Positions 1-32,000 of a stretch of 32,000 nt of DNA are shown piece by piece. This stretch comes from an uncultured archaeon. Lineage in GTDB: Archaea; Micrarchaeota; Micrarchaeia; Micrarchaeales; CABMGC01. The DNA lies in contig OY969902.1 of the NCBI GenBank assembly GCA_963704435.1, positions 480,001-512,000 on the forward strand. Reading direction: 5' to 3'. The first letter of the stretch is position 1. Every line of letters starts with the position of its first letter. The notes beneath the pieces are model-generated. The model was given only the letters and a program-made list of their open reading frames with translations. It searched no databases and was not told the DNA's origin. A program made the translations under genes and the position numbers.

Positions 1-2
1 TG

Positions 3-449
3 TCATTCATGAGGAAGAACGGAATAGGCAACATAATATCCATCGGGGGCACGCCCACCCAAAAGCAGGGCCCAGCTCCTTACATCATATCCTCAGATTC
101 TGCGATGGTGAAGAAGGCGGCCGCGCAGGGCATAAAGAGGATACAGGAAGGCGTTATCGCCGGAGTTAGCGCTGTCCTGATGACGAGCGCGGATGAGTTC
201 GGCATAACCGCCTCCAACCTGCTGGTCGAGGTAAATCCGGTGATAATGGATCCCAAGTACGCCAAGACCGCGATACAGGGGCTCCAGAAGCTGACCGGCC
301 TGAAGATAGATCTGGCTGACCTGGACAAGGAGACCAAGGAGGTCGAGGCCAGGGTCAGGGAGATGCTTAAGAAGGCGAAGGACACGCACGAGCACTACAA
401 TGAGGCCGCAGCGGGAGCCGGTGCGGAGGGCCCTTCGATGTACGCTTGA
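3..449 (+). CDS. Proteasome assembly chaperone PAC2/PbaA-family protein, C-terminal part (gene runs off the left edge)
   Basis: The frame is open to the window edge. The sequence pattern (..GVIAGVSAVLM..DPKYAKTAIQGLQKL..) resembles archaeal PAC2/COG1938 proteins. The C-terminus ...SMYA fits an HbYX (hydrophobic-Tyr-X) proteasome-docking motif. Confidence 0.5.
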   Translation, partial: SFMRKNGIGNIISIGGTPTQKQGPAPYIISSDSAMVKKAAAQGIKRIQEGVIAGVSAVLMTSADEFGITASNLLVEVNPVIMDPKYAKTAIQGLQKLTGLKIDLADLDKETKEVEARVREMLKKAKDTHEHYNEAAAGAGAEGPSMYA

Positions 450-461
450 CGCTTCTGCGGT

Positions 462-564
462 GCGGGGGTGGCAGAGTCTGGTCTGGCAAAGCCACAGAAA
501 AATGCGCAGGACTTAAGATCCTGTGGCCTCAGCGCCTTCGAGAGTTCAAATCTCTCCCCCCGCA
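462..564 (+). tRNA. tRNA-Leu (anticodon UAA) with a ~14-16 nt insert in the D-loop (putative non-canonical intron)
   Basis: Hand-folded cloverleaf: acceptor GCGGGGG/CCCCCGC. Anticodon stem CAGGA/TCCTG with loop CTTAAGA (TAA at 514-516). Long variable arm 524-539. T-arm GAGAG-TTCAAAT-CTCTC. Discriminator A. No encoded CCA. The D region (471-505) is about 16 nt too long and contains the hairpin TGGC-AAA-GCCA (484-494). Confidence 0.8.
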
Positions 565-584
565 ATCATTAAGGAAAAGTATTG

Positions 585-592
585 TTAATTTT
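585..592 (+). promoter_or_regulatory. Putative TATA box for tRNA-Thr
   Basis: TTAATTTT is centred about 27 nt upstream of the tRNA 5' end at 616. Confidence 0.4.
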
Positions 593-615
593 GCATGCGA
601 CAGATATTGAAGTAT

Positions 616-687
616 GCCCCTGTAGCTCAGTGGTAGAGCGTCTGCATGGTAAGCAGAAGGCCGCGAGTCCAATTCTCGTCGGGGGCT
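616..687 (+). tRNA. tRNA-Thr (anticodon GGU)
   Basis: Cloverleaf: acceptor GCCCCTG/CGGGGGC. D-arm GCTC-AGTGGTA-GAGC. Anticodon stem TCTGC/GCAGA with loop ATGGTAA. 5-nt variable loop. T-arm GCGAG-TCCAATT-CTCGT. The T-loop deviates from the usual TTC. Confidence 0.8.
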
Positions 688-732
688 GTACTCGCAATGC
701 GAGGGCGCATCAAAGATTCGTAGGAGATTTAA

Positions 733-1821
733 ATGGACGGAGAGGTTGTCTATCTATTCGTATACGACGTGGGCACCAAGTTCACTGAGGAGCAGCTGAA
801 AGGCATGCTCAAGAACCCCGAGGACTTCTCAAAGCACGAATACGCGAAACCCACCCCTGAGGAGATTGTCTCAATCAGGATACCCTTCATATTCAATCTC
901 AAGGAGGAGACGCTGGAGAACAAGAAGGAGGTCCTGAAGTTCAAGGTCCAGTGCGCGATATACACGACAGGGAGCTACTCGATAAGGGTCAGGCACCGTT
1001 TCTCCCAGGCTGACGCGGAGTTCCTGAAAAGGCTGGCGTTCGACAGCGGCATTTGGGAGTTCGTGACGAAGGCGGAGCAGAAGGCAAAGGTGAAGGTGGA
1101 GGCGTCGCTGTCGAAAATAAGCCAGATAAAACCCAGCAGCCAGAACGAGATCTACAACTTCTATTACATCGAGGGCGAGAAGGGCGACATCGTAAGGAAG
1201 CACCGGAGCCTGATAACGGGAATGCTCATCGACGAGCCGAATCCCGATGCGCTGGAGGCCTCGTATTCCACGGAGGTCATGAAAAGGAGGCTATCGTACA
1301 CGGCCTCCGAAGTCACATATGTGGGATGGGAAAGCGCGGTCAGGATAGACACGGCGAAGTCGTATGAGTACGAGGTGCTTCTCGCGGAGATAGCCAATGT
1401 GCAGCTGCTGGAACTGCGAATACACCACGACGCCATATCGAAGAAGATAGCCGACACTGACGTCCTGATGACGCAGCTATTCAACCCGCGCAGGTTCTCG
1501 AAGGGAGTCGACCTCAGGAAGCTCAACCTGATGCTCGGGGAGCTCTACAAAAACACAAAGGATACGATAACCGCAGTGAACGACACGATATACGGGTTCG
1601 GGGACTGGTACCTGGTGAAGCTGTACGGCCTCTTCAACGACGTCTTCCAGATAGACGAATGGAGGGCCTACCTGGATCGGGACCTGCAGACGGTAGAGCA
1701 GAGGAGGGTCTTCGTCTCCGAGATAATAAGCAACAACGGACAGCGGTTGCTGGAGCTGATAGTCATCTCGCTGATAGTGCTTGAGGTGCTCCTGGAGGTC
1801 CTCTACCTGATCAGAATCTAG
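733..1821 (+). CDS. DUF155 / RMND1 (YagE)-family protein with C-terminal transmembrane helix
   Basis: N-terminal VVYLFVYDVG. The C-terminal ...DWYLVKLYGLFNDVFQIDEWRAYLDRDLQTVEQRR...RLLELIVISLIVLEVLLEV matches my recollection of the DUF155 C-terminal signature (..LEwiIIiLIaiEvvl). GGAG lies 8 nt upstream of the ATG. Confidence 0.55.
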   Translation: MDGEVVYLFVYDVGTKFTEEQLKGMLKNPEDFSKHEYAKPTPEEIVSIRIPFIFNLKEETLENKKEVLKFKVQCAIYTTGSYSIRVRHRFSQADAEFLKRLAFDSGIWEFVTKAEQKAKVKVEASLSKISQIKPSSQNEIYNFYYIEGEKGDIVRKHRSLITGMLIDEPNPDALEASYSTEVMKRRLSYTASEVTYVGWESAVRIDTAKSYEYEVLLAEIANVQLLELRIHHDAISKKIADTDVLMTQLFNPRRFSKGVDLRKLNLMLGELYKNTKDTITAVNDTIYGFGDWYLVKLYGLFNDVFQIDEWRAYLDRDLQTVEQRRVFVSEIISNNGQRLLELIVISLIVLEVLLEVLYLIRI

Positions 1822-1880
1822 GCGGTTCTCCATCGCGTTTTCCCTGCTTTGTTATTCTTGCGCGGACGCCTTCGGAAAGG

Positions 1881-1888
1881 CATAAATA
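1881..1888 (+). promoter_or_regulatory. Putative TATA box for the hypC operon
   Basis: CATAAATA is centred about 30 nt upstream of the GTG start at 1916, implying a near-leaderless transcript. Confidence 0.35.
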
Positions 1889-1915
1889 ACTGAAAAACCA
1901 AAGTGAACCGATAGC

Positions 1916-2113
1916 GTGTGCCAAGTGCTAGTGGGTAGGGTAACGGAAGTTAGGGGAACTTCCATAACCGTCGAGAGGGAAGGGAGGCTGGAGGAGCTGA
2001 ATGCGAAGCTGGTCACAGTCGGGGATGGCGATTATGTCACTTTCTCAAAAGGCATGGCCATAGAAAAGATCGACAAGGAAGAAGCCGATATGCTGCTGGG
2101 GAATTTCGAATGA
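1916..2113 (+). CDS. hypC: [NiFe]-hydrogenase maturation chaperone HypC/HupF family
   Basis: 65 aa. A GTG start gives the N-terminal Met-Cys that is diagnostic for HypC. The rest matches the HypC pattern: ..VGRVTEV.. and GDGDYVTFSKGMAIEKIDKEEA. The stop overlaps the next start (ATGA). Confidence 0.75.
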   Translation: MCQVLVGRVTEVRGTSITVEREGRLEELNAKLVTVGDGDYVTFSKGMAIEKIDKEEADMLLGNFE

Positions 2114-2721
2114 GCGCGATAAAAATAGACTCCGCGGCAATACCGCTGCTCGTAAACTACGGCCTTGGCTGCGTCAATGACCTGGTCAGGGAAGGTTTCA
2201 TTACTCCGGAGCGCGCTAAAAGCCTGGTCAACCGCGCCTTCGCCGATGAACCGCTGACTCTTGCCGACGCCCGCAGTTTCAGGAACGCGTATGTCAAGTG
2301 CACGATTCTGGCGTCAAAGATGGGCAAGGGCTCGATAGATACGGAGGTCGTAAGGACATATTTCCTCGACCCGTCCCAGCACAACAGCTACGTCGACCGC
2401 CTCTGGGAGGCTACGAAAGACTTCGACCGCGAGGGCTGCAAAAGTGGGATTGGAACTATTCGTAAGCTGGATGAGAGATCGGTGGTGGTGGCCATAGATT
2501 TCGGCGGCGGACCCCGCCTGCGGACCTATGCCAGCCACATGAAAGGCCTGCGTATGGGTGACGACGTGGCGGTCCACGCAGGATACGTCGCGGAAGGCAT
2601 GTCGAAAGAGCTTGCGGACCTGGTCTCCAGGCTGAAGAGCGCAGATTCCGCGCAGAGAGACTTGCTGCTCGGGGTGTTCAAATCGAAGGACGGAAAGGAA
2701 AAGAAGCGAATAAGGTCCTGA
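2110..2721 (+). CDS. Two-domain protein: unknown ~110-aa N-terminal domain plus C-terminal HypC/HupF-like domain
   Basis: Residues ~111-175 (CKSGIGTIRKLDERSVVVAIDFGG...GLRMGDDVAVHAGYVAEGMSKELADLV) follow the HypC pattern (C-x3-x-G-x-V... GDxVxVHxGxA..). I recognise no family for the N-terminal part. Confidence 0.5.
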   Translation: MSAIKIDSAAIPLLVNYGLGCVNDLVREGFITPERAKSLVNRAFADEPLTLADARSFRNAYVKCTILASKMGKGSIDTEVVRTYFLDPSQHNSYVDRLWEATKDFDREGCKSGIGTIRKLDERSVVVAIDFGGGPRLRTYASHMKGLRMGDDVAVHAGYVAEGMSKELADLVSRLKSADSAQRDLLLGVFKSKDGKEKKRIRS

Positions 2722-2735
2722 TCTTCGGAAATCCG

Positions 2736-3089
2736 ATGGTCGATAAGGACAGCATGCCGCTCAGGCTGATGCGAAGCCTCAGCAGAGAATTCCCACAGAT
2801 AGCGTTCAAGGAGTTCGACCCGAACGAGAACCTTGAGCGCGAAGGGAGGGACCTGAACATAATAGACGCGGTTGAGGGAATCGACAGGGTCACCTTGATA
2901 ACGGACATCGGTATGATAAGGACCCAGAAGGCGGTGTCGATGCACGATTTCGACCTCGGCCACACTCTTAAGCTGCTGAAGAAATTGAATTACATAGATT
3001 CGGTAAGGATATTCGGGGTTCCGATGGGGATAAGCGAGAAGGAAGCCCTGGAGCAGCTCGGCTCCCTCATTCGTGCCAATTTACTCTGA
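2736..3089 (+). CDS. [NiFe]-hydrogenase maturation endopeptidase (HycI/HybD/FrhD family). The conserved N-terminus extends upstream of the first ATG to at least 2712.
   Basis: Motifs: (KVLIFGN)PMVDKDSMPL = GNxxxxDDxxG region; NIIDAVEG = second metal-ligand Asp region; VSMHDFDL = His ligand region. The bracketed residues are encoded at 2712-2732, in frame, with no ATG/GTG/TTG between the upstream stop (2559-2561) and 2736. Confidence 0.75.
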   Translation: MVDKDSMPLRLMRSLSREFPQIAFKEFDPNENLEREGRDLNIIDAVEGIDRVTLITDIGMIRTQKAVSMHDFDLGHTLKLLKKLNYIDSVRIFGVPMGISEKEALEQLGSLIRANLL

Positions 3090-4362
3090 GGAAGTGGCTC
3101 GCGCAGCTCATGCACGGGTCGTAGGCCCTTATCATCTTCTCCATCTCGAACTCGAGCTGCTTCTTGTCCTTCCCGATGTTGGCCTCCACGGTCTGCACTA
3201 TCGTCTTCTCCATGCAGATCTGGTTCTGCTGGGTGGGCACGATTATGTTGCCGTACGCGATCTTGCCGGTCTTGTCTATCGTGACCATGTAGTAGAGCAT
3301 GCCCCTCGGTGCCTCCACGAGGCCGATGCCCTCGCCCTCCTTTATCGTCGCGTGCGGAACCTGCTCATCCTTGAACTCGTTTGACTCGAGCAGCTCTATC
3401 GAATGGTCTATGCTGTGCAGCAGCTCTATCGACTGCGCGAGGTTGTTGTGGTATATGTTCTTCGAGGGGAAGGCGCTAATGTACTTGGCGGCGTCCCTCC
3501 TGGTGTCCGCATGGAGGTTCCCCCTGTTGAGGTTCATCCTCGCCAGCGCTCCGACCATGAACTCCCTGCCTTCGAAGTTGTAGCCCGTCGCCTCGGAGTA
3601 GGGTATGACCACCTTGTCGAGATAGTCCCTGTACCTGCTCTCTGGGATGACCGCGCCCCGCGTATCGTTGATGACGCCGTTGATGAAGGAATAGTCCTTC
3701 GTGACCAGCGATACGAAGTCCGTGTCGCGCTCGAGCCTGAAATCCGAGTTGTAGAACAAGTCGGTGAGCTCTATCACGTGGCCCCTTACCGATTTCAGCT
3801 CTGCGATCAGCTTCTTGACGTCTTCCGGGTCGGGTATGTGTGAGAACCTGCCCACTTCCGCGAATGTCGCATGCACCGCCCTTCCGGCTATGACCTTCGA
3901 GAGGTCGTTCCCCGCGCCCTTTATCGCGAACGCCTTCCTCAGCAGCTCGTTCTGCGTATCGTCGAAATCGAGGACAGAGTCCTTCCCCAAGATGTCGGGG
4001 AGGCTGAACAGGTAGAGGTGGAGGGCGTGGTCCCTTATCATCATGCCGTACATCGAGAGCTTCCTGAGCAGCAGCGTCTGGTCGGTGAGCTCGCAGCCTA
4101 TGGCCCTCTCTATCGCCTCCGAGCAGCACGTGAGGTGCGCTATGCTGCACGTCCCGCATATCCTGGAGGTGAGCAGCGGTAGCGCGACGGCGGACTTGCC
4201 CCTTATCGCCTGCGTGTAGAACCTCTTGCTCTCGGTTATCTTCAGCTTGACGTACTTGACCTTGTTGTCCTTTATCTTTATGTCGAGGCTGCCGTGTCCC
4301 TCTATCTTGCTCAGGTTGTCAAGGCGTATCTCCTCGCCCTTGTCCTTATGCATGGATAACAC
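3067..4362 (-). CDS. [NiFe]-hydrogenase large (catalytic) subunit, group-3-like
   Basis: N-terminal KIEGHG. Ni-Fe ligand motifs RICGTC (C69/C72) and DPCMSCASH (C417/C420/H423), followed by an 8-aa tail FLRVNWHE typical of a protease-cleaved extension. 431 aa. An alternative start lies at 4353. Confidence 0.9.
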   Translation of the reverse strand: MLSMHKDKGEEIRLDNLSKIEGHGSLDIKIKDNKVKYVKLKITESKRFYTQAIRGKSAVALPLLTSRICGTCSIAHLTCCSEAIERAIGCELTDQTLLLRKLSMYGMMIRDHALHLYLFSLPDILGKDSVLDFDDTQNELLRKAFAIKGAGNDLSKVIAGRAVHATFAEVGRFSHIPDPEDVKKLIAELKSVRGHVIELTDLFYNSDFRLERDTDFVSLVTKDYSFINGVINDTRGAVIPESRYRDYLDKVVIPYSEATGYNFEGREFMVGALARMNLNRGNLHADTRRDAAKYISAFPSKNIYHNNLAQSIELLHSIDHSIELLESNEFKDEQVPHATIKEGEGIGLVEAPRGMLYYMVTIDKTGKIAYGNIIVPTQQNQICMEKTIVQTVEANIGKDKKQLEFEMEKMIRAYDPCMSCASHFLRVNWHE

Positions 4363-4834
4363 CGAACTCCTTCAGGTACTTGTCCAGCGCCCTCATGAAG
4401 GCGCCCTCGTCCATCGGGCAGCCTGGGATATCGTCGTCGACCTGCACGATCTCCTTCAGCGACCTCACCCTTTCGGTCTGCTTGAACCTCTTGACCAGGA
4501 AGTCTATCTCCCCCCTCAGCTCAGTATCGAACATGTTCCTCTGCCCCGACGGCATCGCCTCGATGGCGCAAGACCCGACGGCCACCAGCCTCTTCGAGTT
4601 CTTCCGTATGGACCTGAGCCTCTTGGCGTCCGCCTCGGTCGTTATCGCCCCTTCGACGAAAGCGACGTCTATGTTCGCGAGCGAGTTGTTCCTCCTCAGG
4701 ACCCTCGCGTGCCTTATGTCAAGCAGGTCCTTCCACTTGAAGTAGTTCTCGTTCATCAGCTCCACCCAGACCATCGTGCTGTCTTCGCAGCAGGTGAAGG
4801 AGAACCAGCCTATCTTTAGCTTCTTTCCGGTCAC
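4346..4834 (-). CDS. [NiFe]-hydrogenase small subunit, minimal single-cluster form (162 aa)
   Basis: NuoB/20-kDa-type fold signature: KIGWFSFTCCEDS, IDVAFVEGAI, LVAVGSCAIEA, IPGCPMD. It has exactly four Cys (15, 16, 89, 139). It overlaps the large-subunit start. Confidence 0.8.
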   Translation of the reverse strand: MTGKKLKIGWFSFTCCEDSTMVWVELMNENYFKWKDLLDIRHARVLRRNNSLANIDVAFVEGAITTEADAKRLRSIRKNSKRLVAVGSCAIEAMPSGQRNMFDTELRGEIDFLVKRFKQTERVRSLKEIVQVDDDIPGCPMDEGAFMRALDKYLKEFGVIHA

Positions 4835-4856
4835 GGTAGGACTTTCGCTTTACCTG

Positions 4857-4864
4857 ATTATAAA
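4857..4864 (-). promoter_or_regulatory. Putative TATA box for the hydrogenase structural operon
   Basis: TTTATAAT on the minus strand is centred about 27 nt upstream of the small-subunit ATG (4834), implying a leaderless mRNA. Confidence 0.45.
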
Positions 4865-4915
4865 GCTTACGCGAATCCGCAGGGCCCTTGAATCGGAATT
4901 CCTTCAGCGTAAGCT
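4864..4915. promoter_or_regulatory. Inverted repeat between divergent promoters (possible operator)
   Basis: Perfect 9-bp arms AGCTTACGC (4864-4872) and GCGTAAGCT (4907-4915). A second imperfect inner pair is GAATCCG / CGGAATTC. The repeat sits between the two divergent TATA boxes. Confidence 0.35.
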
Positions 4916-4920
4916 CAGGC

Positions 4921-4928
4921 TTAAATAT
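4921..4928 (+). promoter_or_regulatory. Putative TATA box for the TrpF-like gene
   Basis: TTAAATAT lies about 31-38 nt upstream of the TTG start at 4959. Confidence 0.35.
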
Positions 4929-4958
4929 TGCAAAATCAACAACCACTAGGGGAGTCGT

Positions 4959-5768
4959 TTGGAGAAACCTTACGTCGGAGTCACAGGACCCACCTCACGC
5001 CAGGAAGTTTCCTCGGTCGTATCTGCCTTCAACGACAACTGCTTCAACATGCTCTACTCGCCGCACATGCCGATGCTTGGATTCCTAGTGTCGTACAAGA
5101 CTCTCGCGCAGGGACGGAATCCCGGAAATCTGCGATACCCGGAGCTTAGTGACCTGTCGCCCCTTCTCGAGGCTGCCAAGGACAAGGCGTTCGTGACGAT
5201 ACACTACAACACCAGGAACAGGGAGGGGCTCAGCGATGAGGTGCATGCGCTGCTCGAGCACGATAAGATAAGCGAGAGGGAACTGTGTGACGGGCTGCAG
5301 CTCAACGTCACGTGGCCCGATCCGGTCCAGGTAAGGGAGATAAAAGACAGGTATCCCGAGCTCAAGCTGATAATATCGCTCTCCAGAGACGCGATGGGGC
5401 TGCCGGCCAACCCGATTCCTCCAAAGGAGATTGCGGAGCGGGCGTCGGTATATTCGGATGCTGCGGACTATGTCCTCGTTGACCCTTCTGGCGGGTGGGG
5501 GATACCGTTCGATGCCGATCACGCTGCCAGCGTATACGAAGCGCTTTCGGACTACGTTCCTGCTGCGATAGGTTTTGCGGGAGGGCTTTCCGGGGAGAAC
5601 GCGAGAGAGACTGTCTCCAGGCTCAGCGAAGCGCTGGGCTCGGTGGATTTCTCGATAGACGCGGAGAGCTTGCTCAGGGACCCTGTGGGGCCAGGCTACG
5701 GAAACGACATCCTAAACCAGGGCAAGGTGCACTCCTACCTGACCGGCGTGTCCCGCGTCCTTCGCTGA
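4959..5768 (+). CDS. Phosphoribosylanthranilate isomerase (TrpF)-like TIM-barrel protein
   Basis: Pattern resembles PRAI: YVGVTG near the N-terminus, LQLNV, VLVDPSGGWGIPFD, IGFAGGLSGENA, DFSIDAES. TTG start. No other trp genes are nearby. Confidence 0.4.
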   Translation: MEKPYVGVTGPTSRQEVSSVVSAFNDNCFNMLYSPHMPMLGFLVSYKTLAQGRNPGNLRYPELSDLSPLLEAAKDKAFVTIHYNTRNREGLSDEVHALLEHDKISERELCDGLQLNVTWPDPVQVREIKDRYPELKLIISLSRDAMGLPANPIPPKEIAERASVYSDAADYVLVDPSGGWGIPFDADHAASVYEALSDYVPAAIGFAGGLSGENARETVSRLSEALGSVDFSIDAESLLRDPVGPGYGNDILNQGKVHSYLTGVSRVLR

Positions 5769-5925
5769 CGGCGCTACGCAGCTGAAACGGGCCGCATTAG
5801 TGACACCTAGGCATTCCACTATTCGATTTTTGACGCGGGTTAACGGGATAGTATCGGAATTTCCCGCGCGGGGCGCAATGCCTATATAAAGGATTTCCCA
5901 TTCTCTTGCTGAGTGAGGTGGTTCA

Positions 5926-6423
5926 TTGCAGTATGCTGAGTTCGTCAAGGTCGAGAAGATACGTGGGATATTCGACAAGATAGCCTACGCGTCGTTGGCC
6001 CTGGACTTTGGCATAGCGATACTAACCCTGGTCTCGCTCAACACCTCCTTGCAATTCGGCAACATCCAGTTCACGCTGAACATGCTGCTTTCTGTGGAAG
6101 TGGTTGTAGTCGCTGTGCTGATGACTGCGATGCTGCTCCTGCACCACTACCAGAAGATACTCTTCAACCTCGCGGAATTCAGCAGGTCGATAAAAGGCGG
6201 CCCGCACGCAAAGATGGTGCACGTATGGCACAGGAAGCTCGCCATCGCCAAAATTAACTATGTGATGCTTGGCAGCCGGCACAAGAAGGGCCGGTCCGCG
6301 TTGGAGAGCGCTGAGGCCAGGCTCGGCAGGGCGCTGGCGGGCAACCAGCGCAAAGCGGGCAGGCCTGCGTGGCAGAAGTGGCTTGAGGGCGCCTTCGGAG
6401 TTCGACTTGCGCCAGCTCGGTGA
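5926..6423 (+). CDS. Hypothetical small membrane protein (two predicted TM helices, basic C-terminal tail)
   Basis: Hydrophobic stretches IAYASLALDFGIAILTLVSL and LLSVEVVVVAVLMTAMLLL. TATA-like CCTATATAAAGG lies about 35-45 nt upstream of the TTG start. No family recognised. Confidence 0.4.
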   Translation: MQYAEFVKVEKIRGIFDKIAYASLALDFGIAILTLVSLNTSLQFGNIQFTLNMLLSVEVVVVAVLMTAMLLLHHYQKILFNLAEFSRSIKGGPHAKMVHVWHRKLAIAKINYVMLGSRHKKGRSALESAEARLGRALAGNQRKAGRPAWQKWLEGAFGVRLAPAR

Positions 6424-6444
6424 ATTGCGATGCTTAAGTGCATC

Positions 6445-6453
6445 TTTTAAATA
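6445..6453 (+). promoter_or_regulatory. Putative TATA box for the DUF373 gene
   Basis: TTTTAAATA is centred about 26 nt upstream of the ATG at 6475 (leaderless). Confidence 0.45.
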
Positions 6454-6474
6454 CCCTTATTCCGAAGCAATATC

Positions 6475-7722
6475 ATGCCAAAGGGTAAGCTCAAGGCCGA
6501 GAAGAGCGAGAGGCTGCTCATACTCGTCGTGGACGTCGACAACGACCTCTACAGGAAGACGAGGATAGGCGGGCCGCTCATCGGCAGGGTGCAGAACCTC
6601 AACGGCGCGACTCAGCTGTCGCTGGCCGACCCCGAGGACACCGACGCTAACACGATGTTCCAGGCGGTCAAGATCTACGACGAGCTGAAGGACGAGGGAT
6701 ACTCGGTCAACATCGCGACGATAACCGGGGCCGAGAGCGAGGGCTATACCGCAGACAGGGAGATAGCCGCACAGCTCGACAAGGTGCTCGCGCAGGCCAA
6801 GGCCGACGCCTGCGTATTCGTAACCGACGGCGCGAGCGACGAGCGCTCGCTTCCGCTGATAGAGTCCAGGATAAAGATAAACAGCGTGAAGAGCATAACG
6901 GTCAAGCAGAGCAAGGCGCTGGAGAACACCTACTTCACGATTTTGGAGAAGCTCAAGGAGCCCCACTACGCCAGGATCGTCTTCGGCATACCCGCGATAC
7001 TGGCGCTGCTGTTCGCGCTAAGCTACGCTGCTGGCCTGGGCTGGCAGGTGCCGATAGCCATAATAGGCCTCTACCTGTTCGTCAAGGGATTCGGCCTCGA
7101 GGATACGCTCCTCGGGTCGTTCAAGGGATTCGGGTTCAGCATAGACCGCATGAGCTTCGTCTTCTACCTGACTTCGCTGGTGTTCCTCGTGGCAGGGATA
7201 TTCGTCGGGGCTAGCGACTACGTCGTGCAGCTGGCATCCACGGGCAACGCGGCGCTCGCGCTCGTGTACGGGATTGAGGGGCTGATGCTGCTTCTTCCGA
7301 TAATAATGATCCTGTTCCTCATCGGCAGGATAATAGACACAAGGTCGAGCAGGTACGTCTTCAGGAACTTCAGGTATGGGGTGTACGTCGGCTCGTCCAT
7401 CATCATATGGGTGCTGCTGTACTCCTTCACCGCGTGGTTCCTCGGACAGCTCTACTTCGGCCAGTTCCTGCTGTTCACGATCTGCGCGATAGCCATAGGG
7501 ATAGCGATATCCACGGTAACGGGCGCGCTGCGCACGCGGGTGCTCAGGACCAAGAGGCTGAAGAACAAGCTCGTGGTCAACGAGCTCGGGACGATGATAG
7601 GGAAGGTCGCGGGAATTGACCTGAAGAGGGGCAGCCTCATAATCAGCACAAGCTTCGGGAACCCGGTCAGGTACAGCGTCGACAGGATAGTCGAGATCGC
7701 CAACAAGATAGTCATAAAGTAA
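6475..7722 (+). CDS. DUF373-family archaeal integral membrane protein
   Basis: The N-terminal soluble domain LLILVVDVDNDLYRKTRIGGPLIGR...LSLADPEDTDANTMFQAVKIYDEL...VTDGASDE matches my recollection of DUF373/COG2237. It is followed by about 7 hydrophobic helices. Confidence 0.65.
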   Translation: MPKGKLKAEKSERLLILVVDVDNDLYRKTRIGGPLIGRVQNLNGATQLSLADPEDTDANTMFQAVKIYDELKDEGYSVNIATITGAESEGYTADREIAAQLDKVLAQAKADACVFVTDGASDERSLPLIESRIKINSVKSITVKQSKALENTYFTILEKLKEPHYARIVFGIPAILALLFALSYAAGLGWQVPIAIIGLYLFVKGFGLEDTLLGSFKGFGFSIDRMSFVFYLTSLVFLVAGIFVGASDYVVQLASTGNAALALVYGIEGLMLLLPIIMILFLIGRIIDTRSSRYVFRNFRYGVYVGSSIIIWVLLYSFTAWFLGQLYFGQFLLFTICAIAIGIAISTVTGALRTRVLRTKRLKNKLVVNELGTMIGKVAGIDLKRGSLIISTSFGNPVRYSVDRIVEIANKIVIK

Positions 7723-7767
7723 CGGATTTCCCGCGGCGTCCCGCTGACGGATCGGCGACCTAAAAGA

Positions 7768-7775
7768 TTTAAATA
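7768..7775 (+). promoter_or_regulatory. Putative TATA box for the ribosomal protein operon
   Basis: TTTAAATA lies about 40 nt upstream of the rnp1 ATG (7814). It overlaps a 14-bp perfect palindrome ATATCTATAGATAT (7773-7786). Confidence 0.45.
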
Positions 7776-7813
7776 TCTATAGATATAAGAACTACAATTG
7801 CGCTAACATAGGC

Positions 7814-8116
7814 ATGGACTGCGCAGACTACAACAACAGGAATATAGTGCTCAACGAGCTGATAGGGCTCAGGGCGCGTGTAGTCCGATGTTCTGACAGG
7901 AAACAAAACGGCCTAGAAGGCACAATCGTGGACGAGACGAAGAACACGCTGCTGATTGAGACCGACGGAAAATGCAGGAAGGTCGTGAAGGCCTCCTCGA
8001 CGTTTCGGTTCTACACCCGCGGCGGGTCGTTCGTCGTAGAAGGCAGGGAGATAAACTTCCGGCCCCACGAGCGCATAGAGAAGGCAATGAAGTTTTACAA
8101 GAGAAGGAAGCTGTGA
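7814..8116 (+). CDS. rnp1: RNase P protein component 1 (Rpp29/Pop4)
   Basis: ..LIGLRARVVRCSDRKQNGLEGTIVDETKNTLLIET.. is the typical Rpp29 core. It occupies the conserved position immediately upstream of S17. Confidence 0.85.
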   Translation: MDCADYNNRNIVLNELIGLRARVVRCSDRKQNGLEGTIVDETKNTLLIETDGKCRKVVKASSTFRFYTRGGSFVVEGREINFRPHERIEKAMKFYKRRKL

Positions 8117-8121
8117 TTTGA

Positions 8122-8421
8122 ATGGACTGCCATGATCCGAAGTGCCCGACGCACGGGAGCCTGAAGACGAGAGGCATGCACCTCTCCGGCCTAGTCGTAA
8201 GCGACAAGGCGAAGAAGACCGCGATAGTCGAGGTCAGCTACACTATCTACACCCACAAGTACGAGAGGTACCTCAGGAAGAGGTCGAGGGTGCAGGCGTA
8301 CAACCCGGAGTGCATCAACGCCAAGACCGGCGACGTCGTGAGCATCGGTGAGACGAGGAGGCTCAGCAAGACCAAGGCGTTCGTGGTTACCGGAATACTG
8401 AAGCCGAAGGTGTCGCAATGA
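8122..8421 (+). CDS. rps17: 30S ribosomal protein S17 (uS17)
   Basis: Sequence pattern (..GLVVSDKAKKTAIVEV...H.KYERY..R...AHNP.. type) and operon position. Confidence 0.9.
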   Translation: MDCHDPKCPTHGSLKTRGMHLSGLVVSDKAKKTAIVEVSYTIYTHKYERYLRKRSRVQAYNPECINAKTGDVVSIGETRRLSKTKAFVVTGILKPKVSQ

Positions 8422-8816
8422 AGGGACTGTCGACCAAGATATCGAAGACGCTCATACCGATGTCTACGCTAAACTGCGCGGACAACAGCGGCGCGGTCAT
8501 GTTCAGGATAATAAACAAGCTCGGCAAGGGCCACAGGCACGGGAGGCTTGCGGCTGCCGGGCTCTGCGACGTGGTCATCGCGAGCGTCATAAAGGGCTCT
8601 CCGACATACCTGAAGAAGCCTGTCCGCGTGGTGATCATAAGGCAGAGGGCAGCCATAAGGCGGCACAACGGGATGAGGCTGAAGTTCGAGGACAATGCAG
8701 GCATAATGATAGGCGAGGACAACCTCCCGATAGGCACGGAGGTGAAGGGCGCGATGGCCAGGGAGGTCGTCGAGCGGTTCGTCAAGACGGCGGGCATAGC
8801 CTCGAGGATAGTCTAG
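8418..8816 (+). CDS. rpl14: 50S ribosomal protein L14 (uL14)
   Basis: ..LNCADNSGA..., ..FEDNAGI.. motifs. Operon position. Confidence 0.93.
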   Translation: MKGLSTKISKTLIPMSTLNCADNSGAVMFRIINKLGKGHRHGRLAAAGLCDVVIASVIKGSPTYLKKPVRVVIIRQRAAIRRHNGMRLKFEDNAGIMIGEDNLPIGTEVKGAMAREVVERFVKTAGIASRIV

Positions 8817-8824
8817 GTGCGATC

Positions 8825-9190
8825 ATGATCAGGAGCGGAAAGCCGAGGAAGCAGCGGAAGTTCAGGTTCACCGCGCCGATGCACGTCAGGCAGAAGTTCG
8901 TGCACGTCCGGGTCGCCAAGGAGTTGGCGTCCAAGCTCGCGATGAAGAGGAGGAGCGTGGCTGTCAGGCGCGGCGACACCGTGAAGGTCATGAGCGGCGG
9001 AAGCAGGGGCAAGACCGGCAAGGTCCTGTCCGTCGACCTGAGGAGGGGCGCCATATTCATAGACGGGATAGCGCGGAAGAACGCGAAGGGCAAGGAGCAC
9101 CCCATAGCCGTGAAATCGTCTAACGTTTACGCGATAGACCTCGATCTCAGCGACAAGCTGAGGGGTCCGAGGATAGGCGCGAAGGTGTGA
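8825..9190 (+). CDS. rpl24: 50S ribosomal protein L24 (uL24)
   Basis: KPRKQRK..FTAPMH.., KOW motif RRGDTVKVMSGGSRGKTGKV. Operon position. Confidence 0.92.
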   Translation: MIRSGKPRKQRKFRFTAPMHVRQKFVHVRVAKELASKLAMKRRSVAVRRGDTVKVMSGGSRGKTGKVLSVDLRRGAIFIDGIARKNAKGKEHPIAVKSSNVYAIDLDLSDKLRGPRIGAKV

Positions 9191-9193
9191 TTC

Positions 9194-9877
9194 ATGGCCA
9201 GCAAGGGAAACAACAGGCACGTCAAGAGGCTCGCGGTCGGCACGTACCCGGGCATAGCCAGGAAGACCGCCACATATCTCATAAAGCCGAATCCTGGAAG
9301 GCACGACCTGAGGAACAGCGTCGCGCTGCTGGCCCTGATCAGGGACAAGCTGGACCTGGCTTCGCGCGCGAAGGAGGCGAGGGGCATGATCAACGGAGGC
9401 AAGATAGAGGTCAACGGCGCCGTGATCATGGACGAGAAGTATCCGGTAGGGTTCGGCGACATCGTGACGCTCAAGCCCACGGGGGAGTCATACTCCGTCG
9501 GGGTCAGGAAGAACGGCGCACTGACGATGGACAAGGTCGAGAAGAAGGCGGCCGAAAGGACCCTCAAGGTCATAGGGAAGTATGTCGTCAAGGGGAACAG
9601 GATGATGGTCAGGCTCTTCGACGGCTCGGCCGTCGAGTCCGCGAAGGGCGTCTCGGTCAACGATTCCGTTGTGCTCAGCAAGGGCAAGATATCGAAGGCG
9701 ATAAAGTTCGAGGAGGGCGCGAAGTGCCTCGTGATAAGGGGAACGCACGCGGCCAAGTCCGGAAAGATCAGTGAGATAGTGAAAGGGAGCGCGCTCCGCG
9801 AAGCGACCGTGAGGGTCGATGGCGCGGACGGGAAGTTCGAGACGACAGTAAGGAACGTGATGGTAGTCGGTGCGTGA
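9194..9877 (+). CDS. rps4e: 30S ribosomal protein S4e (eS4)
   Basis: N-terminal ..HVKRLA.., PNPGRH, central KOW-like region. Operon position. Confidence 0.92.
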   Translation: MASKGNNRHVKRLAVGTYPGIARKTATYLIKPNPGRHDLRNSVALLALIRDKLDLASRAKEARGMINGGKIEVNGAVIMDEKYPVGFGDIVTLKPTGESYSVGVRKNGALTMDKVEKKAAERTLKVIGKYVVKGNRMMVRLFDGSAVESAKGVSVNDSVVLSKGKISKAIKFEEGAKCLVIRGTHAAKSGKISEIVKGSALREATVRVDGADGKFETTVRNVMVVGA

Positions 9878-10398
9878 TTATGCCTAACCCGATGCAGGAG
9901 ATCTGCCTTGAGAAAGTGGTCGCGAACATGGGCATAGGCGCAGCCGAGGACAAGCAGGAGAACGCGAAGCAGCTCCTGAAGAAGCTCACGGGCAGGGAGG
10001 CCGCGCACACCAAGGCCAGGAAGAGGTTCCCGGCGTTCGGCATAAAGCAGGGCCAGATCATAGGGATGGTCGTGACGCTGAGGGGTGAGGAGGCAGACAA
10101 GTTCTTCAAGAGGGCGATCGAGGCTGTGGACGGCATCGTCCGGGAGAGCTCGATAGCGAACAACTCCGTGAACTTCGGGGTAAAGGAATACATATACTTC
10201 TCAGGGGTGAAGTACGACCCGAAGATCGGGATGCTCGGCCTCAACGTCAACGCGCTGTTCGCGAGGAAGGGCTCGCGGGTCGAGAGGCGGAGGATGAAGG
10301 CGGGCACCGTCGGGAAGAAGCACAGGGTGGTGTCGAGGGAGGAGATTGCCGCGCTGCTCGAGAAGAACTACAAGGCCAAGGTGGGCGGCGGGGAGTGA
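9874..10398 (+). CDS. rpl5: 50S ribosomal protein L5 (uL5)
   Basis: ..KVVANMGIG.., ..FGIKEYI.F..KYDP.IG..G.. pattern. Operon position. Confidence 0.92.
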
Positions 10399-10409
10399 GA
10401 GGGATTGCC

Positions 10410-10565
10410 ATGAAAACCAGCATAGAAGAGAGGTATAAGGGAAGGGGGCTGAGGAAGTGCAAGATCTGCGGCACCTCGAGGGGGCTCATAAGGTCCTACA
10501 AGCTTTACGTCTGCAGGCGCTGCTTCAGGGAAGTGGCGAAGAACATAGGTTTTGAGAAATTGTAG
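10410..10565 (+). CDS. rps14: 30S ribosomal protein S14 (uS14), zinc-ribbon type (51 aa, absent from the ORF track)
   Basis: Hand translation: [51 protein letters not shown]. It has CxxC...CxxC and sits in the expected position between L5 and S8. Confidence 0.88.
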
Positions 10566-10573
10566 TGGTTGAT

Positions 10574-10957
10574 ATGCCAGACATACTCGCCGACGCGCTC
10601 AACAAGATAAAGGTGTACGAGAACACGGGAAGGGAGAGCTGCACCGTGGCCGCCACCCGCCTCGTGAAGAACGTGATGTCAACGCTCATGGAAAGCGGGT
10701 ACGTCACGAACTTCGAGGAGTTCACCGACGGGAAGTTCAAGAAGCTGCGCGTCACGCTGTCCAACAAGATAAACGACATAGGGGTCGTGAAGCCGAGGCA
10801 CGCCGTGGCGTTCGGCGAGTACCAGAAGTACGAGACGAAGTACATACCCAGCAAGGACTTCGGGATGCTGATAATCTCCACCTCGAAGGGCATAATGAGC
10901 AACAGCAAGGCGAAGGAGATGCGCATAGGCGGAAGGCTGATAGCCTACGTATACTAG
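10574..10957 (+). CDS. rps8: 30S ribosomal protein S8 (uS8)
   Basis: MPDILADALN.I.. N-terminus and ..GGRLIAYVY C-terminus. The track start GTG 10565 is also possible. Confidence 0.92.
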   Translation: MPDILADALNKIKVYENTGRESCTVAATRLVKNVMSTLMESGYVTNFEEFTDGKFKKLRVTLSNKINDIGVVKPRHAVAFGEYQKYETKYIPSKDFGMLIISTSKGIMSNSKAKEMRIGGRLIAYVY

Positions 10958-10967
10958 GGGTTTCAAG

Positions 10968-11498
10968 ATGCACGAATTCCAGCTTCCTAAGGATGTGAAG
11001 GCGAAGGTCTCCGAGGACGGTTCGGAGATAACCATCAGCGGGAAGCTTGGATCGACGACGAAGACCATCAACACGATGCTCCTGACGCTCAAGGTCGAGG
11101 GGGAGAGGGTCGTGCTTGAGGACGCCGCGAACAAGAAGCTCGCAAAGAAGGCGGACCTCGCCGGGAACTCGCTCTGCTCCGAGCTGAAATCGGCTGCGGA
11201 AGGCGTGGAGAAGGGAGTCGAGAGGAGGATGAAGGTCGTATACGCCCACTTCCCGATGACCGTGGAGGTCAAGGGCAAGGAGGTGCTCGTCAAGAACATC
11301 TTCGGGGAGAAGTACCCGAGGGTCGCGAGGATCATCGGGGACACGAAAGTCGAGGTCAAGGGCCAGGACGTGCACGTCACCGGCGTCGACGAGTACGACG
11401 TGGGGCAGACCACGGCGAACATAACTAAGCTGTCCGGGGCCAGGAACAAGGACTCGAGGGTCTTCCAGGACGGGATCTACGTTGTGAGGGAGGAATGA
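10968..11498 (+). CDS. rpl6: 50S ribosomal protein L6 (uL6)
   Basis: ..VYAHFPMTVEVKG..NIFGEKYPR.. and ..DSRVFQDGIYV.. motifs. Confidence 0.92.
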   Translation: MHEFQLPKDVKAKVSEDGSEITISGKLGSTTKTINTMLLTLKVEGERVVLEDAANKKLAKKADLAGNSLCSELKSAAEGVEKGVERRMKVVYAHFPMTVEVKGKEVLVKNIFGEKYPRVARIIGDTKVEVKGQDVHVTGVDEYDVGQTTANITKLSGARNKDSRVFQDGIYVVREE

Positions 11499-11938
11499 TC
11501 ATGGTCAAGAGAAAAGGACATCCGAAGTTCCAGGTGCCGAACTATGGCGCGAAGAACAGGAAGAGGGTGCCCCTGAGATGGAGGAAGCAGAGGGGCATAG
11601 ACAACAAGCAGAGGGTATACGTCAGGTGCCACGGCGCGTCGCCGAAGGTCGGCTACAAGAACGCGGCCGGGGTCAGGTTCGCGGGGCGCGACGGGGCGTT
11701 CAGGCTCCTTGTGTACAACGAGCGCGACCTGGAGACGTTCCCCAAGGGCAACTACGTGGCCGTGCTCGCGCACGGGCTGTCGAAGAGGAAGAGGGCGGCG
11801 CTGGAGAAGGCCGCGGACTCGAAGGGCATAGGAGTCGCAAACAAGACGAAGGTGAAGGAGGTAAAGGTCGGGGCTAAGCCTGAGAAGCAGTCGAAGGCCG
11901 ACGTCGCGGCGCACGAGGCGAAGGGGGCGAGACAATGA
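11495..11938 (+). CDS. rpl32e: 50S ribosomal protein L32e (eL32)
   Basis: ..WRKQRGIDNKQR..GY... motif and operon position. Confidence 0.88.
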   Translation: MIMVKRKGHPKFQVPNYGAKNRKRVPLRWRKQRGIDNKQRVYVRCHGASPKVGYKNAAGVRFAGRDGAFRLLVYNERDLETFPKGNYVAVLAHGLSKRKRAALEKAADSKGIGVANKTKVKEVKVGAKPEKQSKADVAAHEAKGARQ

Positions 11939-12414
11939 GCATAAAGCTTACGAAGAGAACCGCGGCCAGCATCCTCGAGAGGGGGGAGAGCGCGATAAGG
12001 ATCAGGCAGGGCGCGTTCGAGGAGGCCAAGAAGGCGATGACCCGGGACGACGTCAGGAAGCTGATAAGCAAGGGCGACGTCTTCGCGATGAAGGAGAAGG
12101 GCGAGGTCCACGCGAAGGCCAAGAGGCCGCCGAAGAGGAAGAGGGGCGCCGGGAAGAGGAAGGGCACCAGGAAGGCAAGGCAGGGAATCCCATGGACCAA
12201 GAAGGTCAGGTCGCAGAGGCTCCTGATCAGCAGGCTCAGGGTCATGGGCAAGGTCGACAGGAAGGTGTTCAGGAGATACTACCGCCTCGTGAAGGGCAAC
12301 TCGTTCCCTGACAAGAAGTCGCTGCTGCTGCACCTCGGGGACGAGGGCGTGAAGGTCAGCGACGACGAGCTGAAGCAGATAAACGAGTACGTGAGGAAGC
12401 TGTACAAGGGATGA
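11935..12414 (+). CDS. rpl19e: 50S ribosomal protein L19e (eL19)
   Basis: Basic KRKRGAGKRKGTRKAR core and operon position. Confidence 0.88.
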   Translation: MSIKLTKRTAASILERGESAIRIRQGAFEEAKKAMTRDDVRKLISKGDVFAMKEKGEVHAKAKRPPKRKRGAGKRKGTRKARQGIPWTKKVRSQRLLISRLRVMGKVDRKVFRRYYRLVKGNSFPDKKSLLLHLGDEGVKVSDDELKQINEYVRKLYKG

Positions 12415-12980
12415 TTATGCAAAGCGGAGCTGCTGTACCGAAGTTCAGGCGGAGGAAGGAGGGAGTGACCAACTACAAGAAGAGGCTCGCCCTCGTCAAG
12501 AGCGGGCTCGACAGGGTCGTGGTCCGGAAGAGCAACAGGAGGATAATCGGGCAGCTCGTAAGGTACGAGGAGAAGGGCGACGCCGTGCTGGCCCGTGCGG
12601 ACTCGGGGGAGCTCAAGGCGCTCTGCGGATGGCCGTCGAGGGCCAATAGGCCCACAGCCTACCTCACTGGGCTGCTCCTGGCTAAGAAGGCGAAGGGAGC
12701 GGGCGAGAGCGTCGTGCTCGACATAGGGCTGAGCTCGCCGGTCGAGGACTCGATACCATTCGTGTTCGCCAAGGGATGCGCCGACGGGGGCCTCAAGCTC
12801 ACCGGCACCTTTGAGATCGCGGAGAGCGTGTACGACGCGACGGGCATAGTCAAGTACGCGGAGGCGCTCGGGAAGTCGCAGCCTGATGCAGCGCACTTCA
12901 AGGAATACGCAAAGGAGACGAAGGTCGAGTCACTCCCGGAACTATTCAAGAAAGCAAAGGAAAAACTCATGAAAGGTTGA
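12411..12980 (+). CDS. rpl18: 50S ribosomal protein L18 (uL18)
   Basis: FRRRKEGVTNYKKRL..RVVVRKSN..I.GQL.. and ..TAYLTGLLLAKKA.. motifs. Confidence 0.9.
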   Translation: MIMQSGAAVPKFRRRKEGVTNYKKRLALVKSGLDRVVVRKSNRRIIGQLVRYEEKGDAVLARADSGELKALCGWPSRANRPTAYLTGLLLAKKAKGAGESVVLDIGLSSPVEDSIPFVFAKGCADGGLKLTGTFEIAESVYDATGIVKYAEALGKSQPDAAHFKEYAKETKVESLPELFKKAKEKLMKG

Positions 12981-12984
12981 TGAT

Positions 12985-13656
12985 TTGCCAGGCTACAAGG
13001 ATCGCGGAAGGTTCAGGAGAAGGGAGGAGGAGAGGGAGGTCTTCAGCATTGCCAACTGGCAGCCGAAGACGAAGCTCGGCGAGATGGTCAAGAGCGGCAG
13101 GATAACCAGCATAGAGCAGATCTTCACCAGCGGGAAGCTGATCAAGGAGGTCGAGATAATAGACGCGCTGCTGCCGGGGCTCGAGGGCAAGGTGCTGGAG
13201 ACCGCGGTCGTCCAGAGGATGACCAAGGACACCAGGAAGAGGAAGTTCAGGACCACCTACGTCGTCGGCGACAGGCACGGCCACATAGGCGTCGGGGTCG
13301 GAAAGGCCACCGAGGCCAGGCCGTCCACGGACGAGGCCATAAAGGACGCGAAGAGGAGGATCATAAGCATACGCATGGGATGCGGCTCGTGGGAGTGCAA
13401 CTGCGGCACGACGCACTCGCTGCCCATAACGCTCAGGGCGAAGGTGGGCACGTCCGAGATAACGCTGAAGCCGGCGCCAAGGGGAGTAGGCATAGTGGCA
13501 GGCAGGACCGCGAAGGTCGTGCTGGAGCTCGCCGGAGTCAAGGATGTCTGGACGTTCGCGAGGGGCAGGACGAGGGACATATACAACACTTCCATGGCGA
13601 CCTACATGGCGCTGAAGAGCCTCTCAAACATAAAGAACGCCGAGAAGCTGACCTGA
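12985..13656 (+). CDS. rps5: 30S ribosomal protein S5 (uS5)
   Basis: ..VVQRMTKDTRKRKFR..VVGD.. and GCGSWECNCG..HSLP.. archaeal S5 motifs. TTG start. Confidence 0.92.
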   Translation: MPGYKDRGRFRRREEEREVFSIANWQPKTKLGEMVKSGRITSIEQIFTSGKLIKEVEIIDALLPGLEGKVLETAVVQRMTKDTRKRKFRTTYVVGDRHGHIGVGVGKATEARPSTDEAIKDAKRRIISIRMGCGSWECNCGTTHSLPITLRAKVGTSEITLKPAPRGVGIVAGRTAKVVLELAGVKDVWTFARGRTRDIYNTSMATYMALKSLSNIKNAEKLT

Positions 13657-13664
13657 AGTCAAGT

Positions 13665-13672
13665 ATTATAAA
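13665..13672 (+). promoter_or_regulatory. Putative TATA box for the 5S rRNA
   Basis: ATTATAAA is centred about 26 nt upstream of the predicted 5S 5' end. Confidence 0.45.
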
Positions 13673-13691
13673 TTTAGTCCGCGCAATACAT

Positions 13692-13810
13692 TTGCCAAAC
13701 GGCCACAGGAGCAGGGTAACGCCCGAAAACATTCCGAACTCGGAAGCTAAGCTTGCTCGCGACAGGATATACTGCCTTCTTAGGCGGGAAAGCCCGTTGC
13801 TGTTTGGCAT
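13692..13810 (+). rRNA. rrf: 5S ribosomal RNA
   Basis: Conserved core CCCGAAAACATTCCGAACTCGGAAGCTAAGC, then ..ATACTGCC.. and ..GCGGGAAAGCC... The terminal helix pairs GCCAAAC (13694-13700) with GTTTGGC (13802-13808). The ends are approximate by a few nt. Confidence 0.85.
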
Positions 13811-13897
13811 TTGTCGTGACCTGTGCGCTTATTCTTATATTTTGCATGCCGACTAGCATGCGGTAATTCATTGGATGAGGGAAGGGTAAAGGAGATA

Positions 13898-14953
13898 ATG
13901 AGCCGGAAGGAGGAGCACATAGACATCTGCCTCGGCAGGCCCGTGAGTTTCACGAATTCCGGAACTCTTTTCGACTGCGTGCGCCTCCTGAACGAGGCCC
14001 TCCCGGAGATGGATCTCGACGATATAGACACGTCGACCACCTTCCTGGGCCACAAGTTCTCCGCTCCGCTGATGGCGGGCGCAATGACAGGAGGAGCCGA
14101 CCTCGCCAGCAAGATAAATCAGAACATAGCAGAGGCTGTCGAGGAACTCGGCCTGGGCATGGTCGTCGGAAGCCAGAGGGCCGGCCTGTACGACAAGGCG
14201 CTCGCGGATACCTATTCCATAACCAGGAAGAGCGCACCCAACGCGTTCATCGGATCGAACGTGGGCGGAGCGCAGCTGTCCGCCGGGCTAGGCGTCGAGG
14301 AATCGCGGACACTCCTGAAGATGCTGGATGCAGACGCGCTCTACGTGCACCTGAACCCGTTGCAGGAGGTGGTGCAGCCCGAGGGAGAGCCCAGCTACAA
14401 GGGCGTCGCGTCGAGGATAACGGAAATAGCGCGCGCGATTGACAAGCCCATAGTGGCCAAAGAGGTCGGCGCAGGCATATCAGGCAGGACCGCGAAGAGG
14501 CTGGAGTCCGCCGGGGTCAAGGCAGTAGAGGTCGCGGGGGGCGGAGGCGTGAGCTACTCCGCCGTGGAGTACTACAGAGCCGCAGAGCAGAAGATGCGCG
14601 CCAAAGAGGCCGCTGGAAAGCTGTTCTGGAACTGGGGCATACCGACAGCAGCCGCTGTCCGCATGGCCAGCAGAGCGGTCAAGATCCCGGTCATTGCGTC
14701 GGGAGGCATAAGGGACGGCCAGGAGATGGCCAAATCCATCGTACTGGGTGCGAGCATGTGCGCGACCGCACTTCCGCTCCTCAGGCCTGCGACCGTATCC
14801 AGCAGAAAGGTCAAGGAAACGCTGGAGCAGATGATCTACGAGTTGAAGGTCACGATGTTCTTGACAGGTTGCAAAAACCTTAATGATCTGGGGCGCGCGC
14901 CGTTCGCGATCACTGGAGAACTCAGAGACTTCCTCGACACCGTGAAAGAATAG
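13898..14953 (+). CDS. fni: Isopentenyl-diphosphate delta-isomerase, type 2 (FMN-dependent)
   Basis: MSRKEEHIDICL.., ..SAPLMAGAMTGG.., ..VGSQRA.., ..VAKEVGAGIS.., ..VAGGGG.., ..ASGGIRDG.. motifs. The start is taken at ATG 13898 (GGAG upstream) rather than the track's 13823, which overlaps terminator/promoter-like sequence. Confidence 0.88.
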   Translation: MSRKEEHIDICLGRPVSFTNSGTLFDCVRLLNEALPEMDLDDIDTSTTFLGHKFSAPLMAGAMTGGADLASKINQNIAEAVEELGLGMVVGSQRAGLYDKALADTYSITRKSAPNAFIGSNVGGAQLSAGLGVEESRTLLKMLDADALYVHLNPLQEVVQPEGEPSYKGVASRITEIARAIDKPIVAKEVGAGISGRTAKRLESAGVKAVEVAGGGGVSYSAVEYYRAAEQKMRAKEAAGKLFWNWGIPTAAAVRMASRAVKIPVIASGGIRDGQEMAKSIVLGASMCATALPLLRPATVSSRKVKETLEQMIYELKVTMFLTGCKNLNDLGRAPFAITGELRDFLDTVKE

Positions 14954-14956
14954 AGA

Positions 14957-16138
14957 TCAGATGGTCCTTCCGATTAGGAACTCGGATATCTGCTTTATTC
15001 TGTCCTTCGCCTTGGACTCGGGAAGCAGCGTATCCAGCTCCTTCCAGGCGTTTGCGACCAGCCGGATTGAGAGCTCCTCTGCGTATTCCTTTGATCCGTA
15101 CTTGTTGATGATCGATATGGCCTCGGCTATCTCGCCGCGATCCTTTGTGTGCGACTTTAGTATCTCTATCAGCCTCTTCTTATCCGATTCATCGGCGCGC
15201 TCAAGGGCGTGTATCACCAGAATGGTTATCTTTCCCTCATGTATGTCGTCCCCCACACCGCCCTTGTTCTCCGCGAGCTTGCTCTCGGTTATATTAAGCA
15301 TGTCATCCTCGATCTGGAACGCCACGCCAAGCGACGAGCCGAATTTTCCCAGCGCGGCAATCGTCTTATCGTCCGCCTCTCCGATCGCCCCGCCGAGCTT
15401 GGCGGCCATCGATGACAGCACTCCTGTCTTCGCATTCACCATCTGCAGGTACTTGCTCTCGCTCACCTGCATAGGGTCTATGAGGGCTCTGTGCCACGCT
15501 ATGTCTATCGCCTGGCCTACGGTTACCTTCAGACAATCTTTCTGGTAGATGCCGAGCATCTTCATCTTCGTCTCCCGCGACAGCTTCGCGCTGTCAATGA
15601 CGGCGACGATTGGGAAGTAGAACATGAAATCCCCGAGGTTGACCGCTACGTCCATGCCGTACTTGACGTGCACTGCCTCCGCTCCTCTGCGCATGTTTGA
15701 ATTGTCTTCTATGTCGTCGTGTATAAGCGTGGCGTTGTGCACTATCTCAGGGATTATCGAGAATTCGGTATAATCGTCGGGGTTCTTCCCCAGAGCCTCA
15801 AGCACCTCCAGCATCAGCACCGGCCTCCACCGCTTTCCGCCGAGCCCGAGCAAGTAGCTTGCGGGGTCTATTATGCTCCTCCTTATCGCATCGGTGTCAT
15901 ACTCGTAGCCGCTCCTGCCCAGCATCTTTCCGAGATACCTCGGCGAGTCCGCATCGTTGAGGTATTCCTTTATCATTGCGCTTATCTTCACGGCGCGATT
16001 CTTGATATATTCTTCGATTTCCACAGGACCACCATCACTTTCACAGGGGCTCCTCCCGCCTTCCACAAAGAAGTAGGGGCCGAGAAATAGATTTACTGCG
16101 CGAGCCACATATTTAAAGGCCTGTTGGGGCTTCGGCAT
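14957..16138 (-). CDS. Polyprenyl (geranylgeranyl) diphosphate synthase
   Basis: GGKRWRP, first Asp-rich motif LIHDDIEDNSNMRRG, second motif FQIEDDMLN. The start is uncertain. A TTTAAATA box inside the first 10 codons (about 16110-16117, minus strand) suggests a downstream GTG start at 16066 or 16024. Confidence 0.85.
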   Translation of the reverse strand: MPKPQQAFKYVARAVNLFLGPYFFVEGGRSPCESDGGPVEIEEYIKNRAVKISAMIKEYLNDADSPRYLGKMLGRSGYEYDTDAIRRSIIDPASYLLGLGGKRWRPVLMLEVLEALGKNPDDYTEFSIIPEIVHNATLIHDDIEDNSNMRRGAEAVHVKYGMDVAVNLGDFMFYFPIVAVIDSAKLSRETKMKMLGIYQKDCLKVTVGQAIDIAWHRALIDPMQVSESKYLQMVNAKTGVLSSMAAKLGGAIGEADDKTIAALGKFGSSLGVAFQIEDDMLNITESKLAENKGGVGDDIHEGKITILVIHALERADESDKKRLIEILKSHTKDRGEIAEAISIINKYGSKEYAEELSIRLVANAWKELDTLLPESKAKDRIKQISEFLIGRTI

Positions 16139-16166
16139 TAGGCGATTCCGCGAAGACGCAGCGCTA

Positions 16167-16637
16167 CTAACCTATCTTTACTTCCCCTGAGTCGATCGAC
16201 TTCATGAACTCCTTGGCGCTCTTCCCCTCGACCGTGATGTTCATGCTGACGCAGGTTCCGACCAGCTGCTTCACCTTCGCCTTGAGGGATCCGCCGTACA
16301 GCGATTTGTCCTTCGCCTTCGCGACGTTCTCGAGCTGCGCGAGCGTTATGTTTCCTGCGATCTCCTCCTTGACCTTCGATCCCTTCTGAACGCCTATCTC
16401 CTTCAGTATCAGAGCGCTGGTGGGGGGGGTTCCGACCTCTATCTTGTAACTCTTGGTCGCAGTGTCGACGATTATCTTCACGGGCACCTTTATGCCCTCG
16501 TACGCCCCGGTCTGGGAATTTATCTCACCGATTATCTTCGCTACGTTGACGCCGAGCGGACCTAGCGCAGGACCGAAAGGTGGACCGCTAGTCGCCTTCC
16601 CGCCCTCAATCAATCCGCGTATTGTAACTTCTCCCAT
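16167..16637 (-). CDS. rpl11: 50S ribosomal protein L11 (uL11)
   Basis: ..GGKATSGPPFGPALGPLGVN.. motif. The start is taken at MGEVT (16637) because the track start 16679 would overlap spt5. Confidence 0.92.
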   Translation of the reverse strand: MGEVTIRGLIEGGKATSGPPFGPALGPLGVNVAKIIGEINSQTGAYEGIKVPVKIIVDTATKSYKIEVGTPPTSALILKEIGVQKGSKVKEEIAGNITLAQLENVAKAKDKSLYGGSLKAKVKQLVGTCVSMNITVEGKSAKEFMKSIDSGEVKIG

Positions 16638-16650
16638 TGAATGCACCTTC

Positions 16651-17088
16651 TCACTGGACCTTCTCGGCCCTCTGCACAATTCTCGCTATGTTCGCCTTCG
16701 TGGTGACCGGGATCGGGACGGCCACGTCCATCAGCTCGACGGTGATCTCCTCCTTCGCGATGTCCACTTTTATCACCTTCGCCTTGTAGCCCTTGAACGG
16801 CCCGCTCACGAACTCCACGATGTCGTTGATGCCTATCTCCTGCGCAACCTTCTTGGTGTCCAGCATCTTGTTGAGGTCAGCTTCGCTCAGCGGCTTCGGC
16901 AGCATGCCCTTCACGTGCGGCTCGTCGAGTATCAGCTCCCTCGCCGCGTTCTCGCTCTCTGCCTCTATTATCAGGTACCCCCGCATGCCCTCGGCCATTA
17001 TTATGGAGCTTATGGGGATGTTGGACTTCTCTATCTTGTTCTGGAGAATATCCACAGTGATCCTTTCCTGGCTTGACGTCACTCTCAC
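16651..17088 (-). CDS. spt5: Transcription elongation factor Spt5 (NusG homolog)
   Basis: NGN domain (..RVTSSQE.. GYLIIEAE..) plus KOW (GPFKGYKAKVIKVD). Conserved position upstream of L11. GTG start. Confidence 0.88.
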   Translation of the reverse strand: MRVTSSQERITVDILQNKIEKSNIPISSIIMAEGMRGYLIIEAESENAARELILDEPHVKGMLPKPLSEADLNKMLDTKKVAQEIGINDIVEFVSGPFKGYKAKVIKVDIAKEEITVELMDVAVPIPVTTKANIARIVQRAEKVQ

Positions 17089-17172
17089 TATGAAATACGC
17101 AAAATCACTTCTCGGGGTCTATACTACTTCTTATTTCTTTATTATTATAAGCCTTTTGCAGACTGTGGTGCG

Positions 17173-18207
17173 ATGCTCGGCGTGAGGGTAAGGAAGGAAA
17201 ATGCGGAGAAAGTGAGGGTGTTCCTCAGCGGGAGCGGGAATCTGGACAAGGGCCATGCGGTGCTCAGGCGCGGCCCCTTCGTATACTTTCCGCTGGAGGA
17301 GAAACCGGATGACAAGGCAATGAGGGAGCTAAGGGGGCTCGGGGCAGGGTTATCGAAAGCGAATTTCGCCCCGCAGAAGGGAAAGATGAACTACGGGGAG
17401 CTGATGGCAAAGGCGCGCGGGTCTAGCCCTGAGGATTCCGCCAGGGGCTACGACCTTCTCGGCGACATAGCTGTGATAGACGCGAGCCCGGCTGCCGCCA
17501 GGCGCATGGCTGGAGCGCTGATGAAGGCGAACGGAAACATTAAGACAGTCCTCAGGAAGGGCGGCGCCGTGAGCGGCAGGTTCAGGACCAGGAAGTTCTA
17601 CTATGTGGCGGGAAGGAGGAACTATCTCGCGGACTACAGGGAGAACGGCTGCAGGTTCAGGTTCGACGTGAGGAAGGTATTCTTCTCCCCGAGGCTCGCG
17701 CACGAGCGCAATCGCGTGAGCGGGCTCGCAAGGGACGGCGAGAGCGTTGTCGTTATGTTCTCAGGGGTCGGTCCCTTTGCCATAGAGATAGCTAAGGCGC
17801 ATAGGAACTGTAAGGTAGTCGCGATGGAGCTCAACAAAGAGGCCCACAAGGCGGCGATAAAGAACAAGGAGCTTAACAAGGTTGGCAACGTCGCGCTCGC
17901 TCAGGGTGACGTCAAGAAACTGGCATCAGAATACAGAGGCTTCACGGACAGGATAGTCATGCCCCTGCCGAAGGACGCAGCGCGATTCCTCGACGAGGTC
18001 CTTACGGTAGCTAAGCCGAAATGCACGGTCCACTACTACGCGTTCTGCAAGTCGGGAGGAGAGAGCAGGACCATTGAAGGGATAAGGAAGTTCTTCGAGT
18101 CGCATGGGAAGAGGTTCAAACTGATCGCCATGCGGGAGGTACGGCCCTACTCTCACGACATGGTCGAGATCGTTGTGGATTTCGCTATCCATGATAAAAA
18201 GATATAA
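17173..18207 (+). CDS. trm5: tRNA (guanine37-N1)-methyltransferase Trm5/Taw2 family
   Basis: ..YDLLGDIAVI.., ..FDVRKVFFSPRLAHERNRV.., SAM-binding VVVMFSGVGPFAIEIA motifs. Confidence 0.8.
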   Translation: MLGVRVRKENAEKVRVFLSGSGNLDKGHAVLRRGPFVYFPLEEKPDDKAMRELRGLGAGLSKANFAPQKGKMNYGELMAKARGSSPEDSARGYDLLGDIAVIDASPAAARRMAGALMKANGNIKTVLRKGGAVSGRFRTRKFYYVAGRRNYLADYRENGCRFRFDVRKVFFSPRLAHERNRVSGLARDGESVVVMFSGVGPFAIEIAKAHRNCKVVAMELNKEAHKAAIKNKELNKVGNVALAQGDVKKLASEYRGFTDRIVMPLPKDAARFLDEVLTVAKPKCTVHYYAFCKSGGESRTIEGIRKFFESHGKRFKLIAMREVRPYSHDMVEIVVDFAIHDKKI

Positions 18208-18244
18208 AACTTCGCGTAGCATCTAGGTTTGAGAAAAGGATTCG

Positions 18245-20395
18245 ATGAGAGCGCAATCCGCCATAGAATTTATGGCCACGTATTCCTGGGCCCTCATAGT
18301 CATTGCGGTATTCATTGCGGTTGTGGGGGTGCTGATCCTTTCGCCCACGAAAGGCACGGCCACGCTGTCACCATCATCCTGCTACCTGACTCCTTCGCTG
18401 CCCTGCTACCAGTCAGTGCTGCTGACCAATTCGAGTGGGTCGCAGTTCATAGCGCTCTTCCAGAACAACATGGGCGTTAGCATGTACTTTCCTGCCAATG
18501 CCATATCCCTGCACCCGTCCTACTCGTCAAGCACGGCCTATTCCGGGTCGTGCCTGCCCCAGACCGCGCCTCCTGGCGCAACAGTGATATGCAACGTCAG
18601 CATTGCGACCTACAGCCCCGCGGTCGGAACGCAGCTCTACCCGACTTTCACGCTGAGCTACCAGATATGCCCTTCCTGCGCCACCGCGGGCGCGCAGAGT
18701 TATAACACGAGCGGCACCTCCACGCTTACCGCGTCCTCCTTCAGCAGCGTCCTCTACAGCGTACAGCTGCTCACGAGCACAGGGACCGGGAACATAGTGG
18801 TCGGCGGCGTGAAGTACCCGAGCGGCGCGAACGTAATCTTCCTGGCGGGGGTCAATTATCCCATATATGCGATACCACCAAGCGGCATCGTCAATTTCGG
18901 GGGTTGGTTGAGCTCGAACTTGGTCGTCGGGAGCCCCATGCAGCAGTCCACCACCGCGCAGGGCGCCATAAACCCTGATCCGGCGGCGTGCCTCCGGGCG
19001 GCCTTTAACTCCCTTTTCTACTCGCTTTCGATGTCGGTTAGTCCGAGTGGGGGAGGCACGGTCACACCGCTCGGAGGCTCTTACTCAATGGGAACAGTAG
19101 TGCCGATATACGCGACACCGAGCATCAACTATGCGTTCTCGAGCTGGAATGGAGTAGGGACTGGCAGCTACACCGGCTCAGCGAGTTCCGCGAGCGTGAC
19201 AATGAACAGTGCCATAACTGAGACTGCCAACTTCAACCCGATGCTTACTGTAATCAACAGCGGCTGCACTTCCGTATCCGGCTCCGGTACATACAACTAT
19301 GGTTCATCCGCCCAGTTCTCCGCAGTGGTGCCAACAGGCGCCATCCTAGGATGGACAGGCTCCGGAACGGGTTACTACTCTGGATCGAATAATCCCGGAT
19401 CTGTGACAATGTACAATCCGATTACGGAAACCGCAACGTGTAGTGGTGCCTACGTCCCGATAACCCTGACGAATTCCGCGGGTTCTGCAACGGCATCATC
19501 TTTCCCGCAGATGATTACGGTCAATTCTAACACATACTCCTCGTATGAAAGCTCTGGCTTGCAGAACATAGAATTCACCACGGGCGCTGCAGGAACAGGT
19601 CTGGTACTGTACGCTTGGTGCGAGAGTGGGTGCACAAGCACCAGCACGTCCACTGTCTGGTGGGTCGAGCTAGTCAGGTCCATATCCGGCAGCGGGGGCA
19701 CGCAAATGGTGTACATGAACTTCGTGCCGAGCAGCATGATGACGGGCACTACCGGATTCACGGGCGAGGCGCCGCAGCTATACGGAGGAAGTTACGCGCA
19801 GACGAGCTACGCCCAGTATGACAACGGAGCGGAGATATTCAACTATTATGACAATTTCTTGGGCGCGACGGTCGGGAGCCAGTACACGCAAGTCCTAGGA
19901 GCGACTATGTCAATCTCTCAGAGCAATGGACTGACGCTCTCTTGTGGGTCAGGGGATGGGGGAATAATATTGAACAACGGCTTTGTAGCAGGAACGGAAA
20001 TATTTGATGCCGATATTACTTCACTGTCCAGCAGCTATCCGGCACTGGCGCTGCTAACTGGCAACACTGCCTCGTCAGGAGGATACTGGTTTAGCTATGG
20101 CGATGGCATCGTAGAAGCCTATATGGCCTCAGGGGTGGCACAGGCGACACCAACTCCAAATCTAGCAACTGGAATAGAGGGTGGCGTATGGCTCACCTCT
20201 TCTTCGCAGACCTGGTATAATAATTATGTTCCGACTTCCGGGACGGTCAGCTATTATTCCATCGGATCGACTACATATGCTGCATTAGGCTCCTGGTACA
20301 AAACAGGCGGAACTTCAATAGAGCAGTGGATCAGACTTCGCGCCTACCCGCCAAGCGGTGCCATGCCGACGGCGAGCTTTGGTAGCTTGGCATGA
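18245..20395 (+). CDS. Large surface protein with class III (type IV pilin-like) signal peptide, three B-repeat-like modules and a C-terminal DUF2341/LamG-like region
   Basis: The N-terminus MRA|QSAIEFMATYSWALIVIAVFIAVVGVLIL matches the archaeal class III signal pattern (basic residues, A/G-Q cleavage site, Glu at +5, hydrophobic helix). Repeats of ~70 aa end in ..W.G.GTG.Y.GS....SVTM...ITETA.. (nt ~18752-19441). The C-terminal half is Ser/Thr/Gly-rich and ends ..WIRLRAYPPSG... Confidence 0.65.
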   Translation: MRAQSAIEFMATYSWALIVIAVFIAVVGVLILSPTKGTATLSPSSCYLTPSLPCYQSVLLTNSSGSQFIALFQNNMGVSMYFPANAISLHPSYSSSTAYSGSCLPQTAPPGATVICNVSIATYSPAVGTQLYPTFTLSYQICPSCATAGAQSYNTSGTSTLTASSFSSVLYSVQLLTSTGTGNIVVGGVKYPSGANVIFLAGVNYPIYAIPPSGIVNFGGWLSSNLVVGSPMQQSTTAQGAINPDPAACLRAAFNSLFYSLSMSVSPSGGGTVTPLGGSYSMGTVVPIYATPSINYAFSSWNGVGTGSYTGSASSASVTMNSAITETANFNPMLTVINSGCTSVSGSGTYNYGSSAQFSAVVPTGAILGWTGSGTGYYSGSNNPGSVTMYNPITETATCSGAYVPITLTNSAGSATASSFPQMITVNSNTYSSYESSGLQNIEFTTGAAGTGLVLYAWCESGCTSTSTSTVWWVELVRSISGSGGTQMVYMNFVPSSMMTGTTGFTGEAPQLYGGSYAQTSYAQYDNGAEIFNYYDNFLGATVGSQYTQVLGATMSISQSNGLTLSCGSGDGGIILNNGFVAGTEIFDADITSLSSSYPALALLTGNTASSGGYWFSYGDGIVEAYMASGVAQATPTPNLATGIEGGVWLTSSSQTWYNNYVPTSGTVSYYSIGSTTYAALGSWYKTGGTSIEQWIRLRAYPPSGAMPTASFGSLA

Positions 20396-20502
20396 AAAGC
20401 GGCGTTCCATATTTAATTTATGTGCTGGAGTACCCCTATGCTGTTAATTCAGTTAACCTCAGGCAGATTATTCGTTAAGTGTGTGTGCGGATCCGACTAC
20501 CG

Positions 20503-20566
20503 CTAATTGTACACCGACTTGTACTCGTTCCCGCTGTCGTCGTGGATGTCGATGCACTCGCCCTCG
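20503..20566 (-). repeat. Direct repeat copy A: orphan duplicate of the last 20 codons plus stop codon (plus the third base of the preceding codon) of the ferredoxin gene (gene fragment)
   Basis: 60/64 nt are identical to 21975-22038 (hand alignment). The minus strand reads ..EGECIDIHDDSGNEYKSVYN* versus the intact gene's ..EGECIVIHDDSGNEYKSVYK*. It lies 8 nt beyond the abiEi stop. Confidence 0.85.
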
Positions 20567-20573
20567 ATCGACT

Positions 20574-21203
20574 TCAGTAGGGACTCTCAAGCCTCTTCAG
20601 ATGAACCATCGGCTTGTACTTCTCGACAAAGCCCTTGACATCAACCCTTGTGCGCTCGTCATACCTGCCAAGGTAGCCTCCAAGCCTGCGCAAATCGATT
20701 GCGGAGAGGATGCCGCTGTAGCTCTGGACCGAAAGCCTCACGTTATAGTAAAAGAGGTCTATCAATGTCTTCTCGGGATCGGATACTGGCACAGAGAATT
20801 TCCCGTATCTGACCGTGCCAAACCCGAAGAAGTACTTGGCGGGCACGTGGTGAAGGAATATGACGTCATCCGCATCACCGAAGACCGTCGTTCTTGATGA
20901 CCTGACTCTCTTCATGGTCATCACATCCGGCCTCGAATGCTGCGTCCACAGGCCGCGCATCGTCAGCGCGGAGAGGAGGCCGTAGTAGAAGGGCGCGTAC
21001 GCGAAGCCTGCTACGGCATCGTCCTTTGTAGCCGAATAAACTCCCTTTTTTATGGAGTATATTCTTCCGCTGGTTTTTAGATAGGACAGAACTCTTGCGA
21101 TATCCGGCTTCTGCCCGGCACCTCGCAGGTACAGTTCTACGTCCCTGTACGTAAACGTCGGGTAGGAGGAGAACTTCTCAAGTATGAGCTTACCCGGCTT
21201 CAT
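20574..21203 (-). CDS. AbiEi-like antitoxin / COG5340-type transcriptional regulator
   Basis: 209 aa. N-terminal wHTH-like region (..FTYRDVELYL...ARVLSYLKTSGRIYSIKKGVY..). It overlaps the upstream DUF1814 nucleotidyltransferase gene by 14 nt, which is the typical partner arrangement. Confidence 0.6.
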   Translation of the reverse strand: MKPGKLILEKFSSYPTFTYRDVELYLRGAGQKPDIARVLSYLKTSGRIYSIKKGVYSATKDDAVAGFAYAPFYYGLLSALTMRGLWTQHSRPDVMTMKRVRSSRTTVFGDADDVIFLHHVPAKYFFGFGTVRYGKFSVPVSDPEKTLIDLFYYNVRLSVQSYSGILSAIDLRRLGGYLGRYDERTRVDVKGFVEKYKPMVHLKRLESPY

Positions 21204-21864
21204 GCGCCCATTCCTTTATTTTCTTGACCATGAACTCGAAACTGGGGGCCGCCCCGCTCAGGATCAGGTGGTCGAGGCTGCGCACGTTGCGGGGCGGGTC
21301 CTTCTCGGCCTCCTCAATCAGGGCGGCCAGCCTTCTGGCCGTCTGAGGCTTCCTGCTGCACAGTGCGGTGAGGTGATAAATGTCATAGAAGTCCTGGACT
21401 TCGGCCTGCTTGAATCCCCCTCCGCGCCTCTTGTCTTCGCATGCCTCTATCTTCTCCTCCAAAAGTTCTTCCGGGGTCAGGGATAGCACAACCATCTTGC
21501 TCCCATCCACCCTCGTGTACTCCACAGGCGCGCCTTTCTTCGGCTTCAGGTTCAGGTCTATTTTCATCTTCGTGGTTGATTCGACAAGGAGATGCATGGT
21601 CCTGGTCTTGCCGTCATAGCCCCTTTCCTTCAGCGCAAACCCCTTATCCTTGAGGAAATCGGAAATTTCAGTGAGAAGAGGGCCTGCTTCCGTCCGACCG
21701 CCGATATAGAAATCTATGTCCCTCGAGAACCTGTTGCCTGAATAGCACCGCCATATCGCGGTCCCTCCATGAAACACGAGTTCCTTGTACTTGCCGTAGA
21801 GCAGCTCGACGAGGACGTCCTCCAGCTTTGCCTTTTCAAGTTGGTCGTCGGTCTTGAAATTCAT
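21190..21864 (-). CDS. AbiEii/AbiGii-family nucleotidyltransferase toxin (DUF1814)
   Basis: ..ELVFHGGTAIWRCYSGNRFSRDIDFY.. matches the GG(T/S)aL...RfS.DiDf NTase signature. The start is taken at MNFKTDD (21864). The track's extension to 22323 is a spurious frame across the ferredoxin gene. Confidence 0.75.
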   Translation of the reverse strand: MNFKTDDQLEKAKLEDVLVELLYGKYKELVFHGGTAIWRCYSGNRFSRDIDFYIGGRTEAGPLLTEISDFLKDKGFALKERGYDGKTRTMHLLVESTTKMKIDLNLKPKKGAPVEYTRVDGSKMVVLSLTPEELLEEKIEACEDKRRGGGFKQAEVQDFYDIYHLTALCSRKPQTARRLAALIEEAEKDPPRNVRSLDHLILSGAAPSFEFMVKKIKEWAHEAG

Positions 21865-21882
21865 GCGGGTTCCCCGAATTTG

Positions 21883-21926
21883 ATAAGTCCACTTTATTAC
21901 AGTTTTATGTAATAATATGGACTTAT
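21883..21926. promoter_or_regulatory. 44-nt near-perfect palindrome in the abiEii-abiEi promoter (candidate autoregulatory operator)
   Basis: ATAAGTCCA-CT-TTATTACA gtttta TGTAATAA-TA-TGGACTTAT: 17 of 19 arm positions are complementary. It lies 19-62 nt upstream of the toxin ATG and overlaps A/T-rich TATA-like sequence. Confidence 0.5.
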
Positions 21927-21941
21927 ATCTTAATAAACTTA

Positions 21942-21954
21942 GCGGGAAACCCGC
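21942..21954 (-). terminator. Possible terminator hairpin downstream of the ferredoxin gene
   Basis: Minus strand GCGGG-TTT-CCCGC lies 21 nt after the stop and is followed by TAAGTTTATT. Confidence 0.3.
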
Positions 21955-21974
21955 TTGACGGAACTGATTGTGCG

Positions 21975-22038
21975 CTACTTGTACACGGACTTGTACTCGT
22001 TCCCGCTGTCGTCGTGTATGACGATGCACTCGCCCTCG
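21975..22038 (-). repeat. Direct repeat copy B (functional 3' end of the ferredoxin gene)
   Basis: See copy A. The repeat starts exactly at the ferredoxin stop codon. Confidence 0.85.
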
Positions 22039-22349
22039 CACTCTATGAGGCACGCCTGGCAGAGTATGCAGGACGCTCCGTTCGTAGCGCACGACAGTCC
22101 TCCGCTGGTTCCGTCGCTCTCCTGCGCGAAGTGCCTGTGACCGTCTTCCGCATTGGACCATTTCGCGAAGTCGTCCGGGTCGATCTTCCCGGTCCACTGG
22201 TGCTCCGCCGGCGCGGTGTCCGAGTTCGCCCCGTCCGCGTTGGGGTTCTCCTTCGTGCCCCTGCCCTTCATCTCGTAGACGCCCACGGGGCAGACGTCCC
22301 TGCAGTGCTGGCATCCTGTGCACCTCTCCTTCTCGACATACACGTCCAT
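21975..22349 (-). CDS. 2x[4Fe-4S] ferredoxin-type protein with a long acidic insert between the cluster motifs
   Basis: CTGCQHCRDVCP (CxxCxxCxxxCP) at residues 10-21 and CILCQACLIEC (CxxCxxCxxxC) at residues 95-105, separated by about 70 residues. Confidence 0.75.
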   Translation of the reverse strand: MDVYVEKERCTGCQHCRDVCPVGVYEMKGRGTKENPNADGANSDTAPAEHQWTGKIDPDDFAKWSNAEDGHRHFAQESDGTSGGLSCATNGASCILCQACLIECEGECIVIHDDSGNEYKSVYK

Positions 22350-22380
22350 AGCATCAACAGGTCTATTTGCAGCGCGCTGC

Positions 22381-22390
22381 TTTTATATTT
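22381..22390 (-). promoter_or_regulatory. Putative TATA box for the ferredoxin gene
   Basis: Minus strand AAATATAAAA is centred about 36 nt upstream of the ATG at 22349. Confidence 0.4.
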
Positions 22391-22503
22391 GCGCTATTCC
22401 TGCCTTTTTGGCCGGTTGGCCGGCAGGCAGTAAAATATATATGTTTTGCCATTTATATTATACGCCAGTTCTAGACCAGGGTTAGAGCTATCTTTCTTCC
22501 TTT

Positions 22504-22737
22504 TTGGGTGTAATATTGGTTAAGCGAGAACACGAGCTCGTACCTGTACACAAGATCATGAGCGCGGACGACATCGAGGACATGCTCAAGGCGCGCGGCA
22601 TAACCGCGAACAACCTGCCCAAGATCTCCGCCAGCGACCAACAGGCGAAGAAGCTTGGCGCGAAGCCTGGCGATGTGCTTCTGATAGAGCGCAACGACGG
22701 AAAGGAGTATGATTACTACAGGCAGGTAGTTGACTGA
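22504..22737 (+). CDS. rpoH: DNA-directed RNA polymerase subunit H (Rpo5)
   Basis: ..HELVPVHKIMSADDIEDMLKARGIT..LPKISASD..AKKLGAKPGDVLLIER.. typical RpoH. TTG start at 22504 or 22516. Confidence 0.88.
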   Translation: MGVILVKREHELVPVHKIMSADDIEDMLKARGITANNLPKISASDQQAKKLGAKPGDVLLIERNDGKEYDYYRQVVD

Positions 22738-24214
22738 TTCGGGTGTTTTGATAAGGGAGAACGCATTGCTGGAAGCCTATCTGAATTCCACCTCTCTGGT
22801 GCAGCACCAGATAGACGGGTTCAACAGGTTCGTGGAGACGGACCTGCAGAAGATAATCGACCAGCAGGCGGTGATACAGCCCAGCGTCGAGGGGTTCGCC
22901 CTCAAGCTCGGCAAGGTCAGGCTCGACAAGCCCTCGATAATCGAGGCCGACAGCTCGAGGAGGAACATACTCCCCAACGAGGCCAGGCTTCGGAACCTCA
23001 CCTACGCGTCCCCGATGTTCCTCGAGTTCGTCCCTGTCATAAGGGGCATCGAGAAGGAGGCCTCTTTCGGAGAGGTGTTCGTCGGCGAGCTCCCGATCGT
23101 CGTGAGGAGCAACCTGTGCCACTTCAAGATGATGACGCGCGGCCAGCTGTCTGAGAACGGGGAGGACCCGGACGACCCCGGCGGATATTTCGTGATAAAG
23201 GGCACCGAGCGCGTCCTCATCGGCCTCGAGGACCTGGCGCAGAACAGGATAATCACCGAGAAGAGCGGAGCTGAGTCTGCCAGCAAGGTCTTCTCAACTG
23301 CCCCGGGATTCAGGGCGAGGACCGTCGTCTCGCGCTCGAAGAACGGGATTTTCCTGGTCGAGTTCCCGACGCTGCACAAGCCGGTCGACATGGTGATGCT
23401 GCTGAGGTCTCTCGGCACGACCGTGAACGACATGCTCGACTCGTCGAGCGACATACCGACGTTCAAGAACGACGTGCTGCTGAACATGGAGACCAACCCC
23501 GCGAAGGACATGGGCCCGACGGAGGCGCTGCTTGAGTTCGGCAAGCTGTCCGCACCAGGGCAGGCGAAGGAGTATCAGCAGAAGCGCGCCGAGATGCAGA
23601 TAGACACCTACCTGCTCCCGCACATAGGGACGGGCGCAGAGGACAGGAAGGAGAAGGGCAAGTTCGTGCTCCAGATGGCGAGGCACGCGAGCATAGTCGC
23701 GAACCGCCTCGCGCAGCCGGACGACAAGGACCACTACGCGAACAAGAGGGTCAAGTACTCCGGGCAGCTCATGGAGGAGCTCTTCACATACGCGTTCAGG
23801 TTCTTCGTGAAGGACGTCAAGTACCAGATAGAGCGCGCGAGCGCAAGGGGCAGGAAGCTCAGCATACCGACCATCATAAGCCCCGAGACCATAACCGAGA
23901 AGATCGCCTATGCGATGGGTACCGGTACCTGGGTCGCCGGCCAGACGGGCGTGTCGCAGGTGCTCGACAGGACCAACCTGATACACACATACTCAGACCT
24001 TAGGAGGGTGAAGTCACCTCTCACGAGGAAGCACCCGCACTTCGCGGCGAGGGAGGTCCACGGCACGCAGTGGGGCAAGATCTGCATCTCCGAGACCCCC
24101 GAAGGACTTGACGTCGGACTCACCAAGTACCTGGCGCTGATGGCGAAGATAAGCGTTGGCGCGGACGAGAAGCTCGTCGAGTCGAAGCTGCGTGACATAG
24201 GCATAACCGAATGA
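22730..24214 (+). CDS. rpoB2: DNA-directed RNA polymerase subunit B'' (Rpo2N, N-terminal part of split B)
   Basis: Conserved ..QHQIDGFNRF.., ..GYFVIKGTERVLI.., ..GKICISETPEG.. motifs. Position after rpoH. Confidence 0.95.
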   Translation: MTDSGVLIRENALLEAYLNSTSLVQHQIDGFNRFVETDLQKIIDQQAVIQPSVEGFALKLGKVRLDKPSIIEADSSRRNILPNEARLRNLTYASPMFLEFVPVIRGIEKEASFGEVFVGELPIVVRSNLCHFKMMTRGQLSENGEDPDDPGGYFVIKGTERVLIGLEDLAQNRIITEKSGAESASKVFSTAPGFRARTVVSRSKNGIFLVEFPTLHKPVDMVMLLRSLGTTVNDMLDSSSDIPTFKNDVLLNMETNPAKDMGPTEALLEFGKLSAPGQAKEYQQKRAEMQIDTYLLPHIGTGAEDRKEKGKFVLQMARHASIVANRLAQPDDKDHYANKRVKYSGQLMEELFTYAFRFFVKDVKYQIERASARGRKLSIPTIISPETITEKIAYAMGTGTWVAGQTGVSQVLDRTNLIHTYSDLRRVKSPLTRKHPHFAAREVHGTQWGKICISETPEGLDVGLTKYLALMAKISVGADEKLVESKLRDIGITE

Positions 24215-24223
24215 GGCATTGGA

Positions 24224-26047
24224 ATGGCGATAAGCGAAAAGTGCTACGTGCATCTTAACGGCCGAGCGATCGGCTACGTCGCGGACCCCGCGAAGTTCAT
24301 CAGCGAGGCGAGGTCCCAGAGGCGGAAGGGCGCGCTCTCCGGAGAGGTGAACGTCGCATACCTCGAGAGGCTCAACGTAATACACATCAACACGGACAGG
24401 GGAAGGGTCAGGAAGCCCTACATCATCGTGGAGGACGGGGCATCGAAGCTCACGAACGAGCTGTTCGAGAAGCTCAAGAAGAAGGAGATAGACTTCAACT
24501 ACCTGGTGAGGAACGGCATCATAGAGTTCCTCGACGCCGAGGAGGAGGAGAACGCTCTCGTGGCAGTGAACGAGAGCGACATAAATCCCAAGGTCACGCA
24601 CCTCGAGGTCGACCCGACCTCGATATTCGGGCTCACGCTGAACTGCGCGCCTTACCCTGAGACCAACGCCCTGGCCAGGCACCTCATGTTGGCGAGCTAC
24701 ATAAAGCAGGCACAGGGCCTCTACGCGACGAACTTCAACCTGAGGTTCGACTCGAGGACCTACATCCTGTTCTACCCGCAGGCGCCGATCGTCACGACGA
24801 CCGCGTACGAGGCGCTCAAGTTCAGCAGCCACGCCTCGGGCCAGAACTTCGTCATAGCCCTCTCCACCCACTACGGCTACAACAAGGAGGACTCGATAGT
24901 CATGAGCAGGGGCGCAGTGGACAGGGGCCTCGGCAGGAGCATGTTCTACAAGACCTACAGCGACGAGGAGAGGAGATACCCGGGAGGCCAGAAGGACGTG
25001 TTCAAGATGCCGCCCGCGACAACGGACGGCTACCTCGGTGAGCACGCCTACTCGAAGCTCAGCGAGGACGGGATAATCGAGCCTGAGATGGAGGTCGGCG
25101 AGGGGGATGTGCTCGTCGGCAAGGTCGCGCCGCCGCGGTTCCTTGAGGAGAGCATAGGCGCGAGCGGCCTGGAGGAGAAGACCAGGGACGACTCCATCGT
25201 AGTCAAGCCAGGGGACAAGGGCGTAGTCGACAGCGTCGTTTTCACGGAGTCGCCGGGAGCCACGAAGATAGTCAAGGTCCGCGTCAGGAGCATAAAGATA
25301 CCTGAGGTCGGAGACAAGTTCGGCAGCAGGCACGGCCAGAAGGGGGTCATCGCGCAGGTTGTCCCTGTCGAGGACATGCCGTTCACCGAGAGCGGCATAG
25401 TGCCTGACCTGCTGCTCAACCCGCACGGGATCCCCGGAAGGACCACTTTCGGACAGCTGCTCGAGACCATCGGCGCTAAGGCGGGCTCGCTCAAGGGCCT
25501 GAAGACCGACGGCACCGCGTTCTCCCAGAACGGCTGGGACAGGATAGAGGACAGCGCCAAGATCCTGGAGGCCTACGGCTTCGACAGGAACGGCGAGGAG
25601 ACGCTCTACGACGGTTTCACGGGCAAGCCGTTCAAGGCCAAGATATTCACAGGGGTCGTGTACTACAACAGGCTCCACCACATGGTCAGCAACAAGATGC
25701 AGGTCAGGAGCAGGGGCACAGTGCAGATACTCACCCATCAGCCCACGGAGGGCAAGGCGAGGCTCGGAGGCCTGAGGTTCGGGGAGATGGAAAGGGACGT
25801 GCTGGTGGCATACGGAGCGAGCCTGCTGCTCAAGGAGAGGATGCTGGACCAGAGCGACAAGTGGCCGGTCCTCATATGCAAGGACTGCGGGTCCGTCGGC
25901 TACAGGGACTACGCGAAGAAGGCCAACGTGTGCCCGCTCTGCGGAGGGAGCGGCCTGGTTGAGGTCGAGATAAGCTACGCGTTCAAGCTGCTGCTGGACG
26001 AGATAAGGTCGCTGCACATAAGGCCGAGGATAAGGCTGGAGGCGTGA
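24224..26047 (+). CDS. rpoB1: DNA-directed RNA polymerase subunit B' (Rpo2C, C-terminal part of split B)
   Basis: ..SRHGQKGV.., ..NPHGIPGR.T.GQL.E.., ..GGLRFGEMERD.., C-terminal Zn ribbon CKDCG...CPLCGG. Confidence 0.95.
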   Translation: MAISEKCYVHLNGRAIGYVADPAKFISEARSQRRKGALSGEVNVAYLERLNVIHINTDRGRVRKPYIIVEDGASKLTNELFEKLKKKEIDFNYLVRNGIIEFLDAEEEENALVAVNESDINPKVTHLEVDPTSIFGLTLNCAPYPETNALARHLMLASYIKQAQGLYATNFNLRFDSRTYILFYPQAPIVTTTAYEALKFSSHASGQNFVIALSTHYGYNKEDSIVMSRGAVDRGLGRSMFYKTYSDEERRYPGGQKDVFKMPPATTDGYLGEHAYSKLSEDGIIEPEMEVGEGDVLVGKVAPPRFLEESIGASGLEEKTRDDSIVVKPGDKGVVDSVVFTESPGATKIVKVRVRSIKIPEVGDKFGSRHGQKGVIAQVVPVEDMPFTESGIVPDLLLNPHGIPGRTTFGQLLETIGAKAGSLKGLKTDGTAFSQNGWDRIEDSAKILEAYGFDRNGEETLYDGFTGKPFKAKIFTGVVYYNRLHHMVSNKMQVRSRGTVQILTHQPTEGKARLGGLRFGEMERDVLVAYGASLLLKERMLDQSDKWPVLICKDCGSVGYRDYAKKANVCPLCGGSGLVEVEISYAFKLLLDEIRSLHIRPRIRLEA

Positions 26048-26051
26048 TGTT

Positions 26052-28595
26052 ATGCAAGCGGAGATAATAGACAGCATAAAGTTCGGCATATTCGCGCCGG
26101 AGCAGATGAAGAAGCTCAGCGTGGCGAAGCTCACCGTCCCGGACACCTACAACGAGGACGGCTACCCGATAGACGGCGGGCTGCTGGACCAGAGGCTGGG
26201 GGTCATAGACCCGGGGCTGGTGTGCAAGACCTGCGGAGGCAGGAACAAGAACTGCCCGGGCCACTTCGGCCACATCGAGCTCGTGAGGCCGGTCGTGCAT
26301 TCCGAATTCGCGAAGATAATCAACATGCTCCTGCAGGCGACGTGCCAGGACTGCCAGAGGATACTCCTGAACAACGACCAGATAGCCACGTTCAAGCTAG
26401 AGGTCGAGAAGGAGCTGGCCGGCGAGAGCGGGAACAAGGAGGGCGGGGAGACGCACGCCGAGCAGACCATGCTGAGGCGGATAAAGAGCGTCAAGAAGTG
26501 CCCGCACTGCGGCGTGGTGCAGGAGAAGCTGAAGTTCTCGGCGCCGACATACTTCTACCTTGGCGACAGGAGGCTCAAGCCCGATGAGCTCCGGGACATG
26601 CTAGCCAAGATAAGCGACGAAGACCTCCTGATACTGGGCATAGATCCCAAGACCAGCAGGTCGGAGTGGTTCATACTGGACACGCTGCTGGTCCCGCCGG
26701 TTGACGTGAGGCCCTCGATAACGCTGGAGACCGGAGAGAGGAGCGAGGACGACCTGACGCACAAGCTCGTGGACATAATGAGGATAAACCAGAGGCTGGA
26801 GCAGAACATCAACGCGGGCGCGCCGCAGATAATCATAGACGACCTGTGGGAGCTGCTGCAGTACCACGTCACCACCTACTTCAACAACGAGACCAGCGGC
26901 ATACCTCCCGCCAGGCACAGGAGCGGCAGGGCGCTGAAGACCATAGCGCAGAGGCTGAAGGGCAAGGAGGGCAGGTTCAGGTACAACCTGAGCGGCAAGA
27001 GGGTCAACTACTCCGCGAGGACGGTCATAAGCGTAGACCCGTACATAGACATAGACGAGGTCGGGATACCGTCGGCCATAGCCGAGAAGATGACCGTGCC
27101 GTTCTACGTGACCGAGTGGAACATCGAGGAGGCGAAGCGCCTGCTCGAGAAGAACGACTACCCGATGGTCGTGAACATCATAATGCCCGACGGCAAGAGG
27201 AAGAGGATGCTCGAGACCAACAAGGAGGAGATGGTCAAGGAGGTCAGGCCGGGCTACATACTCGAGAGGCAGCTGCAGGACGGGGACATCGCCCTGTTCA
27301 ACAGGCAGCCGTCGCTGCACAGGATGAGCATAATGGCCCACCGCATACGCGTCATGGGCGGCAAGACCTACAGGATAAACTACTGCGCGACCGCGCCGTA
27401 CGGGGCAGACTTCGACGGGGACGAGATGAACCTCCACATACCACAGACGCTGGAGGCGCAGGCCGAGGCCAGGTACCTGATGGAGGTCAACGAGCAGATA
27501 TTCTCGCCCAGGGACGGGGCTGCGATAATAGCGAACGGGCAGGACGGGGTCATAGGACTCTACCTGCTCACGCAGGACGACACCTACCTGGACAGGGACG
27601 AGGCGACATACCTGCTGAGCCTAGGTGGGATAAGGGAGCTGCCGAAGGAGGCGAAGGGCGGGAAGTACAAGGGCAAGGACATATTCTCCATGTTCCTTCC
27701 GGAGGGCATCAACTACGAGTTCACAAGGAAGAAGGAGAAGTTCGTGATCAAGAACGGGCGGCTCGTCGAGGGGGTCGTCACTAAGTCGATAATCGGGCAG
27801 GGCAGCGGCCTGTTCGTCGCCATAGCCGAGCAGTACGGGTTCGACGCGCTCAGCCAGTTCCTCTCGAAGTTCTCGAGGGTCGCGGACGCGTGCGCAACGT
27901 TCTTCGGGATGACCATAGGGGTCAAGGACTACCTGATCAGCGACGTCGCGGAGGCGGAGAGGAAGAAGCTGCTGGCCGAGACCGAGAAGAAGGTCGAGGA
28001 CCTCATAACATCGTACAAGACGGGCAAGCTGGAGCCGCTGCTGGGATACACGCTCAAGCAGTCGCTGGAGAGGATGATAGTCGCCGAGTTGGACATCGCG
28101 AGGGACAGCTCAGGCGGAATACTGCTGCGCACCACGAACCCGAGCAACTCAACCATCCTCATGTCGGTCTCCGGGGCCAGGGGCAGCATGCTGAACTTCA
28201 TACAGATGAGCATGATGCTCGGGCAGCAGGCGCCGCTGGGAGGAGGGAGGATCCGCAGGGGCTACTACACCCGGAGGGTCATACCCCACGTGAGGCCGAG
28301 GTCGATGCTGCCCAAGGCGAGGGGATTCATAACCAGCAACTTCTCGGACGGGCTCAACCCGATAGAGATGATGATGCACGCGATAGGAGCGAGGAGCTCG
28401 GTCATACACAAGGGTCTCCTGACCCCGAAGAGCGGCTACCTGGAGAGGAGGCTCGTGAACGCTCTGCAGGACTACTACGTCTATGCGGACGGGAGCGTCA
28501 GGGACGTCGGGAACAACATGATACAGACCATATACGGAGGCGACTCCACGGACCCGACGAGGGTCGAGTTCGCGAAGGCCGGAAAGGGAGATTGA
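26052..28595 (+). CDS. rpoA1: DNA-directed RNA polymerase subunit A' (Rpo1N)
   Basis: Zn motif CKTCGG..NCPGHFGHIEL, catalytic NADFDGDEMNLH-type motif (YGADFDGDEMNLH), ..NRQPSLHRMS... Confidence 0.96.
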   Translation: MQAEIIDSIKFGIFAPEQMKKLSVAKLTVPDTYNEDGYPIDGGLLDQRLGVIDPGLVCKTCGGRNKNCPGHFGHIELVRPVVHSEFAKIINMLLQATCQDCQRILLNNDQIATFKLEVEKELAGESGNKEGGETHAEQTMLRRIKSVKKCPHCGVVQEKLKFSAPTYFYLGDRRLKPDELRDMLAKISDEDLLILGIDPKTSRSEWFILDTLLVPPVDVRPSITLETGERSEDDLTHKLVDIMRINQRLEQNINAGAPQIIIDDLWELLQYHVTTYFNNETSGIPPARHRSGRALKTIAQRLKGKEGRFRYNLSGKRVNYSARTVISVDPYIDIDEVGIPSAIAEKMTVPFYVTEWNIEEAKRLLEKNDYPMVVNIIMPDGKRKRMLETNKEEMVKEVRPGYILERQLQDGDIALFNRQPSLHRMSIMAHRIRVMGGKTYRINYCATAPYGADFDGDEMNLHIPQTLEAQAEARYLMEVNEQIFSPRDGAAIIANGQDGVIGLYLLTQDDTYLDRDEATYLLSLGGIRELPKEAKGGKYKGKDIFSMFLPEGINYEFTRKKEKFVIKNGRLVEGVVTKSIIGQGSGLFVAIAEQYGFDALSQFLSKFSRVADACATFFGMTIGVKDYLISDVAEAERKKLLAETEKKVEDLITSYKTGKLEPLLGYTLKQSLERMIVAELDIARDSSGGILLRTTNPSNSTILMSVSGARGSMLNFIQMSMMLGQQAPLGGGRIRRGYYTRRVIPHVRPRSMLPKARGFITSNFSDGLNPIEMMMHAIGARSSVIHKGLLTPKSGYLERRLVNALQDYYVYADGSVRDVGNNMIQTIYGGDSTDPTRVEFAKAGKGD

Positions 28596-28596
28596 C

Positions 28597-29649
28597 ATGG
28601 CGAAGAAGTTCGATTCCAACATAAACGTGCATGCGGGGGAGCCAGTGGGCGTGCTCGCGGCCCAGTCCATAGGGGAGCCAGGAACGCAGATGATCCTGAA
28701 GGTCTTCCACTTCGCGGGAATAGCGTCCACCATAACCACGTCGGGGCTTCCCAGGATAGTCGAGCTCCTGGACGCGAAGAAGAGGCCGACGACGCCGTTC
28801 TCCTCCATAAGGCTCACGGACAGCGCCAAGAAGGACTTCTCGAAGGCCGAGGAGATCGCGAAGAGGATAAGCGAGGTCAGGATGGGTGACATATCGCACC
28901 GGGCGGTGGAGAACTTCTCCAAGGGCAGGATACAGATACTGCTGGACGCCCAGGCGCTCAGGGCGGCGGAGCTGACGCCCAGGCAGGTCGCGGCAAAGGT
29001 GTCAAAGGCATTCGACCTCGAGGCCGAGGTCACCGAGAACGGGAACATCGAGGTCAAGACGCGCACGCAGAGCATGAGCGAGATCAGGGGCATCGCGGTC
29101 AAGCTGATGGATGCGCTTGTGAGCGGCGTGGAGGGCGCGGGAAGGGCCATGGTCGTGCAGGACAGGGCGACGGGCGAGTTCTACATCGAGTCGGCGGGGA
29201 GCAGCATAGAGGCGATGCTCGGCGTGGACGGCGTGGACAAGTCGAAGATCTACACCAACGACGTGTTCGAGATGAACAGGGTCTTCGGCATCGAGGCGGC
29301 GAGGAACACGCTGGCCAAGGAGCTGAAGGACACCATAGAGGGACAGGGCATAACGATCAGCTCCAGGCACCTGCTGCTCGTGGCGGACGCGATGACGTCG
29401 CAGGGGAAGATAGAGAGCATCGGCAGGCACGGCCTAGTCGGAGGAAAGGAGTCGGTCCTGGCGAGGGCGGCGTTCGAGGAGACGGTGAAGCACCTGATAA
29501 ACGCGGCGGCGTTCGGCGAGGTCGACATGCTCAGGGGAGTCACGGAGAACATACTCATAGGCAAGCAGATACCGCTGGGAACGGGAACGGTGAAGCTGAT
29601 GGTGAAGAGGGAGGAGGAAGGAAAGAAGAAGGCAAAGGGCAAGGGCTAG
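28597..29649 (+). CDS. rpoA2: DNA-directed RNA polymerase subunit A'' (Rpo1C)
   Basis: ..GEPVGVLAAQSIGEPGTQM.. trigger-loop region. Position after A'. Confidence 0.95.
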   Translation: MAKKFDSNINVHAGEPVGVLAAQSIGEPGTQMILKVFHFAGIASTITTSGLPRIVELLDAKKRPTTPFSSIRLTDSAKKDFSKAEEIAKRISEVRMGDISHRAVENFSKGRIQILLDAQALRAAELTPRQVAAKVSKAFDLEAEVTENGNIEVKTRTQSMSEIRGIAVKLMDALVSGVEGAGRAMVVQDRATGEFYIESAGSSIEAMLGVDGVDKSKIYTNDVFEMNRVFGIEAARNTLAKELKDTIEGQGITISSRHLLLVADAMTSQGKIESIGRHGLVGGKESVLARAAFEETVKHLINAAAFGEVDMLRGVTENILIGKQIPLGTGTVKLMVKREEEGKKKAKGKG

Positions 29650-29688
29650 AGCGGAGAAATCCAGTTTAATTTTTTATTTGATGGTGGT

Positions 29689-29919
29689 TTGATGCAGACG
29701 GAAAGGCCTTTCGACCTGCTGAACAAGTCCATAGGCAGGAAGGTAATGATACGGCTGAAGAACGGGATAAGGATGAGGGGCAAGGTCTCCTCGTTCGACC
29801 TGCACATGAACATGGTGCTGGAGGACGTCGAGGAGCTGGGGGACGACGGCGACTCCAAGGCGAAGCTCGGGACAATCCTGCTCCGCGGCGGGAACATAAT
29901 CTTCATCTCGCCTGTATAG
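29689..29919 (+). CDS. Sm-like archaeal protein (LSm/SmAP)
   Basis: Sm1 and Sm2 motifs: ..VMIRLKNGIRMRGKVSSFDLHMNMVLEDVEE.. and ..LGTILLRGGNIIFISP.. Confidence 0.88.
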   Translation: MMQTERPFDLLNKSIGRKVMIRLKNGIRMRGKVSSFDLHMNMVLEDVEELGDDGDSKAKLGTILLRGGNIIFISPV

Positions 29920-29975
29920 CTGTTGCGCCCGCGGCCGGGCGAACGGCGGCAAGGGAGTCGCTCCTTACCTACTAC

Positions 29976-29983
29976 AATATAAA
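29976..29983 (+). promoter_or_regulatory. Putative TATA box for tRNA-Ala
   Basis: AATATAAA is centred about 29 nt upstream of the tRNA 5' end (30009). Confidence 0.45.
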
Positions 29984-30008
29984 TGAAAAATGACGATAAG
30001 ATAAAGTT

Positions 30009-30108
30009 GGGCTCCTAGCGTAACGGTAGCGCGCCTGCATGGCATGCAGGAGGTTGCGGGTTCGAATGGGTCCGGTCCGCCGGGTCCACGAAAATCCCGC
30101 GGAGTCCA
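30009..30108 (+). tRNA. tRNA-Ala (anticodon GGC) interrupted by a ~28-nt insert in the T-loop (putative non-canonical intron, about 30067/30068 to 30094/30095)
   Basis: Acceptor GGGCTCC/GGAGTCC with the G3:U70 alanine identity pair. D-arm GCGT-AACGGTA-GCGC. Anticodon stem CCTGC/GCAGG with loop ATGGCAT. The T-stem 5' half GCGGG plus TTCGAAT (30056-30067) is separated from the 3' half CCCGC (30096-30100) by GGGTCCGGTCCGCCGGGTCCACGAAAAT, which can form an ~8-bp hairpin. Confidence 0.8.
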
Positions 30109-30204
30109 TCTTTTCGTTTACTGTACAGAGAACCACGCATTCACTGTGGTTCCGTCTCCCTGTGAGCTTAGAATTTGAACTGCAAGAAAACGTCGGGCAA
30201 CAAG

Positions 30205-30681
30205 TCAATTCCGTCTCTTCTCCTTGATTTGCAAATTCTGCTTTTGCGCGACATGCGCTTTCAAGATCTTGGAAAGCTCCGGGATCGACGTCGCGGTTCC
30301 CCCACTGCTCTTGAGGGGCACCGCCAGCATCGGATTGTCATTTCCTCCGATAAGGGTTCTGACGTCAGTCTTCAGGCCTATTAGGTGCTTTCCGTAGGCA
30401 CAGGCCATCCCCAGCTCGTAGGCCGCCCCCTCGTCCGGCACCCTCCCGTCATAGACCATGACGACGATGTCCGTTTCCTTGAGTTTCCTCACGTCCAAAG
30501 CGAATATCATTTCCTTTGCCTTGTCCTCCGCGATGCCCTGTTCCAGCAGATCGGACAGTCTAAGCCCGTCCCTTTGCGGCAGAAAGGTGTCTATGCCCGC
30601 TTCCCTCACACAGGCATCCACCTTCTCGTTGAACTCCAGCTCTCCCTGCGAGAACAGCGGGCCCGCGATGTACGCTTTCAT
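30205..30681 (-). CDS. Nucleoside 2-deoxyribosyltransferase-family protein
   Basis: MKAYIAGPLFSQGE.. N-terminus, ..DIVVMVYDGRVPDEGAAYELGMACAYGK.. matches the NDT family pattern. ATG at 30681 is preceded by GGAGGGTGGGG. Confidence 0.65.
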   Translation of the reverse strand: MKAYIAGPLFSQGELEFNEKVDACVREAGIDTFLPQRDGLRLSDLLEQGIAEDKAKEMIFALDVRKLKETDIVVMVYDGRVPDEGAAYELGMACAYGKHLIGLKTDVRTLIGGNDNPMLAVPLKSSGGTATSIPELSKILKAHVAQKQNLQIKEKRRN

Positions 30682-30849
30682 GTTTTCCCCACCCTCCACG
30701 ACGCCCCCAGAAGTAGAATCGTCAAGGAATAAAAATTCTCATCTTCGAATCTTTTACCAAGGGGCTGAAATGCACAAACAGTCTAATCTTTCAACATTTA
30801 GTTGAAATAAACGAAAGATATTTAAATATTTAGACATAATATAGTAAGC

Positions 30850-31344
30850 ATGCATTCCGAGGAGCGCATAATAATAAGGTCCATCGCCAAGCCTACTGCG
30901 GACAGCGTGGAGGAGCTGACTTTCTGGTTCTGCAGGGCGTTCGACCTCGCCTCAGGCGGCGAGGCCCTCGAGCCCAGCCTGTTCAAGGAGATCGTGAGCG
31001 CCAGCGTGGAGGGCACCGGCGTCACGAGCAAGGAGCTCAATGACCGGCTCGCCGTGCCGCGGACCACAGTCATCTACCACCTCAACAGGTTCATAGGCTC
31101 CGGGCTCGTTGTCCGGAAAGGTCGGAAGTACTTCCTGCGCTCCGAGGACATGGAGAGCACGATAGAGGAGCTCCAGGCTGACATGACCCGCGAGTTCAGC
31201 CGCATGCTCGCTTTCGCTGAGAAATTTGACGAGATACTGGCAGGCGATGCCGCCGCCATCGGAAGGAGGAGAATAAATGCCGAAAGACAAAGAACCGAAG
31301 GAAAACGGAGAGTCGAAGCAAACAGCAACCGGAGAAAGCGCTGA
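30850..31344 (+). CDS. Winged helix-turn-helix transcriptional regulator upstream of grpE
   Basis: ..GVTSKELNDRLAVPRTTVIYHLNRFIGSGLVVRKGRKYFL.. is wHTH-like. The palindromic TATA region ATATTTAAATAT lies about 30 nt upstream. Confidence 0.55.
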   Translation: MHSEERIIIRSIAKPTADSVEELTFWFCRAFDLASGGEALEPSLFKEIVSASVEGTGVTSKELNDRLAVPRTTVIYHLNRFIGSGLVVRKGRKYFLRSEDMESTIEELQADMTREFSRMLAFAEKFDEILAGDAAAIGRRRINAERQRTEGKRRVEANSNRRKR

Positions 31345-31786
31345 ATCCCCCCAGGTGGCGGAGCTGAAGGACAGGCTGCTGAGGCTCGCCGCCGAGTTCG
31401 ACAACTACAAGAAGCGCGTCGCCAGGGACATCGACTCAGCGAAGACGCTGGGGAAGGCGGAGCTCATGCGGGGCATGGTGCCGGTGCTGGACGAGTTCGA
31501 GCTCGCGATAAACGCGAAGGGCCTCGACGACGAGTCCGCCAGGGGCATCGAGCTCGTATATTCCAACCTCATGGAATCCCTGAAACGGGAGGGCCTTAGG
31601 ACCGTCGAGGTGGACGGGAAGTTCGACCCGTTCAGGCACGAGATCGTGCTGACTCGGGAAAGTAACGAGGAAGACGGCGTGATCATCGGAGTGGTGCGGA
31701 AGGGCTACGCGCTTGGCGACCTGCTGATAAGGCCAGCGTCTGTTATCGTTTCAAAGAAGTTTATAGAGAAAGGTGAATCAAAATGA
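31277..31786 (+). CDS. grpE: Nucleotide exchange factor GrpE
   Basis: ..LKDRLLRLAAEFDNYKKRVARD.., ..FDPFRHEIV.., ..KGYALGDLLIRPASVIV.. ATG 31277 has a GGAGGAG upstream but overlaps the regulator by 68 nt. An alternative GTG start at 31355 would remove the overlap. Confidence 0.88.
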   Translation: MPKDKEPKENGESKQTATGESAESPQVAELKDRLLRLAAEFDNYKKRVARDIDSAKTLGKAELMRGMVPVLDEFELAINAKGLDDESARGIELVYSNLMESLKREGLRTVEVDGKFDPFRHEIVLTRESNEEDGVIIGVVRKGYALGDLLIRPASVIVSKKFIEKGESK

Positions 31787-32000
31787 ATAATTCAGATTTC
31801 GCACAATCAATGCAGGAAATTTCAAAAATCAGAGAATATGGCAATTTCCAAACCATAAAAAATAGAATTGGCGAAACGAAATTAAAGAATTCGTTGCTTA
31901 CTCTTTATCCAAAGTATACGATAAAGGAGATAGAATCAATTACGGGTATTGCGGATTCCACTTTAGCGAGATGGTTTAAATATTTCGGCATATTCCCAGA
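31783..32000 (+). CDS. Partial ORF (runs off the right edge) encoding an HTH-containing protein on AT-rich, probably foreign DNA
   Basis: Hand translation: MNNSDFAQSMQEISKIREYGNFQTIKNRIGETKLKNSLLTLYPKYTIKEIESITGIADSTLARWFKYFGIFP.. The HTH-like stretch is TIKEIESITGIADSTLARWFK. Its ATG overlaps the grpE stop (ATGA). Codon usage differs sharply from the rest of the window. Confidence 0.5.
   Translation, partial: MNNSDFAQSMQEISKIREYGNFQTIKNRIGETKLKNSLLTLYPKYTIKEIESITGIADSTLARWFKYFGIFP

Follow-up and report, generated by a model that had tools for sequence, protein, structure and literature searches.

A [NiFe]-hydrogenase encoded as a lone pair of subunits raises the question of what it exchanges electrons with. 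Such a pair lies in the 32,000-nucleotide stretch of Micrarchaeota DNA analyzed here (the window), where every gene that an earlier note, made from the sequence alone, had placed between 1916 and 4834 was found in its position. On the + strand are hypC (1916..2113), a gene for a 203-aa accessory protein (2110..2721), and one for a maturation endopeptidase of the HycI/HybD family (2718..3089, with an annotated ATG at 2736), and on the - strand are the genes for the large subunit (3067..4362) and the small subunit (4346..4834). The protease and large-subunit genes are convergent, and their 3' ends overlap by exactly 23 nt (3067-3089), as the note had reported. Genes for a diaphorase, FrhB, MvhD/Hdr, or a membrane module were absent from the 32-kb window and from the ~8 kb adjoining it on the left, so that the claim of a hydrogenase with no partner gene beside it holds across ~40 kb. 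The gene at 4959-5768 had been labeled TrpF-like, a name with no basis other than a sub-threshold PRAI match (E = 0.026).

The large subunit (431 aa, or 428 aa if Met4 is the start) matched Pfam NiFeSe_Hases (E = 5e-28) and contains the motifs KIEGHG, RICGTCSIAH, and DPCMSCASH, followed by an 8-aa tail (FLRVNWHE) that is predicted to be cleaved by the endopeptidase. With every active-site motif present, the subunit appears catalytically intact, as had been proposed. The L1 and L2 motifs were each detected in ~116-119 of 120 homologues, and each of the 71 locus copies with 380 aa or more has both, while the length of the C-terminal tail ranges from 7 to 11 aa across the family. Both subunits are highly conserved, being 59-93% identical to their best 120 homologues. 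Among NCBIfam models, the large subunit scored best against ShyA (272 bits, below an equivalog cutoff of 700) and HydA (236 bits, below a cutoff of 880), compared to 135 bits for VhuA/FrhA.

The small subunit (162 aa, GTG start; Pfam Oxidored_q6, E = 2e-16) carries FTCCEDS, GSCA, and PGCP motifs, with Cys15, Cys16, Cys89, and Cys139 as the predicted ligands of a proximal [4Fe-4S] cluster. In contrast with SHI delta, the proximal-cluster CxxC is replaced by CC-E-D-S, both here and across the minimal-hydrogenase family, and 10 of 120 homologues retain just one of the two N-terminal cysteines. After the cluster-binding GSCA comes a surface motif, MPxxQRNxF, that is specific to the family and invariant in it. 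The public record begins this protein at Met27 (136 aa), a start with which the N-terminal cluster ligands would be lost; the homologue alignment supports the 162-aa start, and the short form is shared by 120 of 120 homologues (mostly 160-168 aa). The mean column identity of the small subunit is 75%. Against the 261-aa HydD model, the subunit aligned to residues 1-154, and it missed the equivalog cutoffs of both HydD (57 vs. 500 bits) and ShyD (46 vs. 460 bits). When an AF2 model of the subunit (pLDDT 93.6) was compared to known structures by Foldseek, the top match was an engineered SHI alpha-delta dimer. The model superimposed on the N-terminal half of P. furiosus SHI delta (TMq 0.81, TMt 0.53) and on the entire length of two single-cluster subunits of 178-179 residues (TMq 0.81, TMt 0.74), HoxY (group 3d, 5xf9_C) and HydS (bifurcating NiFe-HydABCSL, 7t2r_E); compared to this TMq of 0.81 for group 3, MbhJ reached 0.61 and NuoB ~0.55-0.60. 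HoxY and HydS pass electrons to co-encoded HoxFU and HydABC modules, whereas no such module is found at the window locus. The HydD alignment and the superposition confirm that only the proximal-cluster domain is present, and at the level of sequence and model, the locus pairs an intact catalytic subunit with a small subunit consisting of a flavodoxin-like proximal-cluster domain.

The genes on the opposite strand provide a dedicated maturation set. HypC (65 aa, starting Met-Cys) matched Pfam HupF_HypC (E = 2.2e-10), and its match to TIGR00074 (E = 1e-6) fell below that model's cutoff; in related loci, hypC or a ~71-aa HypC-like gene is a recurrent neighbor. The 203-aa protein had been called HypC-like, a description that is correct for its C-terminal HypC domain but incomplete, in that an N-terminal DUF6390-type domain was missed. 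The window copy itself matched DUF6390 weakly, while members of its family match both HupF_HypC and DUF6390, and the family profile matched the HypC structures 2z1c and 3vyr with E ~1e-12 (1.4e-12 for T. kodakarensis HypC, 2z1c). An internal Cys110 and His156 are invariant in this family, and it or the full-length DUF6390 family occurs in 53 of 81 related loci. The window's protease matched Pfam HycI weakly on its own (E = 0.006); 18 of 33 members of its family match this model (best E = 7e-7), the pattern GN...D...D...HDFDL is conserved, and the gene is convergent with that of the large subunit in 62 of the 81 loci. From ATG 2736 the protease would have 117 aa, and the conserved N-terminal strand KVLIFGNP is encoded upstream of this codon, in an open frame with no ATG, GTG, or TTG. 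Translation probably begins instead at CTG 2718-2720, a codon overlapping the TGA that terminates the 203-aa gene. The short form of the protease is also found in close relatives. In maturation, HypC and the DUF6390-HypC protein would deliver the Fe(CN)2CO unit, nickel would be inserted, and the endopeptidase would then trim the 8-residue tail. It is possible that in reduced genomes DUF6390, together with HydE/HydG in some CPR bacteria, replaces HypDEF. At some CPR loci, a HypC-HydE fusion and HydG lie directly upstream of the hydrogenase.

Among DPANN archaea and CPR bacteria, at least 383 species-level genomes encode the same two-gene enzyme with a ~160-aa small subunit. Beta and gamma genes were absent from all 81 related neighborhoods, indicating that the lone-dimer layout is a conserved property of the clade rather than an accident of assembly. 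In a neighbor-joining (NJ) tree of 197 sequences, in which 3b was the reference group, with Thermococcus SHI alpha (P0369), and the deeper nodes were not resolved, the minimal-type large subunits formed one clade (91/100 bootstrap) that excludes P0369 and appears distinct from canonical 3b. The window's large subunit sits within a Micrarchaeota clade (100/100), and Gottesman-, Chisholm-, Morani-, Peregrini-, Uhr-, and Saccharibacteria sequences lie inside the 91/100 clade; CPR small subunits of the same layout are 52-60% identical to that of the window. The nearest full-length relative, the outgroup P0250 (L088), has a beta-gamma-delta-alpha operon whose 293-aa delta retains a Cys-rich tail, and also carries EamA, DUF6390, and HypC. 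Because L088 combines the full operon with these accessory genes, the minimal form appears to be sister to, or derived from, the tetrameric lineage. The locus belongs to a well-supported DPANN and CPR clade that is without an NAD(P)H module.

The earlier note had suggested a new functional subtype, but the layout has already been described in CPR bacteria, whose copies fall in the same clade: Jaffe et al. (2020, BMC Biol) reported a 3b-related 'hyd2' with its large subunit on a long branch of its own, truncated small subunits (mean 164 aa), hypC-like neighbors, and an uncertain function (PMC7304191). In hyd2 genomes, gamma-like genes were not located nearby or on the hydrogenase strand, and no beta-like match was found near hyd2 (PMC7304191). 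The window enzyme resembles hyd2 in the length of its small subunit (162 compared to ~164 aa), its hypC-family neighbor, and the lack of beta and gamma alongside, while hyd2 was described as CPR-specific and the window copy is archaeal. From the phyla, layout, and small-subunit length, we infer that the window enzyme is of the hyd2 type. Genome papers on Micrarchaeota and Aenigmarchaeota list the enzyme as 'group 3b', and DPANN papers using HydDB likewise give '3b' for related genomes. The clade is therefore large and already noticed in the literature under both names, yet never characterized, and the window holds another member of it.

In a PDB search, the best match of the large subunit was P. 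furiosus SHI alpha (224 bits, compared to 142 for MvhA and 118 for HoxH), and with 50 bits for delta, this group 3b enzyme (alpha-beta-gamma-delta; PDB 9nez, 5yxy) is the nearest characterized relative. The two share the L1/L2 motifs, a cytosolic location, and a C-terminal tail, whereas the window enzyme has no beta or gamma and its small subunit, compared to the 261-aa delta, has no medial/distal-cluster domain. Assignment to group 3d was rejected given the lack of NuoE/F-like genes in the window or ~8 kb to its left and the lower score of HoxH, the single-cluster architecture of the small subunit being the only shared feature, and group 4 was rejected given that no group 4 large subunit was among the 60 PDB matches listed, no group 4/NuoD model was among the NCBIfam matches, and no membrane-module genes are at the locus. 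With respect to canonical 3b, the large subunit is most similar to 3b alpha subunits, the scores of both subunits fall short of the equivalog cutoffs, the beta (Fe-S) and gamma (FAD/NAD(P)H, 2Fe-2S) subunits of the heterotetramer are absent from the window, L001, and the 81 related neighborhoods, and the small subunit has no Cys-rich C-terminal domain. That the enzyme is nonetheless an ordinary NADPH-coupled 3b hydrogenase, with beta and gamma encoded elsewhere in the genome, would accord with sulfhydrogenase alpha and delta being the top sequence and structure matches and with the 3b assignments in DPANN genome papers. We consider this very unlikely, as the SHI-type Cys-rich C-terminal domain is missing from the window and every relative, the nearest clade with beta and gamma has them adjacent and a full-length delta, and the hyd2 genomes have the gene distribution described above. 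The window enzyme is probably not an NADPH-coupled sulfhydrogenase like those characterized in group 3b. It is also very unlikely that the locus is a decaying or non-catalytic remnant in a reduced genome, such as an H2 sensor. While the atypical proximal-cluster ligands and the missing canonical start codon for the conserved protease N-terminus could be read in this way, none of the metal-binding motifs has been lost, the cleavable tail is present along with three maturation genes, both subunits are strongly conserved, and the short protease is shared by close relatives. Sensory hydrogenases have no C-terminal tail and no protease, unlike this locus, which has both.

With respect to the electron partner, the earlier note had named a 124-aa ferredoxin (21975-22349) as a candidate, but its gene is 17 kb distant and adjoins an AbiEii toxin gene, and none of the fetched loci (L001-L088) has a homologue of it close to the hydrogenase. 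Other ferredoxins do occur beside related hydrogenases: a small single-cluster ferredoxin gene is within ~2 kb in six related loci, mostly adjoining the protease gene, and a 2x[4Fe-4S] ferredoxin is nearby in three further loci. In the window's own subclade (21 members), no hydrogenase is adjoined by a redox-partner gene, so that a ferredoxin can be assigned here by analogy only. For the window genome, we favor a ferredoxin as the partner, or else an oxidoreductase to which the dimer docks directly. Ferredoxin-dependent 2-oxoacid oxidoreductases have been reported in related Micrarchaeota (PMC8561730). Our best explanation, held with moderate confidence, is that the locus encodes a cytosolic, minimal, 3b-derived [NiFe]-hydrogenase dimer of the hyd2 type, reversible and linked to ferredoxin or an oxidoreductase. 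During turnover, electrons would move between the Ni-Fe site and the single [4Fe-4S] cluster, which, with the medial/distal-cluster domain absent, would lie near the protein surface, and would pass directly to a separately encoded low-potential partner. This partner would most likely be a ferredoxin that receives its electrons from 2-oxoacid:ferredoxin oxidoreductases, or one of these oxidoreductases itself, docked to the dimer, and in fermentation the hydrogenase would reversibly dispose of electrons as H2. Besides the lack of an adjoining partner gene in the window's subclade, points against this explanation are the atypical N-terminal ligands, with one cysteine lost in some homologues, and the fact that the sole subclade with a physically fused partner has a flavoprotein rather than a ferredoxin.

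Two other routes for the electrons have to be weighed against a ferredoxin. One dispenses with a soluble carrier, the dimer docking on a POR/OFOR-type oxidoreductase and taking electrons from its Fe-S chain. An engineered P. furiosus SHI alpha-delta dimer was active, did not use NADPH, and accepted electrons straight from pyruvate:ferredoxin oxidoreductase in vitro (Hopkins et al. 2011; PMC3200332). This dimer (PDB 9e1j, 9e15) is a two-subunit 3b core like that of the window, but is man-made and has a full-length delta (254-256 residues modeled), in contrast with the natural 162 aa. The predicted exposure of the proximal cluster through loss of the medial/distal domain, as well as the invariant MPxxQRNxF motif, would also suit docking. 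However, no oxidoreductase gene is conserved beside the hydrogenase among the 81 related neighborhoods, and because the SHI dimer still has three clusters, the docking geometry cannot be the same, leaving docking without a carrier rather improbable. The other route reverses the flow, with the enzyme taking up H2 to feed an NAD(P)H-independent, thioredoxin reductase-like flavoprotein (H2 to Ni-Fe, [4Fe-4S], FAD, CxxC, and finally thioredoxin or a disulfide). At three related loci (L035, L045, and L079), an N-terminal Pyr_redox_2 region and a C-terminal small-subunit domain are joined in a single protein of 497-513 aa, and our protein collection holds 27 distinct fusions of this kind along with ~90 stand-alone homologues of ~305 aa. 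The stand-alone gene lies within the hydrogenase cluster at five loci (L038, L049, L061, L063, and L064), and a partial copy ends L073. Nearly all of these flavoproteins have a CxxCD redox motif, while the NADPH motifs GGGNxA and HRR are absent from every one; in a PDB search, the stand-alone form scored best against 5nii_A (309 aa, 177 bits), compared to ~150 bits for NADPH-dependent thioredoxin reductases (TRs). This structure is probably DvTRi, an NAD(P)H-independent thioredoxin reductase whose physiological reductant is not known (PMC5627308). Like DvTRi and the ferredoxin-dependent flavin TRs, the linked flavoproteins retain CxxC and lack NADPH motifs. Their connection to the window enzyme is through hydrogenase homology alone, and several results weigh against uptake: tblastn with the flavoprotein found no match in the window or L001, the linkage is restricted to one 16-member subclade and one divergent case, and no adjacent thioredoxin gene was found. 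Moreover, the electron-transfer geometry of the fusion is unreadable because its AF2 model contains a 40-residue disordered linker (pTM 0.56). H2 uptake is a less likely alternative to the ferredoxin-linked sink; if true, an organism with a reduced genome could draw on H2 from its environment or host to reduce thiols.

We also raise, as a speculative proposal, that the hyd2 type, the window enzyme included, does not act on NAD(P)H and is a new functional class in which a single tandem-Cys proximal cluster is wired directly to non-nicotinamide acceptors, the fused Aenigmatarchaeota forms being a hydrogen:thioredoxin (disulfide) oxidoreductase. If so, H2 and hydrogenase would be a physiological reductant of the orphan NAD(P)H-independent thioredoxin reductases, and Micrarchaeota would encode the same flavoprotein, or a ferredoxin, elsewhere. 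In several Micrarchaeota relatives, an HxlR-type regulator and NrdD/NrdG adjoin the hydrogenase, a gene context consistent with H2 uptake for thiol reduction.

The genes for the hydrogenase large subunit (431 aa; 3067-4362, minus strand) and small subunit (162 aa; 4346-4834, minus strand) are convergent to hypC (1916-2113), a gene for a 203-aa protein (2110-2721) and a HycI-like gene for a 117-aa protein (2736-3089), all three on the plus strand. ORF mapping and Pfam/NCBIfam scans recovered the same genes as the earlier note, and the 23-nt overlap that it reported for the convergent 3' ends is exact. The large subunit contains KIEGHG, RICGTCSIAH and DPCMSCASH, the last followed by FLRVNWHE, and has identical counterparts on NCBI contig JBLFLA010262885.1 and a contig of 853 kb. 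Elsewhere the window contains genes for ribosomal proteins, split B and A RNA-polymerase subunits, PAC2, DUF373, Trm5 and GrpE, a content that marks the source as archaeal. No diaphorase, FrhB, MvhD/Hdr or membrane-module genes were found in the window or in the ~8 kb past its left end, confirming for this region that the hydrogenase has no adjacent electron-transfer partner gene. The divergent gene at 4959-5768 (plus strand; 269 aa) had been labeled TrpF-like; it has no family assignment, and its sole match is a sub-threshold hit to PRAI (TrpF) at residues 162-232 (E 0.026). A copy with 46% identity was seen in a single related locus, L008, at ~2 kb from the hydrogenase. A ~270-aa gene also lies beside the small subunit in L004 and L006, but identities of 24% and 13% show the three proteins to be unrelated and the shared position to be a coincidence.

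At the sequence level, the nearest group for both subunits is 3b, which HydDB defines as NADP-coupled. The large subunit scored 272 bits against the NCBIfam model ShyA and 236 bits against HydA, compared to 135 for VhuA and FrhA, with both best scores far under the equivalog cutoffs of 700 (ShyA) and 880 (HydA) bits. Against PDB sequences, the alpha subunit of the Pyrococcus furiosus sulfhydrogenase SHI was the best match (224 bits), ahead of MvhA (142) and HoxH (118). Assignment to either group 4 or group 3d was rejected on sequence and structure scores and the missing modules.

The earlier reading of a heterodimer with only a proximal cluster is well founded, since the small subunit aligns to residues 1-154 alone of the 261-residue HydD model and its predicted fold matches that of single-cluster subunits. 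The AF2 model (pLDDT 93.6, pTM 0.89) superposed on the whole of the single-cluster subunits HoxY (5xf9_C) and HydS (7t2r_E) (TMq 0.81, TMt 0.74), while the match to SHI delta covered the N-terminal half only (TMq 0.81, TMt 0.53) and those to NuoB and MbhJ were poorer (0.55-0.61). In the public record (L001:9598-10008), the small subunit is a 136-aa protein starting at Met27 and thus without Cys15 and Cys16; homologue alignments favor a GTG start at 4834, which adds residues 1-26 (4757-4834). The N-terminal ligand motif within this segment (residues 15-19, 4778-4792) reads [TSA]CCEDS[TS] in ~68 of the 74 species-level loci with a readable motif. A variant that keeps the first Cys alone, CSEDS, accounts for 6 of these 74 loci and, among the 120 best homologues, for 10 (~8%), and one Aenigmatarchaeota copy (L006) has TSDEGCS. 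Whereas a tetrameric outgroup (L088) retains the canonical GCEGC, in the minimal family CC-E-D-S replaces the CxxC ligands of the proximal cluster; aligned with SHI delta, Ser stands in place of the second canonical Cys and a new Cys just before the first. The same Cys change separates NuoB from hydrogenase small subunits, and the family motif brings to mind the tandem Cys pair that ligates cluster N2 of NuoB.

Homologue searches show that the two-subunit hydrogenase is a family rather than an oddity. More than 120 large-subunit homologues (59-93% identity) were collected, from Micrarchaeota or Aenigmatarchaeota where named, and nearly all of the best 120 small-subunit homologues are 160-168 aa long. 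With each GTDB species represented by one genome, a scan returned at least 383 loci, the best 80 of which (52-83% identity) derive from Micr-, Woese-, Aenigmat-, Iain- and Nanoarchaeia as well as the CPR phyla Gottesman-, Chisholm-, Morani-, Peregrini-, Uhr- and Saccharibacteria and Microgenomates. When crude ORFs of 81 neighbourhoods were clustered, the large subunit was present in 77, a convergent ~132-aa endopeptidase in 62, the small subunit in at least 61, an EamA-type membrane protein in 48, a DUF6390-HypC protein in 31 and full DUF6390 in 22; hypC or a ~71-aa HypC-like gene was recurrent, and no family resembling the NAD(P)H-module subunits beta and gamma was detected among the clustered ORFs. 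A neighbor-joining tree was built from 197 large subunits, comprising 71 from the loci (the window copy included) and 50%-identity representatives, one of which was Thermococcus SHI alpha (P0369). All minimal-type proteins fell into one clade (91/100), and the window copy into a Micrarchaeota subclade of 21 (100/100); the tree recovers the family as such, though not the order of branching inside it. In the closest outgroup (P0249, locus L087), the small subunit is likewise truncated at its C terminus, with the canonical CEGC motif retained. In the next (P0250, locus L088), a classical operon is present, with genes for beta (Fer4_22), gamma (NAD_binding_1/DHODB_Fe-S_bind), a 293-aa delta that ends in a Cys-rich tail, and alpha; after these come a gene of protease size and genes for EamA, DUF6390 and HypC. 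The minimal form would thus be either the sister or a descendant of a tetrameric 3b lineage with the same accessory genes, from which it differs by the loss of beta, gamma and the outer-cluster domain.

The same layout has been published for CPR bacteria under the name 'hyd2', for a 3b-related clade on a long branch whose truncated small subunits average 164 aa, with hypC-like genes nearby, beta and gamma not proximal, and a function that 'remains uncertain' (Jaffe et al. 2020, PMC7304191). The original observation was therefore real and correctly read, but the new functional subtype that it proposed is not a new kind; the window enzyme is an archaeal newcomer to one already noticed and uncharacterised. 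At ~590 residues in two chains, it is among the smallest natural [NiFe]-hydrogenases and of interest as a minimal catalyst. Genome papers on Micrarchaeota and Aenigmarchaeota list the enzyme as 'group 3b' and read it as NADPH-coupled, an assumption routine for DPANN and CPR genomes on which fermentation models rest. On present evidence the NADPH-coupled reading, and with it any assumed redox partner, direction or physiological role, is unsafe; the clade as a whole lacks both the NAD(P)H module and the outer pair of Fe-S clusters.

Three neighbours of the hydrogenase are lineage-specific and occur outside the window's subclade: a thioredoxin-reductase-like flavoprotein, a ~75-aa ferredoxin, and a HypC-HydE fusion with HydG. 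The main rival for the electron partner is the flavoprotein. In three loci (L035:3677-5218, L045:2994-4487 and L079:8025-9539), it forms the N-terminal part of a single chain with the small subunit (Pyr_redox_2 at 3-280, Oxidored_q6 at 350-486), encoded directly upstream of the large subunit, and in five others (L038, L049, L061, L063 and L064) it is a stand-alone gene in the hydrogenase cluster, with a partial copy ending L073. The protein collection holds 27 distinct fusions (P0391-P0417), mostly from Aenigmatarchaeota where a source is named, and ~90 stand-alone homologues. CxxCD is retained in nearly all of these flavoproteins and the NADPH motifs GGGNxA and HRR in none. Their best solved relative, ahead of NADPH-dependent thioredoxin reductases, is 5nii_A (309 aa), which is probably DvTRi. 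DvTRi is an NAD(P)H-independent thioredoxin reductase whose reductant is unidentified (PMC5627308). The fused variants offer a concrete, testable hypothesis both for the hydrogenase partner and for the reductant of such enzymes, and no report of a hydrogenase-thioredoxin reductase fusion was found in the literature searched. However, the flavoprotein gene was not found in the window, and with a disordered linker and a pTM of 0.56, the AF2 fusion model allows no FAD-cluster distance to be read. Near the hydrogenase, no thioredoxin motifs and only two chance-level CPYC matches for glutaredoxin were detected.

The 124-aa ferredoxin named as a candidate in the earlier note is a genuine 2x[4Fe-4S] protein (CxxCxxCxxxCP ... 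CxxCxxCxxxC, and an insert of ~65 aa). It has neither linkage to the hydrogenase nor a homologue in any related locus, and was set aside as unsupported rather than disproved. With this ferredoxin unlinked, the flavoprotein absent from the window and the fusion model devoid of geometry, a ferredoxin or direct docking of an oxidoreductase is the favored partner in the window's genome. There is a precedent in an engineered P. furiosus SHI alpha-delta dimer, which is active, makes no use of NADPH and draws its electrons directly from POR (PMC3200332). In six loci, the ~75-aa single-cluster ferredoxin is encoded no more than ~2 kb from the hydrogenase, mostly adjoining the protease gene, while no redox gene is next to the hydrogenase in the window's 21-member subclade.

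Several other associations were observed. In the stretch 21190-22349 (minus strand), an AbiEii-type toxin gene (Pfam match at residues 179-348) has a long ORF that shares DNA with the 124-aa ferredoxin in a different reading frame; the true AbiEii start probably lies downstream of where the ferredoxin gene stops. In Micrarchaeota relatives (L004, L005, L015, L019-L022 and L024), but not in the window, an HxlR-type regulator, NrdD and NrdG adjoin the small-subunit gene, which may reflect lineage synteny or hint at a thiol-redox link. A YHS-domain P-type metal ATPase occurs near the hydrogenase in L038, L049, L063, L064 and L081, mostly loci that also carry the flavoprotein gene, and a DsbA-like Thioredoxin_4 protein recurs in an overlapping second set (L038, L039, L051, L075 and L084).

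The identity of the maturation protease rests on Pfam HycI matches of family members, as its family profile returned only noise against PDB sequences. Its conserved N-terminal strand, KVLIFGNP, is encoded 5' of the annotated ATG at 2736, the only canonical start codon, in a frame (2706-2740) that is open without ATG, GTG or TTG, and a CTG (2718-2720) shares bases with the TGA that ends the gene upstream (2719-2721). This arrangement suggests a start at a non-canonical codon or by translational coupling; in relative L026, the strand directly follows an upstream stop, apparently likewise without ATG. A search for conserved families of HypD/E/F size revealed none of these maturases in any hydrogenase neighbourhood, returning a P-type ATPase, glycosyltransferases and MiaA/MiaB-like genes, among others. 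EamA, often missing from the window's clade, and DUF6390 are conserved cluster members in DPANN, CPR and the tetrameric outgroup (L009-L086; L088:8808-10500), and DUF6390 may be an unrecognised maturation factor. In four Peregrinibacteria/Patescibacteria loci (L034:1049-3669; L047, L053 and L067), a HypC-HydE fusion and HydG, both above NCBIfam cutoffs, are encoded directly upstream of the minimal small- and large-subunit genes. HydE and HydG are [FeFe]-hydrogenase maturases, and since these phyla can carry [FeFe]-hydrogenases too, the adjacency is perhaps incidental; the HypC-HydE fusion is nonetheless striking.

Follow-up and report, generated by a model that had tools for sequence, protein, structure and literature searches.

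An AbiE toxin–antitoxin operon bracketed by copies of a ferredoxin gene end in a Micrarchaeota genome: a probable minimal, non-autonomous cassette

We analyzed a 32-kb stretch of DNA (32,000 nucleotides in all, hereafter called the window) from an uncultured archaeon and found a small AbiE toxin–antitoxin (TA) operon inserted at the 3' end of a ferredoxin gene, where it is bracketed by two direct copies of the end of that gene. The site is empty in relatives, the same gene tail has been struck again in other species, cassettes of the same family bracketed by other gene ends have moved between species, and no recombinase was found nearby. We consider it probable that the unit is a minimal, non-autonomous, att-bearing AbiE cassette, which was inserted by conservative reciprocal (Campbell-type) recombination with the ferredoxin 3' end. 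It would be one member of a group of such minimal units present in Micrarchaeota and other archaea, probably DPANN.

A repeat search of the window returned a single direct-repeat family, made up of positions 20501-20566 and 21973-22038 (66 nt, 94% identity, 62/66, start-to-start spacing 1472). The initial annotation had described this repeat as 64 nt long with 60/64 identity; the description was borne out, and the search lengthened it by 2 nt. The right, gene-proximal copy (21973..22038, minus strand, as are all features described below) is attL-like and consists of the final 20 codons of the ferredoxin gene, its TAG stop codon and 2 nt; by analogy with the L004 locus discussed below, its 3' part was probably supplied by the cassette. 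The left, distal copy (20501..20566) is attR-like, being a displaced, non-functional ferredoxin 3' end, beyond which lies the intergenic DNA that originally followed the gene. It reads EGECIDIHDDSGNEYKSVYN compared with EGECIVIHDDSGNEYKSVYK in the right copy, and its translation agreed with the earlier reading that frame and stop codon are kept. Likewise, re-reading of both copies gave the same count of two synonymous and two non-synonymous differences. The local-alignment score of the repeat was 54, compared with 9-14 for the best background between such flanks.

Only abiEii, abiEi and a 108-nt leader lie between the repeat copies. The ORFs and the repeat search confirmed that nothing but the operon and its promoter separates the two copies, whose starts are 1472 nt apart. 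The inserted unit as a whole (20567..21972) measures 1406 nt, or 1472 nt including one repeat. The first gene, abiEii (21190..21864), encodes a 224-aa nucleotidyltransferase toxin, which matched PF08843 (E=2.6e-16; 60.7 bits against a cut-off of 22.5) and the PADLOC AbiEii models (down to 2.8e-14); PF08843 was present in all 161 AbiEii relatives at E<=1e-20. The second gene (20574..21203), which overlaps abiEii by 14 nt, encodes a 209-aa AbiEi-like antitoxin/regulator recognized by PADLOC AbiEi (E=5e-15, residues 8-153). This protein was below the Pfam thresholds and had no Pfam match, and AbiEi_4 was detected in 6 of 17 homologues. The toxin of a related locus, L086, seemed to lack 10 aa, but the gap corresponds to a stretch of N in the scaffold and is not a true deletion. 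AbiE is said to have been described by Dy et al. in 2014 as a type IV TA or abortive-infection system. Like AbiE, the window operon combines an AbiEii nucleotidyltransferase with an AbiEi winged-helix regulator in overlapping genes behind a putative inverted-repeat operator; unlike the antitoxin-first order of AbiE, it is bicistronic but toxin first, and the order abiEii, then abiEi holds here as it does throughout the 88 pairs of its AbiE family. On the basis of its domains, the operon is classified as an AbiE type IV TA system, for which neutralization of the toxin by the antitoxin, autoregulation through promoter inverted repeats and abortive infection of phage are predicted.

The cassette leader (21865..21972) contains a terminator-like hairpin (21941-21955) directly 3' of the ferredoxin stop codon, followed by a palindrome with 19-nt arms (21883-21901 and 21908-21926). 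The leader inverted repeat gave a DNA fold z of -6.25, and the palindrome core, TATTATTACA-N6-TGTAATAA, is kept in L094, L098, L171, L175, L177 and L184; the palindrome is probably the AbiEi operator/promoter. No known RNA families were detected in 19500-23000. At the opposite end, a 7-nt spacer (20567..20573) separates the abiEi stop codon from the distal repeat and forms a tight 3' cassette boundary. A distal boundary 0-7 nt from the abiEi stop codon, or overlapping it, was also observed in L004, L094, L098, L150, L177 and L190. Over seven independent insertions of the AbiE family, the unit length was 1373-1624 nt, with a leader of 66-137 nt in most of them. A comparison of composition with the flanks, as had been proposed earlier, showed a difference. 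The GC content of the cassette was lower (52.8% versus a window mean of 57.4%, at the 2nd percentile of 1.4-kb windows), as was its GC3 (0.69-0.72 versus 0.84-0.89 in the adjoining core genes), but its tetranucleotide distance was unremarkable (88th percentile). The deviation is mild and not decisive.

The target gene (21975..22349) encodes an intact 124-aa 4Fe-4S ferredoxin with Fer4 Pfam families, which is conserved across Micrarchaeota. We found 223 ferredoxin relatives in GTDB genomes; the best 80 of these were nearly all from Micrarchaeota/Micrarchaeia, with a top identity of 91%, and the host itself is a Micrarchaeota (DPANN) archaeon. The C-terminus, CLIECEGECI.I.DD.G..Y.SIYK*, was strongly conserved in the alignment of relatives. 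The empty site that had been anticipated in relatives was found in seven of them, both near and distant (L001, L002, L006, L007, L022, L028 and L031), in which a single ferredoxin tail is followed directly by the neighbouring gene. Among these, L001 represents the closest species-level relative (ferredoxin 91% identical). In L003 and L009-L013, the site was unoccupied as judged from the helicase-side context.

The initial annotation had also named the finding that would point to an old local duplication, namely a duplicated fragment carried by all relatives. No such pattern was observed: the ferredoxin tail is duplicated in only 3 of 80 species (best 80 of 223), each time with other cargo and another repeat length, and an ancient shared duplication was rejected on these grounds. 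In L004, the same tail forms a 93-nt repeat (91/93) around an AbiE pair whose proteins are ~35% identical to those of the window, compared with 76% identity between the ferredoxins. In L056, a 38-nt repeat (36/38) of this tail brackets an AAA_14/DUF4143 'PDC-S01' ATPase in the opposite orientation. L004 and L056 are thus insertions into the same ferredoxin tail that are independent of that in the window. A general insertion hotspot 3' of the ferredoxin gene was also considered and rejected; many relatives have 1-3 extra genes before an Lhr-like helicase, with no duplication of the tail. These extra genes, which encode an oxidoreductase, GNAT, MFS, FtsZ and DUF218 proteins, were not counted as cassettes.

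The gene-attached copy in L004 ends in TGA, compared with TAG in the displaced copy and in the empty-site relatives L006, L007 and L031, which indicates that the cassette brought its own gene end. The stop region of L004 contains two substitutions and an indel between the copies, against two differences in the remaining 91 nt. The two copies in L150 end in TAG and TAA, and the fragment in L190 differs from the gene by four synonymous and three non-synonymous changes, with frame and stop codon intact (two 55-nt copies). The earlier proposal that the gene receives a new end from the element was upheld for L004 (TGA/TAG) and L150 (TAG/TAA). In the window, both copies finish in TAG+CG and are thus alike at the position that separates the copies in those two loci. 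Horizontal movement was seen in the comparison of L094 with L098: their TA proteins are 83-86% identical, and the adjoining CCA-adding enzyme only 52%. This contrast in sequence identity demonstrates movement of cassettes between species and contradicts strict co-inheritance of cassette and host at every bracketed locus (86% versus 52%). L094 and L098 have the cassette alone in common, without further element genes.

Flank repeats of 23-189 nt, defined by a local-alignment score of at least 20, were found at 18 of 57 AbiE loci of the family and correspond to ~10 independent events; the controls gave 0/57 for inverted flanks and 2/172 for random 1.3-kb segments. The bracketing repeats as a whole span 23 to about 200 nt; they duplicate the final part of the host gene beside the cassette and mostly halt at the gene terminus (0-3 nt away in most cases). 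The att-like geometry described earlier for the ferredoxin 3' end recurs with other gene-end copies around the same cassette family. The initial annotation's reading of the repeats as attL and attR, with a mini-cassette mobilized in trans among its proposals, was supported. The repeat is the end of tRNA-Ala(CGC) in L094 and L098 (23-33 nt), the end of tRNA-Leu(TAG) in L178, and a protein-gene tail in three further loci: that of a 680-aa gene in L150, of a 122-aa gene in L171 and of a FeS_assembly_P gene, from its stop codon, in L190. In L177, a repeat of 184-189 nt duplicates the 5' end of a glycosyltransferase gene. Tandem arrays with the order TA, fragment, ATPase, tRNA-Ala were found in L094 and L188 (tRNA-Ala-like in the latter), and further arrays in L118, L123, L140 and L149; the array units are one gene or one operon, with an att copy between units. 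A junction of CGCACCC directly followed by ARACTTTTTGAT was found in more than one genome. No motif shared among the differing att sequences was seen by eye.

We searched for a source of recombination activity and for mobile forms. None of the ORFs scanned in the 32-kb window matched integrase or recombinase families, in agreement with the initial annotation, which had also judged the unit to be far below the size of a typical integrative element. No recombinase was found in the Pfam-annotated flanks of 10 homologue loci, or in a crude motif-filtered scan of ORFs flanking bracketed cassettes, and the 108-nt and 7-nt spacers of the window unit are too short for integrase pseudogene remnants. 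IMG/VR was scanned with the alignment of the nucleotidyltransferase (NTase), with a degenerate pattern for the ferredoxin tail and with the 3' end of tRNA-Ala; all of these scans were empty, and a virus or plasmid carrying the att was rejected as a candidate on this result. No short contig showed the terminal overlap of a circular form, and L097, considered as a circularly permuted form, does not close in frame. Neither an excised circle nor a strain-level empty site was seen for the window species. The exact window AbiEi sequence was found in this one context only, suggesting that the window copy may be fixed and no longer mobile.

Among known systems, the tyrosine-recombinase elements of archaea, reportedly described by She et al., comprise integrated plasmids, proviruses and cryptic integrated elements. 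Krupovic et al. 2019 (PMC6563490) report for them the kinds of target, lengths of att, exchange of stop codons and repeated use of one site that are seen here. As in the elements covered there, the present cassettes enter the 3'-distal part of tRNA or protein genes, are flanked by direct repeats tens of nucleotides long with one repeat within the target gene, provide the gene, at L004 and L150, with a new end that has another stop codon, and form tandem arrays by re-use of the site. Unlike those elements, which have their own integrase and span several to tens of kb, the window unit is 1.4 kb long and consists of one operon plus att. Of the features of an integrative element, it has the att repeats and the empty site in relatives, but not its own integrase. 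Bacterial CIMEs, known from the ICESt1/3 system of Streptococcus thermophilus, carry attL and attR without integration genes and are thought to be mobilized by the integrase of a cognate element. The window unit resembles CIMEs in having att sites without recombination genes, and its family resembles them in tandem accretion; it differs in its archaeal host, and the cassettes, which are much smaller than CIMEs, occupy a wide variety of att sites. No cognate autonomous element with the ferredoxin tail, tRNA-Ala end or NTase was found in IMG/VR. Integrons, including chromosomal and archaeal ones, carry recombinase-less cassettes of a single gene or operon in TA-rich arrays that the TA modules stabilize. 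The cassettes described here are likewise single-operon units without their own recombinase, arrayed and with TA cargo. Unlike integron cassettes, they have no attC hairpin, recombine at a sequence copied from the end of a host gene, have their own promoter, and no IntI or attI was found in the 32-kb window. The repeat regions folded no better than shuffled sequence (z of -0.37, -0.15 and +0.38) and the repeat is ferredoxin coding sequence, so an integron attC was rejected. A transposon or insertion sequence was also rejected, because there is no transposase, the unit ends lack terminal inverted repeats, and the duplications are 23 to about 200 nt long.

We propose the following route for the window insertion. 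The cassette would consist of its own promoter/operator and the reverse-order AbiE type IV TA operon (abiEii, then abiEi), and would have passed through a circular intermediate before insertion. A crossover between a cassette-borne copy of the ferredoxin end and the chromosomal one would then give a ferredoxin gene with a restored end, the cassette, and the displaced original end, i.e., the two 66-nt repeats. As the cassettes encode no recombinase, recombination would have to be supplied in trans, most likely by a tyrosine-type integrase that belongs to another element or a virus in the same cell, with host homologous recombination as the alternative. The TA pair may stabilize the insertion, because cells losing it by recombination between the repeats would be poisoned. 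Across the family, the cargo would be AbiE or, elsewhere, the PDC-S01 AAA_14/DUF4143 ATPase, VapBC or MNT-HEPN, the cassettes would bear sequences that mimic the ends of host genes (those for tRNA-Ala, tRNA-Leu, ferredoxin, an FeS-assembly protein and others), and they could pass between species into the same site and pile up in tandem.

Several other origins of the structure were weighed. An assembly artefact, that is, a chimeric or collapsed join, would explain the mere existence of a repeat and nothing more, and its probability is negligible: the structure, down to its four mismatches, was recovered unchanged in an ENA contig of 839 kb, an NCBI contig of 116 kb, two Logan assemblies and several scaffolds of GROS21. 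The junctions are shared by at least five independent assemblies, which come from different samples and were made with different assemblers. Copying of the tail in situ, by a staggered break or replication slippage on insertion of foreign DNA and without a cassette-borne end, is very improbable. The window copies do differ at just 4 of 66 positions, and both non-synonymous changes (V->D and K->N) lie in the displaced copy 20501-20566 and in none of 80 ferredoxin orthologues (best 80 of 223), which fits decay after duplication. However, the gene-attached TGA in L004, as opposed to TAG in the displaced copy and relatives, and the excess of synonymous differences with the frame kept in L190 argue against such copying; blocks that mostly end 0-3 nt from a gene terminus are unexpected for a duplication of variable length, and lengths of 23 to about 200 nt without terminal inverted repeats fit no known transposition mechanism. 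A third origin would be a larger integrase-bearing element or provirus, deleted down to its addictive TA pair, with the repeats representing the old attL and attR. The att geometry equals that of integrase-bearing archaeal elements, TA modules are known to resist loss, and no integrase is left; nevertheless, such a relic is unlikely. Random deletions would hardly end flush with both att copies again and again, and at least seven independent insertions measure 1.37-1.62 kb, with the distal repeat 0-7 nt past the antitoxin stop codon or overlapping it and with a leader of just 66-137 nt in most of them. The arrays, built of single-gene or single-operon units parted by att copies, and the sharing of the cassette only, with no other element genes, by L094 and L098 also speak against a relic.

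The alternative that we take more seriously, though we consider it less likely than not, is homology-driven. A small TA circle with a captured piece of a conserved host gene would enter by a RadA-dependent single crossover without a dedicated recombinase, and only addictive cargo would persist as other integrants pop out again. The many targets and the variable inner boundary of identity (38, 66 and 93 nt at the ferredoxin tail, 23-33 nt at tRNA-Ala and 184-189 nt in L177) fit one site-specific enzyme poorly and homology-driven recombination better. The diversity of the bracketing sequences (23 to about 200 nt, with one gene 5' end in L177), cargo that is nearly always a TA or defence module, the lack of a recombinase in any flank examined, and repeated insertion into the best-conserved sequences, i.e., the ferredoxin tail and tRNA ends, are all consistent with this origin. 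On the other hand, the 23-33 nt of identity in L094, L098 and L178 are short for homologous recombination, random capture of flanks predicts neither blocks that stop at the gene terminus nor precise cassette boundaries, and the CGCACCC junction is repeated across different genomes. We favor insertion of an att-bearing cassette by reciprocal recombination acting in trans. A further reading, which we offer tentatively and consider rather unlikely, is that the activity does not necessarily come from a classical element-encoded integrase, and that these cassettes form an undescribed DPANN system in which promoter-bearing TA/defence cassettes, with a gene-end mimic in place of attC, are inserted in trans and stacked at gene 3' ends. 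Conceivably, the co-occurring PDC-S01 AAA_14/DUF4143 ATPase, which uses the same sites, is the trans-acting factor; DUF4143 appears in a survey of the PD-(D/E)XK phosphodiesterase superfamily.

In the limited literature that we searched, archaeal TA cassettes that lack an integrase and are flanked by copies of gene ends were not described, which agrees with the initial annotation, to which a bare TA cassette using the 3' end of a protein gene as its att site was not known. TA and defence genes are notoriously mobile, yet the movement of a bare pair with no mobility gene can seldom be observed. In the present case the traces are unusually clean: filled and empty sites, one gene tail struck three times by differing cargo, tandem arrays, and the same cargo family at tRNA-Ala, tRNA-Leu and several protein-gene ends. 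If mobilized in trans, these cassettes would be the smallest integrative elements described for archaea and would provide a route for the exchange of defence genes among genome-reduced DPANN symbionts. If host recombination suffices, addiction would be able to fix otherwise unstable single-crossover insertions. Either way, a gene-end duplication around a 1-2 kb operon is a searchable signature for gene flux in uncultured archaea.

A single strong direct repeat was detected in the window by a repeat search, consisting of two 66-nt copies (20501-20566 and 21973-22038; 62/66 identity) lying 1472 nt apart. The right copy, on the minus strand, comprises the last 20 codons of a 4Fe-4S ferredoxin gene (124 aa; 21975-22349, minus strand), its TAG stop codon and 2 further nt, while the left copy retains the frame and the stop codon, encoding ...CIDIHDDSGNEYKSVYN against ...CIVIHDDSGNEYKSVYK in the right copy. 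The cassette between them (20567-21972) is made up of a 108-nt leader on the ferredoxin side, the toxin gene abiEii (21190-21864; PF08843, PADLOC AbiEii), the antitoxin gene abiEi (20574-21203; PADLOC AbiEi, E = 5e-15), which shares 14 nt with abiEii, and a 7-nt spacer before the left copy. These results confirmed the initial annotation, in which ferredoxin-end direct repeats were described as bracketing an AbiE operon. At least five independent assemblies, an 839-kb contig among them, share this structure down to the same four mismatches, and an assembly artefact, one of the cases raised at the outset against the repeat, was therefore ruled out. Composition, also proposed there for comparison, deviated mildly, with a GC content of 52.8% in the cassette against 57.4% in the window and a GC3 of 0.69-0.72 against 0.84-0.89 in neighbouring core genes. 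The leader contains a terminator-like hairpin immediately past the ferredoxin stop and a palindrome with 19-nt arms (fold z = -6.25), the core of which, TATTATTACA-N6-TGTAATAA, was found again upstream of related abiEii-abiEi operons. AbiE systems are autoregulated, and by analogy this palindrome is taken to be a putative AbiEi operator.

The Micrarchaeota are DPANN archaea, and the window represents a housekeeping region, with a gene for ribosomal protein L11 and ORFs resembling a ribosomal-protein operon, Spt5, Trm5, rpoH-rpoB-rpoA and GrpE. The ferredoxin gene adjoins rpoH here (21975-22737), whereas in nearly all relatives (compared in loci L003-L013) it follows the genes for ribosomal proteins L10 and L12, a difference in gene order that implies a rearrangement with a breakpoint 5' to that gene. 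Convergent with the cassette is a 716-aa protein (18245-20395) whose N-terminus resembles that of a type IV pilin and which contains an InlB B-repeat (Flg_new_2) domain; its counterparts in relatives are highly variable in length (250-1222 aa).

The ferredoxin has 223 relatives among GTDB species representatives, and the best 80 of these, almost all labelled Micrarchaeota/Micrarchaeia, supplied the orthologous loci (these and the other loci compared carry L numbers). In most of these 80, the neighbouring gene, which codes either for an Lhr-like helicase or, in convergent orientation, for a pilin-like surface protein, lies 2-110 nt past the ferredoxin stop. The empty site sought in relatives, with a single ferredoxin tail and no insertion, was found in L001 (the closest relative among the 80, 91% protein identity), L002, L006, L007, L022, L028 and L031. 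A second copy of the tail was present in only three species among these best 80 of 223: the window species; L004, with a 93-nt repeat (91/93) around another abiEii-abiEi pair; and L056, with a 38-nt repeat (36/38) around a single AAA_14/DUF4143 ATPase gene in the opposite orientation, which matches the PADLOC defence candidate PDC-S01 (E = 7e-96). The AbiE proteins of L004 share 35% and 33% identity with those of the window, against 76% for the ferredoxins, and L006 and L007 are empty though their flanks are 80-85% identical to L004 at the DNA level. The different cargo in the three species, together with the empty relatives of L004, indicates that the same stretch of about 40 nt in this conserved gene tail is the target of at least three insertions. 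Other arrangements were also observed at the ferredoxin gene, namely two full-length copies in tandem (L079, 6001-7008), a TnpB (IS605-family OrfB) gene directly after it with a 24-nt palindrome across the ferredoxin stop (L078, 6350-7724), and a PIN-domain toxin gene, preceded by that of a small partner, just downstream (L057, 6594-7373), bracketed by a 57-nt repeat (91%) that differs from the ferredoxin tail.

The toxin-first pair is widespread (161 clusters at E <= 1e-20; 80 metagenome loci), and the toxin gene preceded the antitoxin gene in 88/88 pairs (window 20574-21864; L004; L081-L190), whereas canonical AbiE has the order abiEi-abiEii; a canonical-order pair occurs in L140 as a separate bracketed cassette. 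When the 800 nt upstream of each pair were aligned to the 800 nt downstream, 18 of the 57 loci with adequate flanks scored at least 20 in direct orientation, representing about 10 independent events, against 0/57 in the inverted-orientation control (maximum score 14) and 2/172 among 1.3-kb segments drawn at random from the fetched loci. Both of the latter came from a single site in L038 (558-2418), where the copies of a 360-nt direct repeat (94%) enclose 1152 nt that yielded no ORF of 50 aa or longer in an ORF scan. The bracketing repeats duplicate the end of the host gene next to the cassette: the 3' end of tRNA-Ala(CGC) in L098 (33 nt) and L094 (23-28 nt), that of tRNA-Leu(TAG) in L178, the complete Micrarchaeota chromosome OY970071.1 (25/25), a tRNA-Ala-like 3' part directly past the antitoxin stop in L184 and L188, the last 19 codons of a 680-aa gene in L150 (60 nt), the tail of a 122-aa gene plus 45 nt in L171-174 (97 nt), the tail of an FeS_assembly_P gene from exactly its stop codon in L190 (55 nt) and, as the sole case of its kind, the 5' end and promoter of a glycosyltransferase gene in L177 (184 nt). 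The units, 1.37-1.62 kb long, always lie 3' of the target; the identity block ends 0-3 nt from the terminus of the target gene in most cases, and the far repeat starts 0-7 nt past the antitoxin stop or overlaps it. Target preference follows cassette lineage only loosely: the tRNA-Ala cassettes form one clade (69-83% identity), the nearest relatives of the window cassette (64-69%) occupy three other targets, and the other ferredoxin-tail pair, in L004, is only 35% identical.

In L004, the gene-attached copy ends AAG-TGA-AATCAT and the displaced copy AAG-TAG-CAATCAT, the latter having the TAG stop of the empty-site relatives, and just two positions differ in the remaining 91 nt. One copy in L150 ends in TAG and the other in TAA, and the two 55-nt copies in L190 differ by four synonymous and three non-synonymous changes with the frame and stop intact. 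These differences argue that the copies were already different at recombination, the gene-end mimic probably having been brought in by the cassette itself, and they argue against target-site duplication. The L094 and L098 cassettes both lie at a tRNA-Ala 3' end, with toxin-antitoxin proteins 83-86% identical despite only 52% identity in the adjacent CCA-adding enzyme, clearly indicating movement between species. For the cassette of the window species, neither an empty site at strain level nor a circle or a second location was found, and this copy may now be fixed.

AAA_14/DUF4143 ATPases were likewise found as single-gene cassettes within the same gene-end repeats, either beside the AbiE cassette or instead of it (L056 6419-7711; L094 7382-8689; L188 7658-8878; L140 2731-3996), and 3/7 copies in fetched loci with enough flanking sequence were bracketed. 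A survey of the PD-(D/E)XK superfamily lists DUF4143. L094 has the order fragment, toxin-antitoxin pair, fragment, PDC-S01 ATPase and tRNA-Ala, its 23-nt repeat being present in three identical copies; the order in L188 is the same, with a tRNA-Ala-like sequence, and in L140 the ATPase lies between copies, about 200 nt long, of the tail of an upstream gene. A generic self-comparison of all loci revealed more bracketed units, some with three repeat copies, whose cargo (a canonical-order AbiE pair, MNT-HEPN, PIN/VapBC-like pairs, Pol-beta nucleotidyltransferases, Nudix and a HAD hydrolase) was for the most part of the toxin-antitoxin or defence type and in no unit included a recombinase. Such segments span 0.7-4 kb, with direct repeats of 25-210 nt and sometimes arrays of three copies (L123 390-6394; L140 48-4198; L149 3636-6130; L118 2583-4797; also L142, L146, L167, L108 and L109). 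A recurring junction, a tRNA-Ala fragment ending CGCACCC followed by A(A/G)ACTTTTTGAT(A/G)AAACTTTT, was observed in L094 (7326-7372) and L184 (5866-5901 and 7550-7587), beside an ATPase, a GmrSD-like gene or a toxin-antitoxin pair in different genomes; its recurrence may reflect an att arm or a terminator common to these sites.

Archaeal tyrosine-recombinase elements, as described in PMC6563490, integrate into the 3'-distal parts of tRNA and protein-coding genes, have att repeats tens of nt long, replace the stop codon with element sequence and re-use a site in tandem. The AbiE unit differs from them in being a 1.4-kb single operon with no integrase found, as the initial annotation had also remarked: none was detected in the unit or elsewhere among the scanned window ORFs, which held no recombinase family, and the Pfam-annotated flanks from 10 homologue look-ups and the flanking ORFs scanned with a motif filter likewise yielded none. 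As concepts, CIME-like non-autonomous integrative elements come nearest, together with integron cassettes, and no prior description of such integrase-less cassettes was found in the literature searched. An integron cassette was ruled out by the lack of an attC-like fold and of IntI and by the unit's own promoter, and a transposon by the lack of a transposase and of terminal inverted repeats and by duplications varying from 23 to about 200 nt. As to the catalyst, an integrase acting in trans fits the identity blocks bounded by the gene terminus, the shortness of the tRNA att sites and the precision of the cassette ends. Host homologous recombination, for its part, fits the diverse bracketing sequences of variable length, the absence of a recombinase from everything scanned and the near-exclusive survival of addictive cargo.

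The initial reading of the repeats as an att-like scar is supported by the empty sites, the repeated insertions and the family-wide gene-end repeats. Taken together, we explain the window unit as a minimal, non-autonomous, att-bearing AbiE cassette, which would have been inserted by conservative recombination between its own ferredoxin-tail copy and the chromosomal ferredoxin gene and would then have been stabilised by its addictive toxin-antitoxin pair.
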